Below are positions 1-64,000 of a stretch of DNA of 64,000 nucleotides, one piece after another. How positions within the stretch are numbered: the stretch's first letter is position 1; each line of letters opens with the position of its first letter. The stretch spans positions 10,638 through 74,637 of the forward strand of contig CAYJTG010000005.1 in assembly GCA_964373255.1 (NCBI GenBank), in the 5' to 3' direction. The stretch comes from an uncultured archaeon (GTDB taxonomy: Archaea > Aenigmatarchaeota > Aenigmatarchaeia > GW2011-AR5). Both the position numbers and the translations under genes were made by a program. The notes beneath the pieces are model-generated. The model ran no database searches and had not been told where the DNA came from. It worked only from the letters and a program-made list of their open reading frames with translations.

Positions 1-645
1 CTGGCCGTCAAACACTGCATGGACCACGGATGGGACACCACGCTTATAGCTGTGCAGCCGCGAAGCGCAGAGGCGTACATATGGCACTACCCTGCAGTGT
101 GGATGACAAAGCTCTCAGCCGAAGCGATGAATTTGCCCATAATCCAGGCGCAGACAGACGAGATAGGAAGCCAGGAAGAAGTCCTATGCCTTAATGATGT
201 TTTTTCTAAGAACAAGTTTGACGCCGTTGTCCTGGGCGGCGTTGGGCTTCAGGAGACGCAGATCAGAGAGGTCAAAAAAATAGCGGACAAATTCGGTATG
301 AAGACAATTGTGCCGTACACGAACCTGACGTCAGAGCAATTACTGAAAGAAGAAATTGATTCGGGCCTCGATATATTGCTTACAGAGGCGGCAGCGGGCG
401 GGCTCACAAAGGATTTAATCGGTATGCAGATCAACAATAATTTTCTTCTTATCAAGCAATTAAGCGAGAAACACGGCTTTGACGTACTCGGCGAAGGCGG
501 GTCGTACAATACATTCGTTACAGACGCTCCTTTCTTCAAAAAGCGAATAGATATTCTGGACTACGATACTCTTTGGGACGATGCTACAAGAAGCGGATAC
601 ATGGATGTACACTCTGCTAAGCTTGTAGAGAAGATTCAAAAATAA
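1..645 (+). CDS. Diphthine-ammonia ligase-like PP-loop ATPase (MJ0570/Dph6 family), 5'-truncated by window edge
   Basis: Frame 1 is open from base 1 (LAVKHCMDH...). C-terminal block GEGGSYNTFVTDAPFFKKRID resembles the GEGGEYE..D.P.F motif of the MJ0570/Dph6 family. dph5 lies 5.5 kb downstream. Confidence 0.5.
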   Translation: MAVKHCMDHGWDTTLIAVQPRSAEAYIWHYPAVWMTKLSAEAMNLPIIQAQTDEIGSQEEVLCLNDVFSKNKFDAVVLGGVGLQETQIREVKKIADKFGMKTIVPYTNLTSEQLLKEEIDSGLDILLTEAAAGGLTKDLIGMQINNNFLLIKQLSEKHGFDVLGEGGSYNTFVTDAPFFKKRIDILDYDTLWDDATRSGYMDVHSAKLVEKIQK

Positions 646-685
646 AATGAGAAAATAGCAATGGACCAGCAATCCACCTATTCGC

Positions 686-1243
686 CTATTTCGCCTTTAG
701 CGTCTTCAGTGTCGCCTCTAATTTTTTCACAGCCTTCTTCACGGCGTCCAGCGACTTGGCGCCTGCGCAGACCGCACGGCCGGAAGAGAAAAGCAAGAAG
801 GCGACCTTGGGCTCGTATATCCTGTAGACAAGGCCGGGAAACTGCTCTGGTTCATACTCACTGTTCTCCAGTTGAAATGCTAATTGGTCTAAATTGAGCT
901 CGTGGCCAAGATTTATGGCGACGACAATATTTTCTATCTTTACCTTGAGGTTGTTTTCGTTGAATCTTATTCCTATCTTCTTTATCTTTCCGACCGTTAT
1001 CTTCAACGCCAGTTTTGCAGCCGTCGTGCTGCGCGCGCCAACGCATATTATTTTTCCTGACCTGAAGATGAGTGTAGCAACCTTTGGCTCGTCCAATCGA
1101 AAAACAAGGCCTGGAAACTGCTCGGGCTCGTATTCGCTCGCTTCTAGAACTGTCAGCAGTTTGTCGAGCGATATTATTTTTTTGATGTCCGTAGAAGCAA
1201 CAACGTTCTCAACCTTTATTTTTTCGACCATCTTATCCACCAA
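686..1243 (-). CDS. tbp: TATA-box binding protein
   Basis: Two direct ~90-aa TBP repeats, each with ...SEYEPEQFPGLV(F/Y)R..PKVA.L.F.SG(K/R)..C.GA.S. 185 aa; TTG start in the ORF track. Confidence 0.9.
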   Translation of the reverse strand: MVDKMVEKIKVENVVASTDIKKIISLDKLLTVLEASEYEPEQFPGLVFRLDEPKVATLIFRSGKIICVGARSTTAAKLALKITVGKIKKIGIRFNENNLKVKIENIVVAINLGHELNLDQLAFQLENSEYEPEQFPGLVYRIYEPKVAFLLFSSGRAVCAGAKSLDAVKKAVKKLEATLKTLKAK

Positions 1244-1268
1244 AAATCTTTTTTATTTGCAGAAGATT

Positions 1269-1278
1269 ATTTATATAA
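1269..1278. promoter_or_regulatory. TATA-like box (atttatataa) in the divergent tbp / yjbQ intergenic region
   Basis: AT-rich TATA-like octamer about 20-25 bp upstream of the first ATG (1302) of the downstream gene. It is the only strong TATA-like motif in the 49-bp divergent spacer. Confidence 0.3.
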
Positions 1279-1301
1279 GGAAGGCTTAAATAGTGATTGA
1301 T

Positions 1302-1697
1302 ATGCTTTACAGAAATATTATCGAACTTGAGACAGAGCCTGAAAAATTATACGACATCACAAGCAGGGTGAAGTCTATTCTGACTGAGTCCAAGATAGCC
1401 AACGGCGTATGCTACGTCTTTCTCCAGGCGACCACCGCCGGTCTGATGGTCAACGAGAACAACAAGATGCTTTTCGAGGACTTCAGGCGCGTCTTCGATG
1501 ACGTTGCGCCGCACACAAGATTGTACCAGCACCCCGACAATGCGGCGTCGCACATAAAGGCTTCCATGCTCTCGCAACACCTGACACTGCCGGTCGCCAA
1601 CAGTCAACTGCTTCTGGGCAAATGGCAGAGCATTTTGTTATGGGAATTCGACGTGCGCGACCGCAAAAGAACTGTAATCGTCACGGTCGGCTACTGA
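1302..1697 (+). CDS. YjbQ/UPF0047 family protein (secondary thiamine-phosphate synthase-like)
   Basis: UPF0047 signature region: GVCYVFLQATTAGLMVNEN...HIKASMLSQHLTLPV...GKWQSILLWEFD. Track ORF 1293 uses GTG; first ATG is at 1302. Confidence 0.7.
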   Translation: MLYRNIIELETEPEKLYDITSRVKSILTESKIANGVCYVFLQATTAGLMVNENNKMLFEDFRRVFDDVAPHTRLYQHPDNAASHIKASMLSQHLTLPVANSQLLLGKWQSILLWEFDVRDRKRTVIVTVGY

Positions 1698-1740
1698 AGC
1701 AATGCGAAACGTTTTTAGAGTTTCATGACAACTAATTTCT

Positions 1741-2124
1741 ATGCTTTTCAACAATATAAATCACGTAGCAATAATTTGTTCTGATTTTGAAAAATCGAAG
1801 GATTTTTATGTAAATAAATTAGGGTTGAAAATTATCGATGAAATAATTCATCCTATCAGAAAAACAAAAGTGCTTTATCTGGACGCTAATAATGCCGTAA
1901 TAGAGCTGTTTCATTTTCACGATCCGCCAAAACGGTTGGAGTGGCCGGAAGCAGCCGGATTAAGGCATCTGGCATTCGAAGTCGATAATTTTGATGAAAC
2001 AATAAATAAACTCAGTAAACTCGGTATTACAACAGAAAACATACGGGTAGATTCAAGAACAGGCAAACGGCTGACGTTCTTTAAAGACCCGGACAACCTG
2101 CCTATAGAAATAGATGAAATATAA
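1741..2124 (+). CDS. VOC/glyoxalase-bleomycin resistance family protein
   Basis: Starts INHVAIICSDFEKSKDFYVNKLGL, typical of the VOC superfamily N-terminal beta-alpha-beta module. 127 aa. Confidence 0.6.
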   Translation: MLFNNINHVAIICSDFEKSKDFYVNKLGLKIIDEIIHPIRKTKVLYLDANNAVIELFHFHDPPKRLEWPEAAGLRHLAFEVDNFDETINKLSKLGITTENIRVDSRTGKRLTFFKDPDNLPIEIDEI

Positions 2125-2196
2125 ATAAAATGTTCCACACGAAGCGCAGGAAACGATGGAGTATATTATTAAAAGTCTTCTTCTTTATTAGGAATC

Positions 2197-4176
2197 ATGG
2201 ACGCGGTTGACAGGCTGGATGAATTCATACGCGAATATTATCATTCTGATTTAATCAAGGCACTAAAGGAAGACCGCGCCTTGACCGTAGACTTTTCTAT
2301 GATTGACAGGTTTGACCCAATTATAGCCGACCAGTTGCTGGAGGACCCGGATGCTATAATAAAAATATTTGACGAGGCAGCAGAGAGGATCTCTAATGAA
2401 AAGATCCATGTAAGAATAAGGAACCTGCCCCAGAGCAGGATGATAAGAATAAGGAACCTGCGGTCCAAGCATATCAGAAAATTTATGACGGTCGACGCGA
2501 TTATAAAAGCTGCTTCCGAGGTAAAGCCGCAGATATACGAGGTCGTGTTTGAGTGCCCGGAATGCAGTGCAAAGATTTCTGTTCCTCAGGAGACAAACAT
2601 CGTCCAGAAACCGCTCCAGTGCGACTGCGGCCGCCGCGGCGATTTCAAAACTCTCAAAAAAAGCATGTACGACATAAGGTGGCTTACCGCCGTTGAGCCG
2701 TTCGAAATAACAACAGGCGAGCAGCCGGGACAGATATCTATTTTGCTTAAGGAAGACCTCACGACACCAAGGATGCAGAAGAAAACCGATCCTGGCAGCA
2801 AGCTGAAGTTCACAGGCATTCTGAAGGAATTGCCGAAGCGTATAAAGGGAAAATTGTCCACAAAAATGGATATGTATATTGAGGCCAACCACGTGGAGTC
2901 GAGCGACATCGAATTCGAGGAACTGGATATAACGCCTGAGGATGAAAAACTCATAAAGGATCTTGCGAATGACCCAGCTGTCTACGATAGGCTGATCGCA
3001 TCGATAGCGCCCGGAATCTTCGGGTTTGAGGAAATAAAGGAGTCCATTATGCTCCAGCTCTTTGGCGGCGTTGCTCACGTCTTGCCAGACGGCTCTCGCA
3101 TCAGGGGCAACATACATATATTGCTGACAGGGGATCCTGGAATTGGAAAAAGCGTTCTGCTGAAATTGGTTTCTTCTCTCGTTCCTCGGGGCCGCTATGT
3201 TTCCGGGTCAGGTGTCTCGGGTGCAGGACTTACGGCCACAGTGGTAAAAAATGAGGCCATAGGCGGATGGGTCCTTGAAGCAGGAGCCCTGATACTGTGC
3301 AACAAAGGGCTTATTGCCATAGACGAGTTCGACAAGATGAGCAGGGACGACCAGATTGCAATGCACGAAGCGACAAGCATCGAGACGGTCAGCATTGCAA
3401 AAGCCTCTATCGTGGCCACGCTCCCGGCACAGACAGCCGTGCTCGCGGGCGCGAACCCGAAGTTCGGACGTTTTGATCCGTACGTCCCTATCGCACAGCA
3501 GATAGACATACCAGAAACTCTGTTGTCAAGGTTTGATCTGAAATTCGCCCTTCGTGACATTCCCGACAGGACAAAAGACGAAAAGCTGGCGTCGCATATA
3601 GTCGCGTCAAGGGCATCGCCTGAATTTGCCGAGCCGCCCATTGGCACGAATCTGCTGAGAAAATATATCGCCTACACAAAAAAGATAACGGACATCGAAC
3701 TCACGCCAGACGTCGCAAACATGATAAAAAATTTCTACGTTGACATGAGAAACCAGTATTCTGGCGAGGAGGTACAGACGGTGAGCATAACGCTGAGACA
3801 GTACGAAGCATTAATAAGATTAGCAGAGGCGTCGGCAAAGATAAGGCTTGACACAAAGGTACGCATCACAGACGCGGAGCGCGCTATAAAGCTTATGAAA
3901 GCAACGCTCTACCAGCTTGGCTACGACGTCGAATCAGGCCGCATAGACATAGACAGGGTCGAGGGCGGAGTGCCGGCAACAAAGAGGAGGAAGATATTCA
4001 TCGTGCTCGACATACTTGAAAGGCTGCAGAAGGAGGTCGGAAAAGAGGTCTCGATAGAAGACCTGAAGGCAGAGGCTGAGAGCGAGGGCATCGAAGACGC
4101 TCAGGATATTATTGACAACCTGACACGGGAAGGGACAATCTTCCAGCCGCGATCCGGCTTTGTGAGAAAGGTTTAA
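2197..4176 (+). CDS. mcm: MCM replicative helicase
   Basis: Zn finger CPECSAKI...CDCG, Walker A GDPGIGKS, Walker B IDEFDKM, arginine finger SRFDL, and C-terminal winged helix. 659 aa. Confidence 0.9.
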   Translation: MDAVDRLDEFIREYYHSDLIKALKEDRALTVDFSMIDRFDPIIADQLLEDPDAIIKIFDEAAERISNEKIHVRIRNLPQSRMIRIRNLRSKHIRKFMTVDAIIKAASEVKPQIYEVVFECPECSAKISVPQETNIVQKPLQCDCGRRGDFKTLKKSMYDIRWLTAVEPFEITTGEQPGQISILLKEDLTTPRMQKKTDPGSKLKFTGILKELPKRIKGKLSTKMDMYIEANHVESSDIEFEELDITPEDEKLIKDLANDPAVYDRLIASIAPGIFGFEEIKESIMLQLFGGVAHVLPDGSRIRGNIHILLTGDPGIGKSVLLKLVSSLVPRGRYVSGSGVSGAGLTATVVKNEAIGGWVLEAGALILCNKGLIAIDEFDKMSRDDQIAMHEATSIETVSIAKASIVATLPAQTAVLAGANPKFGRFDPYVPIAQQIDIPETLLSRFDLKFALRDIPDRTKDEKLASHIVASRASPEFAEPPIGTNLLRKYIAYTKKITDIELTPDVANMIKNFYVDMRNQYSGEEVQTVSITLRQYEALIRLAEASAKIRLDTKVRITDAERAIKLMKATLYQLGYDVESGRIDIDRVEGGVPATKRRKIFIVLDILERLQKEVGKEVSIEDLKAEAESEGIEDAQDIIDNLTREGTIFQPRSGFVRKV

Positions 4177-4201
4177 AATAATCTACAAACAAGAAATAAT
4201 A

Positions 4202-4963
4202 TTGAAAATAAAGGGATCGGTAATGGAGAAGAAAAGACTGACGGCAATAAAATCAGACGTAAAGTCGATAACGAAGGGAAAATACGTGCAGCAGGAAGGG
4301 TTCAACCCGAATTACACCCTTACAGACACAGGGATGAGGCTATCCAGGGTTCGGGTTCTTGCAACGGTTGTTGACAAGTTCTTGTCTGAAAGCGGAAAAT
4401 TTGCAGCCGTCACGCTGGACGACGGAACAGACACCATACGAGCAAAGGTCTTCAACGCCGTGTCCATGTTTGAAAATCTTAACGTCGGCGACACGACCGA
4501 CGTCATAGCAAGGGTGAAAGAATACAACAACGAAATTTATATCGTGCCTGAAATGATAACAAAAATCGAGGACCCTAATTTTGAGACGCTGAGAAAGCTG
4601 GAAATTATGCGCCAGGAAAAGATTATGCAGAAGAAGCGCGAAGTAGTGATTTCATATAAGAACCAGACAGCCGACGCATCGGAACTTTCTCGTTTATTAA
4701 AAGAGCGGGAAAATATCGATGAAGAGGACGTAGAGGCTATACTGCATTCGCATACCATCGAGAAAAAGCCCGCTGAAGAGTCCGATAACAAGGAAGCCGT
4801 GCTTGACATGATAGCAAAGCTCGACACGGGGCCTGGGTGTGATTACTCAGAGCTCCTCGAAGCGTCTAAGTTGCCCGAAGAGGTCATCGATTCTATAGTC
4901 AACGAGCTCCTGTCAGACGGCGTGTGCTTTGAACCCAAGCCCGGAAAGATAAAGAAGCTGTAA
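4202..4963 (+). CDS. OB-fold nucleic-acid-binding protein with C-terminal winged helix (RPA2/RPA32-like), immediately downstream of mcm
   Basis: Central region RVRVLATVVDKFLSESGKFAAVTLDDGTDTIRAKVF...YIVPEMI has an OB-fold pattern. Acidic linker, then C-terminal KLDTGPGCDYSELLEASKLPEEVIDSIVNELLSDGVCFEP, a winged-helix-like segment. Confidence 0.35.
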   Translation: MKIKGSVMEKKRLTAIKSDVKSITKGKYVQQEGFNPNYTLTDTGMRLSRVRVLATVVDKFLSESGKFAAVTLDDGTDTIRAKVFNAVSMFENLNVGDTTDVIARVKEYNNEIYIVPEMITKIEDPNFETLRKLEIMRQEKIMQKKREVVISYKNQTADASELSRLLKERENIDEEDVEAILHSHTIEKKPAEESDNKEAVLDMIAKLDTGPGCDYSELLEASKLPEEVIDSIVNELLSDGVCFEPKPGKIKKL

Positions 4964-4989
4964 GAAATGTCAAAGCGATAGTAATGATA

Positions 4990-5535
4990 TCAATCCTTTC
5001 TTTTCTTCCTGAATTTTATTTCTTTTATTGATTTCACGCCTGATTTCTGCGGCTCTTCTATCACTAAATATTCTTCTAGCAGCTTTTTTTCTTCCTTAGC
5101 GCGGTCTCTCGACAAAAGATCGTTCTTTATACGCGGTTTCTGTACAGACCCTTCTTTCTCTTTCTGTGCAGGCGTCTCCTTCTGCGCAGCATTCGGTTTT
5201 TCCGTTTTTGGCGCTGTTTTGAATTCTGGTATAACCTTTTTTGCGGCCTTTTTACCGTACTTCACTATCGTGTAGGCAGACTTTATGACGAGATAGCCAA
5301 AATACGCTATCAACCCCAGGACGATAAACGACGTTATGGCGTTTGCATCGGCTGGCACTGATAATCCAAGAACACGGCTGCCTATTATGGGAAACAACAC
5401 GGCGGCGACTATTATGTATATTGCATTCATCACAATTTTCATGACCTGCTTTATCGCCAGAACAAAGAGAATGAAAATTATAAGCAGAAGAATGCCCTGG
5501 TTGCTTAGCAGCGGGTACAAAGATTCGAGCGCCAT
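4990..5535 (-). CDS. Membrane protein (3 predicted TM helices) with Lys-rich C-terminal tail, unknown function
   Basis: Hydrophobic N-terminal half (LLLIIFILFVLAI..., IYIIVAAVLFPII..., FIVLGLIAYFGYLVI) followed by a KKxxK-rich hydrophilic tail. Confidence 0.3.
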   Translation of the reverse strand: MALESLYPLLSNQGILLLIIFILFVLAIKQVMKIVMNAIYIIVAAVLFPIIGSRVLGLSVPADANAITSFIVLGLIAYFGYLVIKSAYTIVKYGKKAAKKVIPEFKTAPKTEKPNAAQKETPAQKEKEGSVQKPRIKNDLLSRDRAKEEKKLLEEYLVIEEPQKSGVKSIKEIKFRKKRKD

Positions 5536-5685
5536 AGTAGATCAAGATAGATTTGTGTTCGCCCGCTTATATAGTGAAACCAGAATTAGGAGTCCAAGAA
5601 AATTATATGCTGATTGTTTTCTTGGGCGACTATAAATGCTTTTATATCCTTCTGTTACATTATTTTCTCTAAAGGTGTAAAATAA

Positions 5686-5865
5686 TGTCAAAAGTTCAAG
5701 TCCTCAGAGGTGTCCTGAAAACATTCTGGTGGATGACAATGGAAGACTGGCAGCAGTTAGACCGCAAATTCTACAGGATCGTTTTCGGCGCAGCCGGGTT
5801 TATTGTAGTGGCCTTATTCTGGTTCTATTTCCTCAGGAACGTTTTTCCGTATCCGTTCTAAGGAA
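5686..5865 (+). CDS. Small membrane protein (59 aa), below the ORF-track cutoff
   Basis: ATG at 5686 (MSKVQVLRGVLKTFWWMTMEDWQQLDRKFYRIVFGAAGFIVVALFWFYFLRNVFPYPF) with one TM segment. Coding status uncertain. Confidence 0.2.
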
Positions 5866-5883
5866 TAAATATTATTTTTGAAT

Positions 5884-6168
5884 TCATTCTTTCTCTGTCT
5901 CGATAATTCCCGCGTGCTCTAGCGTCTCGAGAATGCCCCATGCATAAACCACGGCTTCAAACGCCCTCACGAGGTCTTTTTTGTCGAGAAAGTGACTTGT
6001 GTCCGATATGTAGGCGTCAAGATTTTTTAGTATAGATTCTTTTTCCTTATCGGCTAAATTAATGCAGACTCTTTTTGCTTTGATATCTTTCAGCATCTTT
6101 TTCGTTTGTCTTAGCAATTCATCAGCAATTTGAAGCTGCTTCGCAGCTTCTGTTTTCTTTATTTCCAT
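5884..6168 (-). CDS. Small conserved alpha-helical archaeal protein (DUF357-like?), overlaps the dph5 start by 10 nt
   Basis: 94 aa; charged helical N-terminus; conserved-looking C-terminus ...AFEAVVYAWGILETLEHAGII. Same strand as dph5 and co-oriented with it. Confidence 0.3.
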   Translation of the reverse strand: MEIKKTEAAKQLQIADELLRQTKKMLKDIKAKRVCINLADKEKESILKNLDAYISDTSHFLDKKDLVRAFEAVVYAWGILETLEHAGIIETEKE

Positions 6169-6890
6169 AGTTCCAGCGCCTCCTCTTCCTTGAAATTAAG
6201 CTCGCCAGGTACAATTATGGCCGCCGGCACTTTGTCCAGTTCTTTTCTGTTTGCCAAATCTTTCATTTTCCCGTACCTTATTGCGCCCCTGTCGCTTCCG
6301 AGCCGGCAGCACGCAATTATTTTTTCGCTATCAGAGAAGCCGGACCTCACCATATTTTCTATGGCGTCTTTTATTTTCATGTATTTATTTTCAGATCTGT
6401 TGACGTCTAACAATACAAGGGTATGGAGCCCGCGGCTCTTGTTCTGCCTGATGACATCGTAGGGGCTCTTTGGGTCAAAATTCTTCTGTGGAAACACCAG
6501 CGTGGTTGAGCGGCCGAACTTGTACAGCTGAAGCCCTGTTTCTGCTATAGCCGTGTATACGCTGGCCGCGTGGATTATGCTTATCCTTATGCATTTTCGC
6601 CTCGCCTCCATGACAAGCTCGATATGCGTCGTCGCAGAGAGCGGGTCGCCCGGTATAAGCAAAGCCACCTTCTTGTTTTTTGCACTATTGAGCACGGAAT
6701 TGTTCTCAACAGATTCCCGTTCCATCAGTATTATTTTCTTTCCTATGATTTTCTCCAGTCTTTTCAGGTCGCCGTGCCACACGTTAGTGTACATCTCCGC
6801 GTAAACGCTGTGGCACTTTTTTAGCGTCTCTATAGAATTTAGCGACAAATCCTTTTCGTCGTTCAGGCCAAGGCCTATGAGGTAAAGCAT
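6159..6890 (-). CDS. dph5: Diphthine synthase (Dph5), tetrapyrrole-methylase fold
   Basis: N-terminal MLYLIGLGLNDEKDLSLNSIETLKKCHSVYAE and GDPLSATTH motifs are typical of archaeal Dph5. 243 aa. Confidence 0.85.
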   Translation of the reverse strand: MLYLIGLGLNDEKDLSLNSIETLKKCHSVYAEMYTNVWHGDLKRLEKIIGKKIILMERESVENNSVLNSAKNKKVALLIPGDPLSATTHIELVMEARRKCIRISIIHAASVYTAIAETGLQLYKFGRSTTLVFPQKNFDPKSPYDVIRQNKSRGLHTLVLLDVNRSENKYMKIKDAIENMVRSGFSDSEKIIACCRLGSDRGAIRYGKMKDLANRKELDKVPAAIIVPGELNFKEEEALELWK

Positions 6891-6942
6891 AGATCATGTA
6901 TGGAGAAAACGCATTTAAAAAGACTTTTGTTTTAGTTAGCTC

Positions 6943-7866
6943 ATGGAAATAGAAACATTACGTGAAACAAAAGAAAGATTGATCATTCCACCTGTTAGTT
7001 CTATTTATCCAGCACTAGGCGTGGCTTACGAGAATGGAGGCTATGAAATAAATCACGCAGGCCTACTTGTAAGGACAGGCAAACATTATTATTATTCTAA
7101 AGCCGAAATCCCTGCGGGATTTCGCATGACAACGGCTGGCGAAGAGCTTGCAATCCAGATTCCATACGAAATAGTTGCAAAGATTCTTGAAAGAACTGAC
7201 GTAAAGGACGTATTGGCAGCCAAGAGCTATACTGATATCAAACAGATTCTTGAATCTTACGCAAAAACCACATCAGAAAAGTCCGCCATTCAATATGTCT
7301 TTGATGCGGAGTCGGAATCAATCCAGCAAACAATTGACGAAAAAGATAAATTGATCATAGACCCGAGAAAAGCCAAGGTCTTTGACGACCTTTTCGCAAG
7401 AGGACCTGACGAAATATACATGTGGCAGTGGACAGAAACGGGACTTCGAGTGCCAAAAGGAAGGGAAGCAGGCAAATACGAAACAGATGCCCAAGGCAGA
7501 AAGTATTGGGCCAGAATAGTTCTTGACGGCGATAAGGAAATCGGAGAAATTTTTGTTCCAGAAGGCGACAGTAGATTAGTTGCTGAATGGGACGAAGTTT
7601 TCGGTGTCCCACGAGTTACAATAGAAAACATGGGCTTTCCACACAAGCCTTATACTACTCACTTTTGGTTTAATGCGACTCCCAACTTAGACAGCACATC
7701 AGGACATTATGACGTTGCCGTCGAGCGCTGGGGCTACTGGCATCGCGATGTCGACGGGGGGTGCCTCGGCGTCGGGGCGAGCTACTGGCGCCTGACTGCG
7801 GGTTCGGCCGACGGCTTCCGCCTCGTTCGGGGGTCGCTACCTGAAATCATTAAAAAAGCAGCTTAA
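6943..7866 (+). CDS. Hypothetical protein with a GC-rich, Gly/Arg/Trp-rich C-terminal segment
   Basis: 307-aa ORF with no recognised motifs. Last ~45 codons (7720-7850) are ~68% GC against ~42% for the window. Confidence 0.3.
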   Translation: MEIETLRETKERLIIPPVSSIYPALGVAYENGGYEINHAGLLVRTGKHYYYSKAEIPAGFRMTTAGEELAIQIPYEIVAKILERTDVKDVLAAKSYTDIKQILESYAKTTSEKSAIQYVFDAESESIQQTIDEKDKLIIDPRKAKVFDDLFARGPDEIYMWQWTETGLRVPKGREAGKYETDAQGRKYWARIVLDGDKEIGEIFVPEGDSRLVAEWDEVFGVPRVTIENMGFPHKPYTTHFWFNATPNLDSTSGHYDVAVERWGYWHRDVDGGCLGVGASYWRLTAGSADGFRLVRGSLPEIIKKAA

Positions 7867-7880
7867 CTTTATCTTCAATA

Positions 7881-8147
7881 TTACGGGCTCTTATATTTCT
7901 CCTGCGACCTCTTTGAAAGGTAGACCGGAATAAGGAGCAGAACAAGAAATGCGAGCCCTATGGATAGCACGCCGGAAAGTGTCGTCAGCGCAGGCGTGAT
8001 GTCCGTGCCTACAACAAGGCCCGCCTGCGGAACGTTGAGTATGTAGTTCTTCACTACGTATACCAGAAGGTTTATGCCAATAATTAAAATTATCAGGGTT
8101 ACGATAAGCCTCTTCACATCTTTTGCCGACATGATTAAACATTGCAT
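7881..8147 (-). CDS. Small membrane protein (2 TM), unknown
   Basis: 88 aa; two long hydrophobic stretches (LIVTLIILIIGINLLVYVV; LSIGLAFLVLLLIPVYL). Confidence 0.25.
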   Translation of the reverse strand: MQCLIMSAKDVKRLIVTLIILIIGINLLVYVVKNYILNVPQAGLVVGTDITPALTTLSGVLSIGLAFLVLLLIPVYLSKRSQEKYKSP

Positions 8148-8185
8148 TCTTGTGTTTTTATAATGTTTTATGATATAGTATTTTT

Positions 8186-9505
8186 ATGGAATACGAAAAA
8201 AGCGGCTATGAAAAGGAAGGCGACTTCTCGGTCGACGCGTCAAAAGTAGAAACGCCCTACAGGGCGTGGAGCATAAGCACGGGAGGAAGTATTTTATCGT
8301 CGCCTTCTATTGTTGACGGCATGATTGTCTTTGGCTCTAACGATACATACGTCTATGCGCTTGACCTCGAAGGAAATAAATTATGGAGCTATAAAACAAA
8401 CGATATTGTATTCTCCTCGCCGACAGCTTGTGGTGACACAATAGTCGTAGGGTCCTCCGACCAGCACCTCTACGCATTTTCCAGAAATGGCGATCTGAGG
8501 TGGAAATTCCTTACAGGCTCAAAGGTATGGTCGACGCCTCTTGTAGTTGATGGCGTTGTGTATATAGGATCCAACAACGGCATATTTCACGCGCTTTCAC
8601 TGGAAGACGGGAAAGAGCTGTGGAGATTTCATGCTTCTAATCAGGAATTTTTCATGTCGGCTTCCGCGGTCAACGATTCTATAATTTTTGGCAATATGAG
8701 CGGTCTTGTATACTGCGTTTCTTCTGATGGACGTCTCCTGTGGAAACTGCAGTGCGGTGAGCATACAACACAGACGCCTCTTGTGGTCAATAAAGATTGG
8801 GAAGAAATAGGCGGCTTCCATAAAAGGTCTTTTTATAGCATGCCACGCGATAACAAATCTCGGATCGTTATAGGTTCTGGGGACGGCTACATGAGATGCC
8901 TGGATGTAGAAGACGGAGCCTTGCTGTGGAAATTCTTTGCAAACAGCCTGAGCATTTCGTCGCCCGCTATTCAAGACAAAACAATATGCTTTGGCTCTCA
9001 CGATGGCAGATTATATTTGATTGATACAGACGGTCATATAAAATGGAAATTTCAGACAGGCAACAGAGTGGTCTCTTCGCCGCTTTTTCACGATGATACG
9101 GTCTATTTCGGCTCATCAGACAACAACGCTTATGCACTATCGCACGATGGCGAATTGTTGTGGCGCTTCCTTACCGACGGAGAAATCGTTTCATCACCCG
9201 TTGTTCACAAGGACGTTATTTATTTCGGCTCGTGGGACGGGCATCTCTATGCTTTATCCATCAAAGACTGCACGCTTCTCTGGAAATTCCGTACAGCGCT
9301 CGGCTTCCCGTCTTACATTAAAAAACCGACTATGACAGAAGAGAAGAAACAGGCAATGAATTTTATTGATACAGGAACAACGAAAGGCTACAATGTAAAA
9401 AGCTCAAATTATTCCCTGCTTACTGGAGAAATGACCAATGCGTTTTACACATCAAGCCCTATTTATAAGCGCAAGTCGCCTTACGATATTGGCGAGAAAT
9501 ATTAA
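8186..9505 (+). CDS. PQQ-like beta-propeller repeat protein
   Basis: At least 8 repeats of the pattern G.VY.GS.DG.L.A.....G...W.F.T (e.g. DTVYFGSSDNNAYALSHDGELLWRF). 439 aa; no obvious signal peptide. Confidence 0.7.
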   Translation: MEYEKSGYEKEGDFSVDASKVETPYRAWSISTGGSILSSPSIVDGMIVFGSNDTYVYALDLEGNKLWSYKTNDIVFSSPTACGDTIVVGSSDQHLYAFSRNGDLRWKFLTGSKVWSTPLVVDGVVYIGSNNGIFHALSLEDGKELWRFHASNQEFFMSASAVNDSIIFGNMSGLVYCVSSDGRLLWKLQCGEHTTQTPLVVNKDWEEIGGFHKRSFYSMPRDNKSRIVIGSGDGYMRCLDVEDGALLWKFFANSLSISSPAIQDKTICFGSHDGRLYLIDTDGHIKWKFQTGNRVVSSPLFHDDTVYFGSSDNNAYALSHDGELLWRFLTDGEIVSSPVVHKDVIYFGSWDGHLYALSIKDCTLLWKFRTALGFPSYIKKPTMTEEKKQAMNFIDTGTTKGYNVKSSNYSLLTGEMTNAFYTSSPIYKRKSPYDIGEKY

Positions 9506-10209
9506 TCTTCCAGTATAGATTTCTCATACTTCTTTGTAAGCATCTTCTTTATCTTCTTCGCAAGTATATCCCCTATTCCATCAACGCGCTGCAAATCTTC
9601 TTCTGTAGCTGTGAAAATCTTCTCCGGTGTTCCAAAATGCTTCAGCAGTTTCTTCGACTTCTCATTGCTTATTTTGGGCAGGCCAGCTATTAAATATTCC
9701 TGTAGTTCGTTCATCGACCTTGTTTTTTTCTTGCCCCTTATCGCTACAGATTTTTTGTTGTCCAGCTGCTCTCTCTTAGCAATAGAAAAAAGCATCTCTG
9801 CCGTTTCCAGCTGATTTCTTGTCCATAAAATAGGTATTGAAAAATCTACAGCTATTGCCGCCAGCGCACCCCTTATCGCGTTAGGATGTATTTTTCTGTC
9901 TTCGTAGAAAAGCGTGTCACCCTCAATTATTATTAATGGATTCTTGAAATTGCTCTTAAGTTCTTTTATTTGATTGAACAGCCTGCCGTCTATCAGGCTC
10001 TGAAGAAAATCATTCGTTGTCTTCCTCTCCGCGCATACACGCTTGCTGAGAAGGTAGTCGCCGACGGGCAGATTTATTTCCTCAAGCGCACATTTTTTGC
10101 GAAGTATATGAGGAATCCTGCTGCTTGCTTCTCTTATGTCGGTGTAGATTTTCACTTCACTTTCTTGCATGATAAAATTTATGGAAGAATGAATTAAAAG
10201 GCAGTGCAA
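9502..10209 (-). CDS. XPF/Hef-type ERCC4 nuclease with C-terminal (HhH)2 domain, as a stand-alone gene
   Basis: ERCC4 motif LSKRVCAERKTTNDFLQSL..GRLFNQ (ERK...D) and C-terminal LIAGLPKISNEKSKKLLKHFGTPEKIFTATEEDLQRVDGIGDILAKKI, a helix-hairpin-helix pair. Confidence 0.8.
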   Translation of the reverse strand: MHCLLIHSSINFIMQESEVKIYTDIREASSRIPHILRKKCALEEINLPVGDYLLSKRVCAERKTTNDFLQSLIDGRLFNQIKELKSNFKNPLIIIEGDTLFYEDRKIHPNAIRGALAAIAVDFSIPILWTRNQLETAEMLFSIAKREQLDNKKSVAIRGKKKTRSMNELQEYLIAGLPKISNEKSKKLLKHFGTPEKIFTATEEDLQRVDGIGDILAKKIKKMLTKKYEKSILED

Positions 10210-10287
10210 TTAGTGCGGGCTGAAAATAAGCAGTAAAGACCCGAATTTATACAAAGTTATAAATAGAAAGCAAAAGATAATATCTTT

Positions 10288-10563
10288 ATGAAATTGAAAG
10301 AATTTTTTAAACCATCTTTAAGAAAAATAATTTTAGCTGTTGTTTTGTTTTTAGTAATTGGTTTTTTTGCAGGTTTAGGAATAGCCGACGTTTCATTGTA
10401 CGGATTGCCCTTAGTATATTACGAAGGAGGTCATATGCCATGCCCCCCCGATGCAGTTAATTGCAGCAGAAATACAACTATCTTTTTTGAAAATTTAATT
10501 ATTGATATAATTTTTTGGTATTTGATAGCCTGCCTAATTGTTTATTTTCATAGAAAAAGGTGA
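10288..10563 (+). CDS. Small membrane protein between the Hef nuclease and helicase genes (doubtful)
   Basis: 91 aa; hydrophobic segments at both ends. It fills the 338-bp gap on the opposite strand and may be spurious. Confidence 0.2.
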   Translation: MKLKEFFKPSLRKIILAVVLFLVIGFFAGLGIADVSLYGLPLVYYEGGHMPCPPDAVNCSRNTTIFFENLIIDIIFWYLIACLIVYFHRKR

Positions 10564-12200
10564 ATAAATGAATTAGTTTCCGGGTACTTTTTCCCGAAAT
10601 CTTCAAGATTTTTCTGCGCATCAGTGTATGGTTCTGTTTTTCCTGTATTTTTGTTCTGCCCCCTCTTCATATCGTACAAAATCTTTTTCATCTTGTTTTC
10701 CTTGTGGTGCGCGACCCAGTGATAAGCCTCGTCGCGCGTGTTTTTCGCGATCAGGACGATGACGCGCCCGCTGCGGGTTCTTGCTGTGCGGCCGGCGCGC
10801 TGTATTTTTCTTATGGCCGAGGGCACGGGCTCGTAGAAAATTACCACGTCTGTTTCCACAACGTCTAATCCTTCCTCTGCGACCTGGCTTGCGCACAGGA
10901 TATTGTAGAACCCCAGCTTGAACTCATTCAGGATCTGCACCTGTTCCTTCTGGCTTAACCCAGAGCCCTTTTTCTTTGCCTGGCCGATGAATTCTATAGG
11001 CGCAGCGTGCCTGACGTTTTTCAGCATGTCATGGATCTTTCTTATCGTCGACCTGTACTGTGCAAATATTATTATGCGCGATTCTTTGTTCTTTTGCAGT
11101 TCCGCTTCTACTATCGACCGCAATTTTTCTATTTTGGGATGTTCTTTTCCTTCACCGACAAGCTCATCGGTAAGGCGGACGGCGTTCTGAAAATTTACGT
11201 CTTTTAGCAACCGCGCAACTGCCTTGCTTCCGTCGTTTTTCAAATCCTCAAGGTAACCGGCAAGAGAATAAAGGCACTGCGTTTCCAGCAGCAACAGTGC
11301 GTGGTCGACCTTTATGATTTCAGCTATTATCGACATGGCCATAAACCCGTAGCCGGTCTTCTTTCTTGCCAGTTCTTGCTGGAGTTTTATCAGCTGCGAT
11401 TTTGTTGTATAAGGAGAGTGTATAATTTTATAATCGAGCAGCCTTTTCACACCCTTGTTTTTACATTCCTCGAGATATTTTTTTATCGATTTTAGCTCTG
11501 TCGGCAGTTCTACTTCTACCCATTCTTGCGCAACGCTTTGCACGTATGGTCTGACGTCGCTGTCGTCACGCGTCTTTATCTCCACGTTGTCGATGAATAA
11601 TTTGTTCCTGATCTCATCGATCTTGTATCTGTGGCTCCCTGGCGATGCGGTCAGTGCGAGTATCAACGGATTTTTTGAGCTGCCGATATACCGCTTTGCA
11701 ATATAAATGTACGCATAATTTCCCACGCAGCGATGGGCTTCGTCAAATATGCACAGTGAAAAATCCGTCAAGTTAAGCACGCCGCGCTTCACGTCGTTGC
11801 CGATCGTCTGTGGCGTCGAAAAAATTATGTCAGCGCTTGTGTATAGCTTTATCCTGTCGTTTGGATCATCTTCACCCGTGACCACCTGTAGTTCAACGCC
11901 GAGCTTCAGGCATTTTTCGAACGTCGTCTTGTGCTGGTTTACCAACGGCCTGGTCGGCGCGAGGAAAAGTATTTTACCGTCCGGATATTTCTGCAGCCTG
12001 TCCACCGCAACGAGCGCGGCTATGCTCGTTTTTCCAAGTCCTGTAGGCAGAACGCACAATGTATTGCCGCGAACAGCTGTTTTCACTACACTGTCCTGAT
12101 AGTCTCTTTGCTCTATCGTATTCGGATTTATCCACGGATTATTGACGTAGGCAGGCATGTTATAGAAATTGCCCCCAAAGTTAAAAAGCGCATTGTTCAC
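10548..12200 (-). CDS. Hef-type DEAH-box helicase (SF2; FANCM/Hef family), helicase part only
   Basis: Walker A LPTGLGKT, DEAH box IFDEAHRCVGNYAY, motif III LTASPG, motif VI QRAGRTAR. 550 aa. Lies directly upstream of the separate ERCC4 nuclease gene. Confidence 0.8.
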   Translation of the reverse strand: MNNALFNFGGNFYNMPAYVNNPWINPNTIEQRDYQDSVVKTAVRGNTLCVLPTGLGKTSIAALVAVDRLQKYPDGKILFLAPTRPLVNQHKTTFEKCLKLGVELQVVTGEDDPNDRIKLYTSADIIFSTPQTIGNDVKRGVLNLTDFSLCIFDEAHRCVGNYAYIYIAKRYIGSSKNPLILALTASPGSHRYKIDEIRNKLFIDNVEIKTRDDSDVRPYVQSVAQEWVEVELPTELKSIKKYLEECKNKGVKRLLDYKIIHSPYTTKSQLIKLQQELARKKTGYGFMAMSIIAEIIKVDHALLLLETQCLYSLAGYLEDLKNDGSKAVARLLKDVNFQNAVRLTDELVGEGKEHPKIEKLRSIVEAELQKNKESRIIIFAQYRSTIRKIHDMLKNVRHAAPIEFIGQAKKKGSGLSQKEQVQILNEFKLGFYNILCASQVAEEGLDVVETDVVIFYEPVPSAIRKIQRAGRTARTRSGRVIVLIAKNTRDEAYHWVAHHKENKMKKILYDMKRGQNKNTGKTEPYTDAQKNLEDFGKKYPETNSFIHLFL

Positions 12201-12667
12201 TGATTTGCTGTGGTATCTATTGTATTTTTGCCGTCGCTATATTCTGGTTGATCAAGGTGCGTTTCCTCGACGGAAGTAGAAGATTTAAGATCTCTTTTTA
12301 GGATTAGGTCTTCTTCCGGAAATTGAAATATCGGTCTTATACCTGTTAGCGCCCCCTTGTATAAGGATTTATTTAGACTTTTCCAATCGCCACTACAGTA
12401 CCAAACACCTGAGTGATGTTGATGACCATTTTTTCTTGGCTGGTGAACAACATCCTTATGGTTGTTTGGTAGAAAGCCATAAACTACAGGTACCTTTGGT
12501 TCATATCTTATAATGAGAGGGTTGCTGCATCTAGGACACAAATATAGGTTTGTATAGATTTCCTTCCCTTCTTCTAAGACCCTTACAGATTTGCCCATTG
12601 GAGTTAACTCATTAGTAGATACTTTGTGACCTCCATATAGGCACTTTATAATTCCATGATTAGCCAT
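12197..12667 (-). CDS. Hypothetical Cys/His-rich protein (possible Zn-binding), AT-rich codon usage
   Basis: 156 aa with CPRCSNP, HQHHSGVWYCSGDW. Overlaps the helicase start by 4 nt. Composition is visibly more AT-rich than the neighbours. Confidence 0.3.
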   Translation of the reverse strand: MANHGIIKCLYGGHKVSTNELTPMGKSVRVLEEGKEIYTNLYLCPRCSNPLIIRYEPKVPVVYGFLPNNHKDVVHQPRKNGHQHHSGVWYCSGDWKSLNKSLYKGALTGIRPIFQFPEEDLILKRDLKSSTSVEETHLDQPEYSDGKNTIDTTANQ

Positions 12668-12734
12668 AACTTTAATTATAAAAGATGTTTTTATAAAGCA
12701 GCATTTTTTATACTATATCGTACAAATTTACATT

Positions 12735-14114
12735 ATGCAGGAAATACTCGACAGGGTCCTTAATAAAATCAAACCGCTGAAAAAGGAGGATGAGCGCGTC
12801 AGGAGGTTTGTGTCAGACACCATAAGGGTTTCAAAGACCGTTTCTGGGCTGGACTGCGTCGTTGTCGGATCTATAGGCAAATTCACATGGCTCAGCAACG
12901 ACCACGACGTGGACGTATTCATGATATTTCCAAAGGAGACAAAACGGGAAGAGCTCGAGGAAAAAGGGCTCGAATACGGGAAAAAGATTGTCGAGCACCT
13001 GAAGGGAAAATCAAAGATAAAATATGCAGAGCACCCGTACACGCATGCTGTGATCAAGGGCTTTGACGTCGACATCGTGCCCTGCTACCGCATACATAAA
13101 GGCGAGCACATACAGTCAGCCGTTGACCGGTCGCCACTCCACCTGAATTATATTCTTGAGCACCTTTCGCCACGAATGCAGGACGAGGTGCGATTGCTCA
13201 AGCAGTTCTGCAAGGCCCAGGGCATCTACGGCTCTGACGCCAAGCACCTTGGCTTCTCGGGCTACATCTGCGAGCTGCTTATAATATATTACCAGTCATT
13301 TGAAGCAGCAGTTAAGGCAGCCTCGTTATGGCAGGCGCCGCAGATCGTCGACGTGCTTGGATTTACGGACAAGTCAAAATTTCCTGACCAGCCGTTGATA
13401 GTCGTGGATCCAGTCGACAAGGACAGGAACGCGGCGGCTGTCGTCAATGCAGAAAATTTCGCGAAGTTCGTGTCTGCGTGCAAAGCGTTTGTCGAGAAGC
13501 CCAGCATAAATTTTTTCAATGCAATTCCGATAACACCGTTAACGGCAAAACAAATTAAGTACATGCCCAGCAGGGGAACAAGATTTATCGCCATAAAGAT
13601 GACCGCGCCCGACGTCATCGATGACGTCCTGTATCCGCAGCTCAGGAAAGCGCTGAAACGAATATCAAACCTGATGCACCACAACGAATTCTCTGCGTTG
13701 CGTGGCTATGAGTTTGTGAGCACCAAAAACAAGAATGTGTTCCTTATATTTGAGCTGGAGGTCTTCGAGCTCCCGCCCGTCGACAACATGGAAGGCCCAC
13801 CTATATTTTCAAAGACACACACGCAAGAATTTCTTTCCAAGTATCGCGGCAGGTCATTTCTCTACCTGTCCGGCAACAAGTGGGTCGCCGAGGTTAAGCG
13901 CGAGCATAAAACACCTTTGGAACTGTTGGAGAAGTTTTTGAGGCGCGAAAAGGAAAAATTGATCGCAGACGGCATTCCTACTTATATCGCAGAAGTCATT
14001 GCCAAGTGCACGATCCTCGAACAGGAGAAGTTTTTCGACTATGTAAAATCCGATAGGTATTTGTCTGATTTTCTCAGGGAGAAGTATTTTGTCGATCTGG
14101 GAAAAGGGATGTAA
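12735..14114 (+). CDS. cca: CCA-adding enzyme (archaeal class I tRNA nucleotidyltransferase)
   Basis: Pol-beta-like N-terminus GSIGKFTWLSNDHDVDVFMIF (the archaeal CCA GS...D.D motif); 459 aa, typical of archaeal CCA. Confidence 0.85.
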   Translation: MQEILDRVLNKIKPLKKEDERVRRFVSDTIRVSKTVSGLDCVVVGSIGKFTWLSNDHDVDVFMIFPKETKREELEEKGLEYGKKIVEHLKGKSKIKYAEHPYTHAVIKGFDVDIVPCYRIHKGEHIQSAVDRSPLHLNYILEHLSPRMQDEVRLLKQFCKAQGIYGSDAKHLGFSGYICELLIIYYQSFEAAVKAASLWQAPQIVDVLGFTDKSKFPDQPLIVVDPVDKDRNAAAVVNAENFAKFVSACKAFVEKPSINFFNAIPITPLTAKQIKYMPSRGTRFIAIKMTAPDVIDDVLYPQLRKALKRISNLMHHNEFSALRGYEFVSTKNKNVFLIFELEVFELPPVDNMEGPPIFSKTHTQEFLSKYRGRSFLYLSGNKWVAEVKREHKTPLELLEKFLRREKEKLIADGIPTYIAEVIAKCTILEQEKFFDYVKSDRYLSDFLREKYFVDLGKGM

Positions 14115-14183
14115 ATAGAATCAAGTTTGTGTTACAATATAAAATGCATAAGATTTCTGGAAAAGAAACTAAGAAAATAAATC

Positions 14184-14537
14184 TTACTCTGCCACGGCTT
14201 CCCTGTGGATTCGTGCTGCAGGCGGCGTTACAACAAGCCAGTCGTCGCTTATGCCTGCTATGTCGCCGTTTATCGCCATGCACGTTCTCTTTATTTTTTC
14301 AACGGCGCGCTTTAGTTCTTCTGCGTCCTTCTGCCTGAGCTGCTTCATGCTCACGAGCATTATTGACCCTTCTCTCAGCTTTCGCTGTATGCGCTCTGAG
14401 TCCGTGTACGTGTCCAGGCGTTCAACCTGTACAGAGAGCCGGCTTTCTTGTCGTGCTTCTTCCACAGGCTCGAGCTCCATGTACTCGTCAGAAGACCTGA
14501 ACTTGCTCATAATGTCTTTTATTGCCATAATATTCAC
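14184..14537 (-). CDS. SepF-like (DUF552) cell-division protein
   Basis: C-terminal SIMLVSMKQLRQKDAEELKRAVEKIKRTCMAINGDIAGISDDWLVVTPPAARI resembles the SepF core. 117 aa. Confidence 0.45.
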   Translation of the reverse strand: MNIMAIKDIMSKFRSSDEYMELEPVEEARQESRLSVQVERLDTYTDSERIQRKLREGSIMLVSMKQLRQKDAEELKRAVEKIKRTCMAINGDIAGISDDWLVVTPPAARIHREAVAE

Positions 14538-14675
14538 CTCATCTTACTTGGTTCACTATAAATGCCATCTTCTCTTGTTTACATAAGCGCCTGGAAGTAT
14601 ATAAAAACTTCTGTTTCACAGCCGATAGAATGAGGAATTTTTCGTAATTACGCAGATATTACAGGCGTAATTATA

Positions 14676-14960
14676 CTACTTCTTATTATGCATGACTTCT
14701 AGAAGAGAAACGATGTTCCAGATCTGCGTTCTCGTGTAGATAGGGATGTTAGTGTCGTTGGAAACCTCGTCGAGTATAGAAACAGCGCTGTTTATCCGCA
14801 CGGCCAGGTCTTCTTTCTGGTTGTTAAGGTGATTTTTTGCCTCCACGATCATGTTCCTTATGTTCCTCGGTACTGTCCTGTCGTCGTTGATCTCATCTAG
14901 GAGCTTGTTTATCTCTGACATATCCATATTAAACACCCCAGCATAAGTCCCGGTCTGCAT
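14676..14960 (-). CDS. UPF0147 family small archaeal protein
   Basis: 94 aa; ...LLDEINDDRTVPRNIRNMIVEAKNHL...AVRINSAVSILDEVSNDTNIPIYTRTQIWNIVSLLE matches the UPF0147 pattern (..VPRNIR......A.SILDE.S.DPN.P...RT.IW). Confidence 0.5.
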   Translation of the reverse strand: MQTGTYAGVFNMDMSEINKLLDEINDDRTVPRNIRNMIVEAKNHLNNQKEDLAVRINSAVSILDEVSNDTNIPIYTRTQIWNIVSLLEVMHNKK

Positions 14961-14992
14961 AAATATTACCGCCTGTTTATTGCTATGAATAT

Positions 14993-15361
14993 TTATCCAC
15001 CCTCGCCAATCTGCTGGTCTTCAGGCATGAGTTCCTTGAACTTGTCCTGTGCTTCCTTTATCCTTTCCTTGATCTTCTTTTCCTGCCTGTCCAGTGTCTG
15101 CAGCTTGAGGTCTATGTCCTCGGCGTTCTGTTTCAGTTCGGCTGTGAGCTGCGCCTTCTCAGTCTTGATCAGTATAGAACCGACAGCCTTGTAGACGTCA
15201 TCGTCTGCCTTCTCTAAATCCTCCAAAGCCTTCTCTATTTCTTTTTTTTGCACGAGCATCGTTTGCTTCTGGATGAGTATGGACTGCATCTGCTGGTTTT
15301 GCAGCTGCAACTGTCCGACAACCTGCTCAAGATCTTTTTTTTCTGCTGGCATAATTATCAC
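14993..15361 (-). CDS. pfdB: Prefoldin beta subunit
   Basis: 122 aa; coiled coil - short beta hairpin (DDDVYKAVGSILIK) - coiled coil. Q/E/K-rich heptads. Confidence 0.7.
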   Translation of the reverse strand: MIIMPAEKKDLEQVVGQLQLQNQQMQSILIQKQTMLVQKKEIEKALEDLEKADDDVYKAVGSILIKTEKAQLTAELKQNAEDIDLKLQTLDRQEKKIKERIKEAQDKFKELMPEDQQIGEGG

Positions 15362-15618
15362 ACAACTTCAGGCGAGGGCACCTCAGCCTGCGGTATGAAA
15401 CCGTCACCCCTCGCCACAAAAAAATACTGTCTGTTTTTTTGGTCAGTTGCATATTCTTTGACAAGTTCTATTTTGTCAGGACCAAAAGCGACAACACACC
15501 CATCCTGAACAATGACATAATTTGTACCGTATTTTTTTAAAGCACCACACTCAAGCAGGACATAATATTTATTTACCTCATCCACGAAACCCTGCGGAAG
15601 CATCAGATCGTGATGCAT
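15358..15618 (-). CDS. Hypothetical protein in the rpoP-pfdB gene string
   Basis: 86 aa, same strand, 4-nt overlap with pfdB. No recognised motif. Confidence 0.3.
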   Translation of the reverse strand: MHHDLMLPQGFVDEVNKYYVLLECGALKKYGTNYVIVQDGCVVAFGPDKIELVKEYATDQKNRQYFFVARGDGFIPQAEVPSPEVV

Positions 15619-15622
15619 AGGA

Positions 15623-15751
15623 TCATCTCGCCTTGACCGTCTTTTTGAATGGTATGCGCGCCTTTGCCAGTATCCTGAACCCGCAGAACGGGCACCTCAC
15701 GCGGTCTTCCATCTCGAACTCTTTCCGGCATTTGACGCAAACATAAGACAT
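15623..15751 (-). CDS. rpoP: DNA-directed RNA polymerase subunit P (Rpo12/RpoP), 42 aa, not in ORF track
   Basis: Hand translation: MSYVCVKCRKEFEMEDRVRCPFCGFRILAKARIPFKKTVKAR. CxxC...CxxC zinc ribbon of the right size and arrangement for Rpo12/Rpc10. Confidence 0.65.
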   Translation of the reverse strand: MSYVCVKCRKEFEMEDRVRCPFCGFRILAKARIPFKKTVKAR

Positions 15752-15761
15752 AACTATCCCT

Positions 15762-16046
15762 CTACATTAAGGAAACGAACAGATAGAAGTTGCAAAGCAA
15801 CTTCAGTTTGCTTTTCCTTATAATCTAGACTTATTATGAAGCAAGTAAATAACCTGAATATTATAACTTGCTTCATTTACATGGAGAATCGAAGATTCTC
15901 CTGTACAATTTCGAATTCCAGGAATTCGAATTGTAATTGAAAATCTGAAGGATTTTCAAATTACAGGTGAAGCGTAGCTTCACCATGTATAGCAAACAAG
16001 AAATATAATATCTGATTCTTTTCTTGTTTAGCTATAATCCCTTCCT
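15762..16046. mobile_element. Composite element in the L37ae-rpoP spacer: family-H element interrupted by a full-length (~203 bp) XY-type hairpin element
   Basis: H left part ctacattaaggaaa...tctagactta (15762-15833), XY insert ttatgaagcaag...gtttagctata (15834-16036), H right end atcccttcct (16037-16046). XY carries 5 hairpin modules. Confidence 0.6.
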
Positions 16047-16068
16047 AAAAGATTTCCAATATATAGAT

Positions 16069-16260
16069 TTATAACCCGAACTCGAATGCACCCGATGCAA
16101 ACTTCACGCTGCACTTTCTGCACCGCCAAACGCCGTTGGACAGTCTTTTCACGGATTTGCGGGAGCACGCAGGGCATTTGTAGAGCTTCGTGGACTTCTT
16201 TCTTGATTCCTCGACAGCCTTTCTTATCCTTTTGCCGTAGCCAACGACCATAATAATCAA
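16069..16260 (-). CDS. rpl37ae: Ribosomal protein L37ae
   Basis: C4 zinc ribbon YKCPACSRKSVKRLSNGVWRCRKCSVKFASGAF matches L37ae (..C..C......R...GIW.C..C......GA). Confidence 0.8.
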   Translation of the reverse strand: MIIMVVGYGKRIRKAVEESRKKSTKLYKCPACSRKSVKRLSNGVWRCRKCSVKFASGAFEFGL

Positions 16261-16307
16261 CCTATTATTTTTGATGATAAAGCTTAAAAGCGGAATGAAA
16301 AGAAAAT

Positions 16308-18173
16308 TTATCTCAGCCTTATCGTTTCCAGGTTCTTTGGAGCTATTGATTCGACCCTGAATTCAGAGTGGATTGCCCTTGCAAAGTCGACGCACCTCGA
16401 GTTCTCGCAGTGGTTGACGATGATCTTTTTTGGCTTGTTCGGGAGGCTGCGTATGTAGTTCATCAGCTGTCTCTGGTCGCTGTGGCCGCCCAGTCCCTTT
16501 GTAGTCTGGACGTCTAGTTTTAGATTTAGCATCTTGCCGTCGTCCATGTGGATCTCTTTCCACCCCTTTTGGATGCGGCGGCCGGGCGTCCCCTCGGCCT
16601 GGTAGCCGACGAACAGAAGCATATTCTTTGGGTCGTCTGAAAAATTCTTCAGGTACTCGATTGCAGGCCCGCCCATGAGCATGCCAGACGTCGAAAGAAC
16701 TATGCAGGGCCCTGTAGAGTTGAATACCTGTTCTCTTTCTTTCTGCGAGCCTATGCCCTTCAGCCGCGGGTCCGTGAAAGGGTTCCTGCTCTTGTGCAGG
16801 ATCTGGTTTTGTATCTGGGATGCTAGGAATTCGGGATAAGCCGTGTGGATAGCCGTTGCGTCCCAGAGCATGCCGTCCAGGTACATGGGCACATCGATAT
16901 CTGTGTCTGTAAGAATTGTTATAATATCCTGGCTTCTCCCGACAGCAAAGCACGGTATAAGGACGCGGCCGCCTCTTGCTATGGCTATCTTGACGAAGTC
17001 GACAAGCATTTTTGCCCCTTCTTTGTGGGGCGGAAGCACATTTTCTGCGCCCCCGTACGTGCCTTCAATTATTACGGCCTCGACGCGCGCGAAATCCGAT
17101 GAGGTCTTCTCGAAAAGCTTTGTGCTCTCGTACTTGATGTCGCCGGTATATAGAATATTGTATAAGCCGTCGCCGATGTGTATGTGCACAACAGAAGACC
17201 CGAGGATGTGGCCGGCGTTGTTGAGCGTAATCCTCATGTCAGGCGTTATGTCCGATACCTCGCCGTAGTCCAGGGCTATGCAGTGCTTTATGGCTTCTTC
17301 TATCCCTTTCGACGTGTAAGCCGCTTTTTTGTTCTCGCGCTGGCATATCTGCAGATAATCCAATTGAAGCAGCGCCGAAAGATCCCGCGTGGGGCGCGTG
17401 CAGTACAACGGTCCACGATAGCCATATTCGTACAGATAAGGAACTAAGCCTGAATGGTCCGTGTGTGCATGGGAAAGAATTATTGCGTCCAGGTCCTGTA
17501 TGCGGAACTCAGGCGCGTCCAGGTATGGAAACGGGTTGGACGCCGTTGCAGCAACAGACATTCCGCAGTCCAGCAGGATCTTGCTCTGCGGCGTCTGAAG
17601 AAAAATGCACGACCGGCCGACCTCGCGGAATGAGCCAAGGCTTGTAAGCCTGATCCAGTCGACGTCCTTGGAGGGCGAGTATATCTTTTCGCCGAGCTGG
17701 TTGAGGAATTTTTTTCTGTAGCCCGCCTCTTGGTGCCTCATTTTTCTGATGGCCCGTATGATTTCCGAGTCAATGACAGGCGCGCGCTTTATTTCCGGCG
17801 TCCATAATGTTTTTTCCTTTATAGTCAAAAGGGTTTCTCCGCTCTTCCCGATCACGAGGCCCGGCTTTTCAGCATGAATCACAACACGTGAAAACTCCGG
17901 TTCAAAATAGATGTCCTTGATGCCAGCCTCGGCAGGAACAACTTTTTTTATCAGCTCTTTTGCCTTCTCTTCGCTGATGATTATGGACGGGTCCGCACGC
18001 ACCTCTATCCTTTTCTTGATTTTATTGACGATGCTCTTTATGAGGTCCGTTGACGTGTCAAAAAATTCCTTGTTTTTTGTATAGAGGATGATCTCGCTGC
18101 CCTCGTAGCTTATGTCAGATACCTTTGCATCCTTCGGGATGTCTGCTTTTATTATCTCGCTTATAGAACTCAT
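16308..18173 (-). CDS. aCPSF1 (KH + metallo-beta-lactamase + beta-CASP ribonuclease)
   Basis: N-terminal KH domains; HxHxDH motif ILSHAHTDHSG; beta-CASP region. 621 aa, typical of archaeal CPSF1. Confidence 0.85.
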   Translation of the reverse strand: MSSISEIIKADIPKDAKVSDISYEGSEIILYTKNKEFFDTSTDLIKSIVNKIKKRIEVRADPSIIISEEKAKELIKKVVPAEAGIKDIYFEPEFSRVVIHAEKPGLVIGKSGETLLTIKEKTLWTPEIKRAPVIDSEIIRAIRKMRHQEAGYRKKFLNQLGEKIYSPSKDVDWIRLTSLGSFREVGRSCIFLQTPQSKILLDCGMSVAATASNPFPYLDAPEFRIQDLDAIILSHAHTDHSGLVPYLYEYGYRGPLYCTRPTRDLSALLQLDYLQICQRENKKAAYTSKGIEEAIKHCIALDYGEVSDITPDMRITLNNAGHILGSSVVHIHIGDGLYNILYTGDIKYESTKLFEKTSSDFARVEAVIIEGTYGGAENVLPPHKEGAKMLVDFVKIAIARGGRVLIPCFAVGRSQDIITILTDTDIDVPMYLDGMLWDATAIHTAYPEFLASQIQNQILHKSRNPFTDPRLKGIGSQKEREQVFNSTGPCIVLSTSGMLMGGPAIEYLKNFSDDPKNMLLFVGYQAEGTPGRRIQKGWKEIHMDDGKMLNLKLDVQTTKGLGGHSDQRQLMNYIRSLPNKPKKIIVNHCENSRCVDFARAIHSEFRVESIAPKNLETIRLR

Positions 18174-18248
18174 TTTAGCACCTTAAACCAAATTTTGAGA
18201 AGAAATCTCAGATAAGTATCAGAAAGTATAGGCATCAAAGAAATATTA

Positions 18249-18884
18249 TTATTTTGTCATTTCCTTTATTTTTTCCTGTGGGATAGATTCCATGCCCGCT
18301 TTGTCGATAGCAACAACAACTATATCGCGGCCACCGGAAAATACGTCCCTTTCCCTGGCAGATTTTATGGCGCGTGCAGCGAGCTTTATCGCGTCTTCCC
18401 TGGTAAGGTTGTCCCTGTAGCTGTCCTCAAGGACGCCGAACGCGATAGGCGATCCAGAGCCCGTAGCGGTAAATTTGTCCTCTTCCTCCATCCCTCCGAC
18501 CGCGTCTATGCTGTAGACGTGGCCTCCTGTCTTGTCAACGCCGCCGATAATGAGCATTGCCATATAAGGATAGTACCTGTTGCCTGACAGTATGTTCGCC
18601 AGCAGATGAGAAGCCGCCTTGACCGTAAACTCCGTGTTTCGCGTGAGCTTGTAAAGATTTATTTCTGCCTTCAGTATCCTTATCAGGGCCTGCGTGTCGC
18701 CTGCCCCGCCTGCTGTAGTAACAGCTATCTTGTCGTCAACTGAGTATATTTTCTGGCTTGTTTTTGACGCCACAAGCCACCCCATGGTCGACTTTGATTC
18801 GCTAGCCAGAATGACGCCGTCCTTGTACAACAAGCCTACTGTCGTTGTGCCGGTCAATAATTTTTCCTGCTGCTGCATGTACAA
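18249..18884 (-). CDS. psmB: Proteasome beta subunit (with propeptide)
   Basis: Short propeptide then GTTTVGL (catalytic Thr1 after processing); rest conserved Ntn-hydrolase. 211 aa. Confidence 0.9.
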   Translation of the reverse strand: MYMQQQEKLLTGTTTVGLLYKDGVILASESKSTMGWLVASKTSQKIYSVDDKIAVTTAGGAGDTQALIRILKAEINLYKLTRNTEFTVKAASHLLANILSGNRYYPYMAMLIIGGVDKTGGHVYSIDAVGGMEEEDKFTATGSGSPIAFGVLEDSYRDNLTREDAIKLAARAIKSARERDVFSGGRDIVVVAIDKAGMESIPQEKIKEMTK

Positions 18885-18998
18885 ACACCGTGTAATTTAT
18901 TGTCCTAGAATTTGCCTGATAAATATATTGCGATTAAGTATTTAAGCGTTCTTCGTGGCGAGTTTTACAATCTTGTTCGCATAAAATCTTTTGTTCCG

Positions 18999-19129
18999 GC
19001 TCTGTTGAAAACCTATGAAAAAGCATCGACGTAGACCCTTACGTCTTATCGACGTAAGGGTCAGCTAGAGCTATCATCGAGAGATGATAGCTCTCACGTC
19101 GATGCTTTTATTGAGCATTTCAACAGAGC
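18999..19129. mobile_element. Family-A MITE-like palindromic element, copy A1 (131 bp)
   Basis: Terminal inverted repeat gctctgttgaaa / tttcaacagagc, enclosing inverted repeat aaagcatcgacgt / acgtcgatgcttt, two perfect 12-bp hairpins (gacccttacgtc-ttatc-gacgtaagggtc; agagctatcatc-gaga-gatgatagctct). Confidence 0.75.
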
Positions 19130-19271
19130 CTTTGTTCCATAATTCTAGCACAAATTTCACATATACTGTTTCCACATTTGCCATTCATAGCTTTAGCCGC
19201 AATAAAAAGATTATTCGGATGTATATCTGCATTTCCAGCTATAGAAATAATTAAATTTTTTTTATTCATAA

Positions 19272-19760
19272 TTACCCGCAGTAACCGTAGCCGCCTTCGC
19301 TAAAGCACCCATAAGGGCATCTGCCTATAACGGTGTTTAACCTGCCGAGAGTATCGCAGTAATACTCAAGTACGTAGTCGGAATCGATGCACGAGTCCGG
19401 GGCTGTTATTTCCTTTCCGTTTTGCACGTACGACACATAGCCCTTTGAATAAGGATCGTTGCTTTCAAGATAGTTGTCACAGCCCACTGTATTTGTAATG
19501 TAGCTTCTGACGACCTCAAATTTCTTGGTCTCTGGCTCGTCAGCAACGGCGTACCCAGTCGCACTCAATTTAAAAGAAAACTGTGACGCTATGGCTATCA
19601 GCTCGAACACGATCACGGCTGAAACAGCCAGGATCGCAAGATGCGAGCGGTCTCTCGATGACGGCCAGCGATTGGAGTACGATCGTGTTCTGGATCTTCT
19701 TACTGTTCTGGCGGCTCTTCTCGCTCTTGTACTTGTCCTTTTCTTCACGAAAAACACCAT
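19272..19760 (-). CDS. Membrane-anchored Cys-rich protein (Arg-rich cytoplasmic N-terminus, 1 TM, extracytoplasmic Cys-rich domain)
   Basis: RTSTRARRAARTVRRSRTR... then LAILAVSAVIVFELIAIA, then 8 Cys ending CPYGCFSEGGYGYCG. Confidence 0.3.
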   Translation of the reverse strand: MVFFVKKRTSTRARRAARTVRRSRTRSYSNRWPSSRDRSHLAILAVSAVIVFELIAIASQFSFKLSATGYAVADEPETKKFEVVRSYITNTVGCDNYLESNDPYSKGYVSYVQNGKEITAPDSCIDSDYVLEYYCDTLGRLNTVIGRCPYGCFSEGGYGYCG

Positions 19761-19898
19761 AGGTAAACACCCTTCTATTGAAACTTGGTCAAGGCTATTT
19801 AAATAATTTTTCGGACGTTGGTTAATAGGTTATTTTCGAATCTTTTGAACGATTCGGAAAGAAATTCCCAAGGCGTGATTATAAAATGGGGATTTCAT

Positions 19899-21347
19899 TC
19901 AGTACGCCTTCGCGACATAAACGACGTGCTTTGCGGGCTTGTCGCAGTAGACACAATCAGAAAACGTTTTCTCGCCCTTTTTGTACAGCGTCCCCCTTAT
20001 CTCCCATCCTTGCGTGTCCGCTTTCAGATTCTTCTCACACTTGTCAGAGCCGCACCAGTTCGTTCGTATGATACCGCCTTTCCTTGTTGCATTCTTGAGT
20101 TCGTTGAGCGTTTTTGTATCTCTTATGTTTTCATTGAGGAATTTTCTTGATTTTTCATGCATCTCATTCTGAATTGTATTAAGTATGTCAATAACAGAAT
20201 TTAATTTTTCTATTTTTATCTTTATTTTTGTGCCGTCGTTTCGCTTCACGCATGTCAATTCTTTATTTTCAACGTCCTTCGGGCCGATCTCTATCCTCAG
20301 CGGCACGCCTTTCAGCTCCCACTCGTTGAACTTGAAGCCCGCTGAATAATTGCGGTCGTCTAAGTGAGTCCTGACGCCTGATTTTTCTAATTTATCAAGC
20401 GTATTCTTTGCGTTGTCGATCACCAATTTTTCCTTTCCCTTAAACAATATAGGAATGATCACGACCTGTACAGGCGCAAGCCTTGGTGGAAGGACCGCTC
20501 CTTTATCATCGCCGTGGTGCATTATCAGTATCCCTAACTGCCTTGTCGATATGCCCCACGACGTCTGCCACACGTGCTGCTTCTTGTCGTCTTTGTCAAG
20601 AAACTGAATGTTAAATGACTTTGCAAAATTCTGGCCTAACATGTGCGTTCCAGGACCCTGTGCGATTTTTCCGTCCTGCAAGAGCGTGTCGTAGACAACA
20701 GAAAAATCTGCGCCTGCAAACGTGTCGGACTGCGGCCTTACTAAGATCAGAGGCTCGATGGCAAGGTCCTTGTATATTTCTCCATACATCTGCACGGCGT
20801 GGTCGATCATCTTCTCGGCGTCCTCTTTTGTGGCGTGGGCCGTGTGACCCTCTTGCCATAGGAATTCACGGCTTCGCAGAAACGGCTTCGTGCCTTTTGT
20901 ATCAAAGCGGACGACGTTGCACCACTGGTTGATCTTGAATGGCAGGTCCTTGTAAGAGCGAATCCACAGCGAGAACATATAATACATTATCGTTTCTGAT
21001 GTAGGGCGAATCGCATATCTTTCTTCTAATTTCTCGCCGCCCGCCTCTGTCACAATCATCGTTTCCGCCTTAAAGCCTGCAAAGTGCTCCTCTTCTTTTT
21101 TCAGTAGCCTTTCTGGTATGAGCAGAGGAAAATAGCAGTTTTTAACGTCATGTTCTTTTATCAGAGCATCAAAATTTTTTTGTATTATTTCCCAGACGGC
21201 GTAGCCCCACGGAAGAATGACGTCAAAGCCCTTCACCGGACTTCTTTGATCTATGAAATTCCCTTTGCGCACTACTTCCAGATACCAGCGGCTGAAGTCA
21301 TCACCGCGCTTTGCGGTTAATCCAAGTTCTTCTGACATGATTATCAC
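19899..21347 (-). CDS. proS: Prolyl-tRNA synthetase (archaeal/eukaryotic-type class II)
   Basis: 482 aa; class II core with C-terminal Zn-binding extension (CVYCDKPAKHVVYVAKAY); N-terminal FSRWYLEVVRKGNFIDQRSPVKGFDVILPWGYAVWE typical of archaeal ProRS. Confidence 0.9.
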   Translation of the reverse strand: MIIMSEELGLTAKRGDDFSRWYLEVVRKGNFIDQRSPVKGFDVILPWGYAVWEIIQKNFDALIKEHDVKNCYFPLLIPERLLKKEEEHFAGFKAETMIVTEAGGEKLEERYAIRPTSETIMYYMFSLWIRSYKDLPFKINQWCNVVRFDTKGTKPFLRSREFLWQEGHTAHATKEDAEKMIDHAVQMYGEIYKDLAIEPLILVRPQSDTFAGADFSVVYDTLLQDGKIAQGPGTHMLGQNFAKSFNIQFLDKDDKKQHVWQTSWGISTRQLGILIMHHGDDKGAVLPPRLAPVQVVIIPILFKGKEKLVIDNAKNTLDKLEKSGVRTHLDDRNYSAGFKFNEWELKGVPLRIEIGPKDVENKELTCVKRNDGTKIKIKIEKLNSVIDILNTIQNEMHEKSRKFLNENIRDTKTLNELKNATRKGGIIRTNWCGSDKCEKNLKADTQGWEIRGTLYKKGEKTFSDCVYCDKPAKHVVYVAKAY

Positions 21348-21421
21348 TTAAAGTATAACATAACAGTTCTTACTTTATTTTTGATTGTATCGATAAATAA
21401 AGCTGATTTGTAGAAATAATC

Positions 21422-21712
21422 TTAATTTATCCCAAGCATTACCTTGATCTCTTGTGAGGGTTTCCATTGCGGTAAAAAAACAATTTGTATTGATACGTCT
21501 TTTACGCCTTCTATCCGTTTCAGTTTTTCCTTTATGGTCTCGATGAGCACAGGGCCATAAGGACAAGCAGGCGTGGTAAATGTCATTTTTATATTTACCT
21601 TGTCCGTATCGATGTCAATGCCGTAAATAAGCTCCAGCGTCCACACGTCTATATTAATCTCTGGGTCCATGCACTCTTTCAGGACATCTATTACCTGTTG
21701 CATCGTTGTCAT
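21422..21712 (-). CDS. DUF59/MIP18-family Fe-S assembly protein
   Basis: 96 aa; VIDVLKECMDPEINIDVWTLELIYGIDI...VNIKMTFTTPACPYGPVLIETIKEKL matches the DUF59 (PaaD-like) core. Confidence 0.6.
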   Translation of the reverse strand: MTTMQQVIDVLKECMDPEINIDVWTLELIYGIDIDTDKVNIKMTFTTPACPYGPVLIETIKEKLKRIEGVKDVSIQIVFLPQWKPSQEIKVMLGIN

Positions 21713-21752
21713 GATATAACACTAGATAGCAATTCTTATATGATTATTTGAA

Positions 21753-22061
21753 TGGGCTTGGCAGGATTTGAACCTGCGTCACAAGCTCCCAATGAGCATC
21801 AAATTATAGCTCTACAAGGAAAGAAACAAGATACAAGAAAGAACGAAGTTCTTTCTGTACAGCAAGAGCAAAGCTCTTGCTTGTATTACTTCCTTGTGAG
21901 CTATATGTGAAACCGGAAAAACATGTCCGGATTCTTTTCTGGTTTCACTATAAGCTCGGATCATAGTCGTATGAGATGCGAAGCATCTCTATGCTCTAAC
22001 CAAATTGTCCCACCTTCCGCTTTGATGCAGCTTTCTGGAAAGGTGCCTAGACTACAAGCCC
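21753..22061 (-). tRNA. tRNA-like gene with about 235 nt of structured intervening sequence (candidate multi-intron tRNA; anticodon not resolved, loop ATTGGGA suggests Pro/UGG)
   Basis: Minus strand: 5' GGGCTTG-TA-GTCTAGG... and 3' ...GTGAC-GCAGG-TTCAAAT-CCTGC-CAAGCCC-A. 7-bp acceptor helix, canonical T arm, discriminator A. Interior has several perfect hairpins. Confidence 0.5.
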
Positions 22062-22123
22062 TATAGGGATAATGGGTAAAAAGAATTATTAAAAGGCTCT
22101 CTCACAACTAGAACAGTGGTTTA

Positions 22124-22249
22124 ATGGTGAAAAAGAAAACAAAGAAATCCAACAAGAAGGCTGCTATGTGCGCCTGCGGCTGCAAAATGTCTATTAAGAA
22201 TTGCAAATGCTGCGGCATGGGTGGAAAGAAAACCTGTAAGTGCTGCTGA
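22124..22249 (+). CDS. Small Lys/Cys-rich peptide, 41 aa (9 Cys; metallothionein-like or RiPP-precursor-like), not in ORF track
   Basis: Hand translation: MVKKKTKKSNKKAAMCACGCKMSIKNCKCCGMGGKKTCKCC. Paralogue of the peptide at 24375-24527. Confidence 0.45.
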   Translation: MVKKKTKKSNKKAAMCACGCKMSIKNCKCCGMGGKKTCKCC

Positions 22250-22262
22250 GCCTATCATTCAA

Positions 22263-22514
22263 TTAGAGCCGCATCGATTTATTTATCAGGTTATATTTTT
22301 GACTCTTTGATAGTTTCTTGAACGCCACTTCTGCCCTAAGCGCTTCGCCCTTCGTTTCGTGCGCCCAGTATGCAATAATTTCGACCGGAAGCCTGCTTCT
22401 AGTATATTTTGAGGCTTTTCCTTCATTGTGTAGCTTCAGTCTTCTCTTCAAGTTATTGGTATAACCTGTGTAAAATGATCCGTCCTTGCACTTCAAGACG
22501 TATACGTAGAACAT
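22263..22514 (-). CDS. GIY-YIG nuclease family protein (UPF0213-like)
   Basis: MFYVYVLKCKDGSFYTGYTNNLKRRLKLHNEG matches the GIY..YIG..N...R...H motif. Track ORF (to 22553) extends into MITE copy A4, so the internal Met at 22514 is taken as start. Confidence 0.65.
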   Translation of the reverse strand: MFYVYVLKCKDGSFYTGYTNNLKRRLKLHNEGKASKYTRSRLPVEIIAYWAHETKGEALRAEVAFKKLSKSQKYNLINKSMRL

Positions 22515-22524
22515 AAAATTACCT

Positions 22525-22655
22525 GCTCTGTAGAAATGCTCGATAAAGAGCATCGACGTAGACCTATACGTCTCTTGACGTATAGGTCAGCTAGAGATAT
22601 CATCGATAGATGATATCTCTCACGTCGATGCTCTTGCATAGGTTTTCTACAGAGC
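22525..22655. mobile_element. Family-A MITE-like element, diverged copy A4
   Basis: Same architecture as A1. Both internal hairpins carry compensatory substitutions that keep perfect pairing. Confidence 0.65.
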
Positions 22656-22707
22656 AAAATTACCTAATTATATACTATATATTCGGAAAGGATTAAGTCT
22701 GATTTCT

Positions 22708-22815
22708 CAGGAAGGGATTAAGTCTAGACACACAGAAAGCAAAGCTTTCTGGTGCACCAAAGAACCTTTGGTTCTTTGCGTGTTATAAGGGAAACCCAGG
22801 TTTCCCTTAATGTAG
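22708..22815 (-). repeat. Family-H hairpin-string element, copy H3 (reverse orientation)
   Basis: Reverse complement of the 51654-51761 element: cattaagggaaacccaggtttccctta / aaagaaccaaaggttcttt / cagaaagctttgctttctg / tctagacttaatcccttcctg. Confidence 0.6.
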
Positions 22816-22817
22816 AG

Positions 22818-23029
22818 TGGGCTCGCCCGGAATTTCACCGAAGCAGCATAATACTGCGATAGCCACCTAAGGATGGTAATGCCTTAGGAAGGATATCCTT
22901 CCTCGGCTTTGAACCGGGGTCTCATGCTTTTCAGTTTCTTTACTTGATTTTTCTGACTTTCTTGATTAAACTTCTTTTCAAAAGAAGTTTACCCTAAGCA
23001 CGGATCCTAACCAAACTAGACTACGAGCC
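22818..23029 (-). tRNA. Second tRNA-like gene with ~140 nt structured interior; 3' T-arm non-canonical (uncertain)
   Basis: Minus strand 5' GGGCTCG-TA-GTCTAGTTTGGTTAGGATCC... and 3' ...CGAGCCC-A (7-bp acceptor complement 212 nt apart). 5' 15 nt nearly identical to the 21753-22061 gene. Internal CCCGG-TTCAAAG-CCGAG T-arm-like segment. Interior has perfect hairpins (aaacttctttt-gaaa-agaagttt; gaaggatatccttc). Confidence 0.3.
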
Positions 23030-23069
23030 CATAAATTCTACATAGTTTATTAGATTTTTAAGGGGGTGA

Positions 23070-23212
23070 GACACTGTCAACTTAAGGGGTACATAATGGA
23101 ATCGAAGATTCCACTTGTACAGGTGAAGCTTTGCTTCACCATGTATTAGCTATCGCTAATACCCCAGAAAAGGCTGTTGCCTATAGGCAACAGCCGTTAA
23201 GTTGACAGTGCC
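23070..23212. mobile_element. Family-Z TIR element, copy Z1 (internal module replaced)
   Basis: TIRs cactgtcaacttaag / cttaagttgacagtg; internal ggctgttgcc-tatag-gcaacagcc hairpin. Central segment carries the ggaatcgaagattcc and caggtgaagctttgcttcacc modules seen at 15880-16000. Confidence 0.6.
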
Positions 23213-23217
23213 ATGGA

Positions 23218-24123
23218 GTGAACGTTATTAAAGTTCCGGTACAATTTCTAGAGATGCCTATTCCAAAAGGTTTTGATGACCTCGTTAAATTAGCCGTGAA
23301 GGACAGGCCGGAGAAGCCAAAAACCATCGAGGAAGTATGGGATAAATTTCTTTTTGTTGTTTTCATGGGCGGAAAGCGGTCAGAGCCTGAAATACAGTTT
23401 ATTACAACCATGCTCAAGGCAAAGAAACTTGTCCAGTTTGACTATGTCCTGAAGACAGACGGCGACGACTGGCGCGAAGCCGTTGAAGCAGTGCTCAACG
23501 ACCGATTGAAGAGAATGCAGGACGAGGACCTTAAGGTAGCGCTAAAAGAATTCCAAAAAGAGATATTTAGGATAAGCGCTTCAATCAAGGGGGGTGCACG
23601 ATTTTTAAAAAACATGACACCTGACGGACTCGCCGAGGCGCTCAGCAACAAAGAAAAGACTTGGGAATTCATCGAAAACCTGGCCAACAACCAGGACGTT
23701 TCCAACATAAAGTATACAAAGATAATCATTTGGCTGCATTCCATAGGCTACGGCTATGATTTTTGCCCGCCGAGCTGGCAAACAAAAAAATTCATCAATA
23801 CCGAGGTCGGGCCGTATTACAACTTCTACGAGGACGATAAGTATTTCATGAAAAAAGCCGAGGAGTTTTCTGAAGACGTCAAGAAAAAGGTCAAAGGCGC
23901 AACAGCCCGAGACGTGTCTGCGGCAATTTATTATTATATGGTATTAAAAAATTCTCTCCCCACGCGTTCTCCAATAAAGAAAAGATGTACGGCGGCGGTC
24001 ATAGTCCGGTTCCTTAAGAAAAAGAAGCTTTCACTTAAAGACATTTCTGCCGCTCTTGTCGATTTTGACGGCAGAGAGAGGATTATGAAAACATTTTTTG
24101 AATTTTTGAATAAGACAAAATAA
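23218..24123 (+). CDS. Hypothetical protein, 301 aa
   Basis: Long ORF with reasonable codon usage; no motif recognised. Confidence 0.3.
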   Translation: MNVIKVPVQFLEMPIPKGFDDLVKLAVKDRPEKPKTIEEVWDKFLFVVFMGGKRSEPEIQFITTMLKAKKLVQFDYVLKTDGDDWREAVEAVLNDRLKRMQDEDLKVALKEFQKEIFRISASIKGGARFLKNMTPDGLAEALSNKEKTWEFIENLANNQDVSNIKYTKIIIWLHSIGYGYDFCPPSWQTKKFINTEVGPYYNFYEDDKYFMKKAEEFSEDVKKKVKGATARDVSAAIYYYMVLKNSLPTRSPIKKRCTAAVIVRFLKKKKLSLKDISAALVDFDGRERIMKTFFEFLNKTK

Positions 24124-24217
24124 GTATAATCAGTATTGGGCATTCGTCTTGCACAGAAGCAATTGCGTACAAATAGCTACGAGCCCAGCAATTTCTATAA
24201 TGATTTATTATGCATTT

Positions 24218-24372
24218 AAATCTAAGAATTCCACTGTTTTGAAATCTTGCATTCCACCTATCTATTGATGGGTGGTGGAATACGGGATGTAAGAACCACT
24301 GTAATACGTGGCATTGACCAATTTCAAGATGCCACTGGTCTTTGACCAGTGGTTCTTCACATTGGTGGTATT
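24218..24372. repeat. Left copy of the aaatctaagaattccactgtttt...ggatgtaaga.ccactgt direct repeat, with CCACTG boxes
   Basis: Shares about 60 bp in two blocks with 25371-25480, same orientation. Contains aaccactgt and the palindrome ccactggtc-tttg-accagtgg. Confidence 0.55.
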
Positions 24373-24374
24373 GA

Positions 24375-24527
24375 ATGGCAAAAAAGAAGATGGCGAAGAA
24401 AAAATCATCCAGAAAAATGAAAAAATCTAGCAAATCCGCTGCAATGTGTTCGTGCAATTGCGGCATGAGCACGAAAGACTGTGGTTGTTGTGGTAAGGGC
24501 GGCATGCGTACCTGCAGTTGTTGCTGA
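24375..24527 (+). CDS. Small Lys/Cys-rich peptide, 50 aa (paralogue of 22124-22249), not in ORF track
   Basis: Hand translation: MAKKKMAKKKSSRKMKKSSKSAAMCSCNCGMSTKDCGCCGKGGMRTCSCC. Core aligns residue-for-residue with the 41-aa peptide (AAMC.C.C.MS.K.C.CCG.GG..TC.CC). Confidence 0.45.
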   Translation: MAKKKMAKKKSSRKMKKSSKSAAMCSCNCGMSTKDCGCCGKGGMRTCSCC

Positions 24528-24636
24528 TTATTAAGGATGTGTAAATGGGGCGAATTTTTATTAGGCAGAAAAACGCATTTTTGGCCCGAACATATTTATT
24601 TATGTTTATAGTATCACAGTAGAAAGCAGTGGTCTC

Positions 24637-24870
24637 ATGATAGTAAAAATATACACGACAAATCACTGCCCGTACTGCAAGATGGCAAAAGAATTCTTCA
24701 AAATGCACAACGTGAAGTACGACGAAATAAACGTCGAGGAAGACGCAAAGGCGGCAGAGGAAATGATAGAAAAGTCCGGCCAGATGGGCGTTCCTGTAAT
24801 AGAAATAGACGGGAAACTGATCGTAGGTTTTGACAAGCGCGCGATAGAGAGTGCGCTAAAAATAAAGTGA
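24637..24870 (+). CDS. Glutaredoxin-like protein (NrdH/Grx family, CPYC active site)
   Basis: MIVKIYTTNHCPYCKMAKEFF...GQMGVPVIEIDGKLIVGFD is a thioredoxin-fold glutaredoxin. 77 aa. Lies 0.9 kb upstream of nrdR. Confidence 0.7.
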   Translation: MIVKIYTTNHCPYCKMAKEFFKMHNVKYDEINVEEDAKAAEEMIEKSGQMGVPVIEIDGKLIVGFDKRAIESALKIK

Positions 24871-24904
24871 AATCCTGATTTCTCATTTTTTTGTATATTA
24901 GTTA

Positions 24905-25345
24905 TTAATCGCCTACAGGATCTTTTTTATACAACCATGTGTTTCTTTTTTCTGGATGCTTGAAAAAGTGCTTATGCATATAATCCTTCATATAGTCATC
25001 TGTTTTGTATACAAGTTTTGCGTATTTGTTTATACCATCAACTTGTATTTTGCTTGTGCGCGTAAAACGCCCTGCCCTGAATTTCTTAATAGCATGCCGC
25101 ACATCTATATAATTAATACCGCTAGTGTTGTATTGTCTTATAACAGCATTGAGAATAGAAAATGGAGCATCATAAATATTGTTTTCCTGATATAATTCTC
25201 TAATTTCTTCTGCCAAATCTTTAACAAGCTGCGGTTGTTTAGTAGAATCGATAACATGATTCAGTGCGCCCTCGATTATTGTAATGTCTGTTTTGGAATC
25301 TTTTGAAGGGAATTGTGCTTCTATAAGAAATTCTTTGAATCTCAT
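24905..25345 (-). CDS. Hypothetical protein, 146 aa
   Basis: No recognised motifs. Lies between the two direct repeats. Confidence 0.3.
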   Translation of the reverse strand: MRFKEFLIEAQFPSKDSKTDITIIEGALNHVIDSTKQPQLVKDLAEEIRELYQENNIYDAPFSILNAVIRQYNTSGINYIDVRHAIKKFRAGRFTRTSKIQVDGINKYAKLVYKTDDYMKDYMHKHFFKHPEKRNTWLYKKDPVGD

Positions 25346-25370
25346 AGAAATAGCATAAATGAAATGTTTT

Positions 25371-25501
25371 TAAATCTAAGAATTCCACTGTTTTCAAACA
25401 ATGATAGGGTGGAATTCTGGATGTAAGAGCCACTGTCTTTATACAGTGCTTTACCACTGTTTTGTAATTTTTGCCACTGTTATCTCGCAAAAATCACACT
25501 G
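25371..25501. promoter_or_regulatory. Array of five CCACTGT / CACTGT boxes immediately upstream of nrdR (right copy of the direct repeat)
   Basis: CCACTGT at 25384, 25429, 25453, 25473 and cactgt at 25496, spaced ~45, 24, 20, 22 bp. The second forms the palindrome cactgt-ctttat-acagtg. nrdR ATG at 25639. Confidence 0.45.
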
Positions 25502-25638
25502 TCACGACAAAGTCATTTCACTTTTTCAGTTTAGATATTGCAAAGAAGAAAAGCATATTTAAGACAAAATCTCCTATATATTGTAGATTTTCAGGTTTAA
25601 CATACAATGGGTTGTGGGTGTGGATCGAGGTTTCTTCT

Positions 25639-26079
25639 ATGAATTGCGTATTCTGCGGACATGAGACTAAGGTCATGGACAAAAGAACTAATGATGAAAC
25701 TACTCGCCGCAGAAGAGAGTGCCTAAAATGCGAAAAAAGATTTACAACCTATGAGCGCGCGGATATAAGCCTGAGCGTAGTAAAAAAAGACACCCGCCGC
25801 GAGCCTTTTTCCCGCGAAAAAATCCTTGCAGGAATGTTGAGGGCGTGTGAAAAGCGACCTGTGAGCAAACAGCAGATCGAAGAGACCGTTGACAAAATAG
25901 AAAACGAGCTCCGAAAAATAAGTGACGAAGTGCCAAGCAAGAAGATAGGCGAGCTCGTGATGAAGCACCTCAGAAGATTGGACAAGGTTGCCTACATTCG
26001 TTTTGCTTCTGTCTACAGAAGCTTTGACGACATAAATTTGTTCGAGCAAGAGGTGAAGTTGCTGAAGAAGGTTGCGTAA
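25639..26079 (+). CDS. nrdR: NrdR transcriptional repressor (Zn ribbon + ATP cone)
   Basis: MNCVFCGHETKVMDKRTNDETTRRRRECLKCEKRFTTYER (C4 zinc ribbon at the extreme N-terminus) then an ATP-cone domain (VVKKDTRREPFSREKILAGM...). 147 aa; in-frame ATG inside the longer track ORF. Confidence 0.75.
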   Translation: MNCVFCGHETKVMDKRTNDETTRRRRECLKCEKRFTTYERADISLSVVKKDTRREPFSREKILAGMLRACEKRPVSKQQIEETVDKIENELRKISDEVPSKKIGELVMKHLRRLDKVAYIRFASVYRSFDDINLFEQEVKLLKKVA

Positions 26080-26121
26080 ATAATTAAATAAATTAAATAT
26101 TTGATTTTGGGAGGTAGTTGC

Positions 26122-29100
26122 ATGGCAAAAATAACAAAAGTTCGAAAAAGAGACGGAAGAATTGTAAATTTTGGCAAAGACAAGATAACAAACGCTATAT
26201 TCAAGGCCGTCCAGGCAGTAGGCGGGTCTGACAAAACTATAGCAGAAAGCCTTGCAAATCAGGTCATGGAAATTCTGGAAAAGAATATGCCACCGGGCGC
26301 TATTCCAAACATAGAGGATATACAGGATATTGTCGAGAGGGTTCTGATAGAATCCGGCCATGCAAAGACAGCAAAGGCCTACATACTTTACAGGAATGAG
26401 CACGCCAGAGTAAGGGAAGAGCAGAAAAGAATATTAGGCGGCAAAACAACAAAGCTCCCCTTCAGCATGAATGCCCTGCAGGTTCTTGCAAAGCGCTACC
26501 TTGTAAGAAACAGGGACGGTAATGTTATTGAATCGCCTGATGATATGTTCGAGAGGGTTGCTGATTCTTTGGCAAGCGTGGAGTACGAGTATGGAAAAAC
26601 AAACGAGGAAGTCGAAAAATTTTCCCAGCAGTTCAATGAAATCATGGCAAGTTTTGAGTTCATACCAGCTGGGCGCACAATGACAAACGCGGGCTCGCCG
26701 ACCCCTATAGTGCCTAATTGCATAGTCCTTCATATTGGCGACAACATGGATAACATATTTCAGACACTTAAAGAAGCCTCGCTTCTTCAGCAGGCAGGCT
26801 CTGGGTTGGGATTTCCGTTCCACCTGCTAAGGCCGGCCGGCACCGTTGCAAAGCGCTCCCGTGGGGTAGCCTCCGGTCCGGTCTCTTTCCTGCGCGTTTA
26901 CAATAATGCATTCGGCGTGATAAAACAGCAAAACAGGCACGGCGCGAACATGGGCGTTATGCGCGTCGACCATCCGGATATACTTGAATTCATACACGCA
27001 AAGGACGTCGAGGGCGAGATAAGGAACTTCAACATCTCCGTTGCAATTACAGATGAATTCATGCAGAAGGCACGCGACAACGATTCAACGCCTTGGATAT
27101 GCGAGTGGAACGGCGAAAAGATGAAGCCAAGGCGCGTTTACAGGGATTCAAACGGCATTGTTCTCGACATCAAGGAGGAGACAATGACGGCAAAAGAAAT
27201 CTTCATGGAAATTGTGTCGTCGGCATGGCAGACCGGCGAACCTGGAATAATCTTCATCGACAAAATAAATGATACAAATCCGTTGCCCGGTCTTGGTCGA
27301 ATAGAGGCGTGTAATCCTTGTGTGACCGGCGATACATTAGTAAGCACGGAACACGGAATGATGAAAATATCTGATTTGGCAGAGAAACATGGAAAAGGTG
27401 GCGTATCTGTAATTTGTGACAATAGGATGCCTATAACAATATATGAATCTGATGGAACCAAAGTCCTGATATACAAAGGCACAAAAGGCACACAAATCAA
27501 TAACGTGAGTGCTGCATGGAAATCTGGCTTCAAAGATGTATTGAAAATTGAAACAGAATCGGGGTACGAGCTTGAAGCCACAGCAGATCATAAGATAATG
27601 ACAACAAAAGGATGGATAGATGTCGAAAACCTTACAAAAGAACACGAAATTCTTATTCAATCAGGAGAAGGAAGATTCTCTGTAAACAACCAAATTCCAT
27701 TTGAAGTGCAGAATGAATTTATTGGAGAAAATGGCAGAACTTATAAATATAATTTTCCTCGTCAATGGAACAGGGAATTGGGGCAACTTCTTGGCTGGAT
27801 CGTAGGTGATGGCTGGATAAGAGACAAGGAAAAGGAGTGCGATAAAGAAATAATGACACATATAAAGTCGATAGGAAACATGATTTATGGCTCTGAAAAA
27901 CGAGAAATTGAAAGAATAAGAAATACACACCATCTCAATTATGGTTCACGACGCTTTGTAGAATACCTTATGAAGCTTGGGCTCAAGACAACAGGCGCAG
28001 AAAATAAAGAAGTACCAAAGAGCATTTTCACAGCACCAAAAGACGCTGTATCAGGCTTCCTTCAAGGTTTGTTTTCATCAGATGGCACAGTAATGCTAGA
28101 CGAAAAACATGGCAACTATTATATAAGATTGACAACGAAATCGATAAAACTTGCAAAACAGGTTCAGACACTTCTTCTGAACTTCGGAATTAAGTCAAGA
28201 ATATACGACAGGAGCAGGCCGCCAAAAAAGAACCTATTTACGTATGAAACAAAATCAGGAGAAAAAAGAACTTATGCATCTGACGGAATTCTGTTTGAAG
28301 TGCATGTACATGGCGATACAATAATAAAATTTAATGAACAAATAGGATTTCTATGCAGTAAAAATAAAGAGAAAATAGAAAAGATACTGAAAAAGAATCT
28401 AAGAGACGATAAATTTACAGACAAAGTAAAATATGTCGAGTACATTGGCAAGAAAGATGTCTACGATCTCACAGAACCAGCGACGCACTCTTTCATAGCA
28501 AATGGTATTGTGGTATCAAATTGTGGTGAGCAATTTCTCCACGACGGCGATGTCTGCAATCTTGGTTCGATAAATCTGGAAAAATTTGTAAAAGATGGCA
28601 AAATAGATTTTGATCGATTAAGGCATGTCACACGTTTAGCTGTGCGTATGCTTGACAACGTTGTCGATATCACAGCAGCGCCTGCCGACCGTGTCAATCA
28701 CATGTTCCGCGCAAACCGCAGGGTCGGTTTGGGCATAATGGGCTTTGCGGATATGCTCTATCAACTGAAGATAGGTTATAATGCAGAAGAGGGCGCAAAG
28801 ACAGCAGAAAAGGTCATGAACTGCATTCAAGAATCTGCCCACCAAATGTCGCAAGAGCTTGCTGAGGAGAAAGGCGTGTTTCCAAACTGGGAGAAGAGCG
28901 TATTTGCAAAGAAAGGTATAAAGATGCGAAACGCCGCGCTCACAAACATCGCCCCGACAGGAACTATATCCATGGTCTTCGACGTTTCCGGGGGCGTAGA
29001 ACCTTATTTTGCCTTGGCTTACCACTACCAGGGAATTCTGGGGGGCGCAACCCAGCTCTACTACGTCAACAAGCACCTGAGAAAGACACTGGAAGAGTAT

Positions 29101-29589
29101 GGTTTATACAACGATGTAATAATGAAGCGCATATTTGAGGAAGGAACGCTGCAGCGTATAGAAGAAATCCCTGATGATTTGAAGCGTGTGTTTGTCACGG
29201 CCATGGATATTTCATCCGACGACCACATACGGGTGCAGGCGGCTTTCCAGAAATACGTTGACAACAGCATATCAAAGACGTGCAACTTCCCTGAGGACGC
29301 TACAAAAGAGGACGTCTTTCAGGGATATCTGCTCGCCTGGCAGCTCGGCTGCAAGAGCTGCACCGTGTACAGAAACAACTCACGCAGGCTGCAAGTGCTG
29401 AATCTTAACAAGCAGAAACAGGAGGAAGTTCAGGAAGAGGAGTACGAGCCGCAGCAGCAGAAGATAGCGGTCGCAGCCACAAACGGTTCTACACATTACA
29501 CGACGTGTCCAGAGTGTGACACCGTGCTGGAGCAAAAAGAAGGGTGTTCTTCTTGCCCTCAGTGCGGCTGGGGATTGTGCAGCGTGTAA
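26122..29589 (+). CDS. nrdJ: Class II (B12-dependent) ribonucleotide reductase NrdJ, with N-terminal ATP cone, one intein, and C-terminal Zn ribbon
   Basis: ATP cone [21 protein letters not shown]. Catalytic motif NP|CGEQ split by the intein. C-terminal CPECD...CPQCG. GGAGGT 7 nt upstream of ATG 26122. Extein ~760 aa. Confidence 0.85.
27319..28521 (+). mobile_element. Intein (401 aa) with LAGLIDADG homing-endonuclease domain, inserted before the catalytic Cys of the RNR NPCGE motif
   Basis: N-extein ...EACNP | [11 protein letters not shown] (Cys1, block A) ... [11 protein letters not shown] and [12 protein letters not shown] (two LAGLIDADG-type motifs) ... IANGIVVSN | CGEQF (terminal Asn, +1 Cys). 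Confidence 0.8.
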
Positions 29590-29621
29590 GAATAAAGTGA
29601 AAATTTGCTCTTTGATTAATT

Positions 29622-30317
29622 ATGAACCTCCAAAACAAAACAGCTATCGTCACAGGCGGCTCGCGCGGAATAGGTCGTTCTACTGCCTTAGCTTTAGCAA
29701 ATCATGGCTGCAACGTGATTATCTGCAGCAAAAACGAAAATAATCTACTAAAGTCAGAAAAGGAATTAAAAACAATAAACGAAAAGAATTCAGCATATGT
29801 TTGTGATTTATCAAATATTAGCGACATCAAGAAATTTGCTGATACGATTAAAAAGAAATTTCATTCTATTGATATAATTGTCAACAACGCAGGCGTTGCC
29901 TACTATAAAGATTTGTCAAACAACAGCGAATCAGAGATAAATGAAACTATAGATGTAAATATACGCGGACTCATTCTAATGACAAAGTACATAATGCCAA
30001 TTATGAACAAGAATGGTATTATAATAAATATTTCTTCTGGCGCAGGCAAAAGCGGTTATGGTGGCCTTGCTGTCTATTGCGCATCTAAGTTTGCAGTCCT
30101 TGGATTTACAGAATCGTTAGCGCAAGAAGTAAAGCAAAAAGTTGTTGCTGTCTGCCCTGGCGGTGTGGATACTGATATGTATACGAGCATGTCAAGTCGG
30201 CGCCCGTCTTTGAAGCCTGAGCACATAGCTGCAAAGATTCTTGAGATTTGCACAGAGCCCCACAAATTCATATCAGGCTCTGCTGTTGAAGTCTACCATT
30301 TGACAGATGCGTTGTAG
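29622..30317 (+). CDS. Short-chain dehydrogenase/reductase (SDR)
   Basis: TGGSRGIGRSTALALA (TGxxxGxG), NNAG, catalytic S...Y...K (SSGAGKSGYGGLAVYCASK). Confidence 0.75.
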   Translation: MNLQNKTAIVTGGSRGIGRSTALALANHGCNVIICSKNENNLLKSEKELKTINEKNSAYVCDLSNISDIKKFADTIKKKFHSIDIIVNNAGVAYYKDLSNNSESEINETIDVNIRGLILMTKYIMPIMNKNGIIINISSGAGKSGYGGLAVYCASKFAVLGFTESLAQEVKQKVVAVCPGGVDTDMYTSMSSRRPSLKPEHIAAKILEICTEPHKFISGSAVEVYHLTDAL

Positions 30318-30356
30318 TGAATCAACAAAAGGAAGTTCAAATTTTTTAAGAACTAA

Positions 30357-30761
30357 TTATATTTTCCCTTTAAAATATTTATTAAAATTAGAAATAGTAT
30401 TGTGCAGCCATTTGACACTTTCCTCTGCCTTGTCTATTTCCATCCATTCATATTCTGTGTGTTCTTTGCTCAATTTTATTTGCTTTGATAACGGTCTGCA
30501 TAAAAATATTATCATCGTGATTCTTTGTCCGTCGTCCCTTGTAAAATGCTGGACTTCGATTGGTGCAACTACATCGATGTCTATGCCAACTTCCTCCTTT
30601 ATCTCTCTTTTAATGCCGTCAAAAGGATTTTCGCCTGCATCAAGTCGCCCGCCAGGTATGTCCCACTGGCTTGGTCGATGAACGTCGTCTGGCCTTCTTT
30701 TAATGATGAGAAGTTTTTCATCGTCGACAATGAATGATTTGACAGCTACAGCAAAATCCAT
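30357..30761 (-). CDS. Nudix hydrolase
   Basis: Nudix box GGRLDAGENPFDGIKREIKEEVGI (G.5E.7REUXEEXGU). Confidence 0.7.
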   Translation of the reverse strand: MDFAVAVKSFIVDDEKLLIIKRRPDDVHRPSQWDIPGGRLDAGENPFDGIKREIKEEVGIDIDVVAPIEVQHFTRDDGQRITMIIFLCRPLSKQIKLSKEHTEYEWMEIDKAEESVKWLHNTISNFNKYFKGKI

Positions 30762-30811
30762 TCTAATAAATTAAAAACAACGCATAAATACTTTCGATTC
30801 AATATTTAGTT

Positions 30812-31336
30812 ATGATCAAAAAAATCTGGACAGGCGACTCCGGAATAACAAAGCTGTGTTGCGAGGAGACCACAAAAGATTCGCTTCTTGTCGATGCATA
30901 CGGTGACGTAGACGAGCTTAATTCTTACTTGGGTCTTGTGCGCGCCCGTCTGGATGACAAAGAAATTGATGCTATTTTAAAAATGATTCAGAACGACCTT
31001 TTCATAATAGGCTCTGATCTTGCAAAGGCGCCCAAAAGCCAGAAGAGCCAGCTTACCGAAGAACACGTTAAAAAATTAGAAGAAACAGTGCACGAAATAC
31101 AAAAACAATTACCGCCATTAAATAAGTTTATCCTGCCGTCGGGTACGCCCGCTTCTGCCCTGCTCCATATCGCCCGTTCTGTCTGCCGCCGCGCAGAGAG
31201 GAAAGTATTTTTTGTGAAGCGGCATGAAATCGTCAATGAAGAGATCCCACGATACCTCAACCGCCTCTCAACGCTATTATTTGATCTTGCGCGTCTTACC
31301 AATAAAAGAGCAGGAATAAAGGAAGACGAATGGTAA
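30812..31336 (+). CDS. PduO-type ATP:cob(I)alamin adenosyltransferase
   Basis: DDKEIDAILKMIQNDLFIIGSDLA and C-terminal FILPSGTPASALLHIARSVCRRAER match PduO/MMAB family conserved blocks. 174 aa. Confidence 0.6.
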   Translation: MIKKIWTGDSGITKLCCEETTKDSLLVDAYGDVDELNSYLGLVRARLDDKEIDAILKMIQNDLFIIGSDLAKAPKSQKSQLTEEHVKKLEETVHEIQKQLPPLNKFILPSGTPASALLHIARSVCRRAERKVFFVKRHEIVNEEIPRYLNRLSTLLFDLARLTNKRAGIKEDEW

Positions 31337-31343
31337 GATAAAC

Positions 31344-31616
31344 ATGGAAATAAAGCACGCGGGCCACAGATTTTTTGTTGAAGTAGAAGGAAAGACAGCT
31401 TCTTTGGATTATGCGCTGGAGAACGGCAAAATGAATATAACACATACTTATACGCCGTCTGAGCTTCGCGGGCGAGGAATTGCTGAACAGATCACATTGG
31501 CAGCATTTGAATACGCAAAGAAAAATAATTTCAGGGTTGTGCCTTCTTGCTCTTACGTTCGCGACGCTTTTCTTTCACGACACCCAGAATTTCATGACAT
31601 TGTTGACGTATCGTAA
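31344..31616 (+). CDS. Small GNAT-fold acetyltransferase (YjdJ-type)
   Basis: 90 aa; ...GRGIAEQITLAAFEYAKKNNFRVVPSCSYV matches the short GNAT_acetyltran C-terminal motif. Confidence 0.45.
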   Translation: MEIKHAGHRFFVEVEGKTASLDYALENGKMNITHTYTPSELRGRGIAEQITLAAFEYAKKNNFRVVPSCSYVRDAFLSRHPEFHDIVDVS

Positions 31617-31679
31617 TTTGCCTGTGATTGATTTTTTGGTGCGTTCGGCTTTAAATTAATTATTTGCTTATCAAATACC

Positions 31680-33155
31680 ATGGTTTATCTTCATCCTTCT
31701 CTCAAGGGCAAGGAATTTGATTTTAATGGCATAATCATGGTGCCTCATAACCTGCCGGATTTTCCGCGCAGTGCTGTTGATCTCAGTTCTTACGTAACAA
31801 GAAACATAAAAGTGCATGTTCCGTTTCTTGGTGCGGCCATGGACTCTGTTACTGAATACAAACTGGCAATAATGCTGGAACTTAATGGCGGCATCGGTGT
31901 GATACACTATAATTTCCCTACAGTTGACGACCAGATAGAGCAGCTCAAAAGGGTAAAAAATTACAAGGCTGCCTATGTCAAGAATCCTGTATGTCTACGG
32001 CCTGATAATGCTGTAGCAGATGTTTACAAGATAAATGAAAAATATGGTTTTTACAGCGTGCCAATAACAGAAGACGGCACACCAAATAGTCGTCTTCTTG
32101 GATTTGTGAGTAGACGCGACGTGAGATACAAAGATGATAAATCATTAAAGCTCAACGATGTTATGACACCAAGAGAAAAATTGTATACAGCACATAGAAG
32201 AGATACAATGGACAAGAATGATATAAAGGCTGCAAACGCAGAAATTAAGAAACATAATTTAGATACGTTAATTGTCATAGATGACGAAGACAGGCCGTGC
32301 GCGCTTGTTACAGACCGTGATTTGAGATTGCACGAGCAGTATCCGCTTGCGAGTGTTGATGAGAACAAGCAGCTGTACGGAGTTATCGCCATACGTGGCA
32401 CATGGCACGATCCCAAAAAAAGAGAAATTGAAGCAGAGAGGATAGACAAAGCTGTCCAAGCAGGCGCAAATTGTCTGGTGGTAGATCAGGGCATTACTTT
32501 CAGATCACAGATCGATATGGCGAAGTACATAAAGGAACATTATTCCGATGTGGAGGTTGGTGTAGGCAATGTCGCATGCGGTGACATGATAAAGGAACTA
32601 CTTGAGAACGCAGGCAAATATATAGACATGACGAAAGGCGGTGTTGGCCCTGGAGGCGCATGCATAACGCAACAGGATTTGGGTGTGGGTAGGGATCAGC
32701 CTTCTACAACGTACGAGTGTGTGGAAACGCTAAAACAGCTTAGAAAGAAACATGGTAACATACCGTACATAGCAGACGGCGGAACAAAATCAGCAGCTGA
32801 CATAAACAAATTGTTTGCGCTTGGCGCTGACGGTGTCATGATGGGACAATTGTTTGCAGCGTACGATGAATCGGCTGCAGAGAAAAAGCTGATCAATGGT
32901 AGCTGGAAAAAGATATACAGAGGTATGGGTTCTATTGAGGCTATGGAAGCAGGGGGCGCAATACGGTATGATATTGGTGATGAGAAAATCAGGGTCCCGG
33001 AAGGCATTGTAAAACAGCTAGAGCCGCTCGGACCTGGCGAACCTTTTTTGCAAATGCTGATAGAATCTGTGAAGCAGAGTATGTGCAGGCAGGGCTTCAG
33101 AAATATAAAAGAACTGCAGAATGATGCCTGGATTTATCCTTATTCTGGTCGATAA
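31680..33155 (+). CDS. guaB: IMP dehydrogenase
   Basis: N-terminal TRNIKVHVPFLGAAMDSVTE, CBS-pair insert, catalytic loop region GVGPGGACITQQ, C-terminal barrel. 491 aa. Confidence 0.8.
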   Translation: MVYLHPSLKGKEFDFNGIIMVPHNLPDFPRSAVDLSSYVTRNIKVHVPFLGAAMDSVTEYKLAIMLELNGGIGVIHYNFPTVDDQIEQLKRVKNYKAAYVKNPVCLRPDNAVADVYKINEKYGFYSVPITEDGTPNSRLLGFVSRRDVRYKDDKSLKLNDVMTPREKLYTAHRRDTMDKNDIKAANAEIKKHNLDTLIVIDDEDRPCALVTDRDLRLHEQYPLASVDENKQLYGVIAIRGTWHDPKKREIEAERIDKAVQAGANCLVVDQGITFRSQIDMAKYIKEHYSDVEVGVGNVACGDMIKELLENAGKYIDMTKGGVGPGGACITQQDLGVGRDQPSTTYECVETLKQLRKKHGNIPYIADGGTKSAADINKLFALGADGVMMGQLFAAYDESAAEKKLINGSWKKIYRGMGSIEAMEAGGAIRYDIGDEKIRVPEGIVKQLEPLGPGEPFLQMLIESVKQSMCRQGFRNIKELQNDAWIYPYSGR

Positions 33156-33157
33156 AA

Positions 33158-34546
33158 ATGTCAGTGGACGTAGTTGTGGGAATGCAGTGGGGTGACGAGG
33201 GCAAGGGAAAGATAATTCACTACCTTGTGCCTAAGCATGGCATTGATATCATAGCACGGTACCAGGGCGGCCCAAATGCCGGACACACAATAGTTCCTGA
33301 CGGGAAAGCAATGGTGCTTCATTCCATACCCTCCGGAATCGTCTACGAAGATAAAATAAATATAATAGGGAACGGCTGTGTTGTGAATCTGCAAAAACTC
33401 AACGAAGAGATAGAGATGCTCCACAGCAGGCACTATAGTACGGATAATCTTTATGTCTCTCATGGCGCGCACATAATAATGCCGTATCATATTGCTATGG
33501 ACATCGCAAATGAAATAAAGTCCGGTGGTGAGATTGGCTCGACGCAAAACGGCATAACACCTGCGTACGTCGACAAATATGCAAGGCGCGGCATAGCTGT
33601 CCGCGACTTCAGAGACCCTGAGGTCGTAAGGAAAAAGATAACGAAGAACATGGAGCGCGATGAGGTTTTGGAAGCCCTCGAGCTCTCTGATATGCCAGCA
33701 AATCCAGAAGAATGCGTCGAACAGCAGGTCGCACTTTTTGAGAAGGCGCGCCAAAATTTAAAGACCGTGAACCTTCCTTACTTCTATCAAAAGCTGGCGC
33801 AGAAAAGCGGAAAAGAGATTAGAATGTTGGCCGAAGGCGCCCAGGGATTTCTGCTTAGCATCGACCATGGTACGTACCCATTCTTGACATCTTCAAACAC
33901 GGAAGCCTCAGGGGTATACGTAGGTTTGAGCCTTCCGCCAAACACCCCGGTCAAAGATATTATTGGTGTGATGAAGGCTTACAATACCCGTGTTGGAAAA
34001 GGCCCGTTCCCTACAGAATTGGGCACAGAGCAGGACGCCAATAATAAGTACGATATTGGCAGTGAAGCATTTAACAATCTTTGCTCAAGAATCAAGCGTG
34101 GCGTAGCTTCTGATGTTGATATAGGCCACTACCTCAGGACCGTAGGGCACGAAAGAGGCTCAACAACAGGCAGGCCAAGAAGGACAGGCTGGCACGATTT
34201 CTTCGCCGATGAATACGCAGTGCTTGTTAACGGGATAACAAAAATAGCAATGACGAAGCTTGATGTATTGGACGAACTGCCAGAAATAAAATTCTCTATA
34301 GGTTACAATCTGCATGGTCGCTTGGACGAATTTCCTTCTGCAGAAGAGCTTGCGCTCTGTGCGCCTGTTTATGACAGCAGGCCTGGTTGGATGTCCGCTA
34401 CGTCAGATAAAAGAAAGTACGATGATCTGCCCATAAATGCTAGAGACTATGTGCATACAGCTTCCGATATTCTGAAAAGGCCGGTGAGCATAATTTCCGT
34501 GGGCCCGCGCGAAGAGGAAACAATAATAAATAGCAGGAATATATAA
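33158..34546 (+). CDS. purA: Adenylosuccinate synthetase
   Basis: P-loop QWGDEGKGK, GGPNAGHT, and the remaining PurA blocks. 462 aa. Confidence 0.9.
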   Translation: MSVDVVVGMQWGDEGKGKIIHYLVPKHGIDIIARYQGGPNAGHTIVPDGKAMVLHSIPSGIVYEDKINIIGNGCVVNLQKLNEEIEMLHSRHYSTDNLYVSHGAHIIMPYHIAMDIANEIKSGGEIGSTQNGITPAYVDKYARRGIAVRDFRDPEVVRKKITKNMERDEVLEALELSDMPANPEECVEQQVALFEKARQNLKTVNLPYFYQKLAQKSGKEIRMLAEGAQGFLLSIDHGTYPFLTSSNTEASGVYVGLSLPPNTPVKDIIGVMKAYNTRVGKGPFPTELGTEQDANNKYDIGSEAFNNLCSRIKRGVASDVDIGHYLRTVGHERGSTTGRPRRTGWHDFFADEYAVLVNGITKIAMTKLDVLDELPEIKFSIGYNLHGRLDEFPSAEELALCAPVYDSRPGWMSATSDKRKYDDLPINARDYVHTASDILKRPVSIISVGPREEETIINSRNI

Positions 34547-34551
34547 TTATC

Positions 34552-34971
34552 ATGCAAACCATCGGAAATAAGCATATCCTGGCGTTCGAAATTATCGTAA
34601 TACTTTCTATAGCGGTCTTCGCTTTCAGTGAAATAAGGCAAGACAGCATAACAGGCCTTTACGCCGGCTCTTACACCGGGGACCTGAGCGTCAGTACAGA
34701 TAAGTTGCTGTATTCTCATGAAGGCTTTGTCGTGATCAAGGCGTCGCTAGCTATAGGCACGCTTCCTGTTTCTGACGCAGACATATCAGTAAATATAGTC
34801 AAGCCCGACGGGACGGTTTTTTCACAAAACCTGAAAACAGATTCCGGCGGGAATGCAAAATACGTTTATCTACTGGCTGCAGGGGAGAAACCCGGCGTAT
34901 ACGCGGTGATCGCTACTTCTTCTAGAACCGGAAAGACAGCAACTGCAAAAACTACATTCAGGTTAGCATAG
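34552..34971 (+). CDS. Secreted or membrane-anchored hypothetical protein (Ig-like beta-rich?)
   Basis: N-terminal hydrophobic segment ILAFEIIVILSIAVFAF; rest beta-rich with no motif. Confidence 0.3.
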   Translation: MQTIGNKHILAFEIIVILSIAVFAFSEIRQDSITGLYAGSYTGDLSVSTDKLLYSHEGFVVIKASLAIGTLPVSDADISVNIVKPDGTVFSQNLKTDSGGNAKYVYLLAAGEKPGVYAVIATSSRTGKTATAKTTFRLA

Positions 34972-34980
34972 TTACATAGT

Positions 34981-35167
34981 GCTCTGTAGAAAACCTATGC
35001 AAGAGCATCGACGTGAGAGCTATTATCTTCTAAGATAACAAAGTTATCTTGAAGATTCAGGTTGACTTTGTCAACCATGAATCTGTCGATAATAGCTCTA
35101 GCTGACCTATACGTCAAGAGACGTATAGGTCTACGTCGATGCTCTTTATCGTGCATTTCTACAGAGC
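34981..35167. mobile_element. Family-A MITE-like element, copy A5 with inverted core plus a 70-bp insert
   Basis: Same TIRs and cgtcgatgc inverted repeats as A1. Internal hairpin pair is in reverse-complement order relative to A1/A2/A3. Also carries an extra insert ttctaagataacaaagttatcttgaa... Confidence 0.65.
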
Positions 35168-35220
35168 TTTACATAGGAAATCTCATCAACTTTTTATAAA
35201 AGGCACTACAATAGATTTCT

Positions 35221-35847
35221 ATGATGATCACAAAGTTTATGATAATACCACTGGTACTGCTGGTCGCACTTGCCGCGCTTCTTGCTGGTAACCCTTCTGT
35301 TGCAGGGTTTTTTGAAACTTTGAAGGATAAGTTTTTCTCTATTTCAGAGGTTGGTTTACACAACAAAAACATTGAGTTTTCTGCTGTGTTTGATAGCTAT
35401 GAAAAAACAGATTTCGATGCTGTGGACCCGCTGAATATCACTGTTGTCGGTGTGACGAATGTCACGCTTACAAATGGCAATATTAACACCAAACAGACGC
35501 TCGTGATAAAAAATTACATGGGCACAGGTACCGTATCTGATAAATTTTTTCTCAACGGATCATTTGATCAGCTGATCGTTCAGGACGTATTCATCGGCAG
35601 GGATAAAATATTCATCGAGTCTGATTTCTCCGTTTTGGAAATAGAAAATTTGCACCTCAGACTAATAAATATGTCAAGTGCAGCAGGAACCCTGAATCTC
35701 ACTAACAGTTCCACGCAATTCGCGGGCTCCATAGAGATAAAGGAGCTGTCTGGAACGTTCGTTTTCAAGAAAGAGCCCAGGTCACTATCAATCACAGGCA
35801 CCGCCCAAAAGATATCTGTACCGGATGTGGGAATAGATATCGGATAA
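35221..35847 (+). CDS. Secreted hypothetical protein (N-terminal signal/TM)
   Basis: MMITKFMIIPLVLLVALAALLAGNPSVAG is signal-peptide-like; remainder Thr/Asn-rich beta-type sequence. Confidence 0.3.
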   Translation: MMITKFMIIPLVLLVALAALLAGNPSVAGFFETLKDKFFSISEVGLHNKNIEFSAVFDSYEKTDFDAVDPLNITVVGVTNVTLTNGNINTKQTLVIKNYMGTGTVSDKFFLNGSFDQLIVQDVFIGRDKIFIESDFSVLEIENLHLRLINMSSAAGTLNLTNSSTQFAGSIEIKELSGTFVFKKEPRSLSITGTAQKISVPDVGIDIG

Positions 35848-35857
35848 ATACGCAAAA

Positions 35858-36697
35858 TCACTCGAACGTATTTTTTACGGCACTGTAGATGACAGACGAT
35901 CCTATACCAAAATATGCGAGCGATTTCAGAAAGTAGTCGATATTTCCAGGGCTTTTCTTGACAAGGCCAAGCATGTTCCTGCTCAATACCCTTTTCGGCA
36001 GCGAATAGTGCTTGTTTATGTATTCCATCACGAAAGGATAGGACATCTGCAGCCTTGTTACCGACCATCTCATGAGAACATTCGCTGGTATATATTTTGT
36101 GCGGATTTCCACGTTTCCTTTTTTTATGGCCGAAAGTATTTCGTCCTCGGTGTCTGCGTCTATTTCATTTATGCCGTGCCCAAGCATCTCTATGCAGTGG
36201 GCGTCGCTGCCCGCAACCTGGGGCTTTTTGTGCAGCAGTGCGAATTTCTTCGCCCTTCTGTTTGTTAGCCTTTCCATGTTTATGGCGTTGAAAACTTCTA
36301 CGGCGTCTGTTAACCTGGCAAGTTCTCTTATGCCGTCATTTTTTATGTCAAAGGGGTGGTCACCTATGGCTATGCCTCCAAGGCCGTGGACTTTGTCTAT
36401 CGATTCTTCAACAGACATGCCTGGCTGGACGTGTTCATCGATACCTATTGCAAGCATGTGGCCACTGTAGGTTGTTACCTCTTCGCCCGGTATAACTACT
36501 ATACCATATTTTTTAGCGTATTTTTTCGCTTCCAGTGCACCCTTTATATTATCGTGGTCGGTTATTGCTATAGCACCCAGTCCTATCTTCTTCGCATGCC
36601 TGACCATCTCTTCCGGTGTGTGAAGCCCTTCTACAGGCACTTTCGTACCCTTAGAATAGTTTGTATGCGTATGAAGTTCAACAAGCATAGAAATCAA
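35858..36697 (-). CDS. PHP-domain phosphoesterase
   Basis: LHTHTNYS...GAIAITDHD...HPFD metal-binding motifs of the PHP family. 279 aa. Confidence 0.7.
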   Translation of the reverse strand: MISMLVELHTHTNYSKGTKVPVEGLHTPEEMVRHAKKIGLGAIAITDHDNIKGALEAKKYAKKYGIVVIPGEEVTTYSGHMLAIGIDEHVQPGMSVEESIDKVHGLGGIAIGDHPFDIKNDGIRELARLTDAVEVFNAINMERLTNRRAKKFALLHKKPQVAGSDAHCIEMLGHGINEIDADTEDEILSAIKKGNVEIRTKYIPANVLMRWSVTRLQMSYPFVMEYINKHYSLPKRVLSRNMLGLVKKSPGNIDYFLKSLAYFGIGSSVIYSAVKNTFE

Positions 36698-36747
36698 TGT
36701 TTCTTAGGTTTGATAAATATATATACAGCCTAATAGACAAAGAGCCG

Positions 36748-37548
36748 CTATTTTGTGTGTATCTCTACTATATCTCTGTCCATCAGCTTATAATCCAGCC
36801 CAGCCTGTATAATCCTGCCGCCTCTGAATATGCGCGCGAAGCGAAAATTTTTCACAAAATCCTTGTGTATGCGTTGCGCGAAGTCTTTTACCAGCGAATT
36901 AATCGGCAGCGCCATCGGGGTATTTATTCTCCCCTTTTTTGTGTAGACAATTATCAATCCAAGGTTGTGCCATATCTTCTCTCTTATCAGTTCTGCCGGT
37001 TCTTCAAACGGATTGGCGAACGTATATTTCGTGCGTATGAAACTATCCGAGAGGAATTTCTTTAAGTCGTCTTCCTCCTTTTCGTGCCTCGCAATTAAGA
37101 CAATCAGGTCCGACGTTCTTGCGACGCTCACGAACTGCGACTCAAACGTTGACGGAATTTCTATCAGTTGTATCTTGACGCCATTATAATCCATCATGCC
37201 AACTTCTGGTTTTGTTGTTGTATACGGGTGATAGGCGATATCAGGGTTCGCGTCTGTGAGCTTGCTGAGAATGTAGCTTTTTCCAGAATTTGTAAACCCT
37301 ATAAAGCAGACCTGCGCTTCCCCTTCCTTTTGCAGCGCAAAGGTTCGGCCGCCCTTTTTTCTACCCGCAGATTCTTTCTTCAGCTTAGACAATCGTGATT
37401 TCAGTTGCGCGAGCATGTTCTCGCTGCCGTGGTGCCTCGGCATCAGGCGAATCATCTCTTCCAATGCCACTATTTTATCTTCTTTTGTCTTTGCCGATCT
37501 GAACTTTTCCTCGGCCCTGAAGTACTCGGGCGGCGCGTTGACAGGCAT
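36748..37548 (-). CDS. DRG/Obg-family GTPase (short form) with C-terminal TGS-like segment
   Basis: N-terminal KNKATEHHLG-like helix (HHGSENMLAQLKSRLSKLKKE), G1 GFTNSGKS, C-terminal RDIVEI. 266 aa, shorter than typical DRG. Confidence 0.5.
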   Translation of the reverse strand: MPVNAPPEYFRAEEKFRSAKTKEDKIVALEEMIRLMPRHHGSENMLAQLKSRLSKLKKESAGRKKGGRTFALQKEGEAQVCFIGFTNSGKSYILSKLTDANPDIAYHPYTTTKPEVGMMDYNGVKIQLIEIPSTFESQFVSVARTSDLIVLIARHEKEEDDLKKFLSDSFIRTKYTFANPFEEPAELIREKIWHNLGLIIVYTKKGRINTPMALPINSLVKDFAQRIHKDFVKNFRFARIFRGGRIIQAGLDYKLMDRDIVEIHTK

Positions 37549-37767
37549 AATTAAAGATACACGAAAAAGAATTAAAGATGCTAGTTTTTCCAGTATCTTA
37601 TTACATTAAACTTATTGTATCTGTTTAGCTCCTAAGGTAACTCACTAGTGTATCAAAGACATTTAATCCTTGCAGACTCCACGTGGCAAAACAGCTCATT
37701 ACGACTTCGTGGACCTTGGCTCCTTCCAAGCTTCTCAGACCTCCCATGGTTTTCCTTTCTGCCTTAA

Positions 37768-38088
37768 TTATTGTTTCTGCCTTAATTGCAATTCTTTGAT
37801 AATTTTGCCTTGAATTTCTGGATCACGCAATTCGTCAAGTTCAATTTCGTAGACTGGTTGATACCTCCTGCCATCTGTACCAATAATCTTGAATTTTGGA
37901 CCCCAAATTCTCGTATGCCAATATTCTAAAATTGATTTTGGTGTATCTGAACTATCTAAATAAACCTCGTAAGGTTCAAATCCTAGTTTTCTAACTACCG
38001 TATCGATTCTATATAATGGTGTGTTAGCTTGTGTTTTGTATTTTGTCATATTGGGTTGTATTTCGTATTCCATAATTTTTCCCCCCAT
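37768..38088 (-). CDS. Hypothetical protein (AT-rich islet)
   Basis: 106 aa; ~33% GC coding sequence; no motif. Confidence 0.3.
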   Translation of the reverse strand: MGGKIMEYEIQPNMTKYKTQANTPLYRIDTVVRKLGFEPYEVYLDSSDTPKSILEYWHTRIWGPKFKIIGTDGRRYQPVYEIELDELRDPEIQGKIIKELQLRQKQ

Positions 38089-38117
38089 ACAGTTCCAATC
38101 TGGAAATTTTGCACTCT

Positions 38118-38555
38118 CTAACTGTATGATGCAATACCCCTCGAGCGTATATTATATAAAAGAGGAAATGTTCTCCTCTGGTAAATAAATGTGTAACCGT
38201 TAGCTTGTATTAAATCGAGATACCCATCTATCGCTGCACTTATTGCCCTCCTTATTGTATTGCCATTGTTTAATTTTGGTGTAAATGTCTTTATTTGTTC
38301 TTCAATCGAAATTGACTCAAACTCGCTTTTTCGGATGTATTCTTCACTTCTAGGATCTTCTAATCCAGGCCATAGATGTAACTTAGGAAGACCTTTAAAT
38401 TGAGGTGTTACATGTTTTTTCCATTCAAGGTATATTTTTCCAATACCCGGAACTCTTTTTTCCATTCCGTCAATGAACTTCTCATATTCCTTGCTGTTAA
38501 ATCCGGGGCTAAAAATATACCCGCACAGAGCGCCATAATTCCATCTTTCTATCAT
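38118..38555 (-). CDS. Hypothetical protein (AT-rich islet)
   Basis: 145 aa; 4-nt overlap with the upstream gene (operon-like); no motif. Confidence 0.3.
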   Translation of the reverse strand: MIERWNYGALCGYIFSPGFNSKEYEKFIDGMEKRVPGIGKIYLEWKKHVTPQFKGLPKLHLWPGLEDPRSEEYIRKSEFESISIEEQIKTFTPKLNNGNTIRRAISAAIDGYLDLIQANGYTFIYQRRTFPLLYNIRSRGIASYS

Positions 38556-39067
38556 TTTTGGTCGACTCCGTTTGATTTTTTTGTTTTTATGGTGGAGAAT
38601 TCAGCATCATATGTTTTGTCATCACAAACTATTCGAGCAACCGTATCATATGTTATTGTATTGCCTGTTATCCATCTATCTATAAAAATATAATTAATTC
38701 GGCCATCAATGAATTTTTTCCCTCGACTATTATCCACGTTAACCCAGATTGCGGATCTATTGTCTATTCCTCTGGCTTTTATCTCTGGACTAAGAACCTC
38801 GTATATTTGAGAATTCCACCCTTTAACTTGTAGTCTAGTCGTGGGGTCCAACCTATAATCTGATACAAGTTTACCCTCTAAAGTATCGCCATTTGAAGAT
38901 ATGAATCTTGTAATTGGAATATTCTGCTCTATTGTTTGCTGTTTGCTTTTTTCTTTATTTTCACTATCACCCGTATATTGTTTAATTAAGTATCCTCCCA
39001 CTAGTAATGCAAGTGAAAGTGCAGTCATATAAGGTAATTTTTTAATTCCTTTCATTTTAACACCCAT
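38552..39067 (-). CDS. Secreted hypothetical protein (signal peptide) (AT-rich islet)
   Basis: N-terminal KKLPYMTALSLALLVGGYLIKQ signal-like segment. 171 aa. Confidence 0.3.
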   Translation of the reverse strand: MGVKMKGIKKLPYMTALSLALLVGGYLIKQYTGDSENKEKSKQQTIEQNIPITRFISSNGDTLEGKLVSDYRLDPTTRLQVKGWNSQIYEVLSPEIKARGIDNRSAIWVNVDNSRGKKFIDGRINYIFIDRWITGNTITYDTVARIVCDDKTYDAEFSTIKTKKSNGVDQK

Positions 39068-39120
39068 ATTAAAGTTAACTACTAAACAGATACAAGTAAC
39101 CTAGTCTTTAAATATATTAT

Positions 39121-39912
39121 GTGGTTGCTATAGATACCACATATTTAAGGCTTACGAACCAGATAATTTTCATGAAGACAGAAAACGAGGAAATTTTGCA
39201 GATGCTGGATTTAACAGAGATCGAGAGTAAGACTTATCTGACATTGCTAGATATAGGAACGTCTAAAGCAGGTACTATAAGCAATCGCGCGCATATTCAT
39301 AGAAGAAATACTTATGACGCTCTGGAAAATTTATTACAGAAGGGGCTTGTCACGTCATTTGTTTCTAACAATCAAAAATTTTGGGCTGCTGTAAACCCAA
39401 AGAAATTATACCTCTTATTAAAAGAAAAAGAATACGCCATATCGAAAATAATGCCAGAGTTAATTTCTAACTTCAATTCCAATAAAGGCAAACAAATTGT
39501 AGAAGTATTTGAAGGTCTTGGGGGTATGAAAACATTTTTTGATGACATGGCTAACTCAAAGAAGGATGTGTACATGCTTTTTGCTACGGGGAGAGCTTAT
39601 TTGAGAATGAAATTGTACATGGAAAGCTGGGATAAAAGAATAAACAATTCAGGAATTAAAGTTAGAGTTCTTTTAAATTCGGATGCAATCAAAGAACCTT
39701 ATCAAAATTATAAATATGGTGAAATTAAAATTTTGCAGAATACATTTTCACCTACGCAGATATTCATTTATGGCAATAAAACAGCTATTGCCATATGGTC
39801 GGATGAACCGATAGCTGCCTTAATTACAAGCAATGAAATTACTAAAGGATTTAAAAAATATTTCGGTTTTCTTTGGAAATTTGGCAAAAGAGTTCATTAT
39901 AATAAAATCTAA
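39121..39912 (+). CDS. TrmB-family transcriptional regulator (wHTH + C-terminal TrmB domain)
   Basis: N-terminal LTEIESKTYLTLLDIGTSKAGTISNRAHIHRRNTYDALENLLQKGLV is TrmB-type wHTH. Paralogue of 57093-57911. Confidence 0.6.
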   Translation: MVAIDTTYLRLTNQIIFMKTENEEILQMLDLTEIESKTYLTLLDIGTSKAGTISNRAHIHRRNTYDALENLLQKGLVTSFVSNNQKFWAAVNPKKLYLLLKEKEYAISKIMPELISNFNSNKGKQIVEVFEGLGGMKTFFDDMANSKKDVYMLFATGRAYLRMKLYMESWDKRINNSGIKVRVLLNSDAIKEPYQNYKYGEIKILQNTFSPTQIFIYGNKTAIAIWSDEPIAALITSNEITKGFKKYFGFLWKFGKRVHYNKI

Positions 39913-40097
39913 GGAGATACAGGCATAGTCATGCAAGGAAATAATCAGTATATAATTATACCCTTGCTGACTATATGTGAAACCAGTCATAGCATGTCCA
40001 GATTATTTACTGGTTTCACTATAAACCGCATTACAAACATCTTTATACAACATAGTTCTAACTTCTAACAGAAAACGATAAAAAATTATGAAAATGA

Positions 40098-40721
40098 CTA
40101 TCCGGCTTTAATTACTATCAGTTCTTCCCAGGGTATCTTTTTTCTTTTTATCGCGTCTGCTTTCATACCAACTTCTGAAAATAAGTCGATAACTTCTTTC
40201 TCTCCTGTCAGTGAAGAAATAATTATCAGCACGTTTCCGTTTTTTTTGAGGTAATCCTTGGCCTGTGAAACAAACAGTTCAATTATTTCCCTACCGGATG
40301 ACCCACCGCTGTAAATTATGTCGTTTGGATCGTCCCCTATCGGCAGGTACGGCGGATTGAAAACGATGAGGTCAAACGTGCCCCTCACGTTTTCAAACAT
40401 ATCAGAAACAAATGCCTTTACCACAACATTGTTCTTTGCTGCATTTTGATTTGTCGCTTCCACAGCAGCTGGATTTATGTCCACGGCAGAAACCAGAGCG
40501 CCTGATTTTGCCATAATTATGGACAGCAAGCCGGAGCCGCATCCGACTTCAAGAGCGTTTCTGTTTTTTAGGGCTATATTTTCCAGTGCTTCTGCCAATA
40601 ATTCTGAATCTTCCCTTGGATAGTAGACGTTGTCTGGCACGTCTAATTCCATGTCTTTGTAGAAGAATTTCATGGAATAACTAACAAAGAGAAAGATTAA
40701 AAATGAAGAAACAATCATCAT
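40098..40721 (-). CDS. HemK/PrmC-family protein-(glutamine-N5) methyltransferase (Mtq2-like)
   Basis: SAM motif LEVGCGSGLLS; catalytic NPPY (VFNPPYLP). Probable true start at the internal Met (40673). Confidence 0.75.
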   Translation of the reverse strand: MMIVSSFLIFLFVSYSMKFFYKDMELDVPDNVYYPREDSELLAEALENIALKNRNALEVGCGSGLLSIIMAKSGALVSAVDINPAAVEATNQNAAKNNVVVKAFVSDMFENVRGTFDLIVFNPPYLPIGDDPNDIIYSGGSSGREIIELFVSQAKDYLKKNGNVLIIISSLTGEKEVIDLFSEVGMKADAIKRKKIPWEELIVIKAG

Positions 40722-40788
40722 AAAGAAATATTACAGAGAACAGCTTCAATAATAAAGGTATTTGAAGTTGTTTAACTATAATTAATCA

Positions 40789-42447
40789 ATGGTTGATTCT
40801 GTTGACAATATTGTGCGAAAATACACCCTCGTAAATGCCACCGAGCACGAGGGCAACGCGCAGCCGAAAAGCGTTCTTGGGAAGATCCTCGGAGAATACC
40901 CAGAGCTCAGGACGCAGATATTTGAGCTCAGGACAAAGATAGAGAATGCGGTCCATGAAATTAACAAGCTCGGTCTTGTGCGGCAAAAGAAGGAGCTGGA
41001 GGAATTAGGCGGCTACGCGCCTCAGGCAAGGATAGAAAAGAAGGGGCTTCCTGAATTGGAGCGCGGTCGTGAGAAGTTTGTTGTCAGGTTCGCACCAAAC
41101 CCAGACGGCGCATTGCATATAGGCAACGCACGGCCCGCTATTCTGTCCGATGAGTATGCAAAAAAATACCACGGAAAATTCATCCTGCGCTTTGACGATA
41201 CAGACCCAAAGGTAAAGACAGCTGAAAAAAAATTCTACAAATGGATACGGGAAGACCTCAAGTGGCTGAAGATTCGCGTTAACCAGGAGATAATTGCATC
41301 AAAGCGCCTGAAGTTATATTATAGCATAGCCCAAAAGCTTATTCAGGTCAAAGGCGCGTACGTCTGCACGTGCAATCCTGATAGCTGGAAAAAAATGAGA
41401 GACCACGAAAGGGCGTGCCAGTGCAGAAACCTCGACTTCAAAATTCAAATGAAGCGCTGGAAAGCAATGTTAAAGCATAAATACAAGGAAGGCCAGGCCG
41501 TGCTTCGCGTCAAGACGGACATGGATGCAAAGAACCCCGCCGTAAGAGACTGGCCCGCTTTCCGCATTGTCGACAAACCAGACCATCCGCTGCAGAAAAA
41601 AGCAAAGCTCTGGCCGCTCTATAATTTTGCATCAGCCGTTGACGACCACCTGACAGGCGTTACGCATATATTTCGCGGGCAAGAACATTCAACAAATGAA
41701 GTGAAACAGCGGTACTTCTACCAGCATATGAAGTGGAATTATCCCGTTGTCGTGACACTGGGAAGATTCTCGCTGTCGGGCATGGTATTGAGCAAGAGCC
41801 AAATAAAAGAGGGCATCGAAAAACACAGATTCAGGGACTGGGATGACGTAAGGGTTGGAACTCTGCGAGCTTTGCGCCGCCGTGGGTTTCAGTCAGAATC
41901 TATCAGGCAGATTATTGTTGATATAGGGCCGAAGCCGTCGGACATCACGATTTCTTTTGAAAATCTTTCAGCCTATAATCGCAAAATCATTGATAGAAGT
42001 GCCAATCGCTATTTCTTTGTGGCAAACCCGAAGAAGATAGAGATAAAGGGCATGAAGATCAAGAAAGCACGAATACCGCTGCACCCCGATGATAAAAGGC
42101 GCGGATACAGGAGTTTCTACCTTACATCAACATTTTTTATAGATGAAAAGGATTTTGTCGCATACAAGGGCGTTGAAATAAGGTTGAAGGAGCTCTGCAA
42201 CGTTAAGCTTGATGACCGGAGCGAATTCACCGGTGCACAACTCAAGGCAACGCCAAAAATACAGTGGGTGCCCGCAAAGCACTGCATTGTACGTGTAGTA
42301 ATGCCAAACAAGGAGATCAAGGGCTACGGGGAAATAAACCTGCTCAAAACAAGGACCGGTGATATTGTCCAGTTCGAGCGCTTTGGATTCGTGCGCATCG
42401 AGAAGATCCAGGGCAAGAATGTCGTCGCAGTTTTCGGGCACGAGTGA
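40789..42447 (+). CDS. gltX: Glutamyl-tRNA synthetase (archaeal non-discriminating type)
   Basis: HIGH motif ALHIGNARP and KMSKS-like VLSKSQ; archaeal-type C-terminal anticodon-binding domain. 552 aa. Confidence 0.9.
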   Translation: MVDSVDNIVRKYTLVNATEHEGNAQPKSVLGKILGEYPELRTQIFELRTKIENAVHEINKLGLVRQKKELEELGGYAPQARIEKKGLPELERGREKFVVRFAPNPDGALHIGNARPAILSDEYAKKYHGKFILRFDDTDPKVKTAEKKFYKWIREDLKWLKIRVNQEIIASKRLKLYYSIAQKLIQVKGAYVCTCNPDSWKKMRDHERACQCRNLDFKIQMKRWKAMLKHKYKEGQAVLRVKTDMDAKNPAVRDWPAFRIVDKPDHPLQKKAKLWPLYNFASAVDDHLTGVTHIFRGQEHSTNEVKQRYFYQHMKWNYPVVVTLGRFSLSGMVLSKSQIKEGIEKHRFRDWDDVRVGTLRALRRRGFQSESIRQIIVDIGPKPSDITISFENLSAYNRKIIDRSANRYFFVANPKKIEIKGMKIKKARIPLHPDDKRRGYRSFYLTSTFFIDEKDFVAYKGVEIRLKELCNVKLDDRSEFTGAQLKATPKIQWVPAKHCIVRVVMPNKEIKGYGEINLLKTRTGDIVQFERFGFVRIEKIQGKNVVAVFGHE

Positions 42448-42448
42448 A

Positions 42449-42616
42449 ACTACATTAAGGGAAAAGAACAGATAGAAGTTGCTTCGCAACTTCAGTTTGT
42501 CTTTCCCTTAAAATGCTCAAAGAACCGAAGGTTCTTTGACATCTGCAAAGAAGCATAGCTTCTTTGAGATTCCGAAAAGCTTTGCTTTCTGAGCATCTAG
42601 ACTTAATCCTTTCCTG
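42449..42616 (+). repeat. Family-H hairpin-string element, copy H1, abutting the gltX stop codon
   Basis: ctacattaagggaaa[...gaagttgc-ttcg-gcaacttc...]tttccctta / aaagaaccgaaggttcttt / ...tctagacttaatcctttcctg. Confidence 0.6.
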
Positions 42617-42794
42617 AATATTTTCTCATAAACTTCCCTATAATCAGCAGATCTTCACCTTTTGCAAAATGGCTTTTCAGTTTTCCTTCTTTGAAATCTC
42701 CATATTCCTTGAAAAACGGAAAATATTGTAGAAATAGAATAGTAATTACAAATAGTACAAAATATTCTTATACTACCTAAAACCAGTATTAATC

Positions 42795-43667
42795 ATGTCG
42801 GTCGAACTAGGCATTCTCTTCGCATTAGCAGCCCTGATTTTCTGGGGTTTCGGCGATTTTCTTATTCAGAGATCAACAAGAAAATTCGGAGACTGGGAAA
42901 CATTATTTATTATTACAACATTTGGTGCAGTCATCCTAACGCCGTTTGTTTACAACGACCCGCAATTTGCACTTTTGTTCGACGACAAAACATTTCTTAT
43001 GTTCATAGGTATATCTGTAGTTCTCCTGATCGCAGCCATTCTGGATTTCGAAGCACTCAAAAAAGGCAAGATCGCGGTTGTCGAACCTATTTATGCCCTT
43101 GAGGTCCCGATATCCGCTATTTTAGCACTTATGATAATTAACGAGTCGATAGAATTTCTGCAGATAATTGTCCTATCGATACTTGTAATAGGCTTGATCA
43201 TGATTTCGCTGAAGTCCCATCATTTTTCAAGGAGGGCATGGGTCGAGAAAGGTGTTGTTCTTGCGGTCATCGCCACAATTTTTATGGGTTCTGTTAATTT
43301 CCTTATAGGGTTTGCGTCAAGGATCACAAATCCGCTTTTGGCCAACTGGTTTGTTGACGTGTTTCTGGCGGTAATCAGCCTGTTTTACATCATGTCGAAT
43401 AAAAGATTCTCTAAACTGTTGAGCGATTTCAAAGGCAACAAACAACTCATCCTGGCTGTAAGTACTTTTGACAATCTCGCCTGGATTGCCTTCGCAATTG
43501 CGACGACCTTTATACCGATTGTAATTGCACTCGGATTTTCAGAAAGTTATATAGCGCTTGCTGCCCTTCTCGGCTTCTTAATAAACAAGGAGAGGCTTAT
43601 GAAGCATCAAAAAATCGGCCTTGTTATCGTACTATTAAGTGCTTCTGCCCTCGCACTTATAATATGA
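42795..43667 (+). CDS. EamA/DMT-superfamily transporter (10 TM)
   Basis: Two EamA-like halves of 5 hydrophobic helices each. 290 aa. Confidence 0.6.
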   Translation: MSVELGILFALAALIFWGFGDFLIQRSTRKFGDWETLFIITTFGAVILTPFVYNDPQFALLFDDKTFLMFIGISVVLLIAAILDFEALKKGKIAVVEPIYALEVPISAILALMIINESIEFLQIIVLSILVIGLIMISLKSHHFSRRAWVEKGVVLAVIATIFMGSVNFLIGFASRITNPLLANWFVDVFLAVISLFYIMSNKRFSKLLSDFKGNKQLILAVSTFDNLAWIAFAIATTFIPIVIALGFSESYIALAALLGFLINKERLMKHQKIGLVIVLLSASALALII

Positions 43668-43727
43668 TCCAAATAAATAATCAGGATACTAAATTTGGAT
43701 CACAGTAGTTCATTAATAATGACAATC

Positions 43728-44108
43728 ATGAAAAAAATCGTCCTCACAGGCGGAAAGTTCAACAGGATCCATCCCGGCCATACCTGGCTGCTGAAAAAAG
43801 CGAAGAAACTTGGATACCTTGTAGTCGTTATTGCAAATGATACCCATAATAAAAGGCGTTATGCCGTTTCTGCTGCAGTAAGGAAGAGAAATTTGCAGAA
43901 GTTAAAAATCGCGGACAAGGTTGTTATAGGTGATCCTAAAAGATTCTCAAAAGTTGTCAATCAATTTCATCCTGATGTTATTGTCCTCGGATACGACCAG
44001 AAGCTGCCTGACAAGGAAACGAAAGAGACCGTGAGGAAGATGAAGATAAAAATTATTAAGTTCAGGAAATACGGGAATTATAAAACGAGAAAACTAGCAT
44101 TAAGCTAA
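43728..44108 (+). CDS. FAD synthase RibL-like cytidylyltransferase-fold nucleotidyltransferase
   Basis: VLTGGKFNRIHPGH ((T/H)xGH motif) and IVLGYDQ block resemble archaeal RibL. Start moved to the internal ATG at 43728. Confidence 0.55.
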   Translation: MKKIVLTGGKFNRIHPGHTWLLKKAKKLGYLVVVIANDTHNKRRYAVSAAVRKRNLQKLKIADKVVIGDPKRFSKVVNQFHPDVIVLGYDQKLPDKETKETVRKMKIKIIKFRKYGNYKTRKLALS

Positions 44109-44121
44109 TTTTAATTCATTT

Positions 44122-44718
44122 TCATAATTCATTTATCTTCTTCTCAGAAATAGGGCCTTTCCTCAGGATTTTTTTATCTAAGACGTCGTAAACAGTCGAT
44201 GGCTTTCGTTTTGCTAAATTGCCCCCGTCTATTATCAGATCGATTTTGTGGCTGAATATCCTTATAACATCCTTTATTTTATACAAATCGCCTTCGCCTG
44301 ATATGTTTGCAGACGTCGTTGTTATCGGCTTGCCGAATTTTCTTATTAATGACAGAACAAATTTATGATCCGGGATCCTGAAGCCTATTTTCTTAGTAGG
44401 TTTGGCCTTGCTTTCTACTATCAGCGTAAGCGGTCCTGGCAAGAACGCTTTTGCAAGTTTTTCAGCGTCTTTTGTTATTACAAGATATTTCTTTGCCATT
44501 TTCAAGTCAGAAAAGGCGACCGATATCTTTTTTGACTTGCTTCTCTTCTTTATTGCTATGATTTTTTTTACCGCCCTGTCATTTGTGGCATCTGCGCCTA
44601 GGCCGTAGCTGGTTTCTGTCGGATAAACAATAATACTGCCACTAGTAAGAGCAGATATTGCGCGTTCGATGGCTTTTTTGTTTGTCACTTTTATTATTTC
44701 TGTCATCTTTAACACCAT
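44122..44718 (-). CDS. Sua5/YrdC/TsaC L-threonylcarbamoyladenylate synthase (YrdC domain only)
   Basis: IIVYPTETSYGLGADATN...RIFSHKIDLIIDGG; full YrdC-domain conservation. 198 aa. Confidence 0.8.
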   Translation of the reverse strand: MVLKMTEIIKVTNKKAIERAISALTSGSIIVYPTETSYGLGADATNDRAVKKIIAIKKRSKSKKISVAFSDLKMAKKYLVITKDAEKLAKAFLPGPLTLIVESKAKPTKKIGFRIPDHKFVLSLIRKFGKPITTTSANISGEGDLYKIKDVIRIFSHKIDLIIDGGNLAKRKPSTVYDVLDKKILRKGPISEKKINEL

Positions 44719-44782
44719 AGTATGATCATTTATGATAATTAGTTATGTGTTGAAGAGAAATGCATGCGATTACAAGCGCATT

Positions 44783-45823
44783 TCATTTTTTCACCTTTTC
44801 CAGATTAGTCAAGCGCAAACCGACAAGACGTATTTTCTTCTTTGAGTTCTGAAAGTGTGATAACAAATCATCAGCAGCATTTTTAACGTCGTCTATCGTT
44901 ATGTCACTGTTTTTTAACGATTTCTGTTTTGTGTGCGTTTCAAAATCCCCGAACCTTATCTTCAGCACAACTGTTTTGAATGTGTAGCCAGCGTTTGTTG
45001 CTGTTTCATATATTTCTTTTGCTGTATCATCTAAGACGACCTTTATTAAATTAAAATCGCCTGTATCCTTTTCAAAAGTAACCTCTCTGCCGATTGACTT
45101 GCTCTCCACGTGCTCAACAATATCGCTGTTGTCAATGCCATGAGCGTAGTGGTACATTACCAGTCCGGATTTGCCAAATATTTCCTTCAGCCTGTTCTGG
45201 TCGTAATTAGCAATATCGCCTATTGTTTTTATTCCTATGCTATTCAAAACAGCTTCTGTTTTTGGGCCGACCCCGTATAGCTTTCTTGCAGATAGCGGAT
45301 GAAGAAAATCTTCTACGTCTTCTGGTCTTACGACAGTAAGACCGTCTGGCTTTTTGAAGTCGCTTGCAATTTTCGCAATCAATTTATTGGGGCCTACGCC
45401 TATGGAACACGTAAGCCGCTCTTTTTGTAGGATTTCTTTTTTTATTTTCTTCGCCAGCAGCTCTGCGTCTTCATAGGTTCTTACTTTTTTTGGTATCAGA
45501 AACGCCTCGTCTATTCCTGCCAATTGAAATTTTTCTGCATATTTTTTGGCAATATTCATGACACCTTCAGAGACCCTCCAGTAGAGCTCGAAATTTACGG
45601 GAAGAAATACCGCTTGAGGGCACAGTCTGTATGCCTTTGAAATCGGCATACCTGAACGCACACCAAATTCTCTGGCCCTGTAATTGCACGTCGAAACAAC
45701 CCCGCGGCCTTTTCCTTGCTTCGGGTCTGCTCCCACGACAACAGGCTTGCTCTTTATTTCCGGTCTTTCTCGCTCTTCAACAGCCGAGAAGAAGGCGTCC
45801 ATGTCAATGTGAAAGACTATCAT
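44783..45823 (-). CDS. dinB: Y-family DNA polymerase IV (DinB/Dpo4)
   Basis: MIVFHIDMDAFFSAVEER...SIDEAFLD-like motifs (GIDEAFL), little-finger domain. 346 aa. Confidence 0.85.
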   Translation of the reverse strand: MIVFHIDMDAFFSAVEERERPEIKSKPVVVGADPKQGKGRGVVSTCNYRAREFGVRSGMPISKAYRLCPQAVFLPVNFELYWRVSEGVMNIAKKYAEKFQLAGIDEAFLIPKKVRTYEDAELLAKKIKKEILQKERLTCSIGVGPNKLIAKIASDFKKPDGLTVVRPEDVEDFLHPLSARKLYGVGPKTEAVLNSIGIKTIGDIANYDQNRLKEIFGKSGLVMYHYAHGIDNSDIVEHVESKSIGREVTFEKDTGDFNLIKVVLDDTAKEIYETATNAGYTFKTVVLKIRFGDFETHTKQKSLKNSDITIDDVKNAADDLLSHFQNSKKKIRLVGLRLTNLEKVKK

Positions 45824-45861
45824 AAAGTTAAGATAAGAAGGAAATTATTAAAAATCAGCTA

Positions 45862-46161
45862 TTAGGACACTTTTGTAATCACTATGTCATTAGAGTGCTT
45901 TAGTCTTATTTTTTCCTCATCAACATCTGACATAGATCTGTTTAAAGTTATGCGTATTTTTTTACTAGAATTGTTATGGCTTGTAATAGGATAAACCAAA
46001 TGAACGTGATACCCTTGTTCTTTAATCGTACTTAATAAAAAATCAGGGTCGTACCCATTATTTAATTGGAATATATATACTGGTTTACCTTTGTATACGC
46101 GCTCGTCAAGTGTTGTACGCATTGCAAAAAGGGTCCATAGCAGTTCAGAAGTATAGCCCAT
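45862..46161 (-). CDS. Hypothetical protein, 99 aa
   Basis: No motif recognised. Confidence 0.25.
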   Translation of the reverse strand: MGYTSELLWTLFAMRTTLDERVYKGKPVYIFQLNNGYDPDFLLSTIKEQGYHVHLVYPITSHNNSSKKIRITLNRSMSDVDEEKIRLKHSNDIVITKVS

Positions 46162-46192
46162 TAAATTCTGATGATTTCTATCTTTTTAAGCC

Positions 46193-46606
46193 TTACCTAT
46201 ATTTGCAGGGATCAGCAAAGTAGTTTATCTCTGCGCACTTGTTGCCGCTGCACGCGTATCTTTTGTACGATGACCCGTCTGGGCATTTGCCTGTTTGACA
46301 ATGAGAATCGTCATAACATTCGACCGTCGAGCCGGAAAGCCCGTCTTGCTGTTCTGCGCCACAGACCCAGCCGCACCTTTTCTGCTCGCACACCCAGTTG
46401 CCTGTACAGAGTATGTGGACAAGGTCTTGATTTTCACAGTCTTGGGGAACGTTGCAAAAGCCTATATTTGTATCATTTTTTGTATTATTTGACGTATAGT
46501 TCTTTTTTGCTGAAAGGTCTTTGTAGATATTGACAGAAGCAAAAGCAACGATCAAAAGCACTATTATAACTATATACAAAATCATCTTGCCATCAAATAG
46601 GCTCAT
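46193..46606 (-). CDS. Membrane-anchored Cys-rich protein (1 TM + 14-Cys ectodomain)
   Basis: ILYIVIIVLLIVAFASV TM helix then CNVPQDCENQD...CTGNWVCEQKRCGWVCG...CQTGKCPDG. Same architecture as 19272-19760. Confidence 0.3.
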   Translation of the reverse strand: MSLFDGKMILYIVIIVLLIVAFASVNIYKDLSAKKNYTSNNTKNDTNIGFCNVPQDCENQDLVHILCTGNWVCEQKRCGWVCGAEQQDGLSGSTVECYDDSHCQTGKCPDGSSYKRYACSGNKCAEINYFADPCKYR

Positions 46607-46650
46607 GATTGTGATGTGTAAACCAAATCTTAAATACGTAAAAAACTAGA

Positions 46651-46846
46651 GCACTGTCAACTTATTATGAAGCAAGTAAATAATCTGGATATTATAGCAA
46701 ACAAGAAATATAATACCTGATTCTTTTCTTGTTTAGCTATAAGGGTGGTTAGCCATTGCTAACCACCCAGAAAAGGCTGTTGCCAAAGCAGATAGACGCA
46801 CTTTAGTGCGTCAGTTTGTTTCAACAGCCGCTAAGTTGACAGTGCC
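46651..46846. mobile_element. Family-Z TIR element, copy Z2, with two nested insertions
   Basis: TIRs gcactgtcaactta / taagttgacagtgcc. A 79-bp XY-type element (ttatgaagcaagtaaataatctg...gtttagctata) inserted after caactta. A second hairpin module (agatagacgcactttagtgcgtcagtttgtttc) lies inside the ggctgttgcc...aacagcc loop. Confidence 0.6.
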
Positions 46847-46850
46847 AAAA

Positions 46851-47852
46851 TTAGAGCCACACTACTTCCACGTCATCAACACGCCATTTCGGGTTGAAGT
46901 CTATCTTCTTTGTTATTTTTTGCCCTGCGTTATGGGCAAGCCATCCGGCTATTGCTATCATACTTCCGTTGTCACCCGAATATTCCAAGGGGCATGCAAA
47001 AAGCTTCGCACTTCTTTCTTCGCACATTATGTTGAGCATTTCTGTCAGACGTTTGGATGCAGCAACGCCGCCTGTTGTCAGCACCTCTGTTTTTCCTGTA
47101 TGTGCAAGCGCTCGTTCTGTTACTTCTGTCAGCATCGCGTAGCAAGTCTCCTGAAATGAGAAGCATAGGTCAGCAAGCAACCCTGAGCGCTGTTTTTCTG
47201 TTTTTACATTACTATTTTCCCACTTCTGCACAGCAGCCGTGAGTATGCCTGAAAATGAGAGGTCCATGCCCTTTACAACGTAAGGCAGCTCGATATAATT
47301 CCCGCCTTGTGACAGTTGTTCCATCAGCGGTCCGCCGAAGCCCGGATTTCCTGTAACCTCGCGCATAAATGTGTCAATGGCATTGCCGATCGCTATGTCT
47401 TCTGTTTCCCCAAAAACGCGGTAGCGTTTTTGGGCGTAGCCAATTATTTGCGTGTTGCCTCCTGATACATAAATGACGATAGGGTCTTTGCATTTCGTAA
47501 GAAAGCGGCCTATTTCTATGTGCGCCACAGGATGATTTACGGCAACGACGGGCTTGTTTGTTTCCTTTGAAATTTGTGAAGCAAATTCTGCGCCGATTTT
47601 CAGACACGGCGGCATACCAGGCCCTGCTGAGTAAGAAATCAAGTCGATGTCACTAAGCGCAAGGCTTGTTTGCCCTAGCGCTTTGCTCAATACATCATCC
47701 TTTACTTTTTCATGGTGGTTCTTTGCCTCTATCGGGTGTATGCCGCCTTTCTCAGGCTTGTATACGTCGCGCACGTCTGCCAGAATTTTTTCCCCGTCGA
47801 ATATGCCTATGCCAAACGTATGGGCGGTGCATTCTATTCCGAGCGATATCAT
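46851..47852 (-). CDS. kae1: Kae1 (tRNA t6A37 threonylcarbamoyltransferase), stand-alone without Bud32 fusion
   Basis: MISLGIECTAHTFGIGI... with conserved HxxxH-type metal site (HPIEAKNHH) and the Kae1/TsaD ASKH fold. 333 aa. Confidence 0.9.
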   Translation of the reverse strand: MISLGIECTAHTFGIGIFDGEKILADVRDVYKPEKGGIHPIEAKNHHEKVKDDVLSKALGQTSLALSDIDLISYSAGPGMPPCLKIGAEFASQISKETNKPVVAVNHPVAHIEIGRFLTKCKDPIVIYVSGGNTQIIGYAQKRYRVFGETEDIAIGNAIDTFMREVTGNPGFGGPLMEQLSQGGNYIELPYVVKGMDLSFSGILTAAVQKWENSNVKTEKQRSGLLADLCFSFQETCYAMLTEVTERALAHTGKTEVLTTGGVAASKRLTEMLNIMCEERSAKLFACPLEYSGDNGSMIAIAGWLAHNAGQKITKKIDFNPKWRVDDVEVVWL

Positions 47853-47876
47853 ACGTAAGTAGTTGTAGAAAAAGTA

Positions 47877-48614
47877 TTAATTGATGAACTCTAAAATCTT
47901 ATTCATATCCTTTTCATTTACAAGGAATAGACGTCCTCTATTTTTCATATTTTTGAGAGTTTTGTCAGTAAAGACTTCTGCATTTGTTATTTCATTGGGG
48001 CAAAATAGAATGCCCGTTCCAACGCGTTTCAATATAGGCAGGTCTGTCAGTCCGTCGCCAATATATGTTATATCTTTTGCTGTCACGTTGTACAATTTCT
48101 CTATTTTCTTCAGCACGCCGACTTTCTCTGTTCTTACAGAATCGCCGTTTATCTCTCCCGTCAGAAAGCCGTCTTTTACGCCGAACCGAGACGCATAGAT
48201 ATGATCGATATAGCCTTCAATTTTGTTTTTTCTGAGAAATTTCTTTATTAAGCTTTTATCATTTATGCTGACGATGACAATCTTGTACCCCATCTTCTTC
48301 AGCTTTATTATCGCATTTTTTGTGTTTTTGTTCAATCCCATAAACATGCCCATTTTCTCAACGTATTCGTAGGGCACGCCTTTCGACAACTTCATTAGTT
48401 TTTTTACGTCCCTGAAAAATTTTTTCGGGTGCCTGTTGTCCTCAAGAATTTGAATCCCGTACTTGAGCTCTTTGAATTTGTTTCCAAAGACATTAGAAAA
48501 TTTTCTGAGCGTGCTCCTGTTTGTCAGGACGTCGTCAAAATCAAAGCATACAACTTTCATAGGATAAGTATTGGTAGTACGATTATAAATTGGTTGGGTC
48601 GATCTAATGTGCAC
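47877..48614 (-). CDS. HAD-superfamily phosphatase (phosphoserine-phosphatase-like)
   Basis: Motif I VVCFDFDDVLT, motif II S, motif III K...GDGLTD. 245 aa. Confidence 0.6.
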   Translation of the reverse strand: MHIRSTQPIYNRTTNTYPMKVVCFDFDDVLTNRSTLRKFSNVFGNKFKELKYGIQILEDNRHPKKFFRDVKKLMKLSKGVPYEYVEKMGMFMGLNKNTKNAIIKLKKMGYKIVIVSINDKSLIKKFLRKNKIEGYIDHIYASRFGVKDGFLTGEINGDSVRTEKVGVLKKIEKLYNVTAKDITYIGDGLTDLPILKRVGTGILFCPNEITNAEVFTDKTLKNMKNRGRLFLVNEKDMNKILEFIN

Positions 48615-48634
48615 AAGGAATGTATCTTCTATTA

Positions 48635-48889
48635 TTATTTTTGTATCTGCGCGTAGCCGCAGCGGCCACAGTATTTTCTGTTCTTGTACTGCGCGATGAA
48701 CGTGCCTGCACCACAGCGCGGGCAGTTTTCATTCTTTCTTACGGCTTTGCCGCCTTCTATCTTGTACAATTTCCAGACCTGTACCTTGGCGTGTTTTTTC
48801 TTTGACTTTGGCCTCTCTTTCTGTGATTTTTTCTCCTTCTTTTTCTCCTCTTTCACGGGCTCTGGTGGTTGCTCTTGCGGTCTTGGCAT
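48635..48889 (-). CDS. rps27ae: Ribosomal protein S27ae (S31e)
   Basis: C4 zinc ribbon CPRCGAGTFIAQYKNRKYCGRCGY after a Lys-rich N-terminus. 84 aa. Confidence 0.8.
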   Translation of the reverse strand: MPRPQEQPPEPVKEEKKKEKKSQKERPKSKKKHAKVQVWKLYKIEGGKAVRKNENCPRCGAGTFIAQYKNRKYCGRCGYAQIQK

Positions 48890-48910
48890 GATTATAAACC
48901 TCTTACTTTG

Positions 48911-49041
48911 GCTCTGTTGAAAACCTATGAAAAAGCATCGACGTAGACCCTTACGTCTTATCGACGTAAGGGTCAGCTAGAGCTATTGTCAAAAGACAAT
49001 AGCTCTCACGTCGATGCTTTTATTGAGCATTTCAACAGAGC
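48911..49041. mobile_element. Family-A MITE-like element, copy A2, filling the S24e-S27ae spacer
   Basis: Identical TIRs and outer stems to A1. Second hairpin carries compensatory change (ctattgtc-aaaa-gacaatag versus ctatcatc-gaga-gatgatag). Confidence 0.75.
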
Positions 49042-49043
49042 TC

Positions 49044-49358
49044 CTACTTTCCTTCTTTTCCTTTGCTATCTTTGGTCTGCTCTTCTGCCGGAACTTCTGG
49101 TTTTTCTTCTTTCTTAGACAGGTCTTTTGCCTTCTTTTCATCCCATATAAAAACGTGTGCGGTTGCTTTGGGCATGCCATTTTCTGGCATTATGTCGTAG
49201 ACTTCTATGTGCTCGACTTCTTTGCCTATCTCTTTGGCTAATAATTGCTGCAGCGCAGCTTTTTGTGGCGTAGGTTCTTCTGGATTTTCTATGCCTACGA
49301 CTAGCTCTTTTCTTTTCATGAACGGGTTATATTTTTCCTTTGCGATTTCTGTTTTCAT
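49044..49358 (-). CDS. rps24e: Ribosomal protein S24e
   Basis: NPFMKRKELVVGIENPEEPTP...EHIEVYDIMPENGMPKATAHVFIWDEKKA matches the S24e family; acidic/Lys-rich tail. Confidence 0.8.
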   Translation of the reverse strand: MKTEIAKEKYNPFMKRKELVVGIENPEEPTPQKAALQQLLAKEIGKEVEHIEVYDIMPENGMPKATAHVFIWDEKKAKDLSKKEEKPEVPAEEQTKDSKGKEGK

Positions 49359-49452
49359 AATTGATTCATTAATAATAATGACAAAGCTTTAAAAACGAAT
49401 TGAAGAAATCGGTAATAATCATATATATATCCCGGTAAACAAATTTTACAAC

Positions 49453-50781
49453 ATGGCAAAGGTCCGCATTACGCATGTAATTCTTTCGTTTCTTGTCGCT
49501 GCTATCGCATACCTGATCCCTTTTGGCTTGGAAGAGGGCGCGCACAGTATGCTATTCGTTATGGTATTCGTTGCAGCGCTATGGATCAGCGAGTCTGCAC
49601 CGCTTTACGCAACAGCCATTTTTGCCGCGTTTCTGATTATAACGATTGTCGGGCTTAAGCCTAATGACGTTTTTCCGCAGTATTTTGACCCGCTTATAGT
49701 TCTGCTCCTCGGCGGGTTTGTCATTGCTGTTGCCATCAACAAATACGGATTGGATGAGTACATTGCATACAAGATTATTGCCAAGACCGGGACAGGTTCA
49801 CGGATGATTGTTCTCGGCCTTATGATAACAGCCACGTTCTTATCAATGTGGATCAGCAACTCTGCGACAGCAGCGATAATCATGCCTATCGCACTTGTAG
49901 TACTTGCAAAGAACAGGGTAAAAGCCGGAAAGTCAAATTTTGGCAAGGCGTGCGTCCTCGCTGTCGGCTATGGTGCGACTATCGGCGGGATCGGAACAAT
50001 AATCGGCAGCACGCCAAACATAATAGCAGCAAAATTCCTTCATGACCGAGGCGTAGAATTCGGATTTTATGAGTGGCTCTACAGGGGATTTCCATTCATG
50101 ATTATTCTTATGCTTGTTGGCTGGTTAGTTCTTATCACATTGTACAAGCCTGAAAAAAAAGAAATAATAACAATAAGAAAAACCCAGAATATGACCCGCG
50201 ATCAAAAGAAGGTCCTTGCAATATTTGTTTTGACAGTATTTTTATGGATTACAGAAAATTTCCATGGTCTAAGCAACAGCACCGTTTCGCTTGTGCCGAT
50301 AATTCTTTACTACTTTTCCGGATTGTTGGTCACGGAAGATTTTCTGAAGATCGACTGGCCAACGCTCATTCTTGTTGGCGGCGGCCTTGCTCTTGGATTT
50401 GGGATACATGCAACCGCCCTGGACAGCAACATGGCCGCAGTTTTGTCAAATGCTGTTTTTGGTCAGGGCGTACTTGCACTGTTTATCATTCTTGGTATTT
50501 CAGGCGTGTTGATGACGATATTTATCAGCAATACGACAGCTGCAGCCGTATACCTGCCGATAGTTGTCGCGCTTGCTTCGTCGTTCGGAACAGGGATTAC
50601 AAACGTTGTTGTAGTGGCTGCAATTGGTGTGTCGCTTGATTTCATATTTCCGTTCGGGACGCCGCCTACCGCCATAGCATACGACACAAAATTTGTCAAT
50701 ACAAAAGATATAGCAAAAGCAGGAATAATTATATCAGCGATAGGTGTGGTTCTGCTCGCATTGATAGGAATGGTATGGTAG
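49453..50781 (+). CDS. Anion permease of the ArsB/NhaD/CitMHS (IT) superfamily
   Basis: 442 aa; ~12 TM; internal two-fold repeat. Motifs such as SNSATAAIMPI / SNTTAAAVYLPI are typical of DASS/ArsB-like transporters. Confidence 0.65.
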   Translation: MAKVRITHVILSFLVAAIAYLIPFGLEEGAHSMLFVMVFVAALWISESAPLYATAIFAAFLIITIVGLKPNDVFPQYFDPLIVLLLGGFVIAVAINKYGLDEYIAYKIIAKTGTGSRMIVLGLMITATFLSMWISNSATAAIIMPIALVVLAKNRVKAGKSNFGKACVLAVGYGATIGGIGTIIGSTPNIIAAKFLHDRGVEFGFYEWLYRGFPFMIILMLVGWLVLITLYKPEKKEIITIRKTQNMTRDQKKVLAIFVLTVFLWITENFHGLSNSTVSLVPIILYYFSGLLVTEDFLKIDWPTLILVGGGLALGFGIHATALDSNMAAVLSNAVFGQGVLALFIILGISGVLMTIFISNTTAAAVYLPIVVALASSFGTGITNVVVVAAIGVSLDFIFPFGTPPTAIAYDTKFVNTKDIAKAGIIISAIGVVLLALIGMVW

Positions 50782-50796
50782 TTTCGTTGTAATATG

Positions 50797-50976
50797 TCAC
50801 ACCTTTATCGCGTACTTTCCAGGCGCAGTTATTCCAAGCTTTTTCGCGACTTCTGATTCTGTATCAAATATTACAACTACGCCCTGAAAGCTGCTCGTTG
50901 TGTTTGTGGATTTGCACACGGGGCATACGTTTCCCTTTGTTATTATCGCCTTGCAGTCCTTGCACGCTTTTTTCAT
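50797..50976 (-). CDS. spt4: Spt4 / RNA polymerase subunit E'' (59 aa), not in ORF track
   Basis: Hand translation: MKKACKDCKAIITKGNVCPVCKSTNTTSSFQGVVVIFDTESEVAKKLGITAPGKYAIKV. C4 Zn ribbon plus GKYAI(K/R)V C-terminus are Spt4 hallmarks. Confidence 0.75.
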   Translation of the reverse strand: MKKACKDCKAIITKGNVCPVCKSTNTTSSFQGVVVIFDTESEVAKKLGITAPGKYAIKV

Positions 50977-51087
50977 AATACATCCCTTTTCTTAAGACTG
51001 ATAGACGCATCGAAGATGCGTCAGTTTGTTTAAGGTCTGTATCAATCCCAAAAGAACATGGGATCTTTCAGACCTTCAATTTCAATA

Positions 51088-51642
51088 TTACCTTTCCCTC
51101 TTCTTCTTTTTTTTATCCTTCTCTATCCAGTCCAGCGACCCAAGCAGCGGCTGCCTCATTGTAAGCGATATCTTGCTCCGGCCCTTTCCCAGAGAGACGC
51201 CAACAATGCGCGCCCTCACGAGGTCGCCCTCTTTCAGTCTGTATCCTGATTTCTTTCCTGTGAATATGGAATTTTTTGCATCGTAAGCAATCTTGTCGTC
51301 CATTATCTGGCTTACATGGATCAGCGCGTCCAGCGGCCCGACTCTTGTGAATGCGCCAAATTCCGTGATATCGACTACCTCGCCAAGTACAATCTCGTTG
51401 AGTTCAGGTCTGTAGGCGAGTATCTTGAATTCGACAGGATAATAAATTGCGCCATCCTCGGGAATTATTTTTCCCTCACCGACCTTAAGAACTTCGGTCA
51501 CCGCCAGAAAAACTCCTACGTCAGGATTCAGTTTTCCCTCGATCTGCTCCTGAAGAGATTCTTTGACAGACTGCCCCAATTCAAGGTCAAACTTCGTCGG
51601 CGGCACGCGCACTTCGTCCTTAACCGTCAGTATTTTGAACAT
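51088..51642 (-). CDS. rpoE: RNA polymerase subunit E' (Rpo7/RpoE), S1 domain
   Basis: MFKILTVKDEVRVPP...N-terminal domain then S1 fold (GEVVDITEFGAFTRVGPLDALIHVSQI). 184 aa with Lys-rich tail. Confidence 0.8.
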   Translation of the reverse strand: MFKILTVKDEVRVPPTKFDLELGQSVKESLQEQIEGKLNPDVGVFLAVTEVLKVGEGKIIPEDGAIYYPVEFKILAYRPELNEIVLGEVVDITEFGAFTRVGPLDALIHVSQIMDDKIAYDAKNSIFTGKKSGYRLKEGDLVRARIVGVSLGKGRSKISLTMRQPLLGSLDWIEKDKKKKKRER

Positions 51643-51653
51643 TCTAAATCACT

Positions 51654-51761
51654 CTACATTAAGGGAAACCCAGGTTTCCCTTATAACACGCAAAGAACCA
51701 AAGGTTCTTTGGTGCACCAGAAAGCTTTGCTTTCTGTGTGTCTAGACTTAATCCCTTCCTG
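51654..51761 (+). repeat. Family-H hairpin-string element, copy H2, immediately upstream of rpoE
   Basis: cattaagggaaacccaggtttccctta / aaagaaccaaaggttcttt / cagaaagctttgctttctg / tctagacttaatcccttcctg. Confidence 0.6.
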
Positions 51762-52016
51762 AAATTTTTGCTTAAGCTTTTTTAAAAAAGCTTACTAGAC
51801 TTGCCTTCCCTCACTTGCCTGTTTGTTCTCATGAGTAGTTAGAAATTTTAAAATCATGAAGAACATATCTTTCTTGAGAGTAAGAGGTTTTAAAGCTTTC
51901 TTTCATCGGTATTGAAAAATTAACATTCCACCATTTTTCTACAGTATCTCCGAAAGTTGGATTACTGCCTCTTTGCAGTAATCCTCTACCGAGGTATATG
52001 CCACAAGGCGTATACC

Positions 52017-52307
52017 TCACTTTCGGAGATACTCTTCTATGTAGAACAGTACTTTGTTGGGATCGACAGGCCCATAGGACATTTTGTGCTTGTGATTTTC
52101 AAAGACCGATAACATGTAATCCCCCGGTTTGATACTTTGCACTATATCTGTTCTTTCTTTAGGGACAAATATGCCATTGAATTCATCGTGGCAAACAATT
52201 TCATAACAACCAGGAAAATCAGAAGGTTCTTCTATGTGTGATACTTTCCTGACTCTAGTATGAAGACCATTTTCAATAAGCTTGTCTGTAGTTTGAACCT
52301 GTAGCAT
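52017..52307 (-). CDS. Hypothetical protein, 96 aa
   Basis: No motif. Confidence 0.25.
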   Translation of the reverse strand: MLQVQTTDKLIENGLHTRVRKVSHIEEPSDFPGCYEIVCHDEFNGIFVPKERTDIVQSIKPGDYMLSVFENHKHKMSYGPVDPNKVLFYIEEYLRK

Positions 52308-52546
52308 CGAATAAACCCGATTCCAACTATCATAGAAAACTTTTTAAAGACGTTTCTGTTTTTTGTTCTGTATGTTAAGTTAATGTGATCCAAATAAATA
52401 ATCGTGATACTAAATTTGGATCACAGTACATAGCGAAACAAAGTTTCGCTTGTACAGGTAAAGCTTTGCTTTACCATGTACTGTGCACAAGGAATGTAAT
52501 ATACCGATTCATTCCTTGTAGCACATTAAAAGAAAACAGAGCCCGT

Positions 52547-54595
52547 CTAGATAAACAGCGGTGCCAGAACTAATGTGATAGTCGCCAAAAGTTTTATCAA
52601 TACGTGGAGAGATGGGCCGGCCGTGTCCTTTAAAGGGTCGCCGACCGTGTCGCCGACAACAGCCGCCTTGTGCGCTTCGCTTCCCTTGCCGCCAAGGGCG
52701 CCTGCCTCTATGAATTTCTTGGCATTGTCCCAGGCTCCGCCGCCATTGTTCATCACGATTGCAAGCAGTACGCCCGCTATCGTGCCCACCATCAGCAACG
52801 CCGCGACAGCTTCCGCTTTCAGCACGACACCAACGACTATAGGGAATACAATCACAAGAACGCCGGGAAGAATCATGTTTTTTAGCGCGCCCTTTGCCGT
52901 TATGTCAACGCATATAGCATAGTTGGGCTTTTTCTTGCCCGACATTATGGCCTTGTCCTTGAACTGCCTTCTCACCTCTTCTATAATATAAGATGCAGTT
53001 TTTCCTACAGCCCTTATTGCTAATGAACTAAACAAAAACACCAGCATAGCGCCGAGCATTGCGCCTATGAAGACAGGCACCTTTGCTATGTCGACAACCG
53101 CAAACGTCTTGCCCGTCAGTACTGCTATCTCGTCCATGTAAGCCGCGAAAAGCAGGAACGCCGCCAGTGCCGCCGAGCCTATCGCATAGCCTTTTGTAAG
53201 CGCCTTTGTTGTGTTGCCTACGGCATCCAGTCTGTCTGTATTTTTTCTTATCGACGCAGGCGCGTTTGACATCTCAACAATGCCGCCGGCGTTGTCTGTT
53301 ATAGGGCCAAACGTGTCCATGGAAAGTATGTAGGCAGCGGTTGCGAGCATACCCATGGTTGCTATCGCCGTTCCATAAAGTCCGCCGTTAGGCACGCCGG
53401 ACATTATTCCAAAATTGTAAGACAAAAATAATGCGCCTGAAATAACTAAGACGGGCAACGCCGTATTTTCCAGCGCCACAGAGAACCCTGTTATTATATT
53501 TGTAGCAGGACCCGTCTTCGACGCGTCTACGATGCTCTTTACAGGCCTGTACCTGTATTCTGTATAGTACTGTGTGATGAAAACAAATAGCACGCTCATT
53601 ACCAGACCTACAAGGCCTGCGTAGAAGAACCATATATTGTTAAGCATGCTCATCGTTGCGTAGTAGAACATTATCGCCGCCAGTATAGTTGTTATGTAAT
53701 ACCCGCGGTTAAGCGCCTTCATAGGGTCCTCGTCGCCACGCGCCTTTGCAAAAATTATTCCGACTATTGATGCAATCAGACCAAAAGATCTAGCAACTAA
53801 TGGAAATAGTATACCATTAACGCCGAAGACAGGATAGAGCGCAACGCCGAGTATCATCGCACCTATATTTTCGGCGGCTGTGCTCTCAAACAGGTCCGCA
53901 CCACGGCCCGCACAGTCGCCAACGTTGTCGCCCACAAGGTCGGCAATAACAGCAGGATTTCTTGGGTCGTCTTCTGGTATCCCCTTTTCCACCTTCCCGA
54001 CGAGATCTGCACCAACGTCAGCGGCCTTTGTGTAAATACCGCCGCCCAGCTGTGCAAACAGCGCTACAAACGACGCCCCGAACGCGTAGCCGACAATCAT
54101 GAATGGCGTTTTTTGCGGATCAGCTCCAAATGCATAGTAAACGCCCGCGACGCCAATAAGAGAAAGCGCAACGACAAATATGCCCGAAACAGCCCCGCCA
54201 AGCATGGCAATTCTCATCGCCCTCGCCGTCGAATGCTGGGCAGCCGCCGCGGTCCTGATGTTTGAGCGCACAGAGATAGACATCCCTATTATCCCTGCGA
54301 TGGCTGAGCAAAGTGCGCCAAGAAGAAAGGCTACGGATGTATGTGTAGCGTAGTCCCATTTGCCTACATAAGAATAGACACCAAAAATTATTGCAGCTGT
54401 TATGACAGACAGTATTCCTATTGTTTTGTATTGTCGCTTGATGAAGGCCTCCGCGCCCTCGCGTATGTGATCTGATATTTCCTGCATCTTTGCGCTGCCC
54501 TTGTCCTGCTTCAGAACGTACCACGCAAAGCAGACAGCAACAATTATAGAAATTAAGCTTATCCCAAAGACGATTTCAAGCAACACGACCACCAT
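52547..54595 (-). CDS. hppA: Membrane-bound proton/sodium-translocating pyrophosphatase
   Basis: GGGIYTKAADVGADLVGKVE, DNVGDNVGD, ~16 TM. 682 aa, canonical H+-PPase. Confidence 0.9.
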   Translation of the reverse strand: MVVVLLEIVFGISLISIIVAVCFAWYVLKQDKGSAKMQEISDHIREGAEAFIKRQYKTIGILSVITAAIIFGVYSYVGKWDYATHTSVAFLLGALCSAIAGIIGMSISVRSNIRTAAAAQHSTARAMRIAMLGGAVSGIFVVALSLIGVAGVYYAFGADPQKTPFMIVGYAFGASFVALFAQLGGGIYTKAADVGADLVGKVEKGIPEDDPRNPAVIADLVGDNVGDCAGRGADLFESTAAENIGAMILGVALYPVFGVNGILFPLVARSFGLIASIVGIIFAKARGDEDPMKALNRGYYITTILAAIMFYYATMSMLNNIWFFYAGLVGLVMSVLFVFITQYYTEYRYRPVKSIVDASKTGPATNIITGFSVALENTALPVLVISGALFLSYNFGIMSGVPNGGLYGTAIATMGMLATAAYILSMDTFGPITDNAGGIVEMSNAPASIRKNTDRLDAVGNTTKALTKGYAIGSAALAAFLLFAAYMDEIAVLTGKTFAVVDIAKVPVFIGAMLGAMLVFLFSSLAIRAVGKTASYIIEEVRRQFKDKAIMSGKKKPNYAICVDITAKGALKNMILPGVLVIVFPIVVGVVLKAEAVAALLMVGTIAGVLLAIVMNNGGGAWDNAKKFIEAGALGGKGSEAHKAAVVGDTVGDPLKDTAGPSLHVLIKLLATITLVLAPLFI

Positions 54596-54601
54596 TCAAT
54601 T

Positions 54602-54961
54602 CTATTCTTCCGTAAGATACCTTTTTTGTTTTAATCTTATAATTCTGATGCCGTTCTTTTTTAAAGCTTTAATAAGCGCCTTGTCGTTAGTTCCGACGAT
54701 GCACTTTTCTTTCATGGCATAATTTAAAATTGCCTTGTCGGCTCTTTCTTCGGAGTTTATTATTTCAATCTTATTTTGTTCTATCAGTCTTAGCGCTATT
54801 TTTGCAGATACCGAATCCTTGCCTTTCTGCCTGCCTATTTTCTTCAGCTCATCAACGCACGAAGACAAGGTGCAGACCTCATGGTATTTCAGGTACTCAA
54901 AAATATCGATGCCAAACTGGTTCGGCAGCATGAGAAAATTCGTGTCAAGAAGGGCTTTCAT
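54602..54961 (-). CDS. PIN-domain protein (small VapC/Fcf1-like nuclease)
   Basis: MKALLDTNFLM (D near the N-terminus)...CIVGTNDKAL (T.D) pattern of PIN domains. 119 aa. Confidence 0.5.
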   Translation of the reverse strand: MKALLDTNFLMLPNQFGIDIFEYLKYHEVCTLSSCVDELKKIGRQKGKDSVSAKIALRLIEQNKIEIINSEERADKAILNYAMKEKCIVGTNDKALIKALKKNGIRIIRLKQKRYLTEE

Positions 54962-55078
54962 AGTAAGAAATTGTAAGCAGCGAATTTAAATTCGACAATC
55001 TTTTTGGTAAATCTGCCATTTCTTCTAGGAGTGTTTGCATGTTTCAGGTTTTAAATATCTAATTTTCATAGGATTGCC

Positions 55079-55510
55079 ATGAATTACTGGACAAATGCAT
55101 TGTTCTCGGGATTAATTCTGCTGAACGGCTGCAGCCTTTTCAGGTATTTCACGGATGAGAGCATAGACCTGAAACCTAAAGAAATATTATACGTCGACGT
55201 CGACGGCGATTACAAGTCCGACCTACGCGTGGTAGGCTTTGATAGCAACCACGATGAAAAAACAGAATCAGTCTGCTACTTCCCTATAATGAAAGAAGAC
55301 GGGGTCGAAGGGGAAATATCCCTTAATTTGCCTATATTCATCAAAGACCTTGACAAAGACGGCTACGTGACGCGAGTACGCATGCTTGACACCGATTCCA
55401 AATCAATCAGATACGTAGAAATAGGGGAAATTACGCTGGACATAATGAGAAACTGGTACCCGGAAGTACTCAGTACAAATCAATGCGAAATAAAAGATGA
55501 AATAAAGTAA
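55079..55510 (+). CDS. Putative lipoprotein, unknown function
   Basis: N-terminal ALFSGLILLNGCSLF has a lipobox-like LNGC. 143 aa. Confidence 0.3.
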   Translation: MNYWTNALFSGLILLNGCSLFRYFTDESIDLKPKEILYVDVDGDYKSDLRVVGFDSNHDEKTESVCYFPIMKEDGVEGEISLNLPIFIKDLDKDGYVTRVRMLDTDSKSIRYVEIGEITLDIMRNWYPEVLSTNQCEIKDEIK

Positions 55511-55554
55511 AAAAATAAGAAATCACAAATTCTGTTGAATAATTTTTCTGCGTT

Positions 55555-55977
55555 TTAATCTTCGTCGCTTTCTTTTTCTGATCCTTCTGAAGAATCTTCT
55601 TCCTGAGTCTCTTCTGATTCAGAGCTCGATTCTTTCTGCTCTGCCTCTTCTGTCTGTTCTGATGCGCCAACCTTGTCGGCTATAGCGAACTTGTTTGCAA
55701 CTTCTCTTATCCTTATTCTGCACTGTTCGCCCTTCTTTCCGCCGTTGACGAAGACGACAAAATTTTCAACCTTCGTTATTCCGTCGCCTTTCGAACCGAT
55801 GTCTGTTATGGTTACGTCGTACTCTTCTCCTATTTTTATGGGCTTTGGCCTGTCAAATCTGTCATGCCCGAATCCGCCGCCTCCACCGCCGTAGCCACCG
55901 CCTCCACCGCCGTAGCCACCGCCGCCTCCACCGCCGCGACGATCTCTTCCGAATCCGCCTCTTCCTCTTCTTTCCAT
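55555..55977 (-). CDS. TRAM-domain protein with N-terminal RGG/GGY low-complexity region and acidic C-terminal tail
   Basis: MERRGRGGFGRDRRGGGGGGGYGGGGGGYGGGGGGFG. TRAM-like beta barrel (KIGEEYDVTITDIGSKGDGITKVENFVVFVNGGKKGEQCRIRIREVANKFAIA). E/S/D-rich tail. Confidence 0.6.
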   Translation of the reverse strand: MERRGRGGFGRDRRGGGGGGGYGGGGGGYGGGGGGFGHDRFDRPKPIKIGEEYDVTITDIGSKGDGITKVENFVVFVNGGKKGEQCRIRIREVANKFAIADKVGASEQTEEAEQKESSSESEETQEEDSSEGSEKESDED

Positions 55978-56263
55978 TCTTCAACACCTTCTATTTTTTA
56001 TTAGGGCGATACATAAGTCGGTCTAGTTGTTTGTTGATTGAGCAAAGACCGTCTTTCGTATTCAATACCCCTTTATATTTTCGTTAGAAACAGGACCTCA
56101 ATGAAGCTCTAGTAAAAGCGAAAAATCGCCCCGACTTCTTAACTAAAGCCAAAAACCCTGAATTCCGGGTTCCTTCTGCCTTACTTCCCTTCACTTACTT
56201 CCTTTCCCTAACAGTACTAATTATTGATAAAAGATAAGTATTTAAAAAGGATAAATCGGAGGG

Positions 56264-56351
56264 GCACTGTCAACTTAAGGGTGGTTAGCTGTTGCTAACC
56301 ACCCAGAAAAGGCTGTTGCCGATAGGCAACAGCCGTTAAGTTGACAGTGCC
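56264..56351. mobile_element. Family-Z TIR element, compact canonical copy Z3 (88 bp)
   Basis: ggcactgtcaacttaag / gggtggttagc-tgtt-gctaaccaccc / agaaaa / ggctgttgcc-gatag-gcaacagcc / gttaagttgacagtgcc. Two perfect hairpins inside perfect 16-bp TIRs. Confidence 0.7.
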
Positions 56352-56422
56352 ATCGGAGGCAAACTTGTTTTTACTTGTCTTTTCTTGAGAATTTCTTACT
56401 TGATTTTCTTTCTTAAAGAAAA

Positions 56423-57058
56423 TCACTTGAAAATCTCGCCCGTTTCCTCGCTCCACCAGACAAGATCTAAGTGAGCAAATGGTATCCCAATGGAATTTGC
56501 AAATTCCTTCATCTTCTGCTCGATTTCTAAATATTTCTTTTCTGTCAACGATTTTGGGATTTCTAAAATAACGCCATATTTTACCAGGTTTTTCAATATG
56601 TGGCGGTCTAAAATGGCAATGTCATCGCCAAATCCCACATTCCTCAGAAAATGGCTCGCCTCTTTCATGCCAATACCTTTGACATTCTTAATCAGCCATT
56701 CTCGTAGGGCAAATACGTTAGGCAGGGCGTTCATTTTGTCTTTTACTTTCAATTCGTCATTATTCGTGAACAATTGCCTTGCCCGTTCCAGATATTTAGA
56801 CTTGTTTTCATTGAACCTCACAGACGCCATCCATTTCTTCATTTCATTTGATGAGCCGTTATACAATAATCCAGTTTCCTTCAATTTCTCGATCGTGCGC
56901 CAGCACGACTTTGCCTTGCTCTGCGGCGTCAGCAGGCAAAAACAGAGCTCGCCAAATACGTGCCTGTCGTCCTGCTGAAAATTATCGCGGAAATCTTCGA
57001 GGCGGGCTTCTATCGCCTGTTTTTTTTGTTCATATTTCTGTTTTAATTCGGATATCAT
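56423..57058 (-). CDS. 8-oxoguanine DNA glycosylase/AP lyase, archaeal Ogg2-like (HhH-GPD)
   Basis: HhH-GPD motif VKGIGMKEASHFLRNVGFGDDIAILDRHI (helix-hairpin-helix, Gly-rich loop, catalytic Asp). 211 aa. Confidence 0.6.
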   Translation of the reverse strand: MISELKQKYEQKKQAIEARLEDFRDNFQQDDRHVFGELCFCLLTPQSKAKSCWRTIEKLKETGLLYNGSSNEMKKWMASVRFNENKSKYLERARQLFTNNDELKVKDKMNALPNVFALREWLIKNVKGIGMKEASHFLRNVGFGDDIAILDRHILKNLVKYGVILEIPKSLTEKKYLEIEQKMKEFANSIGIPFAHLDLVWWSEETGEIFK

Positions 57059-57092
57059 GTTATTGAATTAGAATGAAAATATTAAAGATAAT

Positions 57093-57911
57093 TCAATCGT
57101 TCTTTGTAGAAGCAATCTTCCATAGATGTTCAAAATGATTTCTGTACGTATCGGCAATTTTCTTGTTCTGTATCATTATCGCAGTTGGAGGAGTATCCCA
57201 TGAAACAACGACAATTTTATCGCCATATACGAATGTATTTGTTGGATTGAATTCATCACCATCAAGAAATCTGTATGTAGTTGTTGATGCAGTTTTTTTA
57301 TCAAACAAGAATATACGTTTCTTTTTGATTGTTATTACACGTTCTCGGATATTATTATGCTTCAAATTTCTGAAGTGCTGTTTCATAAATAATTGAAGAT
57401 TTTCATTGTATTTTTCGTCGTCTATCCCTGTTATAAGGACTTCTTTTTTTGTTTTTACTATATCTTTCAGAAAATACTTTATACCCTCGATGCTTTTGAA
57501 AACTTCGACCCTTGTATCTTCTCTGGGTAGCTTTGTCATAGCTTCCAATTCAGGCAATATTTTTTCAATTTCATTCTCTTGAAATTCCAATTCTTTCTTT
57601 TTCTCTTCTAGATAATGTTTTATTTTAACTGGCGGAGTCGCTTGAAAATATTTTTTGGCATCTTTGTATATGTGTGTAACAAGGCCTTTTTTCATTAACT
57701 GTTCCAATTTATCATAAACATGTACACGGTATATACCTGTTTTCTGGCCTATTTCGTACGCTGTAATAGGACCGGATTTCAACAAAATTATGTATACGTT
57801 GACCTCATTTTCTGTGAGTCCTATTTTTTTCAATATTGATGTTTCCATAGTTATTACTCTATCACTATTGCTTAAATATCTATATATTTTCGTACTATAA
57901 TAGTACGACAT
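57093..57911 (-). CDS. TrmB-family transcriptional regulator (paralogue of 39121-39912)
   Basis: LTENEVNVYIILLKSGPITAYEIGQKTGIYRVHVYDKLEQLMKKGLV wHTH; C-terminal block aligns with the 39121 protein. Confidence 0.6.
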   Translation of the reverse strand: MSYYYSTKIYRYLSNSDRVITMETSILKKIGLTENEVNVYIILLKSGPITAYEIGQKTGIYRVHVYDKLEQLMKKGLVTHIYKDAKKYFQATPPVKIKHYLEEKKKELEFQENEIEKILPELEAMTKLPREDTRVEVFKSIEGIKYFLKDIVKTKKEVLITGIDDEKYNENLQLFMKQHFRNLKHNNIRERVITIKKKRIFLFDKKTASTTTYRFLDGDEFNPTNTFVYGDKIVVVSWDTPPTAIMIQNKKIADTYRNHFEHLWKIASTKND

Positions 57912-57950
57912 AATTCTAAATATTAATTATTACTATATAGTTATAATTAA

Positions 57951-58757
57951 ATGGAGTGTGTTAAAATGAGCTCATACGGAGAAATGATAGAGTCTCTTAA
58001 GAAAAGTATGGTGGATGATCATATAGCTGTCAATAGGTCGAGAAATCCTGTATATGGTAAACTTGGGAATATAGGCAAAGGCAGACTTTCGTATGTGATT
58101 ACACAGTACACAATATTTCCAAGGAATATTGTTTCTTATCTAGAAAATGTGCGGGAAGAGATGAAAGAATTTGATGATGTGTACGATGAGTTAGAAAGGA
58201 ATATAAAAGAGGAGAAAGGAAGCGCGACAAAAGACATCAAGCACTACGATATACTGACACAAGGAATTAAAGACGAGTTTGGGTTAGATATAACCATTAT
58301 TTGTCCAACGCCTACTACTGCTACATTCGATATGGGAATGTACGAGGCAACTTTCATGTCTGATGATAAATATGCTATAATGGGAGCAACATATGCCATG
58401 GAAGCGACAGCTGTACCAGAGTTGGAAATAGTAAAAGAATTGACAAATGAGCTTTCACGACTTTTCTATAAAAGAGGGATTTTCAGCGAAACACTGAAAG
58501 GGTTTTTTGATATACATATAAACGATCTCGAAATTGGTCATGAGAACGGCTTGAGGGATGCTTGTGAAAAATATGTAAATGATGAGAAAACGCAGGAAAG
58601 CTTCGTGAATGGATTCAATCTTGTTATGAACACAATGGATAAGTGGTGGGCTGGGTTGAATAGAGAATCTGAGATGTTTGGAAAAAATTTCAAGAACATC
58701 TATAAAAAAATGCGACAAAAAAGATCAAAAAACGCGATTTTCTGTGAATTTTCATGA
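57951..58757 (+). CDS. TenA/PqqC-like (haem-oxygenase-fold) protein
   Basis: All-helical 268-aa protein with E...H / Y...E spacing reminiscent of TenA/PqqC. Weak call. Confidence 0.3.
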   Translation: MECVKMSSYGEMIESLKKSMVDDHIAVNRSRNPVYGKLGNIGKGRLSYVITQYTIFPRNIVSYLENVREEMKEFDDVYDELERNIKEEKGSATKDIKHYDILTQGIKDEFGLDITIICPTPTTATFDMGMYEATFMSDDKYAIMGATYAMEATAVPELEIVKELTNELSRLFYKRGIFSETLKGFFDIHINDLEIGHENGLRDACEKYVNDEKTQESFVNGFNLVMNTMDKWWAGLNRESEMFGKNFKNIYKKMRQKRSKNAIFCEFS

Positions 58758-59056
58758 AATTGCTGCGAAAGCTCGTCACAATAGTTCAAAAAGAAGAGAG
58801 TTATATAGATGATATTAAGAATTTTGTGCCACAAGATGAAGTTTATAGATTAGAAGACGAACAAAAAATAAGAATACATCAACATTTCTATAAAATAGAC
58901 CCAGAAATTTATTGTACAGGGCCAGTTTTAGGAAGAACAATAGGACAAATAATTGATGATAATGAACTCTGGCCAGAAAATTCTCCTGACGAAGACGTGT
59001 GCGGAATTTACAAACTGATAATAATTAATAATGAAAACGACAATAGTTCATCATGA
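58754..59056 (+). CDS. Hypothetical protein, 100 aa (overlaps both neighbours by 4 nt)
   Basis: Translationally coupled between the TenA-like and Nnr2 genes; no motif. Confidence 0.25.
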   Translation: MKLLRKLVTIVQKEESYIDDIKNFVPQDEVYRLEDEQKIRIHQHFYKIDPEIYCTGPVLGRTIGQIIDDNELWPENSPDEDVCGIYKLIIINNENDNSSS

Positions 59057-59880
59057 TATCAAAATCCATCCTGAAGAAGATATACAGACCCCGGCCAGCC
59101 TGGTCACGCAAGGGCGATTTCGGCAGATTATTGGTCGTCGGCGGCTCTGCGCTCTACAGTGGCTCGCCAATATTTAACGCATTGGCTGCTTACCGAAGCG
59201 GATGCGATCTTGTAAAGATAATCGCTCCGGAGAAGACAGCTTACAGCATTAGATCTTATTCTCCTGACCTCATTGCTTATCCTTTGAAAGGAGAATACCT
59301 AAATAAGAAACATATTAATCAAATCCTCTCTGAACAAAAGAATTCGGATGCAATGGTCATAGGCGGCGGACTATCGAGAGAAAAGGCGACGCTTGGTGCG
59401 GTTCGTGCGATAATCAAGAAAACAAGGATTCCAGCTGTTGTCGATGCAGATGCATTGCACGCAGTAAATTTCCGCTTGCGGAGCAATTTTGTTCTAACGC
59501 CGCATTCTTATGAATTCTACAGGTTAAGCGGGAAAAGAGTATACGCAGATCTGAGAGAGCGGTCTCGTGCAGCAGGAGAATTGGCAAAAAAACTTGGCTG
59601 CACAATACTTCTAAAAGGCCATATAGATATTATAACTGACGGCAGTAAAACAGCAATAAATAAGACGGGCAGCCCATTCATGACAAAGGGCGGTTTCGGT
59701 GACACGCTGGCAGGCGTATGCGGCGCATTGCTAGCGCGCGGCGTGAATACATTCGACGCAGCGTGCGCAGCCGCATATATTAATGGCCGCGCCGGCGATT
59801 TGGCTGCACAGAAATATGGCGAGGGCGTGCTTGCTTCTGACTTGATAAATGAAATACATAATGTGATAAAGGAAAAATAG
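59053..59880 (+). CDS. ADP-dependent NAD(P)H-hydrate dehydratase (YjeF C-terminal domain, Nnr2)
   Basis: KGDFGRLLVVGGSALYSGSPIFNALAAYRSGCDLV...MVIGGGLS...LLKGH.DIITDG...FMTKGGFGDTLAG matches YjeF_C. Confidence 0.7.
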   Translation: MISKSILKKIYRPRPAWSRKGDFGRLLVVGGSALYSGSPIFNALAAYRSGCDLVKIIAPEKTAYSIRSYSPDLIAYPLKGEYLNKKHINQILSEQKNSDAMVIGGGLSREKATLGAVRAIIKKTRIPAVVDADALHAVNFRLRSNFVLTPHSYEFYRLSGKRVYADLRERSRAAGELAKKLGCTILLKGHIDIITDGSKTAINKTGSPFMTKGGFGDTLAGVCGALLARGVNTFDAACAAAYINGRAGDLAAQKYGEGVLASDLINEIHNVIKEK

Positions 59881-60014
59881 GCAAAAACTTCATATTTAAA
59901 CTTTTCCATGGCAATTGTAAAGTGTATTAAGGATGGCAGGTTTGAAAGTAAGGCAAGAAAAATCTAACTTGATTCCTTTGTGATTTTATATTAGTAATTT
60001 TTGAGGATATTTTC

Positions 60015-61193
60015 ATGACGTTTTTGAATCAGATCGGGGACGGCGGCGGAATTCTAGGCACGCTTATATGGTTCGTTCTATTCTTTGTGCTCATATTTCT
60101 CTATCCGCGCCTTATGCTATCGCAGCTTATCTACAAGATAGAGCAGTCGGCCGTAAAGATGGAAAACATGTCGAAGGCATCGATAAAAATGGTCGCAAAG
60201 AAGGTCGACAAGAGCGCAGGAAAGGATCTGAAGACAAAGATCGAGGATTTCACTGATTTCTTTGTCGTTGAGCCATCTGCCATCGACCCGTACGGCCTGG
60301 TCAAGAAAGTCGACCAGACGATAAGAGGCATGGAGACAAGGTTCTCGGAATTCACAGACGAGATTTCAGGCAGCAAGAGCTATCAGGAGAAACAGCAAAT
60401 AAACTACAGTCTCCGCGCAGCTATCGGGCTCAGGATGATATCCAAGATCGTCCGCCATTATGTGGAGATCGCAAAGAAATTCAAGAACCTCCAGATCGCG
60501 ATGATACTTCAGATGCAGCTGCCTATTATAGAGAAGCTAGCCGAAGGCGAGCTGAAAGGCGCAGAAGCCTTCCTAAGTAATCTTCCAATCGGCGACTCAA
60601 TAGGACCATTAGTCGCCGCCTCGCTCGTCGATGACAGCAAAGAAATAGCTGAGGATATCATGATGGGCACTACGGAAATCGAAGGTCGGAAGTGCTTTGT
60701 TCTGAAAGCGAAGGGTCAGGGCCCGCACCTCGGGCGCGTTGACGAAGCCATAGTAAAAATAATGAAAAAGAACAGGATCGCCCGTGTTATCACCATAGAC
60801 GCAGCGCAGAAGCTCGAGGGTGAAAAGTCTGGGTCTGTAGCCGAGGGCGTCGGCTTTGCAATGGGCGGCATAGGACAGAGGGAGCTAATAGAAAACATGC
60901 TTATTCCAAGGCAAATACCGCTGGACAGCATTGTCGTGAAGGTCGGTATGACCGAAGCAATCGCCCCAATGAGAAAGGATATCTTTAACGGATTGCCAAA
61001 GGCGCAGGATTGCATCAAAAAAGCAGTGAAGCGCGCGAAGAAGGGGCAGAAAGTTATGATTATAGGCATCGGAAATTCCTCGGGCACAGGCGACAACAAG
61101 AAGTGCGTCGAGCCATTGGAAAAAATCGTCGAAAACATCGAGAAGAAGGCCAAGGAAGAAGAACTAAAGCAGAAAAAGAAGGGCTGGTTCTAG
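60015..61193 (+). CDS. Conserved archaeal membrane-anchored protein (DUF1512-like)
   Basis: N-terminal TM (ILGTLIWFVLFFVLIFLY), long soluble domain, Lys-rich tail. Assignment from memory of family architecture only. Confidence 0.3.
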   Translation: MTFLNQIGDGGGILGTLIWFVLFFVLIFLYPRLMLSQLIYKIEQSAVKMENMSKASIKMVAKKVDKSAGKDLKTKIEDFTDFFVVEPSAIDPYGLVKKVDQTIRGMETRFSEFTDEISGSKSYQEKQQINYSLRAAIGLRMISKIVRHYVEIAKKFKNLQIAMILQMQLPIIEKLAEGELKGAEAFLSNLPIGDSIGPLVAASLVDDSKEIAEDIMMGTTEIEGRKCFVLKAKGQGPHLGRVDEAIVKIMKKNRIARVITIDAAQKLEGEKSGSVAEGVGFAMGGIGQRELIENMLIPRQIPLDSIVVKVGMTEAIAPMRKDIFNGLPKAQDCIKKAVKRAKKGQKVMIIGIGNSSGTGDNKKCVEPLEKIVENIEKKAKEEELKQKKKGWF

Positions 61194-61379
61194 ACTTCTA
61201 TGTTAAATCGTTCTTTTAGAACATTTAGCAGCAAGTCAGGATTGGTCCAGAAACCTTTTGTATCATCTTCAATATCGTACTTCAAAAAGAAATAATCACA
61301 AGTCCCTTTCCAATAATCTCTAACATCAGCGTCTGATGACAAACCAATAACGACACTCTAAAGCAGCAGTTTCATTTAT

Positions 61380-61544
61380 CGCCTTATCATATCTTTCCAA
61401 GCCTACTTTTTTGCAAACTTTCTCTAGAAATTCCATGTGATCGTAATCATCTTCAACAAGAAGGACACTTAATTCAGAAGCTTTCATGGTCAAAAATATT
61501 AAGACAATCTATAAAAAGTAAATACAACAGACATTTATGCACCC
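61380..61544 (-). pseudogene. Possible remnant of a CheY-like receiver domain (54 codons), below ORF-track cutoff
   Basis: Hand translation: MKASELSVLLVEDDYDHMEFLEKVCKKVGLERYDKAINETAALECRYWFVIRR*. LLVEDD is the signature N-terminal acidic pocket of receiver domains; no C-terminal partner follows. Confidence 0.2.
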
Positions 61545-61722
61545 CAATCGTAATTTTCCCGTGGTTTTAGCAAACGCTTTAATAGTTTTGTAGGTTATTT
61601 TTTTGTTACTGGTCAAAAGATACAAAGAGATACATTTATAAAGTTTATGTACAATGAAAATGTAGACAAATTTCAAAAAAATCACGAAAAATAGGAAGGG
61701 ATTAAGTCTAGATTATAAGGGT

Positions 61723-62553
61723 GTGGATATGGTTGCAAGCAATAAGACACTGGATATGCTGAAAACAATCGGCTTGAATAAGTACGAACGCAATTTGTGG
61801 ACAGCGCTTCTTTCTAGAGGTGCGTCTACAGCCGGAGAATTAAGTGATATTTCCAACGTTCCTCGTTCTAGATGCTACGACGTGTTAGAGTCATTGGCAA
61901 CAAAAGGCTTCATTGTAATACAGCCTGGAAAGCCGATAAAATACGTTGCCATGAACCCTAAGGAGGCTTTGGAGCGCGTCAAAAAGAAGATTCGTGAAGA
62001 CGCGGTTGAGACAACGGAAAAGATCGAGCGATTCCTTAAGAGCGACTCGATAAGGGAGCTTGAAAGGCTGCACAAGGAAAATATGAAGGTCATGAACCCT
62101 GAGGACCTTACGGGCGCACTGAAGGGCAGGTACGCCATGCACCAGCAGGTTGAGACGATGCTGAAAAATGCAAAGAAATCCGTGAAGCTTCTTACCACAG
62201 ACCGCGGCCTGAAAGAATTGCTCGATACCCACGGTCCTTTGCTAAAGAGGGTTTCCAATTCTGGCGTGAAAATCCAGATCGCTGCGCCCGTCAGAAAGGA
62301 TGCATTAGATACTGTAAAAGAGCTGGCACAGTACGCGCAGGTAAGAAATATCAGTGATGTTGAGATGGTTGAAAAATTTGCAGGGCGACTTTTCGTTGTT
62401 GACGGCCAGGAATTCGTGCTTGGCCTGACAGACGACACAAAAATACACCCGACACAGGATGTGGCTTTGTGGACGCAGAGCTCGCACGCATCTTCTTCGG
62501 TTTTCGAGCCCATGTTTGAGCTCGTCTGGCATCATGCTAAGCCCGTTAAGTGA
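61723..62553 (+). CDS. TrmB-family transcriptional regulator (third copy)
   Basis: LNKYERNLWTALLSRGASTAGELSDISNVPRSRCYDVLESLATKGFI wHTH plus TrmB C-terminal domain. 276 aa. Confidence 0.6.
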   Translation: MDMVASNKTLDMLKTIGLNKYERNLWTALLSRGASTAGELSDISNVPRSRCYDVLESLATKGFIVIQPGKPIKYVAMNPKEALERVKKKIREDAVETTEKIERFLKSDSIRELERLHKENMKVMNPEDLTGALKGRYAMHQQVETMLKNAKKSVKLLTTDRGLKELLDTHGPLLKRVSNSGVKIQIAAPVRKDALDTVKELAQYAQVRNISDVEMVEKFAGRLFVVDGQEFVLGLTDDTKIHPTQDVALWTQSSHASSSVFEPMFELVWHHAKPVK

Positions 62554-62876
62554 TAAGTATGGATGGCGACGAAGTATATCTTTCTTCTCCTGAATCTAGT
62601 GTAGACCCAAGACTAATAAAATTAGATTTTCATAGAAGAATGAAAGCGTATCATGAAAGCAAACAATTTCCATTCGGTGAACTTAATAATGGTAATATAT
62701 TTTATGACGCTTTTCTTAATGATATGTTCCATTCCGTAGCTGCAGACTATCATGGCACCTTGCTTGGTTTTTATGCGTATCGTATGTTAAGGCGAAAATA
62801 TTCTATTGGAAAAATAATTAGAGAAGTACGAAATATGCAGCAGCAAGCCAAAAAAGAAAAAGCTGCAGCGTACTAA
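62550..62876 (+). CDS. Hypothetical protein, 108 aa
   Basis: 4-nt overlap with the preceding TrmB gene; no motif. Confidence 0.25.
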   Translation: MISMDGDEVYLSSPESSVDPRLIKLDFHRRMKAYHESKQFPFGELNNGNIFYDAFLNDMFHSVAADYHGTLLGFYAYRMLRRKYSIGKIIREVRNMQQQAKKEKAAAY

Positions 62877-62890
62877 AGTCCGCAGAGAAT

Positions 62891-63337
62891 TCATTTCTTC
62901 TTCATGGATTTTTCCCTTCGTAGTTTTTCTTCTGTCTCTGTTTCTACAATTTTCAGGGGGCCTAGAATTATAAGAATAATAAGCGTGGCGACTATGGCTG
63001 CATAATACAGGCCAACGCCTACAGCAACACCTACAGCCGCTATGACCCAGATCTCGGCCGCGGTTGTCAGGCCATGGATAGTGGTTTCTGATTTGAAGAT
63101 TATTCCTGCCGCAAGAAATCCTATTCCTGTAACAACGCCCCCCGCCAGCCGCAGCGGGTCAAAATCGCCAAACGCTATTGGTATCATGGTAAACAACGCC
63201 GCGCCCATGCACACAAGCGACTGTGTTCTTGTGCCGGCTGGATGGCCATGAAATTCCCTCTGAAATCCGACTACGCCGCCAAGGAATGCGGCTACTATGA
63301 GCTTTGTGATTATTTCTGTCTCTATCGGCGTGACCAT
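62891..63337 (-). CDS. MgtC/SapB-family membrane protein
   Basis: LIVAAFLGGVVGFQRE...TQSLVCMGAALF...GLTTAAEIW matches the MgtC N-terminal domain. 148 aa. Confidence 0.7.
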   Translation of the reverse strand: MVTPIETEIITKLIVAAFLGGVVGFQREFHGHPAGTRTQSLVCMGAALFTMIPIAFGDFDPLRLAGGVVTGIGFLAAGIIFKSETTIHGLTTAAEIWVIAAVGVAVGVGLYYAAIVATLIILIILGPLKIVETETEEKLRREKSMKKK

Positions 63338-63377
63338 AATTTTATATGGCGGATTGTGTTTATATTGGTTTTTATTA

Positions 63378-63509
63378 GCTCTGTTGAAAACCTATGAAAA
63401 AGCATCGACGTAGACCCTTACGTCTTATCTACGTAAGGGTCAGCTAGAGCTATCATCAACAGACGATAGCTCTCACGTCGATGCTTTTTGTTGAGCATTT
63501 CTACAGAGC
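63378..63509. mobile_element. Family-A MITE-like element, copy A3
   Basis: Near-identical to A1 over the first 75 bp; right hairpin variant (ctatcatc-aaca-gacgatag); right TIR tttctacagagc. Confidence 0.75.
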
Positions 63510-63540
63510 CTTTTTATTCTTTCTTCTGAATACGGATTCT

Positions 63541-64000
63541 ATGTCCTACGCAATTCTTGAGAAAAACTCGGCGGCGAAGCTTGCATCCGATGAAATAATC
63601 GCCGGCGTATTGAATGGAAGCATAAATAAAAATAATTTTGAATACGAAAAAATCCGCGTATCGAAGAAGTACGGCACCGGAAAAATAATAAAAAACGCCG
63701 AGGTCTTCCAGTTCGTCGAAGGATCTGATCCCAATCATGAATTTCTGAAGATTTTTCTCAAGACAAAGCCGGTAAGAACATCTTCCGGTGTGGCAAATAT
63801 TGCTGTCATGTGGCTTGACCATGCGCACAGGAGCCCTCACGATCCTGATAAATTTTACTCGTGCCCTGCTGCCTGCGTCTACTGCCCACAGGGAGGAGCG
63901 AAAGACGTCAACGGCGTTATTGTGCAGGTTCCAAAGAGCTACACCGGCTGCGAGCCCACAACCATGCGCGCTATCAGAAACAACTACGACCCGTTCCTTC
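63541..64000 (+). CDS. Elp3-like radical-SAM tRNA (c)m5U34-modification enzyme, 3'-truncated by window edge
   Basis: KPVRTSSGVANIAVMW...HRSPHDPDKFYSCPAACVYCPQG matches the Elp3 N-terminal block including CxxxCxxC radical-SAM motif. ORF open to the window end. Confidence 0.55.
   Translation, partial: MSYAILEKNSAAKLASDEIIAGVLNGSINKNNFEYEKIRVSKKYGTGKIIKNAEVFQFVEGSDPNHEFLKIFLKTKPVRTSSGVANIAVMWLDHAHRSPHDPDKFYSCPAACVYCPQGGAKDVNGVIVQVPKSYTGCEPTTMRAIRNNYDPFL

What the first reader, a model, noticed from the sequence alone, without database searches (positions are those of the whole stretch)
37600..40000. AT-rich (~33% GC) accessory islet with three unknown genes and a TrmB regulator, and a second TrmB-associated islet at 57090-59060
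Genes 37768-38088, 38118-38555 and 38552-39067 (one with a signal peptide, two overlapping by 4 nt) and TrmB paralogue 39121-39912 are markedly more AT-rich than the flanking GTPase and methyltransferase genes. They are followed by a copy of the gtgaaacc hairpin module (39971-40023). A paralogous TrmB (57093-57911, C-terminal domains alignable) heads another AT-rich block (TenA-like, 100-aa ORF, Nnr2-like). A third TrmB (61723-62553) has its own 108-aa overlapping companion. Repeated regulator-plus-cargo units with atypical composition suggest horizontally acquired cassettes. The 37.7-39.1 kb trio, with no homology I can recognise, is the best place here to look for an undescribed function, for example a secreted effector with partner proteins.
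Basis: partly seen in the sequence, partly recalled or inferred. Interest (0 to 1): 0.55.

Follow-up and report, generated by a model that had tools for sequence, protein, structure and literature searches.

The report
AT-rich accessory gene insert, DPANN archaeon
A 2.5-kb AT-rich stretch carrying a TrmB-type regulator and three genes of unknown function is a lineage-specific insertion into an otherwise conserved housekeeping gene block of an Aenigmatarchaeota (DPANN) archaeon; this is a real but fairly ordinary "dark-matter" islet whose function cannot yet be read.

Summary
Genes 37768-38073/38088(-), 38118-38555(-), 38552-39067(-) and the TrmB gene (39121/39172-39912,+) have GC 0.33-0.36, against a gene mean of 0.43.

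The window comes from an Aenigmatarchaeota MAG. In about 12 related genomes the order GluRS-methyltransferase-GTPase-PHP is kept, with the methyltransferase next to the GTPase. Here 2.55 kb sits between them. The same junction holds other cargo elsewhere:
- a truncated tyrosine-recombinase gene in the closest relative;
- a 5.4-kb surface-protein block;
- a LuxR-type regulator;
- small ORFs.

So this is an insertion into a variable slot.

Two of the three unknown proteins have no detectable relative among 5.8 billion protein clusters. The 145-aa protein has four distant relatives among 1.84 billion representatives. All four are AT-rich for their genomes. In two of the three other contexts seen, as in the window, the gene follows one for an unrelated exported protein.

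No Pfam, PHROG, PADLOC, NCBIfam, PDB, virus or plasmid match was found, and the structure models were poor.

TrmB1 and TrmB2 are paralogues with the same divergent layout (TATA box, inverted repeat, TATA box). The third TrmB is a conserved core gene with normal GC.

Low GC equals the intergenic level and is common among family-less ORFs, so composition alone does not prove horizontal transfer.

The "gtgaaacc hairpin" is one copy of a dispersed two-hairpin repeat.

The parts
37549..37767 (.). Left spacer between the GTPase start and the end of the trio. Contains one arm of a perfect 14-nt inverted repeat (37615-37628, TTGTATCTGTTTAG).
   Evidence: No RNA-structure signal (z = +1.1 and -0.1). 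No coding remnant. No similarity to the closest relative beyond the GTPase start.
37768..38088 (-). Gene A: a 101-aa soluble protein (likely start ATG 38073; the ORF extends to 38088). No detectable relative.
   Evidence: ORF. Only a self-hit among 5.8e9 clusters. No Pfam, PHROG, PADLOC, NCBIfam or PDB match. No viral or phage match. Annotated frame scores best of six.
38118..38555 (-). Gene B: a 145-aa soluble protein, member of a very small uncharacterised family with conserved motifs YG..CGWIF.P, LWPGLE, SIEEQ, FTP.L and FPLLY.IRS.
   Evidence: Four distant relatives among 1.84e9 representatives, E 1e-15 to 4e-4. Alignment A1 has 13 invariant columns. No known family. AF2 pLDDT 51. Foldseek found nothing at E<=0.001.
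38552..39067 (-). Gene C: a 171-aa protein (or 167 aa from the second ATG). It has a Lys-rich N-terminus, a hydrophobic segment (signal peptide or membrane anchor) and a strand-rich C-terminal part. It overlaps gene B by 4 nt.
   Evidence: maximum hydropathy at residues 10-28. Only a self-hit. AF2 pLDDT 39, with helix 13-35 followed by strands. No family, PDB, virus or phage match.
39068..39171 (.). Shared divergent control region:
- TATA-like TTTAAATA at 39107-39114, facing the trio;
- inverted repeat ATTATGTGGT-N10-ACCACATATT at 39116-39145;
- TATA-like ATATTTAAG at 39141-39149, facing TrmB1;
- second arm of the 14-nt repeat at 39082-39095, near the predicted start of trio transcription.
   Evidence: Sequence. 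Repeat and box positions. Function is inferred only.
39121..39912 (+). TrmB1: a short TrmB-family winged-helix regulator (ORF from GTG 39121; likely start ATG 39172, giving 246 aa).
   Evidence: PF01978, 51 bits against a cut-off of 25.6. PDB 3qph matches the N-terminal 100 residues only. Far below the NCBIfam TrmB, TrmBL1 and TrmBL2 equivalog cut-offs. Identity is 36% to a Woesearchaeota TrmB, 30% to TrmB2 and 24% to TrmB3.
39922..40030 (+).
   Evidence: About 80% identical to copies in other Aenigmatarchaeota genomes. 7 of 29 pairs show compensatory changes. Model R1 finds 8 copies in the window and copies in L013, L015, L018 and L020. No Rfam match.
57093..57911 (-). TrmB2, a paralogue of TrmB1 (likely start ATG 57848, giving 251 aa). 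GC 0.314.
57849..57950 (.). Control region of unit 2: CTTAAATAT at 57871-57879 (a TATA box facing TrmB2), a palindrome within 57888-57910 (core CGTACTATAATAGTACG), and AT-rich TATA-like sequence about 57915-57926 facing the cargo.
   Evidence: A perfect palindrome arm of 9 was reached in 40 of 2000 shuffles.
57951..59056 (+). AT-rich cargo of unit 2: a DUF3865/haem-oxygenase-like protein (57951-58757) and a family-less acidic 100-aa ORF (58754-59056). They are translationally coupled to the normal-GC Nnr gene (59053-59880).
61723..62876 (+). Not part of the accessory set. TrmB3 (61723-62553) is a conserved core TrmBL2-like gene with normal GC. Its lineage-specific AT-rich 108-aa companion is at 62550-62876.
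   Evidence: Orthologues score 335-454 bits in 5 relatives and lie beside the homologue of gene 60015-61193, which was found in 8 relatives. TrmBL2 is the best NCBIfam model and covers the full length. GC values.

Best explanation
The stretch 37549-40097 is a lineage-specific accessory insertion in a variable "slot" between the methyltransferase and GTPase genes of an Aenigmatarchaeota (DPANN) genome.

It carries one self-contained regulatory unit. A short TrmB-family winged-helix regulator (TrmB1) is transcribed divergently from a three-gene operon, C171 -> B145 -> A101.

The two transcription units share a control region of about 100 nt. An inverted repeat there lies between two oppositely facing TATA-like boxes. 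The most likely mode of action is that TrmB1 binds this repeat and sets the expression of both itself and the operon.

The operon most likely encodes a small cell-envelope module:
- C171, an exported or membrane-anchored protein;
- B145, a cytoplasmic partner translationally coupled to C171. B145 belongs to a rare family that follows unrelated exported-protein genes in two other archaeal genomes;
- A101, a small soluble protein.

The DNA was most likely acquired from another AT-rich DPANN archaeon. Low GC by itself does not prove this.

What is shown: the insertion, the variable slot, coding status, TrmB family membership, the paralogy and shared layout of units 1 and 2, and the rarity of the cargo.

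What is inferred: the operator and regulation, the envelope role, and the donor.
For: **Insertion and variable slot.**
- GluRS-MTase-GTPase-PHP is collinear in L005, L010, L012-L014, L016, L017 and L019, with an MTase-GTPase spacing of 45-556 nt. The window has 2.55 kb there.
- Other junction contents: L009 has 5.4 kb, including a 982-aa Cys/Thr-rich secreted protein. L004 has a frameshifted tyrosine-recombinase C-terminus. L006 has a LuxR-type HTH gene, L005 a 145-aa ORF, and L011/L012 a shared 104-aa ORF.

**Composition.**

**Coding status.**, and for B the alignment.

**Rarity of the cargo.**

**B-family context.**
- The window has C171 overlapping B by 4 nt.
- In L068 a 459-aa protein with a signal peptide and a C-terminal anchor ends 25 nt upstream of B.
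- In L067 a 179-aa signal-peptide protein ends 100 nt upstream of B.
- B homologues lie 5-12 GC points below their host loci.

**Regulator.**
- PF01978 match.
- The best relative among held loci is a Woesearchaeota TrmB from a 30%-GC genome: 36% identity over the full length.

**Shared architecture with TrmB2.** The same ATATTTAAG box lies 22-31 nt upstream of both revised ATGs, with an inverted repeat between the divergent TATA-like boxes.

**Fixation.** The islet is identical in four sequencing runs.

**Literature.** "Dark-matter islands" are common in archaeal genomes and are enriched in integrated and conflict-related genes (PMC6393860).
Against: - The window has no integrase, tRNA, att-like direct repeats or viral/plasmid genes, so the route of acquisition is not shown.
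- Islet GC (0.33-0.36) equals the genome's intergenic GC (0.36). Low GC is shared by scattered family-less ORFs. AT-richness could therefore reflect weak selection on young or fast-evolving genes rather than a foreign origin.
- The three cargo genes never co-occur elsewhere, so a functional link between them rests on operon structure alone.
- The inverted repeat in the TrmB1 control region is not statistically exceptional: the best perfect arm is 4 nt at short spacing, and the 10-nt arms carry one mismatch.
- The B-next-to-exported-protein pattern rests on three loci. A fourth locus (L066/L069) lacks it.
- Structure models are too poor to support any fold assignment.
Confidence: 0.55

Rival explanations
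1. There was no horizontal transfer. The four genes are resident, fast-evolving or recently arisen lineage-specific genes. Their AT-richness reflects the genome's mutational bias acting where selection on codon usage is weak. They reached this junction by local rearrangement.
For: - Intergenic GC is 0.36, about the same as islet GC.
- 7 of the 11 ORFs with GC<0.37 lack any Pfam family. Family-less ORFs are AT-richer overall (p=0.014).
- Unit 2 joins AT-rich genes to a normal-GC Nnr gene with 4-nt overlaps.
- This genome is rearranged relative to its relatives. The pair formed by the 60015-61193 homologue and TrmB3 lies next to the PHP/35221 block in them but about 22 kb away here.
- The window has no mobility genes.
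Against: - TrmB1 and TrmB2 are not orphans, yet they are the most AT-rich genes (0.327, 0.314). The core paralogue TrmB3 is at 0.48.
- TrmB1 is closer to a Woesearchaeota protein (36%) than to either in-genome paralogue.
- B-family genes are AT-rich relative to four different host genomes.
- 7 of the 17 family-less ORFs have normal GC.
- The closest relative has an integrase remnant at the same junction.
Confidence: 0.25
2. The islet is the decayed remnant of an integrated mobile element (an integrative plasmid, provirus or transposable cassette) that has lost its integrase. The perfect 14-nt inverted repeat flanking the trio would be what is left of terminal repeats.
For: - TTGTATCTGTTTAG at 37615-37628 and its reverse complement at 39082-39095 bracket exactly the three cargo genes.
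- A truncated tyrosine recombinase sits at the same junction in L004.
- A dispersed hairpin repeat lies at the right border.
- Archaeal dark-matter islands are often integrated elements (PMC6393860).
Against: - The window has no integrase or transposase remnant.
- No target-site duplication, and the repeat does not extend beyond 14 nt.
- Long-range 14-mer inverted repeats occur about 9 times in the window, so three within 5 kb is only mildly unusual.
- TrmB1 lies outside the repeat-bounded segment yet is equally AT-rich.
- No PHROG, IMG/VR, phage or plasmid relatives.
Confidence: 0.12
3. The trio is a small conflict system (toxin-antitoxin, anti-virus defence, or a symbiont-host effector with an immunity protein) under a dedicated regulator.
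For: - Small, fast-evolving, AT-rich, lineage-specific genes in a variable slot, with a local wHTH regulator, are typical of conflict loci (PMC6393860).
- One product is exported.
Against: - No PADLOC hit for the trio.
- No toxin, nuclease or immunity domain in Pfam or NCBIfam.
- The genes do not co-occur elsewhere.
- B145 has no obvious catalytic residues: its invariant columns are aromatic, Gly or Pro.
Confidence: 0.08

Closest known systems
Archaeal "dark-matter" genomic islands / accessory islets at recombination hot spots (Makarova et al., PMC6393860)
   Same: A contiguous block of uncharacterised, lineage-specific genes with atypical composition. It interrupts conserved synteny, and the same slot holds different cargo in different lineages.
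   Different: It is very small (four genes). This genome has no integrase, tRNA target or att repeats, and no recognisable defence or mobile-element signature genes.
TrmB-family transcription regulators (PF01978; TrmB, TrmBL1 and TrmBL2 of Thermococcales, TrmB of Halobacterium)
   Same: An N-terminal winged-helix TrmB domain. The gene is divergent from the operon it probably controls, and an inverted repeat lies in the promoter region.
   Different: It is about 246 aa and lacks the sugar-binding C-terminal domain of TrmB/TrmBL1 (about 340 aa). It scores 30-43 bits against equivalog cut-offs of 500-650. The adjacent cargo is not a sugar transporter or a glycolytic gene. The effector and the operator are unknown.
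REP/MITE-like dispersed hairpin repeats of prokaryotic genomes
   Same: The 39922-40030 element is short, palindromic, intergenic and multi-copy, and it mostly follows the 3' ends of genes.
   Different: It is about 80% conserved across genomes whose orthologous proteins are only 55-60% identical. It has two hairpins with compensatory changes. It has no Rfam family, and one copy lies inside a putative interrupted tRNA-Gln gene.

Membership tests
TrmB family (Pfam PF01978) | N-terminal winged-helix TrmB domain scoring above the Pfam gathering score | tested here: met
   TrmB1 51 bits, TrmB2 62.9 bits and TrmB3 72.8 bits, against a cut-off of 25.6.
Sugar-sensing TrmB / TrmBL1 (NCBIfam equivalogs NF040851, NF047390, NF047392) | Full-length match that includes the C-terminal sugar-binding domain (about 340 aa) | tested here: not met
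   TrmB1 scores 43, 33 and 30 bits against cut-offs of 650, 600 and 500. For the two Thermococcales models (TrmBL1, TrmB) only the first 100-115 residues align; for the Halobacterium model the alignment runs to about residue 185. TrmB1 is 246 aa long. PDB 3qph aligns to residues 8-101 only.
TrmB family | Binds a palindromic operator in its target promoters | not testable with these tools
   Candidate inverted repeats lie at 39116-39145 and 57888-57910, between divergent TATA-like boxes. Binding has not been tested.
Genomic island / horizontally acquired insert | Absent from the syntenic position in related genomes | tested here: met
   MTase and GTPase are adjacent (45-556 nt apart) in L005, L010-L017 and L019. 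No trio or TrmB1 homologue was found in any of 62 related loci.
Genomic island / horizontally acquired insert | Composition atypical for the host genome | tested here: inconclusive
   GC is 0.33-0.36 against a gene mean of 0.43 (z from -1.2 to -1.9). However, this equals intergenic GC (0.36) and is shared by other family-less ORFs.
Genomic island / integrative element | Integrase or other mobility gene, a tRNA target, and flanking direct repeats | tested here: not met
   No tyrosine-recombinase similarity in the window. No tRNA. No flanking direct repeats, only a 14-nt inverted repeat. An integrase remnant is present at the same junction in L004 only.
Provirus / virus-derived genes | Homology to viral protein families or viral contigs | tested here: not met
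   No PHROG hit with E below 0.03. No IMG/VR relatives. No tblastn hit in GenBank phages.
Known anti-phage defence systems (PADLOC) | Match to a defence-system protein model | tested here: not met
   No hit for any of the three cargo proteins. TrmB1 gives only weak HTH-level matches to CARF-HTH models (E 0.02).

The most novel reading that the evidence does not exclude
The B145 family (YG..CGWIF.P / LWPGLE / SIEEQ / FTP.L / FPLLY.IRS) is a previously undescribed cytoplasmic partner, such as a chaperone or adaptor, for exported surface proteins of DPANN archaea. It travels horizontally with changing exported "clients". In this genome the C171-B145-A101 operon would be a TrmB-switched surface module used in the interaction with the host cell.
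Probability: 0.1. Interest if true: 0.55.

Novelty: new member of a known kind. Interest (0 to 1): 0.3.

Why it matters
DPANN archaea are largely uncultured episymbionts. How they attach to and exploit their hosts is mostly unknown. Lineage-specific, regulated surface-protein modules in variable genomic slots are plausible places for such functions.

This locus offers three concrete things:
- A clean, synteny-defined variable slot (MTase|GTPase) that can be compared across Aenigmatarchaeota.
- A tiny new protein family (B145) with a recurring position next to exported-protein genes.
- Two paralogous TrmB units with a shared promoter layout, which could be used to define the operator of this short TrmB subfamily.

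The islet itself is an ordinary example of archaeal genomic dark matter. No function can yet be assigned.

Tried and rejected
**Homology searches that found nothing.**
- Word-indexed search of 5.8e9 protein clusters for all three cargo proteins gave only self-hits.
- Pfam, PHROGs, PADLOC and NCBIfam on the trio gave nothing. Pfam on all B-family members also gave nothing.
- PDB sequence and profile searches gave nothing below E 0.1.
- IMG/VR scans and tblastn against GenBank phages and PLSDB plasmids gave no relatives.

**Structure prediction.**
- AlphaFold2 of B145 with a 5-sequence alignment gave pLDDT 51. C171 as a single sequence gave pLDDT 39.
- Foldseek of the B145 model against PDB had a best E of 1.6, which is meaningless.

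**Mobility and boundary marks.**
- The integrase fragment from L004 gave no hit against the window.
- No tRNA and no Rfam family mark the borders of the islet.
- The 219-nt left spacer has no RNA-structure signal and no pseudogene trace.

**Strain variation.** The Logan contigs are 100% identical to the window, so no dN/dS could be computed and no islet-free variant was seen.

**The 14-nt inverted repeat as a TrmB operator.** I rejected this as the primary reading. The flanking TACT/AGTA half-sites are not conserved at the second copy. The repeat also has no near-matches (3 or fewer mismatches) above chance elsewhere in the window.

**The hairpin as an islet-specific att or boundary mark.** Rejected. 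It is a dispersed repeat and is absent from the MTase-GTPase junction in relatives.
Full report
**1. What the window is.**

The best relatives of the GTPase next to the finding are all Aenigmatarchaeota MAGs (74-53% identity). Woesearchaeota and other DPANN lineages follow at about 40%. The same DNA, 100% identical, occurs in Logan assemblies of four sequencing runs and on a 96-kb NCBI contig. The window therefore comes from a DPANN archaeon of the Aenigmatarchaeota.

**2. The observation.**

Window GC is 0.429. Over 70 ORFs the mean GC is 0.428 (sd 0.053) and the mean GC3 is 0.466.

| Feature | GC | GC3 |
|---|---|---|
| 37768-38088(-) | 0.340 | 0.27 |
| 38118-38555(-) | 0.363 | 0.31 |
| 38552-39067(-) | 0.339 | 0.25 |
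| 39121-39912(+) TrmB1 | 0.327 | 0.32 |
| GTPase (flank) | 0.462 | not listed |
| Methyltransferase (flank) | 0.409 | not listed |
| GluRS (flank) | 0.477 | not listed |

The 4-nt overlap (38552-38555) and the TrmB domain (PF01978, 51 bits) are real.

Only the 171-aa protein has an export-type N-terminus. It has a Lys-rich start, a hydrophobic stretch at residues about 10-28, and a strand-rich remainder.

The three unknown ORFs behave as genes. Each scores best in its annotated frame out of six under a codon model trained on the window's other genes. Three ORFs of at least 101 codons never arise in 500 shuffles of the region. Gene B is also conserved across distant relatives.

The second AT-rich block is real for three genes:
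- TrmB2, 0.314;
- a DUF3865/haem-oxygenase-like protein, 0.363;
- a 100-aa ORF, 0.314.

It does not include the Nnr-like gene (0.469) or the third TrmB (0.480).

**3. It is an insertion into a variable slot.**

tblastn of the neighbourhood's proteins against 10-kb flanks from related genomes shows the order GluRS-MTase-GTPase-PHP. This holds in L005, L010, L012, L013, L014, L016, L017 and L019. In those genomes the MTase stop and the GTPase start are only 45-556 nt apart. In the window 2,549 nt (37549-40097) lie between them. None of the 62 related loci encodes a relative of gene A, gene C or a close TrmB1.

The same junction is variable in other lineages:
- L009 holds 5.4 kb: two paralogous proteins of about 290 aa and a 982-aa Cys/Thr/Ser-rich secreted protein.
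- L004, the closest relative, has a truncated and frameshifted tyrosine recombinase C-terminus directly upstream of the GTPase. It reads ...[38 protein letters not shown]....
- L006 has a LuxR-type HTH gene plus a small ORF.
- L005 has a 145-aa ORF.
- L011 and L012 share a 104-aa ORF.

The window itself has no integrase trace, no tRNA and no flanking direct repeats.

**4. The cargo.**

*Genes A and C.* A (101 aa) and C (171 aa) find only themselves among 5.8 billion protein clusters.

*Gene B.* B (145 aa) also finds only itself in that search. An exhaustive HMMER scan of 1.84 billion representatives found four distant relatives, with E from 1e-15 to 4e-4. Their alignment shows conserved motifs: YG..CGWIF.P, Y..W, LWPGLE, SIEEQ, FTP.L and FPLLY.IRS.

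*Context of the B family.* The relatives sit in unrelated archaeal contigs, and neither A nor C is nearby. In two of the three other contexts seen, and in the window, the B gene directly follows a gene for a non-homologous exported protein on the same strand:
- Window: C171, overlapping B by 4 nt.
- L068: a 459-aa protein with a signal peptide and a C-terminal anchor.
- L067: a 179-aa signal-peptide protein.

The locus L066/L069 lacks this pattern. Every B-family gene lies 5-12 GC points below its host locus.

*Negative results.* No Pfam, PHROG, PADLOC, NCBIfam or PDB match was found. There were no relatives in IMG/VR, GenBank phages or PLSDB plasmids. AlphaFold2 models were poor, with pLDDT 51 for B and 39 for C. 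Foldseek returned nothing usable.

**5. The regulators.**

The three TrmB genes share 24-32% identity.

TrmB3 is a core gene:
- It has normal GC.
- Its best full-length NCBIfam model is TrmBL2.
- Orthologues scoring 335-454 bits occur in five relatives. They always lie next to the homologue of gene 60015-61193.

TrmB1 and TrmB2 form a separate subfamily of short proteins, about 250 aa. TrmB1 is 36% identical over its full length to a Woesearchaeota TrmB from a 30%-GC genome (L025). It is 30% identical to TrmB2.

Both annotated N-termini are probably too long. The conserved TrmB N-terminus begins at ATG 39172 and ATG 57848. An identical ATATTTAAG box lies 22-31 nt upstream of each, which would fit leaderless transcripts (inference).

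With these starts both units have the same layout: regulator, TATA-like box, inverted repeat, TATA-like box, cargo.
- Unit 1 repeat: ATTATGTGGT-N10-ACCACATATT, 39116-39145.
- Unit 2 repeat: core CGTACTATAATAGTACG, within 57888-57910. A perfect arm of 9 nt was matched in 40 of 2000 shuffles.

This supports local control of each cargo by its TrmB. Binding has not been tested.

**6. Is low GC evidence of transfer?**

Only partly. Intergenic GC is 0.36, the same as the islet.

Of the 47 ORFs tested against Pfam and included in the GC comparison, the 17 without a family are AT-richer than the 30 with one. The means are 0.390 and 0.427, Mann-Whitney p=0.014. Seven of the 17 family-less ORFs nevertheless have normal GC.

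Unit 2 couples AT-rich genes to a normal-GC gene by 4-nt overlaps.

Four points favour a foreign origin:
- The two non-orphan TrmB genes are the most AT-rich genes.
- TrmB1's nearest known relative is in an AT-rich DPANN phylum.
- B-family genes are AT-rich in four host genomes.
- A sister lineage has an integrase remnant at the same junction.

I rate acquisition from another DPANN archaeon as more likely than resident divergence, but it is not proven.

**7. The hairpin.**

The "gtgaaacc" hairpin (39977-40019) is the second hairpin of an element of about 105 nt at 39922-40030. This element is about 80% identical to copies in L013, L015 (two copies) and L020, and to window 21854-21959. Compensatory changes occur in 7 of its 29 pairs.

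A covariance model finds 8 copies in the window, all intergenic. Most lie just downstream of a gene and in the same orientation. Rfam has no match. The element is absent from the MTase-GTPase junction of relatives. It is therefore a dispersed repeat that happens to lie at the right edge of the islet, not an islet-specific mark.

**8. Unexplained.**

A perfect 14-nt inverted repeat (37615-37628 / 39082-39095) brackets exactly the trio. Two more perfect 14-15-nt inverted repeats link the GTPase gene with the islet. Given about 9 such long-range repeats in the window, three within 5 kb is only mildly unusual. I leave this open.

**9. Verdict.**

This is a real, synteny-defined accessory islet with a local TrmB-type regulator and three undescribed genes, one of them probably exported. 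Its kind is well known: archaeal dark-matter islets in variable slots (PMC6393860). The content is new but uninterpretable with current data.

Ratings: interest 0.3; novelty "new member of a known kind".

Noticed in passing
window 39922-40030, 21854-21959, 15825-15909, 15955-16040, 52422-52532, 46656-46745, 5546-5641, 43651-43727; also L013:12003-12110, L015:7124-7231 and 8623-8729, L018:6183-6285, L020:20487-20596: A dispersed two-hairpin element of about 105 nt (hairpin 1 ATAGTCATGCAAGGAA...TTCCTTGCTGACTAT; hairpin 2 GTGAAACCAGT...ACTGGTTTCAC, followed by TATAA). It is about 80% conserved between genomes whose proteins are only 55-60% identical. 7 of its 29 pairs show compensatory changes. 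It has no Rfam family. It may be a structured small RNA, a 3'-end element or a MITE-like repeat.
   Followed up: partly
window 21753-22061 (- strand): tRNA-like ends 309 nt apart: 5' GGGCTTGTAGTCTAGG... and 3' ...GCAGGTTCAAATCCTGCCAAGCCCA. After in-silico removal of about 235 nt starting near position 20-23, ARAGORN calls tRNA-Gln(UUG). One copy of the two-hairpin element lies inside the removed stretch. Unaided ARAGORN finds no tRNA in the whole 64 kb, and Rfam finds no tRNA here. This may be a tRNA gene with a very long non-canonical intron.
   Followed up: partly
window 19005-19125, 22532-22652, 34987-35162, 48917-49037, 63383-63505: A second dispersed structured repeat with five copies. 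It has an outer stem AAAAGCATCGACGT/ACGTCGATGCTTTT that encloses two inner hairpins, with compensatory changes between copies. The copy at about 35.0 kb has an extra insert.
   Followed up: partly
window 23072/23197, 46651/46832, 56263/56338: A third family of inverted repeats with arms CACTGTCAACTTAA. It occurs three times in intergenic regions.
   Followed up: no
L004:123-497: The closest relative (GTPase 74% identical) has a truncated, frameshifted tyrosine-recombinase C-terminus directly upstream of the GTPase. This is the junction where the window carries the islet.
   Followed up: yes
L009:2756-8132: The same junction in another Aenigmatarchaeota genome holds 5.4 kb: two paralogous proteins of about 290 aa and a 982-aa secreted protein that is rich in Cys, Thr and Ser.
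   Followed up: partly
window 35221-35847 versus 60015-62553: In eight relatives the homologue of gene 60015-61193 lies close to the GTPase/PHP/35221 block, and in five of them TrmB3 follows it. In this genome the pair lies about 22 kb away. This indicates a rearrangement with a breakpoint near 35 kb, where a copy of the AAAAGCATCGACGT repeat also sits.
   Followed up: no
L067:81-1007 and window 57951-58757: One B145-family member (L067) lies two genes downstream of a haem-oxygenase-like/DUF3865-type protein. By eye, from its sequence motifs only (not tested), this looks like the same family as the cargo gene next to TrmB2 in the window. It may be coincidence.
   Followed up: no
window 37756-37791: An 18-nt tandem duplication, TTAAGGCAGAAA(CAATAA/GGAAAA) as read on the minus strand, spans the stop codon of gene A.
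   Followed up: no

Follow-up and report, generated by a model that had tools for sequence, protein, structure and literature searches.

Family H elements at gene starts of Aenigmarchaeota: a candidate portable 5' expression or leader cassette

The conserved part of repeat family H, found in a 64-kb stretch of Aenigmarchaeota DNA (the window, meaning the whole stretch that was analysed), is a cassette of ~57 bases, and in most copies it stands directly before an SD and a start codon. With about even confidence, we take H to be a dispersed, portable 5' expression or leader cassette of a clade of Aenigmarchaeota, working on the strand opposite to that described in the initial annotation. Five H loci lie in the window: the four that had been annotated, all of which are present as described, and a truncated one. 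A covariance-model search, which the initial annotation had proposed, was run on the window and returned no copy beyond these five. In the following features, RE denotes the right-end box, and gene sense is the reverse complement of the strand that had been annotated.

15762–15833, minus strand: H copy before rpoP (start codon 15749–15751; SD-like AGGGAT), 42.2 bits, with CTACATT, an H-long hairpin, TTATAA and the first RE-box half TCTAGACTTA
15834–16036, no strand: XY string of six palindromic modules, which splits the RE box of the rpoP copy and is not part of H
16037–16047, minus strand: second half of the split RE box of the rpoP copy, ATCCCTTCCTA
22685–22702, plus strand: degenerate second RE box, GGAAAGGATTAAGTCTGA, in tandem upstream of the 22708 copy in the gene-sense direction
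22708–22815, plus strand: H copy by tRNA-Pro, with the same two modules as the rpoE' copy and its CTACATT end 2 nt past the tRNA-Pro 3' end
22818–23030, minus strand: tRNA-Pro(AGG) gene split by two insertions that contain hairpins; 2 nt separate the discriminator base from the H copy
42450–42616, minus strand: H copy after gltX, 2 nt past the stop TGA (42445–42447), 55.4 bits, with an H-long hairpin at 42455–42511 (31-nt module in the loop), three modules at 42514–42595 closed by TGCTCA/TGAGCA, and the RE box at 42596–42616
51640–51653, minus strand: rpoE' SD (AGTGAT, 51648–51653) and start codon (51640–51642), directly after the H core
51654–51761, minus strand in gene sense: H copy before rpoE', 79.8 bits in the covariance model, with CTACATT at 51654–51660, the core hairpin at 51660–51683, TTATAA at 51681–51686, two palindromic modules at 51687–51740 and the RE box at 51741–51761
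about 51794–51812, minus strand: degenerate second RE box, GAGGGAAGGCAAGTCTAGT in gene sense, upstream of the rpoE' copy
61692–61721, plus strand: truncated H copy, consisting of the RE box and TTATAAGGG with no hairpin, 33.9 bits

The copies at 22707–22819 and 51650–51762 are 98% identical over 113 nt, internal hairpins included. The 22708 copy is orthologous to a minimal copy in L001, which has the same gene order tRNA-H-GIY-YIG, and the gltX copy is an orphan with no gene start on its CTACATT side. The truncated copy, which is on the minus strand in the orientation of the initial annotation, continues into GGGTGTGGAT-ATG (61729), and the TrmB domain of the gene that follows starts at the product of the ATG at 61756. 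In the window, which has a G+C content of ~43%, the right-end 21-mer TCTAGACTTAATCCYTTCCTG has 4 matches at ≤3 mismatches, where 0.01 would be expected by chance. Three of the H copies have the left 12-mer exactly and a fourth has it with one mismatch; at 2 mismatches it gives 6 matches against 3.9 expected, which is not significant alone. An avoidance of CTAG was discarded, as the observed/expected ratio of 0.64 is ordinary.

Two neighbours of H had been named differently. The "rpoE" product is the archaeal RNA polymerase subunit E', Rpb7-like with SHS2_Rpb7-N and S1 domains, and not a sigma factor. What had been called "tRNA-like gene 2" encodes a genuine tRNA-Pro and has two insertions. When the insertions are removed in silico (two in the window, three in L001), ARAGORN returns a canonical tRNA-Pro(AGG) cloverleaf; in the raw 64-kb window, neither a tRNA by ARAGORN nor an Rfam family was found, the tRNA being missed because tRNA-Pro is interrupted by the hairpin insertions.

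We searched three databases with the right-end motif: 185,579 species genomes, metagenome contigs and viral contigs. The motif occurs in three contigs from two Aenigmarchaeota/"archaeon" MAGs among the species genomes and in eight metagenome contigs, with no match in the viral contigs; one of the eight, L010, matches inside a bacterial dnaA gene and was discarded as a chance match. Relatives of H were seen only in Aenigmarchaeota MAGs and metagenome contigs, and the assignment of the lineage to Aenigmarchaeota is confirmed by homologues of RpoE' and PsmA. The 18 full copies used below are the four of the window, those of L001–L009, two in L011, and those of L012, L016 and L019. H is present at 5 copies per 64 kb in the window versus ~3 per 149 kb in the relatives.

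In gene sense, the core consists of one to three units of AGGAAGGGATTAAGTCTAGA, TTWTAA, a 10–11 bp hairpin with the arms TAAGGGAAAC / GTTTCCCTTA, and then TTAATGTAG. In the relatives, H mostly consists of a minimal core 53–57 nt long, and the 53-nt form reads YAGGAAGGGATTAAGTCTAGA, followed by TTWTAA GGGAAACC-NNN-GGTTTCCC TTAATGTAG. GTAG is placed 5 nt 3' of the hairpin on this strand, the CTACATT end is the reverse complement of AATGTAG, and the RE box is unstructured, so that H has one conserved hairpin. In a 15-copy alignment, the invariant columns lie within the blocks ATTAAGTCTAG, TT-TAAGG and CCTTAATGTAG, and only a single base of L007 deviates, in the last of these blocks. Within the RE box, the invariant part is ATTAAGTCTAGA. 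A degenerate second RE box often stands in tandem further upstream (window 22685 and ~51794; L002, L005, L006, L009, L012). The ends had been described as not being inverted repeats, and H as not being a classical MITE, and we agree: CTACATTAAGGG and CCYTTCCTR are not complementary, leaving H without terminal inverted repeats, direct repeats indicative of a target-site duplication flank none of the 18 copies, and the only palindrome is internal and imperfect (TCTACATTAAGGGAAACC / GGTTTCCCTTAAAATCTAGA).

Several additional features of the core were considered and rejected. A weak hairpin P1 around TCTAGA has 4 bp only, one of them G.U, and is not credible. We dropped an alternative fold in which AAGGGA of the RE box pairs with the hairpin's 3' arm, since the RE and stem variants show no convincing co-variation (4/3 versus 1/7 in a hand count). 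An extended anti-16S SD in the RE box matches at 11 of 16 positions, with an invariant half that is not SD-like, and the 16S tail used for the comparison was a generic archaeal one.

The position of H relative to genes is the clearest sign of its working strand. Thirteen of the 18 full copies have a start codon 9–17 nt past GTAG with a GGTGAT-type SD in between, the SD setting in 0–3 nt past the end of the core and the start codon coming next; in L011a, the start codon is 46 nt past GTAG. It is the CTACATT end that is turned toward a start codon in 13 cases, against one case for the RE end (L003), and this speaks for a 5' cassette that is read in the reverse of the annotated direction. The initial annotation had implied a consistent orientation relative to genes, and its written strand turns out to be opposite to the adjoining gene at rpoE', rpoP and the TrmB-type regulator that follows the truncated copy. 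Its placement of the element at exact gene boundaries stands.

The genes behind H encode core machinery with one exception, the H+-pyrophosphatase (H+-PPase) gene of L012. They include the RNA polymerase genes rpoE' (window, L016), rpoP (window) and rpoL (L008, L009), as well as psmA (L004, L007), uL22 (L005), eS6 (L011) and SRP54 (L019). An intein-containing GTPase gene behind H in L011 is probably aIF2gamma, a class-II aaRS gene in L002 reads as ProRS (proS), and a 32-aa fragment in L006 may be the aIF1/SUI1-like N-terminus that it resembles by reading. Many copies lie between co-directional cistrons (eL43-rpoP, uS19-uL22, eS6-aIF2gamma), and "operon punctuation", as proposed initially, is a fair description of position, though not of the way of working that was proposed with it. 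Three to four copies have no gene ahead: two past tRNA-Pro (window, L001), one past gltX, and L003, where the next gene is 240 nt away and the RE end adjoins the SD of an AbrB/MazE gene. The left flanks of H are enriched in (A/C)TCAC[CT] in variable register, which is the complement of the functional SD; the tRNA 3' ends CCCACT are among these flanks, and the motif is missing at gltX.

H had also been described as a string of 3–4 hairpins. This string is one conserved core invaded by independent, unrelated palindromic modules, as is evident from ten copies in the relatives that have no extra modules and from the variation of the modules in number and sequence at two hotspots, the TCTAGA/TTWTAA junction and the hairpin loop. 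In the window copies and in L003, every extra hairpin sits at the junction. An H-long variant, with a 31-nt module in the loop, is found at window 42450, window 15762 and L006. XY was inserted in the RE box at the TA of GGGAT-TA-AGTCTAGA, with duplication of the TA, and this TA is also where another string interrupts the diverged copy of L016. The genome is rich in small palindromic insertions. We discarded a bulge-helix-bulge (BHB) intron reading of the modules in H by eye, as the exon-side GUCUAGA and UUAUAAGG are unpaired.

The core hairpin itself is maintained by compensatory change. Over its 10 bp, the stem is 97.8% paired in the 18 copies, and double changes affect 4 of the 10 pairs. These values were not reached in any of 500 shuffles, and every slid register is worse. 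GGGAAACC/GGTTTCCC and GGAAAACC/GGTTTTCC are compensated variants of one another, GGG/CCC and GGA/TCC stems occur on one contig (L011), and the L019 stem is shortened symmetrically by 2 bp. Compensatory variation had been claimed initially on other grounds, namely A versus G in aaagaacc-N-aaggttcttt and ttcg versus aaag; these are loop differences, so that the claim survives for the core pairs and not for the cited examples. Likewise, the element is structured as had been proposed, through this one hairpin. Compensatory stem changes suit a nucleic-acid structure better than a protein operator, which is a point against a promoter reading.

Leaderless genes predominate among the first genes of the window; their TTTAAA-type boxes stand exactly 23 nt before the ATG, and information content peaks at −28 to −22 from it. 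Using 27 such genes, we built a promoter matrix. The gene-sense H core scores 5.3 (TTTTAA type) or 3.8 (TTATAA type), compared with a genomic 99th percentile of 3.3 and with real promoters that have a leave-one-out mean of 1.5 and a maximum of 7.7; the opposite strand of H scores 1.7–2.1. The +1 predicted by the matrix is the G of GTAG, coincident with the end of conservation. Four of the 18 copies have C or G at the free base of TTNTAA, and in these the matrix no longer selects this site; variants with C score ~3.1–3.2 at a shifted one. A TATA box ~23–24 nt upstream of the start site was not found in the H-long copies (window 42450, window 15762, L006) or in the TTCTAA and TTACAA variants. 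In the H-long copies, the 31 nt between the TATA-like box and GTAG would break the spacing, while the conserved ends are intact.

Comparison of orthologous loci points to both constraint and turnover. The core is 89–94% identical at three orthologous pairs: rpoL in L008/L009, psmA in L004/L007 and tRNA-H-GIY-YIG in the window and L001. For rpoL and psmA, identity amounts to ~51–53% at third codon positions in the adjoining gene and to 55–60% over the 60 nt past the RE box; the ungapped third-position count of the GIY-YIG pair, 16/84, is unreliable. Presence of H at a given gene differs among the relatives as follows.

rpoE': H present in the window and L016; absent in L012, L015, L021 and L022
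H+-PPase: H present in L012; absent in the window and L016
psmA: H present in L004 and L007; absent in L018, L019, L020 and L023
SRP54: H present in L019; absent in L018, L020 and L023

H thus appears to be under sequence constraint, yet to be gained or lost before housekeeping genes among close relatives. Two loci suggest what its arrival may bring about. SRP54 is leaderless in L018 and L020, with TTTAAA or TTAATA followed by 23 nt and the ATG; in L019, the same box and spacer are kept and ~95 nt, comprising a hairpin, the H core and GGATGAT-AATT, are added before the ATG. Upstream of rpoE' in the window lies a 19-nt promoter-like block, gattttaaaatttctaact, which is common to the H-less L015 and nearly to L016. 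At both loci, H is located on the downstream side of an older promoter and supplies the SD required by a leadered mRNA. With the older promoter kept upstream in these two testable cases, H need not be a promoter there. A sibling cassette without a TATA-like box, family S, is placed likewise before spt4 (window) and psmA (L019).

Two forms of the cassette, one acting as promoter-plus-SD through DNA sites and the other as a transcribed RNA leader, are about equally compatible with these results, and promoter-plus-SD is our leading reading. It is favoured by the matrix score, by a +1 that falls at the end of conservation, and by the tandem RE boxes. A transcribed leader is favoured by the compensation in the stem, the tolerance of self-folding insertions, the upstream promoters that were kept and the intercistronic positions. 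In the promoter-plus-SD cassette, the TATA-like hexamer would direct initiation at the G of GTAG, and the mRNA would have a leader of ~14 nt beginning at the SD, in a genome with mostly leaderless genes. Where an older promoter survives upstream, transcription would also take in the whole cassette, as a 5' leader. Factors may bind the RE box and the palindrome.

It seems rather unlikely to us that H has no promoter activity at all and is just a structured part of transcripts, a 5' UTR or an element between cistrons, whose synthesis begins at promoters or cistrons further upstream. In this case, the hairpin 5 nt before the SD and the purine-rich, SD-like RE box might protect the mRNA from 5'-3' decay, shield the SD or be the binding site of one translational regulator shared by housekeeping genes. 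The stem changes, compensated even within one contig, are what such an RNA would show, and the non-Watson-Crick cells of the gene-sense stem (four G.T, four A/G and zero A.C) lean the same way. This reading would also account for self-folding insertions that are confined to the hairpin loop and one junction with the flanking core intact, for the ancestral promoters retained upstream in L019 (SRP54) and the window (rpoE'), for the many copies between co-directional cistrons, and for a sibling cassette that has the same placement before spt4 and psmA with no TATA-like box. However, it leaves unexplained an above-average TATA-like box exactly 23 nt before the end of the conserved block. The stems are almost purely Watson-Crick, like DNA palindromes, and the folding energy of the whole element shows no consistent strand preference, both strands folding about equally well and L006 favouring the other strand by 4.6 kcal/mol. 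In addition, the orphans at tRNA-Pro and gltX would be transcribed antisense.

It is quite improbable, in our view, that H is a selfish MITE-like repeat without host function, spread for example by a Y1/HUH-type enzyme acting on the hairpin or by microhomology-mediated copying. The bias toward start codons would then mean that insertions elsewhere were lost or that the SD complement (ATCAC) is the target, and the shared (A/C)TCAC[CT] left flanks, tRNA 3' ends included, agree with the latter; the gltX copy, however, ends at GTAG without an ATCAC flank. Presence or absence at the same gene in close relatives, the two 98% identical composite copies at unrelated loci and a genome full of small palindromic insertions would also be expected of such a repeat. 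An IS200-type TnpA does occur in the clade (L019 11422–11811), but the L019 IS200 hairpins are unrelated to H, and tblastn found no Y1 gene in the 64-kb window. H has a single conserved hairpin and neither terminal inverted repeats nor a target-site duplication, and we identified no transposase or other mechanism of spread. What makes a purely selfish repeat less likely is the conservation of the core at orthologous loci with near-saturated neutral sites, together with the strong enrichment before core information-processing genes.

The initial model, in which the forward strand (CTACATT...CCTTCCTG) is a functional RNA such as a small RNA, a terminator or a 3' processing site after coding ends, is very hard to sustain: two window copies and L001 do follow a same-strand gene (gltX, tRNA-Pro) and the hairpins fold well on either strand, but this strand is antisense to the adjoining gene in 13 of the 18 copies, the minimal element is one hairpin and not a string, no run of ≥5 T follows the hairpin on either strand of any copy, and Rfam 15 gave no match at gathering thresholds and only sub-threshold miRNA/CrcZ noise in E-value mode. 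Archaeal termination requires an oligo-U tract. The wrong orientation, the missing U-tract and the lack of an Rfam match exclude a forward-strand ncRNA or terminator as the general function of H.

The promoter-plus-SD cassette predicts that transcription starts at GTAG and that a factor binds ATTAAGTCTAGA; the window encodes three TrmB-type regulators, which are candidates for this factor. To our knowledge, nothing is known of cis-regulatory DNA in Aenigmarchaeota or other uncultured DPANN archaea. H marks the 5' ends of RNA polymerase, ribosomal, translation-factor, proteasome and SRP genes and therefore offers a handle on expression in reduced genomes, and it fixes start codons for annotation. 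SRP54, in L019 versus L018 and L020, is a natural experiment in the change from leaderless to SD-led translation. As a more speculative and unlikely extension, H and at least one sibling family (S) might be mobile plug-in gene-start cassettes that are exchanged among the housekeeping genes of Aenigmarchaeota and convert leaderless genes to SD-led ones, with the invading modules belonging to the same population that makes up the multiple introns in the tRNA genes of this lineage. Were this true, leaders, the spacers between cistrons and tRNA introns would all owe their shape to a single pool of mobile hairpins.

Among known systems, H is a small dispersed intergenic repeat carrying expression signals, whose closest analogues are bacterial and of which it lacks the defining features in each case; in a literature search, we came upon no account of elements like these for Aenigmarchaeota or DPANN archaea. 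"Mobile promoter" repeats have been described in bacteria. Like H, the Correia elements (NEMIS/CREE) of Neisseria are short repeats scattered through intergenic DNA, frequently just ahead of a gene, and related strains may have or lack one at a given locus; they can supply outward promoters and be co-transcribed into leaders. They differ in being bacterial and in having 26-bp terminal inverted repeats, a TA target duplication, an IHF site and RNase III processing, whereas H is archaeal, ~57 bp long and without such repeats or duplication, and has one hairpin, a non-palindromic RE box and a strict orientation and spacing to the SD. REP/BIME and GTAG-tagged REPs share with H a small palindrome, an unpaired GTAG/CTAC tag, complementary stem changes and the formation of hairpin mosaics in intergenic DNA. 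In REPs, GTAG is at the 5' foot of the hairpin and mobilisation is by RAYT (PMC3733652). Unlike H, these bacterial elements are mostly downstream of genes and are linked to RAYT genes; in H, GTAG is 5 nt 3' of the hairpin, the position is mostly upstream of genes, and no RAYT was found. PATEs derived from IS200/IS605 resemble H in lacking terminal inverted repeats and target duplication, in having a hairpin near one end and in a left end that adjoins a short recurrent flank. They need similar subterminal hairpins at both ends, however, while H has one, its recurrent flank is the functional SD of the neighbouring gene, and the only TnpA seen in the clade goes with unrelated hairpins.

Two further comparisons concern the expression signals themselves. 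The STAB-SD of Bacillus cryIIIA and other 5' mRNA stabilisers combine a stem-loop with an SD-like purine tract upstream of the real SD, and the layout of H is similar by analogy, although the invariant RE-box part ATTAAGTCTAGA is not SD-like. Ordinary archaeal BRE/TATA core promoters have no 57-bp conservation across unrelated genes and genomes and no compensating 10-bp palindrome between the TATA box and +1; what they share with H is a TTTAAA-like box at −29 to −24 from the stop of conservation, a score like that of the window promoters and a position before highly expressed genes.

Several tRNA genes, both in the window and in a contig of a related Aenigmarchaeota genome (L001), are each split by several hairpin-bearing insertions, and the interrupted genes of the window and L001 escape detection by ARAGORN and Rfam:

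Window 21751-22060, minus strand: second tRNA-like gene, 3' half GGTTCAAATCCTGCCAAGCCCA, end at ~21754
Window 22818-23030, minus strand: interrupted tRNA-Pro(AGG) gene
L001 3078-3260: interrupted tRNA gene

The second tRNA-like gene harbors a long insertion of roughly at least 150 nt, which consists of palindromic modules that are the same as those in intergenic strings, that is, runs of such small palindromes. A tRNA-Pro(AGG) was reconstructed from an interrupted gene, and its T-loop contains an insertion of three hairpins (window 22838-22912). This insertion aligns with positions 7384-7456 of a related contig, L012, at ~78% identity with compensatory changes in the stems (alignment A4), and the L012 segment is an intergenic string located immediately 5' of a copy of family H, the dispersed ~57-bp repeat found mostly just upstream of the Shine-Dalgarno (SD) sequence and start codon of housekeeping genes. 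The modules of tRNA introns are therefore found in intergenic DNA as well.

Most first genes of the window appear to be leaderless; a TTTAAA-type box precedes the ATG by exactly 23 nt (upstream of ~27 genes). The SD-led genes have GGTGAT followed, after 4 nt, by ATG. A promoter-like block, TTTAAATCTAAGAATTCCACTG, is duplicated at 24210-24244 and 25364-25398; on the minus strand, the second copy reads TCTTAGATTTAAAAAC, which lies 23 nt before the ATG of the gene at 24905-25345 and is similar to TCTAGATTTTAAGG of H. Two observations in relatives concern the RE box, the right-end motif of H. In L009 (1218-1300), two RE boxes flank a tandem array of AATCCTTTCCTGAA units; the purine/pyrimidine half of the box can amplify by itself. 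In L005 (537-590), the uL2 start (AGGAAAGGATTAGGT-ATG) is immediately preceded by two RE-box-like motifs that lack a hairpin, a hint that the box may have originated from an ordinary SD-stop-start junction between cistrons.

Three other repeat families are present:

Window 50974-51075, minus strand: family S, before spt4
L019 7296-7402: family S, before psmA
Window 18984-19129, 22510-22655, 48896-49041, 63363-63508 and 34980-35170 (the last inverted): 146-nt palindromic family
Window 23137-23214, 46740-46847 and 56263-56353: two-hairpin family (GGCACTGTCAACTTAAGGGTGGTTAGC...)

Family S, read as a second portable leader cassette beside H, is composed of AGGTCT..AAGATCCCA-TTCTTTTGGG, a long hairpin whose stem is fully compensated, and TAAGAAAAGGGATnTnTTATG. 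It occurs at different genes in different genomes, with a mean column identity of 79% (alignment A3). The two-hairpin family adjoins gene starts on their 5' side, one such start being the GTG at 23218. At the GIY-YIG gene, one copy of the 146-nt family separates the conserved AGGTAATTTT leader from the ATG.

The gene for an IS200-type Y1 transposase (130 aa) is complete in L019 (11422-11811), where it lies between CCACC(G)...(C)GGTGG hairpins, and no such gene was found in the 64-kb window. Two relatives contain inteins, one in a GHVDHGK GTPase, probably aIF2gamma (L011, ~300-440), and one in a ribonucleotide reductase (L016, 1-2340).

Of 47 perfect hairpins with stems of at least 8 bp, 40 lie in the non-coding 15% of the window (for example 15883-15984, 21836-21881, 23122-23195 and 52432-52475). 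Many are palindromes of 22-28 nt whose ends are CA...TG and which are linked via TA to give TGTACA junctions. In this arrangement they look like TA-targeting miniature insertions, and the 146-nt family, with its terminal arms GGCTCTGTTGAAA.../...TTTCAACAGAGCC, looks like a true MITE.

Follow-up and report, generated by a model that had tools for sequence, protein, structure and literature searches.

Hairpin-ended, TA-flanked MITEs nested in two unrelated repeats of a groundwater Aenigmarchaeote

Closest described systems

Correia elements of Neisseria are intergenic sequences of about 100–150 bp with inverted repeats and a TA target duplication, which occur in size variants formed by internal deletion and whose transposase was long unknown. 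Insertion of MITEs into other MITEs is well known in plants, and among archaea Sulfolobus SM1/ISC1048 may be an IS630-type MITE, on which nothing below relies. The genomes of DPANN archaea are small and streamlined, and nearly all knowledge of these organisms comes from metagenomes. The stretch of DNA analyzed here, called the window (64,000 nt), is from a groundwater Candidatus Aenigmarchaeota (DPANN); its housekeeping genes are archaeal (FttA, Kae1, prefoldin, L37ae, RpoP, MCM, proteasome, ProRS, ribonucleotide reductase). Its Kae1 is the same protein as that encoded by a 96-kb NCBI contig, and the relatives of Kae1 that carry a name belong to Candidatus Aenigmarchaeota. The window contains several copies of a short repeat, XY, which adds a new family to a well-known kind, the TA-duplicating MITE, and is no new kind of system.

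Like the MITEs derived from IS630/Tc1-mariner elements (plant Stowaway-type, E. coli MITEEc1), XY is small and non-coding, has terminal inverted repeats, is present in many copies, strictly targets TA, is bordered by TA on both sides and is nested in other repeats. It differs from them in that its terminal repeats of ~48 nt are hairpins with covarying stems and a conserved loop, in the variable tips following the TA, in its strong preference for TTAA, and in that neither the 64-kb window nor the related loci (about 110 kb) yielded a matching transposase or an autonomous copy with matching ends. Correia elements agree with XY in size range, TA duplication, internal-deletion variants and intergenic location, but they are bacterial and their terminal repeats are not self-complementary hairpins; to our knowledge, they contain no nested series of mini-hairpins. 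In cyanobacteria (Nostoc), small dispersed repeats (SDR) of 21–27 nt have reportedly been described by Elhai and colleagues (in Genome Research, in 2008), their mechanism being unknown. As with the mini-hairpins reported below, these are very small repeated modules nested inside other hairpin repeats; however, sequences and host domain are different, and the archaeal modules are palindromic, TA-bounded and mostly located within XY-type elements. The likeness to REP/REPIN-RAYT systems (PMC3116915, PMC2817692), i.e., inverted pairs of short extragenic palindromes with a conserved hairpin, is a resemblance only; those systems are known from bacteria, produce no TA duplication and are defined by a RAYT gene.

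For DPANN archaea, an automated census recorded high MITE loads in Ca. Altiarchaeum and a Woesearchaeon (PMC11602168). These are likewise small, symbiont-like archaeal genomes dense in MITEs, and our window carries seven XY-type elements and two other MITE families within 64 kb. However, the census gives counts only, and the XY family, its TA/TTAA specificity and its hairpin-repeat architecture were absent from it in a full-text search. A full-text search of the literature returned no description of the XY family or of MITEs in Aenigmarchaeota. Unusual features of XY are the hairpin terminal repeats with conserved loops and compensatory stems, the TTAA context and the nested series of mini-hairpins.

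Junctions, empty sites and target context

According to the first-pass annotation, one and the same XY element sits in two unrelated hosts, copy Z2 of repeat family Z and copy H4 of family H. Both pairs of junctions are exact in the window (Table 1; a slash marks the junction): cactgtcaactta/ttatgaagcaag...gtttagctata/agggtgg in Z2, with ...caactta/ at the left, and ...tctagactta/ttatgaagcaag...gtttagctata/atccc in H4. The 19-mer of the X terminus and the 23-mer of the Y terminus each occur twice in the window, against chance expectations of 0.08 and 0.00, respectively, and the two copies are identical at 74 of their 77 common nucleotides. Both are intergenic, the H4 copy lying between the genes for L37ae and RpoP. 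While the start at 46665 and the length of 203 nt in H4 were given correctly, the end of the Z2 copy had been set at 46743 (79 nt); by the annotation's own definition of the element (ttatg...gctata) it is 46741 (77 nt).

Empty sites are provided by paralogous host copies. The Z-type site reads caacTTAAgggtgg (caacTTAAggg) in Z3 and Z1, and the H-type site reads tctagacTTAAtcc in H2, H3 and H1. Since these five copies read CTTAAG or CTTAAT, a filled site differs from its empty counterpart by exactly the element and one additional TA. The TA duplication proposed earlier thus agrees with the paralogous sites of both hosts, which have one TA when empty and two when filled. An orthologous XY-free site was not found; contigs of four other samples either break within XY or carry the element. 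Because the target is always TA, a duplicated TA and TA-like ends of the element itself look the same in sequence; we infer that the TA is duplicated rather than carried along. The host-XY junctions are reproduced in independent Logan short-read assemblies from four sequencing runs. Four Logan contigs stop within the X terminus, right after ...gtcaactta/ttatgaagcaagtaaa, and one stops within the Y terminus, beside ...gctata/atccc, as expected of a multicopy repeat.

Table 1. Coordinates of XY-type elements, empty sites and host repeats in the window
Feature	Coordinates	Strand	Description
XY-type element	5568-5634	+	X 5′ arm only, plus Y hairpin with different stems
XY copy in H4	15834-16036	+	203 nt, full copy; 15832-16036 with left flanking TA
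Parts of XY in H4	15832-15879; 15878-15989; 15988-16036		X hairpin; four TA-bounded mini-hairpins; Y hairpin
XY-type element	21805-21952	+	146 nt between TAs; X loop holds two mini-hairpins; inside tRNA-like gene
XY-type element, minimal	39926-40023	+	X and Y hairpins meet at common TA
Solo terminal hairpin	43660-43707	+	TA-bounded; gives upstream EamA gene its stop codon
XY copy in Z2	46665-46741	+	77 nt; 46663-46741 with both flanking TA (46663-64, 46740-41)
Parts of XY in Z2	46665-46696; 46693-46741		X 5′ arm and loop; fused to complete Y hairpin
XY-type element	52381-52528	+	146 nt: X, two mini-hairpins, Y; different stems
Z1 empty site	23082-23085		TTAA; no XY
Z3 empty site	56275-56278		TTAA; uninterrupted host
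H1 empty site	22712-22729	-	TTAA 22718-22721
H2 empty site	42595-42612	+	TTAA 42603-42606
H3 empty site	51741-51756		TTAA 51748-51751
Z1	23070-23212		No XY; mini-hairpin pair 23094-23145 in stem
Z2 host	46650-46846		85-nt palindromic MITE, ends AGCACTG...CAGTGCC; interrupted by XY and by module 46785-46821
Z2 direct repeats (8 bp)	46642-49; 46847-54		AAAACTAG; AAAATTAG; 7/8 match
Z3	56263-56351		Uninterrupted; perfect 8-bp direct repeat ATCGGAGG (8/8)
H1	22700-22815	-	Family H copy
H2	42450-42625		Family H copy
H3	51650-51770		Family H copy
H4	15760-15833; 16037-16060		Family H copy, on both sides of XY

Besides the copies in Z2 and H4, the covariance model described below recovered five more XY-type elements in the window and 13 in metagenome contigs. 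All are short (65–203 nt) and without an ORF, and the family is multicopy and non-coding. The TA borders noted at the two nested copies recur throughout: TA was found at all 38 outer ends examined (17 two-ended elements and four single ends). Next to this TA, the outside base is T (left ends) or A (right ends) in 31 of the 38 cases (binomial P about 2e-11), with T-TA as left flank in 13/17 elements and A as downstream base at 18/21 right ends. A full TTAA context is shared by 12 of 17 elements, compared to only about 6.5% of the TA sites in the window. The target of XY is a symmetric T/TA/A, in line with the empty sites CTTAAG and CTTAAT.

Metagenome contigs were scanned for exact matches to the Y terminus. 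Of the eight loci obtained, seven belong to JGI sample Ga0213870 and one to Hainich groundwater; every copy is bordered by TA on either side, and the loci are at unrelated positions alongside ordinary genes. The minimal element of the window (Table 1) is assembled through identically in two other samples. A syntenic contig of another Aenigmarchaeote (L029; 77% Kae1 identity) carries three pairs and one solo hairpin, at sites which differ from those in the window. In contrast, 35 kb from a relative whose Kae1 is 78% identical contain no XY-type element, not even in the syntenic spacer between PPase and ORF. The element at 52381 is located between the gene for the H+-PPase and an ORF of 96 aa; the matching syntenic spacer in relative L024 has 108 nt and no such element. 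The mobility that had been suggested from the two nested copies is supported by insertion into numerous unrelated loci in three or more lineages of Aenigmarchaeota, together with absence from a fourth, syntenic relative. Searching representative genomes, a collection outside which the source genome lies, with the X terminus gave chance matches only, in unrelated bacteria. Matches to viral contigs in two scans were weak and attributable to chance. In one of them, at 7587-7608 of locus L036, 22 nt of an 86-kb IMG/VR viral contig agree exactly with the Y 3′ arm plus the flanking A; it was set aside as unrelated, since an 18-tRNA array lies alongside (ARAGORN), a hairpin is missing and none of the proteins resembles those of the window.

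Several observations concern the surroundings of the elements. The solo hairpin occupies a 27-nt gap between two genes, and the TGA stop codon of the EamA-family gene (43665-43667) is within the hairpin. Three paralogous TrmB-family regulator genes are found within 23 kb (39121-39912, 57093-57911, 61723-62553), one of which ends 14 nt ahead of an XY-type element. Between Kae1 and Sua5 there is a three-gene block (44783-46606) of a 137-aa ORF, a 99-aa ORF and a Y-family DNA polymerase, with the Z2/XY cluster at its edge; two relatives have Kae1 and Sua5 side by side or one small ORF apart. The ribonucleotide reductase large subunit (26101-29589) contains an intein with a LAGLIDADG homing-endonuclease domain. 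On the minus strand, two tRNA-like genes (21753-22061 and 22817-23030) have good acceptor stems, a T-arm and very large internal insertions, and one H copy begins directly after the 3′ end of the one at 22817. ARAGORN found no tRNA in the window at default settings; the two tRNA-like genes were called at a relaxed threshold, or at default after deletion of about 236 or about 122 nt. They may be multi-intron tRNAs or pseudogenes.

Terminal hairpins, mini-hairpins and host repeats

X and Y are one hairpin of ~48 nt in opposite orientations, X forward and Y reverse: in nearly all of 35 pairings tried, X fits the reverse complement of Y better than Y itself. Consequently, XY is a MITE in which each terminal inverted repeat forms a hairpin of its own. 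An alignment of 13–14 hairpins gave a common plan of outer TA, 10–14-bp stem, loop, complementary arm and inner TA. The loop is conserved and asymmetric (about AAATAATCTGGATAT), the stem differs from copy to copy, and the tips directly after the TA are variable (TT/TA/AT/GT). A covariance model, R1, was built from this alignment. It detected 26 strong hairpins in the window and the related loci L011–L018, and further ones in L029. Scores were about 45–67 bits in one orientation and about 14–28 bits in the other, so that the polarity of the hairpin is clear. All complete X-Y pairs are arranged -> <- (15/15) and none <- ->. Single-strand folding gave z-scores of -12.5 for the H4 copy of XY and -11.5 for repeat Z2. 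In the stem, 6 of 11 pairs changed on both sides, and the observed covariation score was attained in 0 of 500 shuffles. No Rfam family was detected in the window at the gathering threshold.

Lengths between the flanking TAs cluster at 93–96, 146 and 203 nt, and the classes differ by nested pairs of TA-bounded mini-hairpins of 24–30 nt. In the shortest class (about 94 nt), X and Y are joined directly at a common central TA. The 146-nt class has two additional 24-nt mini-hairpins, TA-CATGG...CCTG-TA-CAGG...CCATG-TA, and the 203-nt class, represented by H4, has two more. In H4 and in a truncated copy in locus L018, this extra pair is inserted at the TA between the first two, and copies with 0, 2 and 4 mini-hairpins can be aligned as a nested series in which each joint has a TA. 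Two pairs are placed elsewhere, one (21832-21885) in the X loop of the element at 21805 and one, without XY, at a TA inside the Z1 stem; the complementary arm GCTAATACCCC indicates that the original Z1 arm had a single TA. The Z2 copy lacks 124 nt, comprising the X 3′ arm and four mini-hairpins, with repeated TATA at both breakpoints. Judged by its sequence, it is a TA-to-TA deletion derivative, and the first-pass annotation was therefore right to describe it as an internal-deletion derivative keeping both termini. The loss is similar in the element at 5568.

The host repeats have structures of their own. Family Z is a MITE as well, an 85-nt palindrome with an outer stem and two inner hairpins. 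At its ends, GGCACTGT, it matches the IS26 end over the first 8 nt, and these IS26-like ends together with the 8-bp direct repeats suggest that Z is derived from the IS6 family. The second insert in Z2, in the loop of the second hairpin, is a module ..cagataGACGCACtttaGTGCGTCagtttg.., the type of which is also found with different stems at 15771-15817, 42460-42506 and about 50996-51030. Family H, starting ..ctacattaaggg.., is modular: its hairpin content varies, and entire hairpin modules distinguish one copy from another. A further, third MITE family (about 130 nt) is present at 18999-19129, 22525-22655, 48911-49041 and 63378-63509, with a partial copy near 35104-35170. Structurally, this family combines the outer inverted repeat GCTCTGTTGAAA...TTTCAACAGAGC with a second stem and, inside, two hairpins of 12 bp; direct repeats of 8–10 bp, e.g., TTTGTTCC and TTTTTATT, flank it.

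Mobilization of XY and alternative explanations

XY is probably a non-autonomous, TA-integrating MITE of this Aenigmarchaeota lineage that is moved in trans by a DDE enzyme. It would integrate at TA, preferably within TTAA, leaving TA on both sides, and a cut-and-paste DDE transposase with a 2-bp staggered cut would yield such flanks. Due to the TA specificity, an enzyme of the IS630/Tc1-mariner type is the first and most likely candidate, which would act in trans and be encoded outside the window. Some IS5-group and IS30-type enzymes also give 2-bp duplications; thus, the IS630/Tc1 assignment is not exclusive. IS630-family transposases do occur in archaea (PMC13343696, PMC3718332). Pfam scans detected no transposase of any family among about 50 ORFs of the window, and among 20 ORFs of the related loci L011–L018 none except an IS6-family gene in L018. 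As no transposase was found, we infer the IS630/Tc1-mariner type from the target.

The IS6-family transposase gene (L018, 355-1080; about 32% identity to Clostridium IS6 transposases) is located 170 nt from an XY copy on the Hainich groundwater contig. It was rejected as the partner of XY because its family makes 8-bp duplications, whereas XY has 2-bp TA flanks; GGCACTG ends were not found around the gene. For the same reason, XY is no IS6-family MITE (8-bp duplication, GG(C/T)NCTGT ends). A piggyBac-like duplication of TTAA was rejected as well, since the sequence inside the TA is not A/T-constrained, so that the two ends do not each repeat the TTAA.

Mobilization through a DDE enzyme leaves the covarying stems unexplained, because a transposase binding double-stranded inverted repeats does not require them. 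They leave room for a hairpin-dependent process, possibly including modules of 24–50 nt that are mobile alone. Such a process would insert hairpins specifically at TA without a classical transposase reaction, with modules of about 24–50 nt of which XY is the largest. We regard this as unlikely. TA-bounded pairs of mini-hairpins with 24-nt bodies are indeed found in three contexts (X-Y joint, X loop, Z1 stem), in H4 and L018 a further pair is inserted at the central TA of the first, and no transposase was detected. However, most mini-hairpins reside within XY-type elements and could belong to the interior of a 146-nt master copy, from which TA-to-TA deletion sometimes removes them; only two placements are outside the X-Y junction. 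Moreover, the CA...TG tips next to TA are what would be expected of a Tc1-like DDE substrate. There is a small chance that the window records a process recognizing hairpins or cruciforms and TA instead of long double-stranded ends, which moved and stacked palindromes of ~24–50 nt at earlier central TAs and reached the tRNA-like genes.

Movement of a single-stranded hairpin by an HUH/Y1 enzyme, either IS200/IS605-derived or REP/REPIN-RAYT-like, appears quite unlikely. XY would then insert beside TTA without duplication, and the terminal TA would belong to the element. Hairpins with conserved loops and covarying stems at both ends suggest that the structure itself is recognized, inverted hairpin pairs look like REPIN doublets (PMC3116915), no IS family is more widespread in archaea than IS200/IS605 (PMC13343696), T-TA precedes most elements, and a DDE partner was not found. 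On the other hand, elements derived from IS200/IS605 have subterminal hairpins in the same orientation and no inverted repeats, and XY is the opposite in both respects: with inverted end hairpins, a single transferred strand would show different loops at its two ends. Further, IS200/IS605-type insertion occurs 3′ of a fixed target of 4–5 nt and leaves the downstream position unconstrained, in contrast to the symmetric T/TA/A bias and the prevailing downstream A of XY. Y1_Tnp (Y1/RAYT) matched no ORF scanned in the window or the related loci. An IS200/IS605-type reading was, therefore, rejected as the main model on account of the inverted hairpins and the symmetric target context.

Spread without any transposition, by recombination, gene conversion or microhomology-mediated joining at TA or TATA between modular palindromes, is improbable. 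The breakpoints of the Z2 deletion in repeated TATA, and a genome full of modular palindromes with short joints in common, would fit. Nevertheless, Z and H resemble each other around the site in ACTTAA only, and such joining does not predict at least 17 insertions with the same boundaries and TTAA context in mostly unique, unrelated flanks. Although short-read assemblies do break at these repeats, mis-joining of repeats in a metagenome-assembled contig has a negligible probability and is ruled out as the source of these junctions by their presence in the independent assemblies of four runs and by the identical minimal element in two other samples.

Mobilization in trans by a DDE enzyme is thus retained as the main model, and XY points to an as-yet-unseen transposase, which may come from the host or from a mobile element. 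If it is true that hairpin repeats and mini-hairpins reflect a mechanism and not history, this would bear on the spread of very small palindromic repeats in general. A process recognizing hairpins and TA, which we think rather unlikely, would, if true, give the cyanobacterial “very small mobile repeats” an archaeal counterpart, at work in a reduced DPANN genome without an obvious transposase. Further, XY-type MITEs account for the fragmented short-read assemblies of such DPANN genomes, and a recently active MITE family in DPANN archaea is a marker of strain and lineage relationships.
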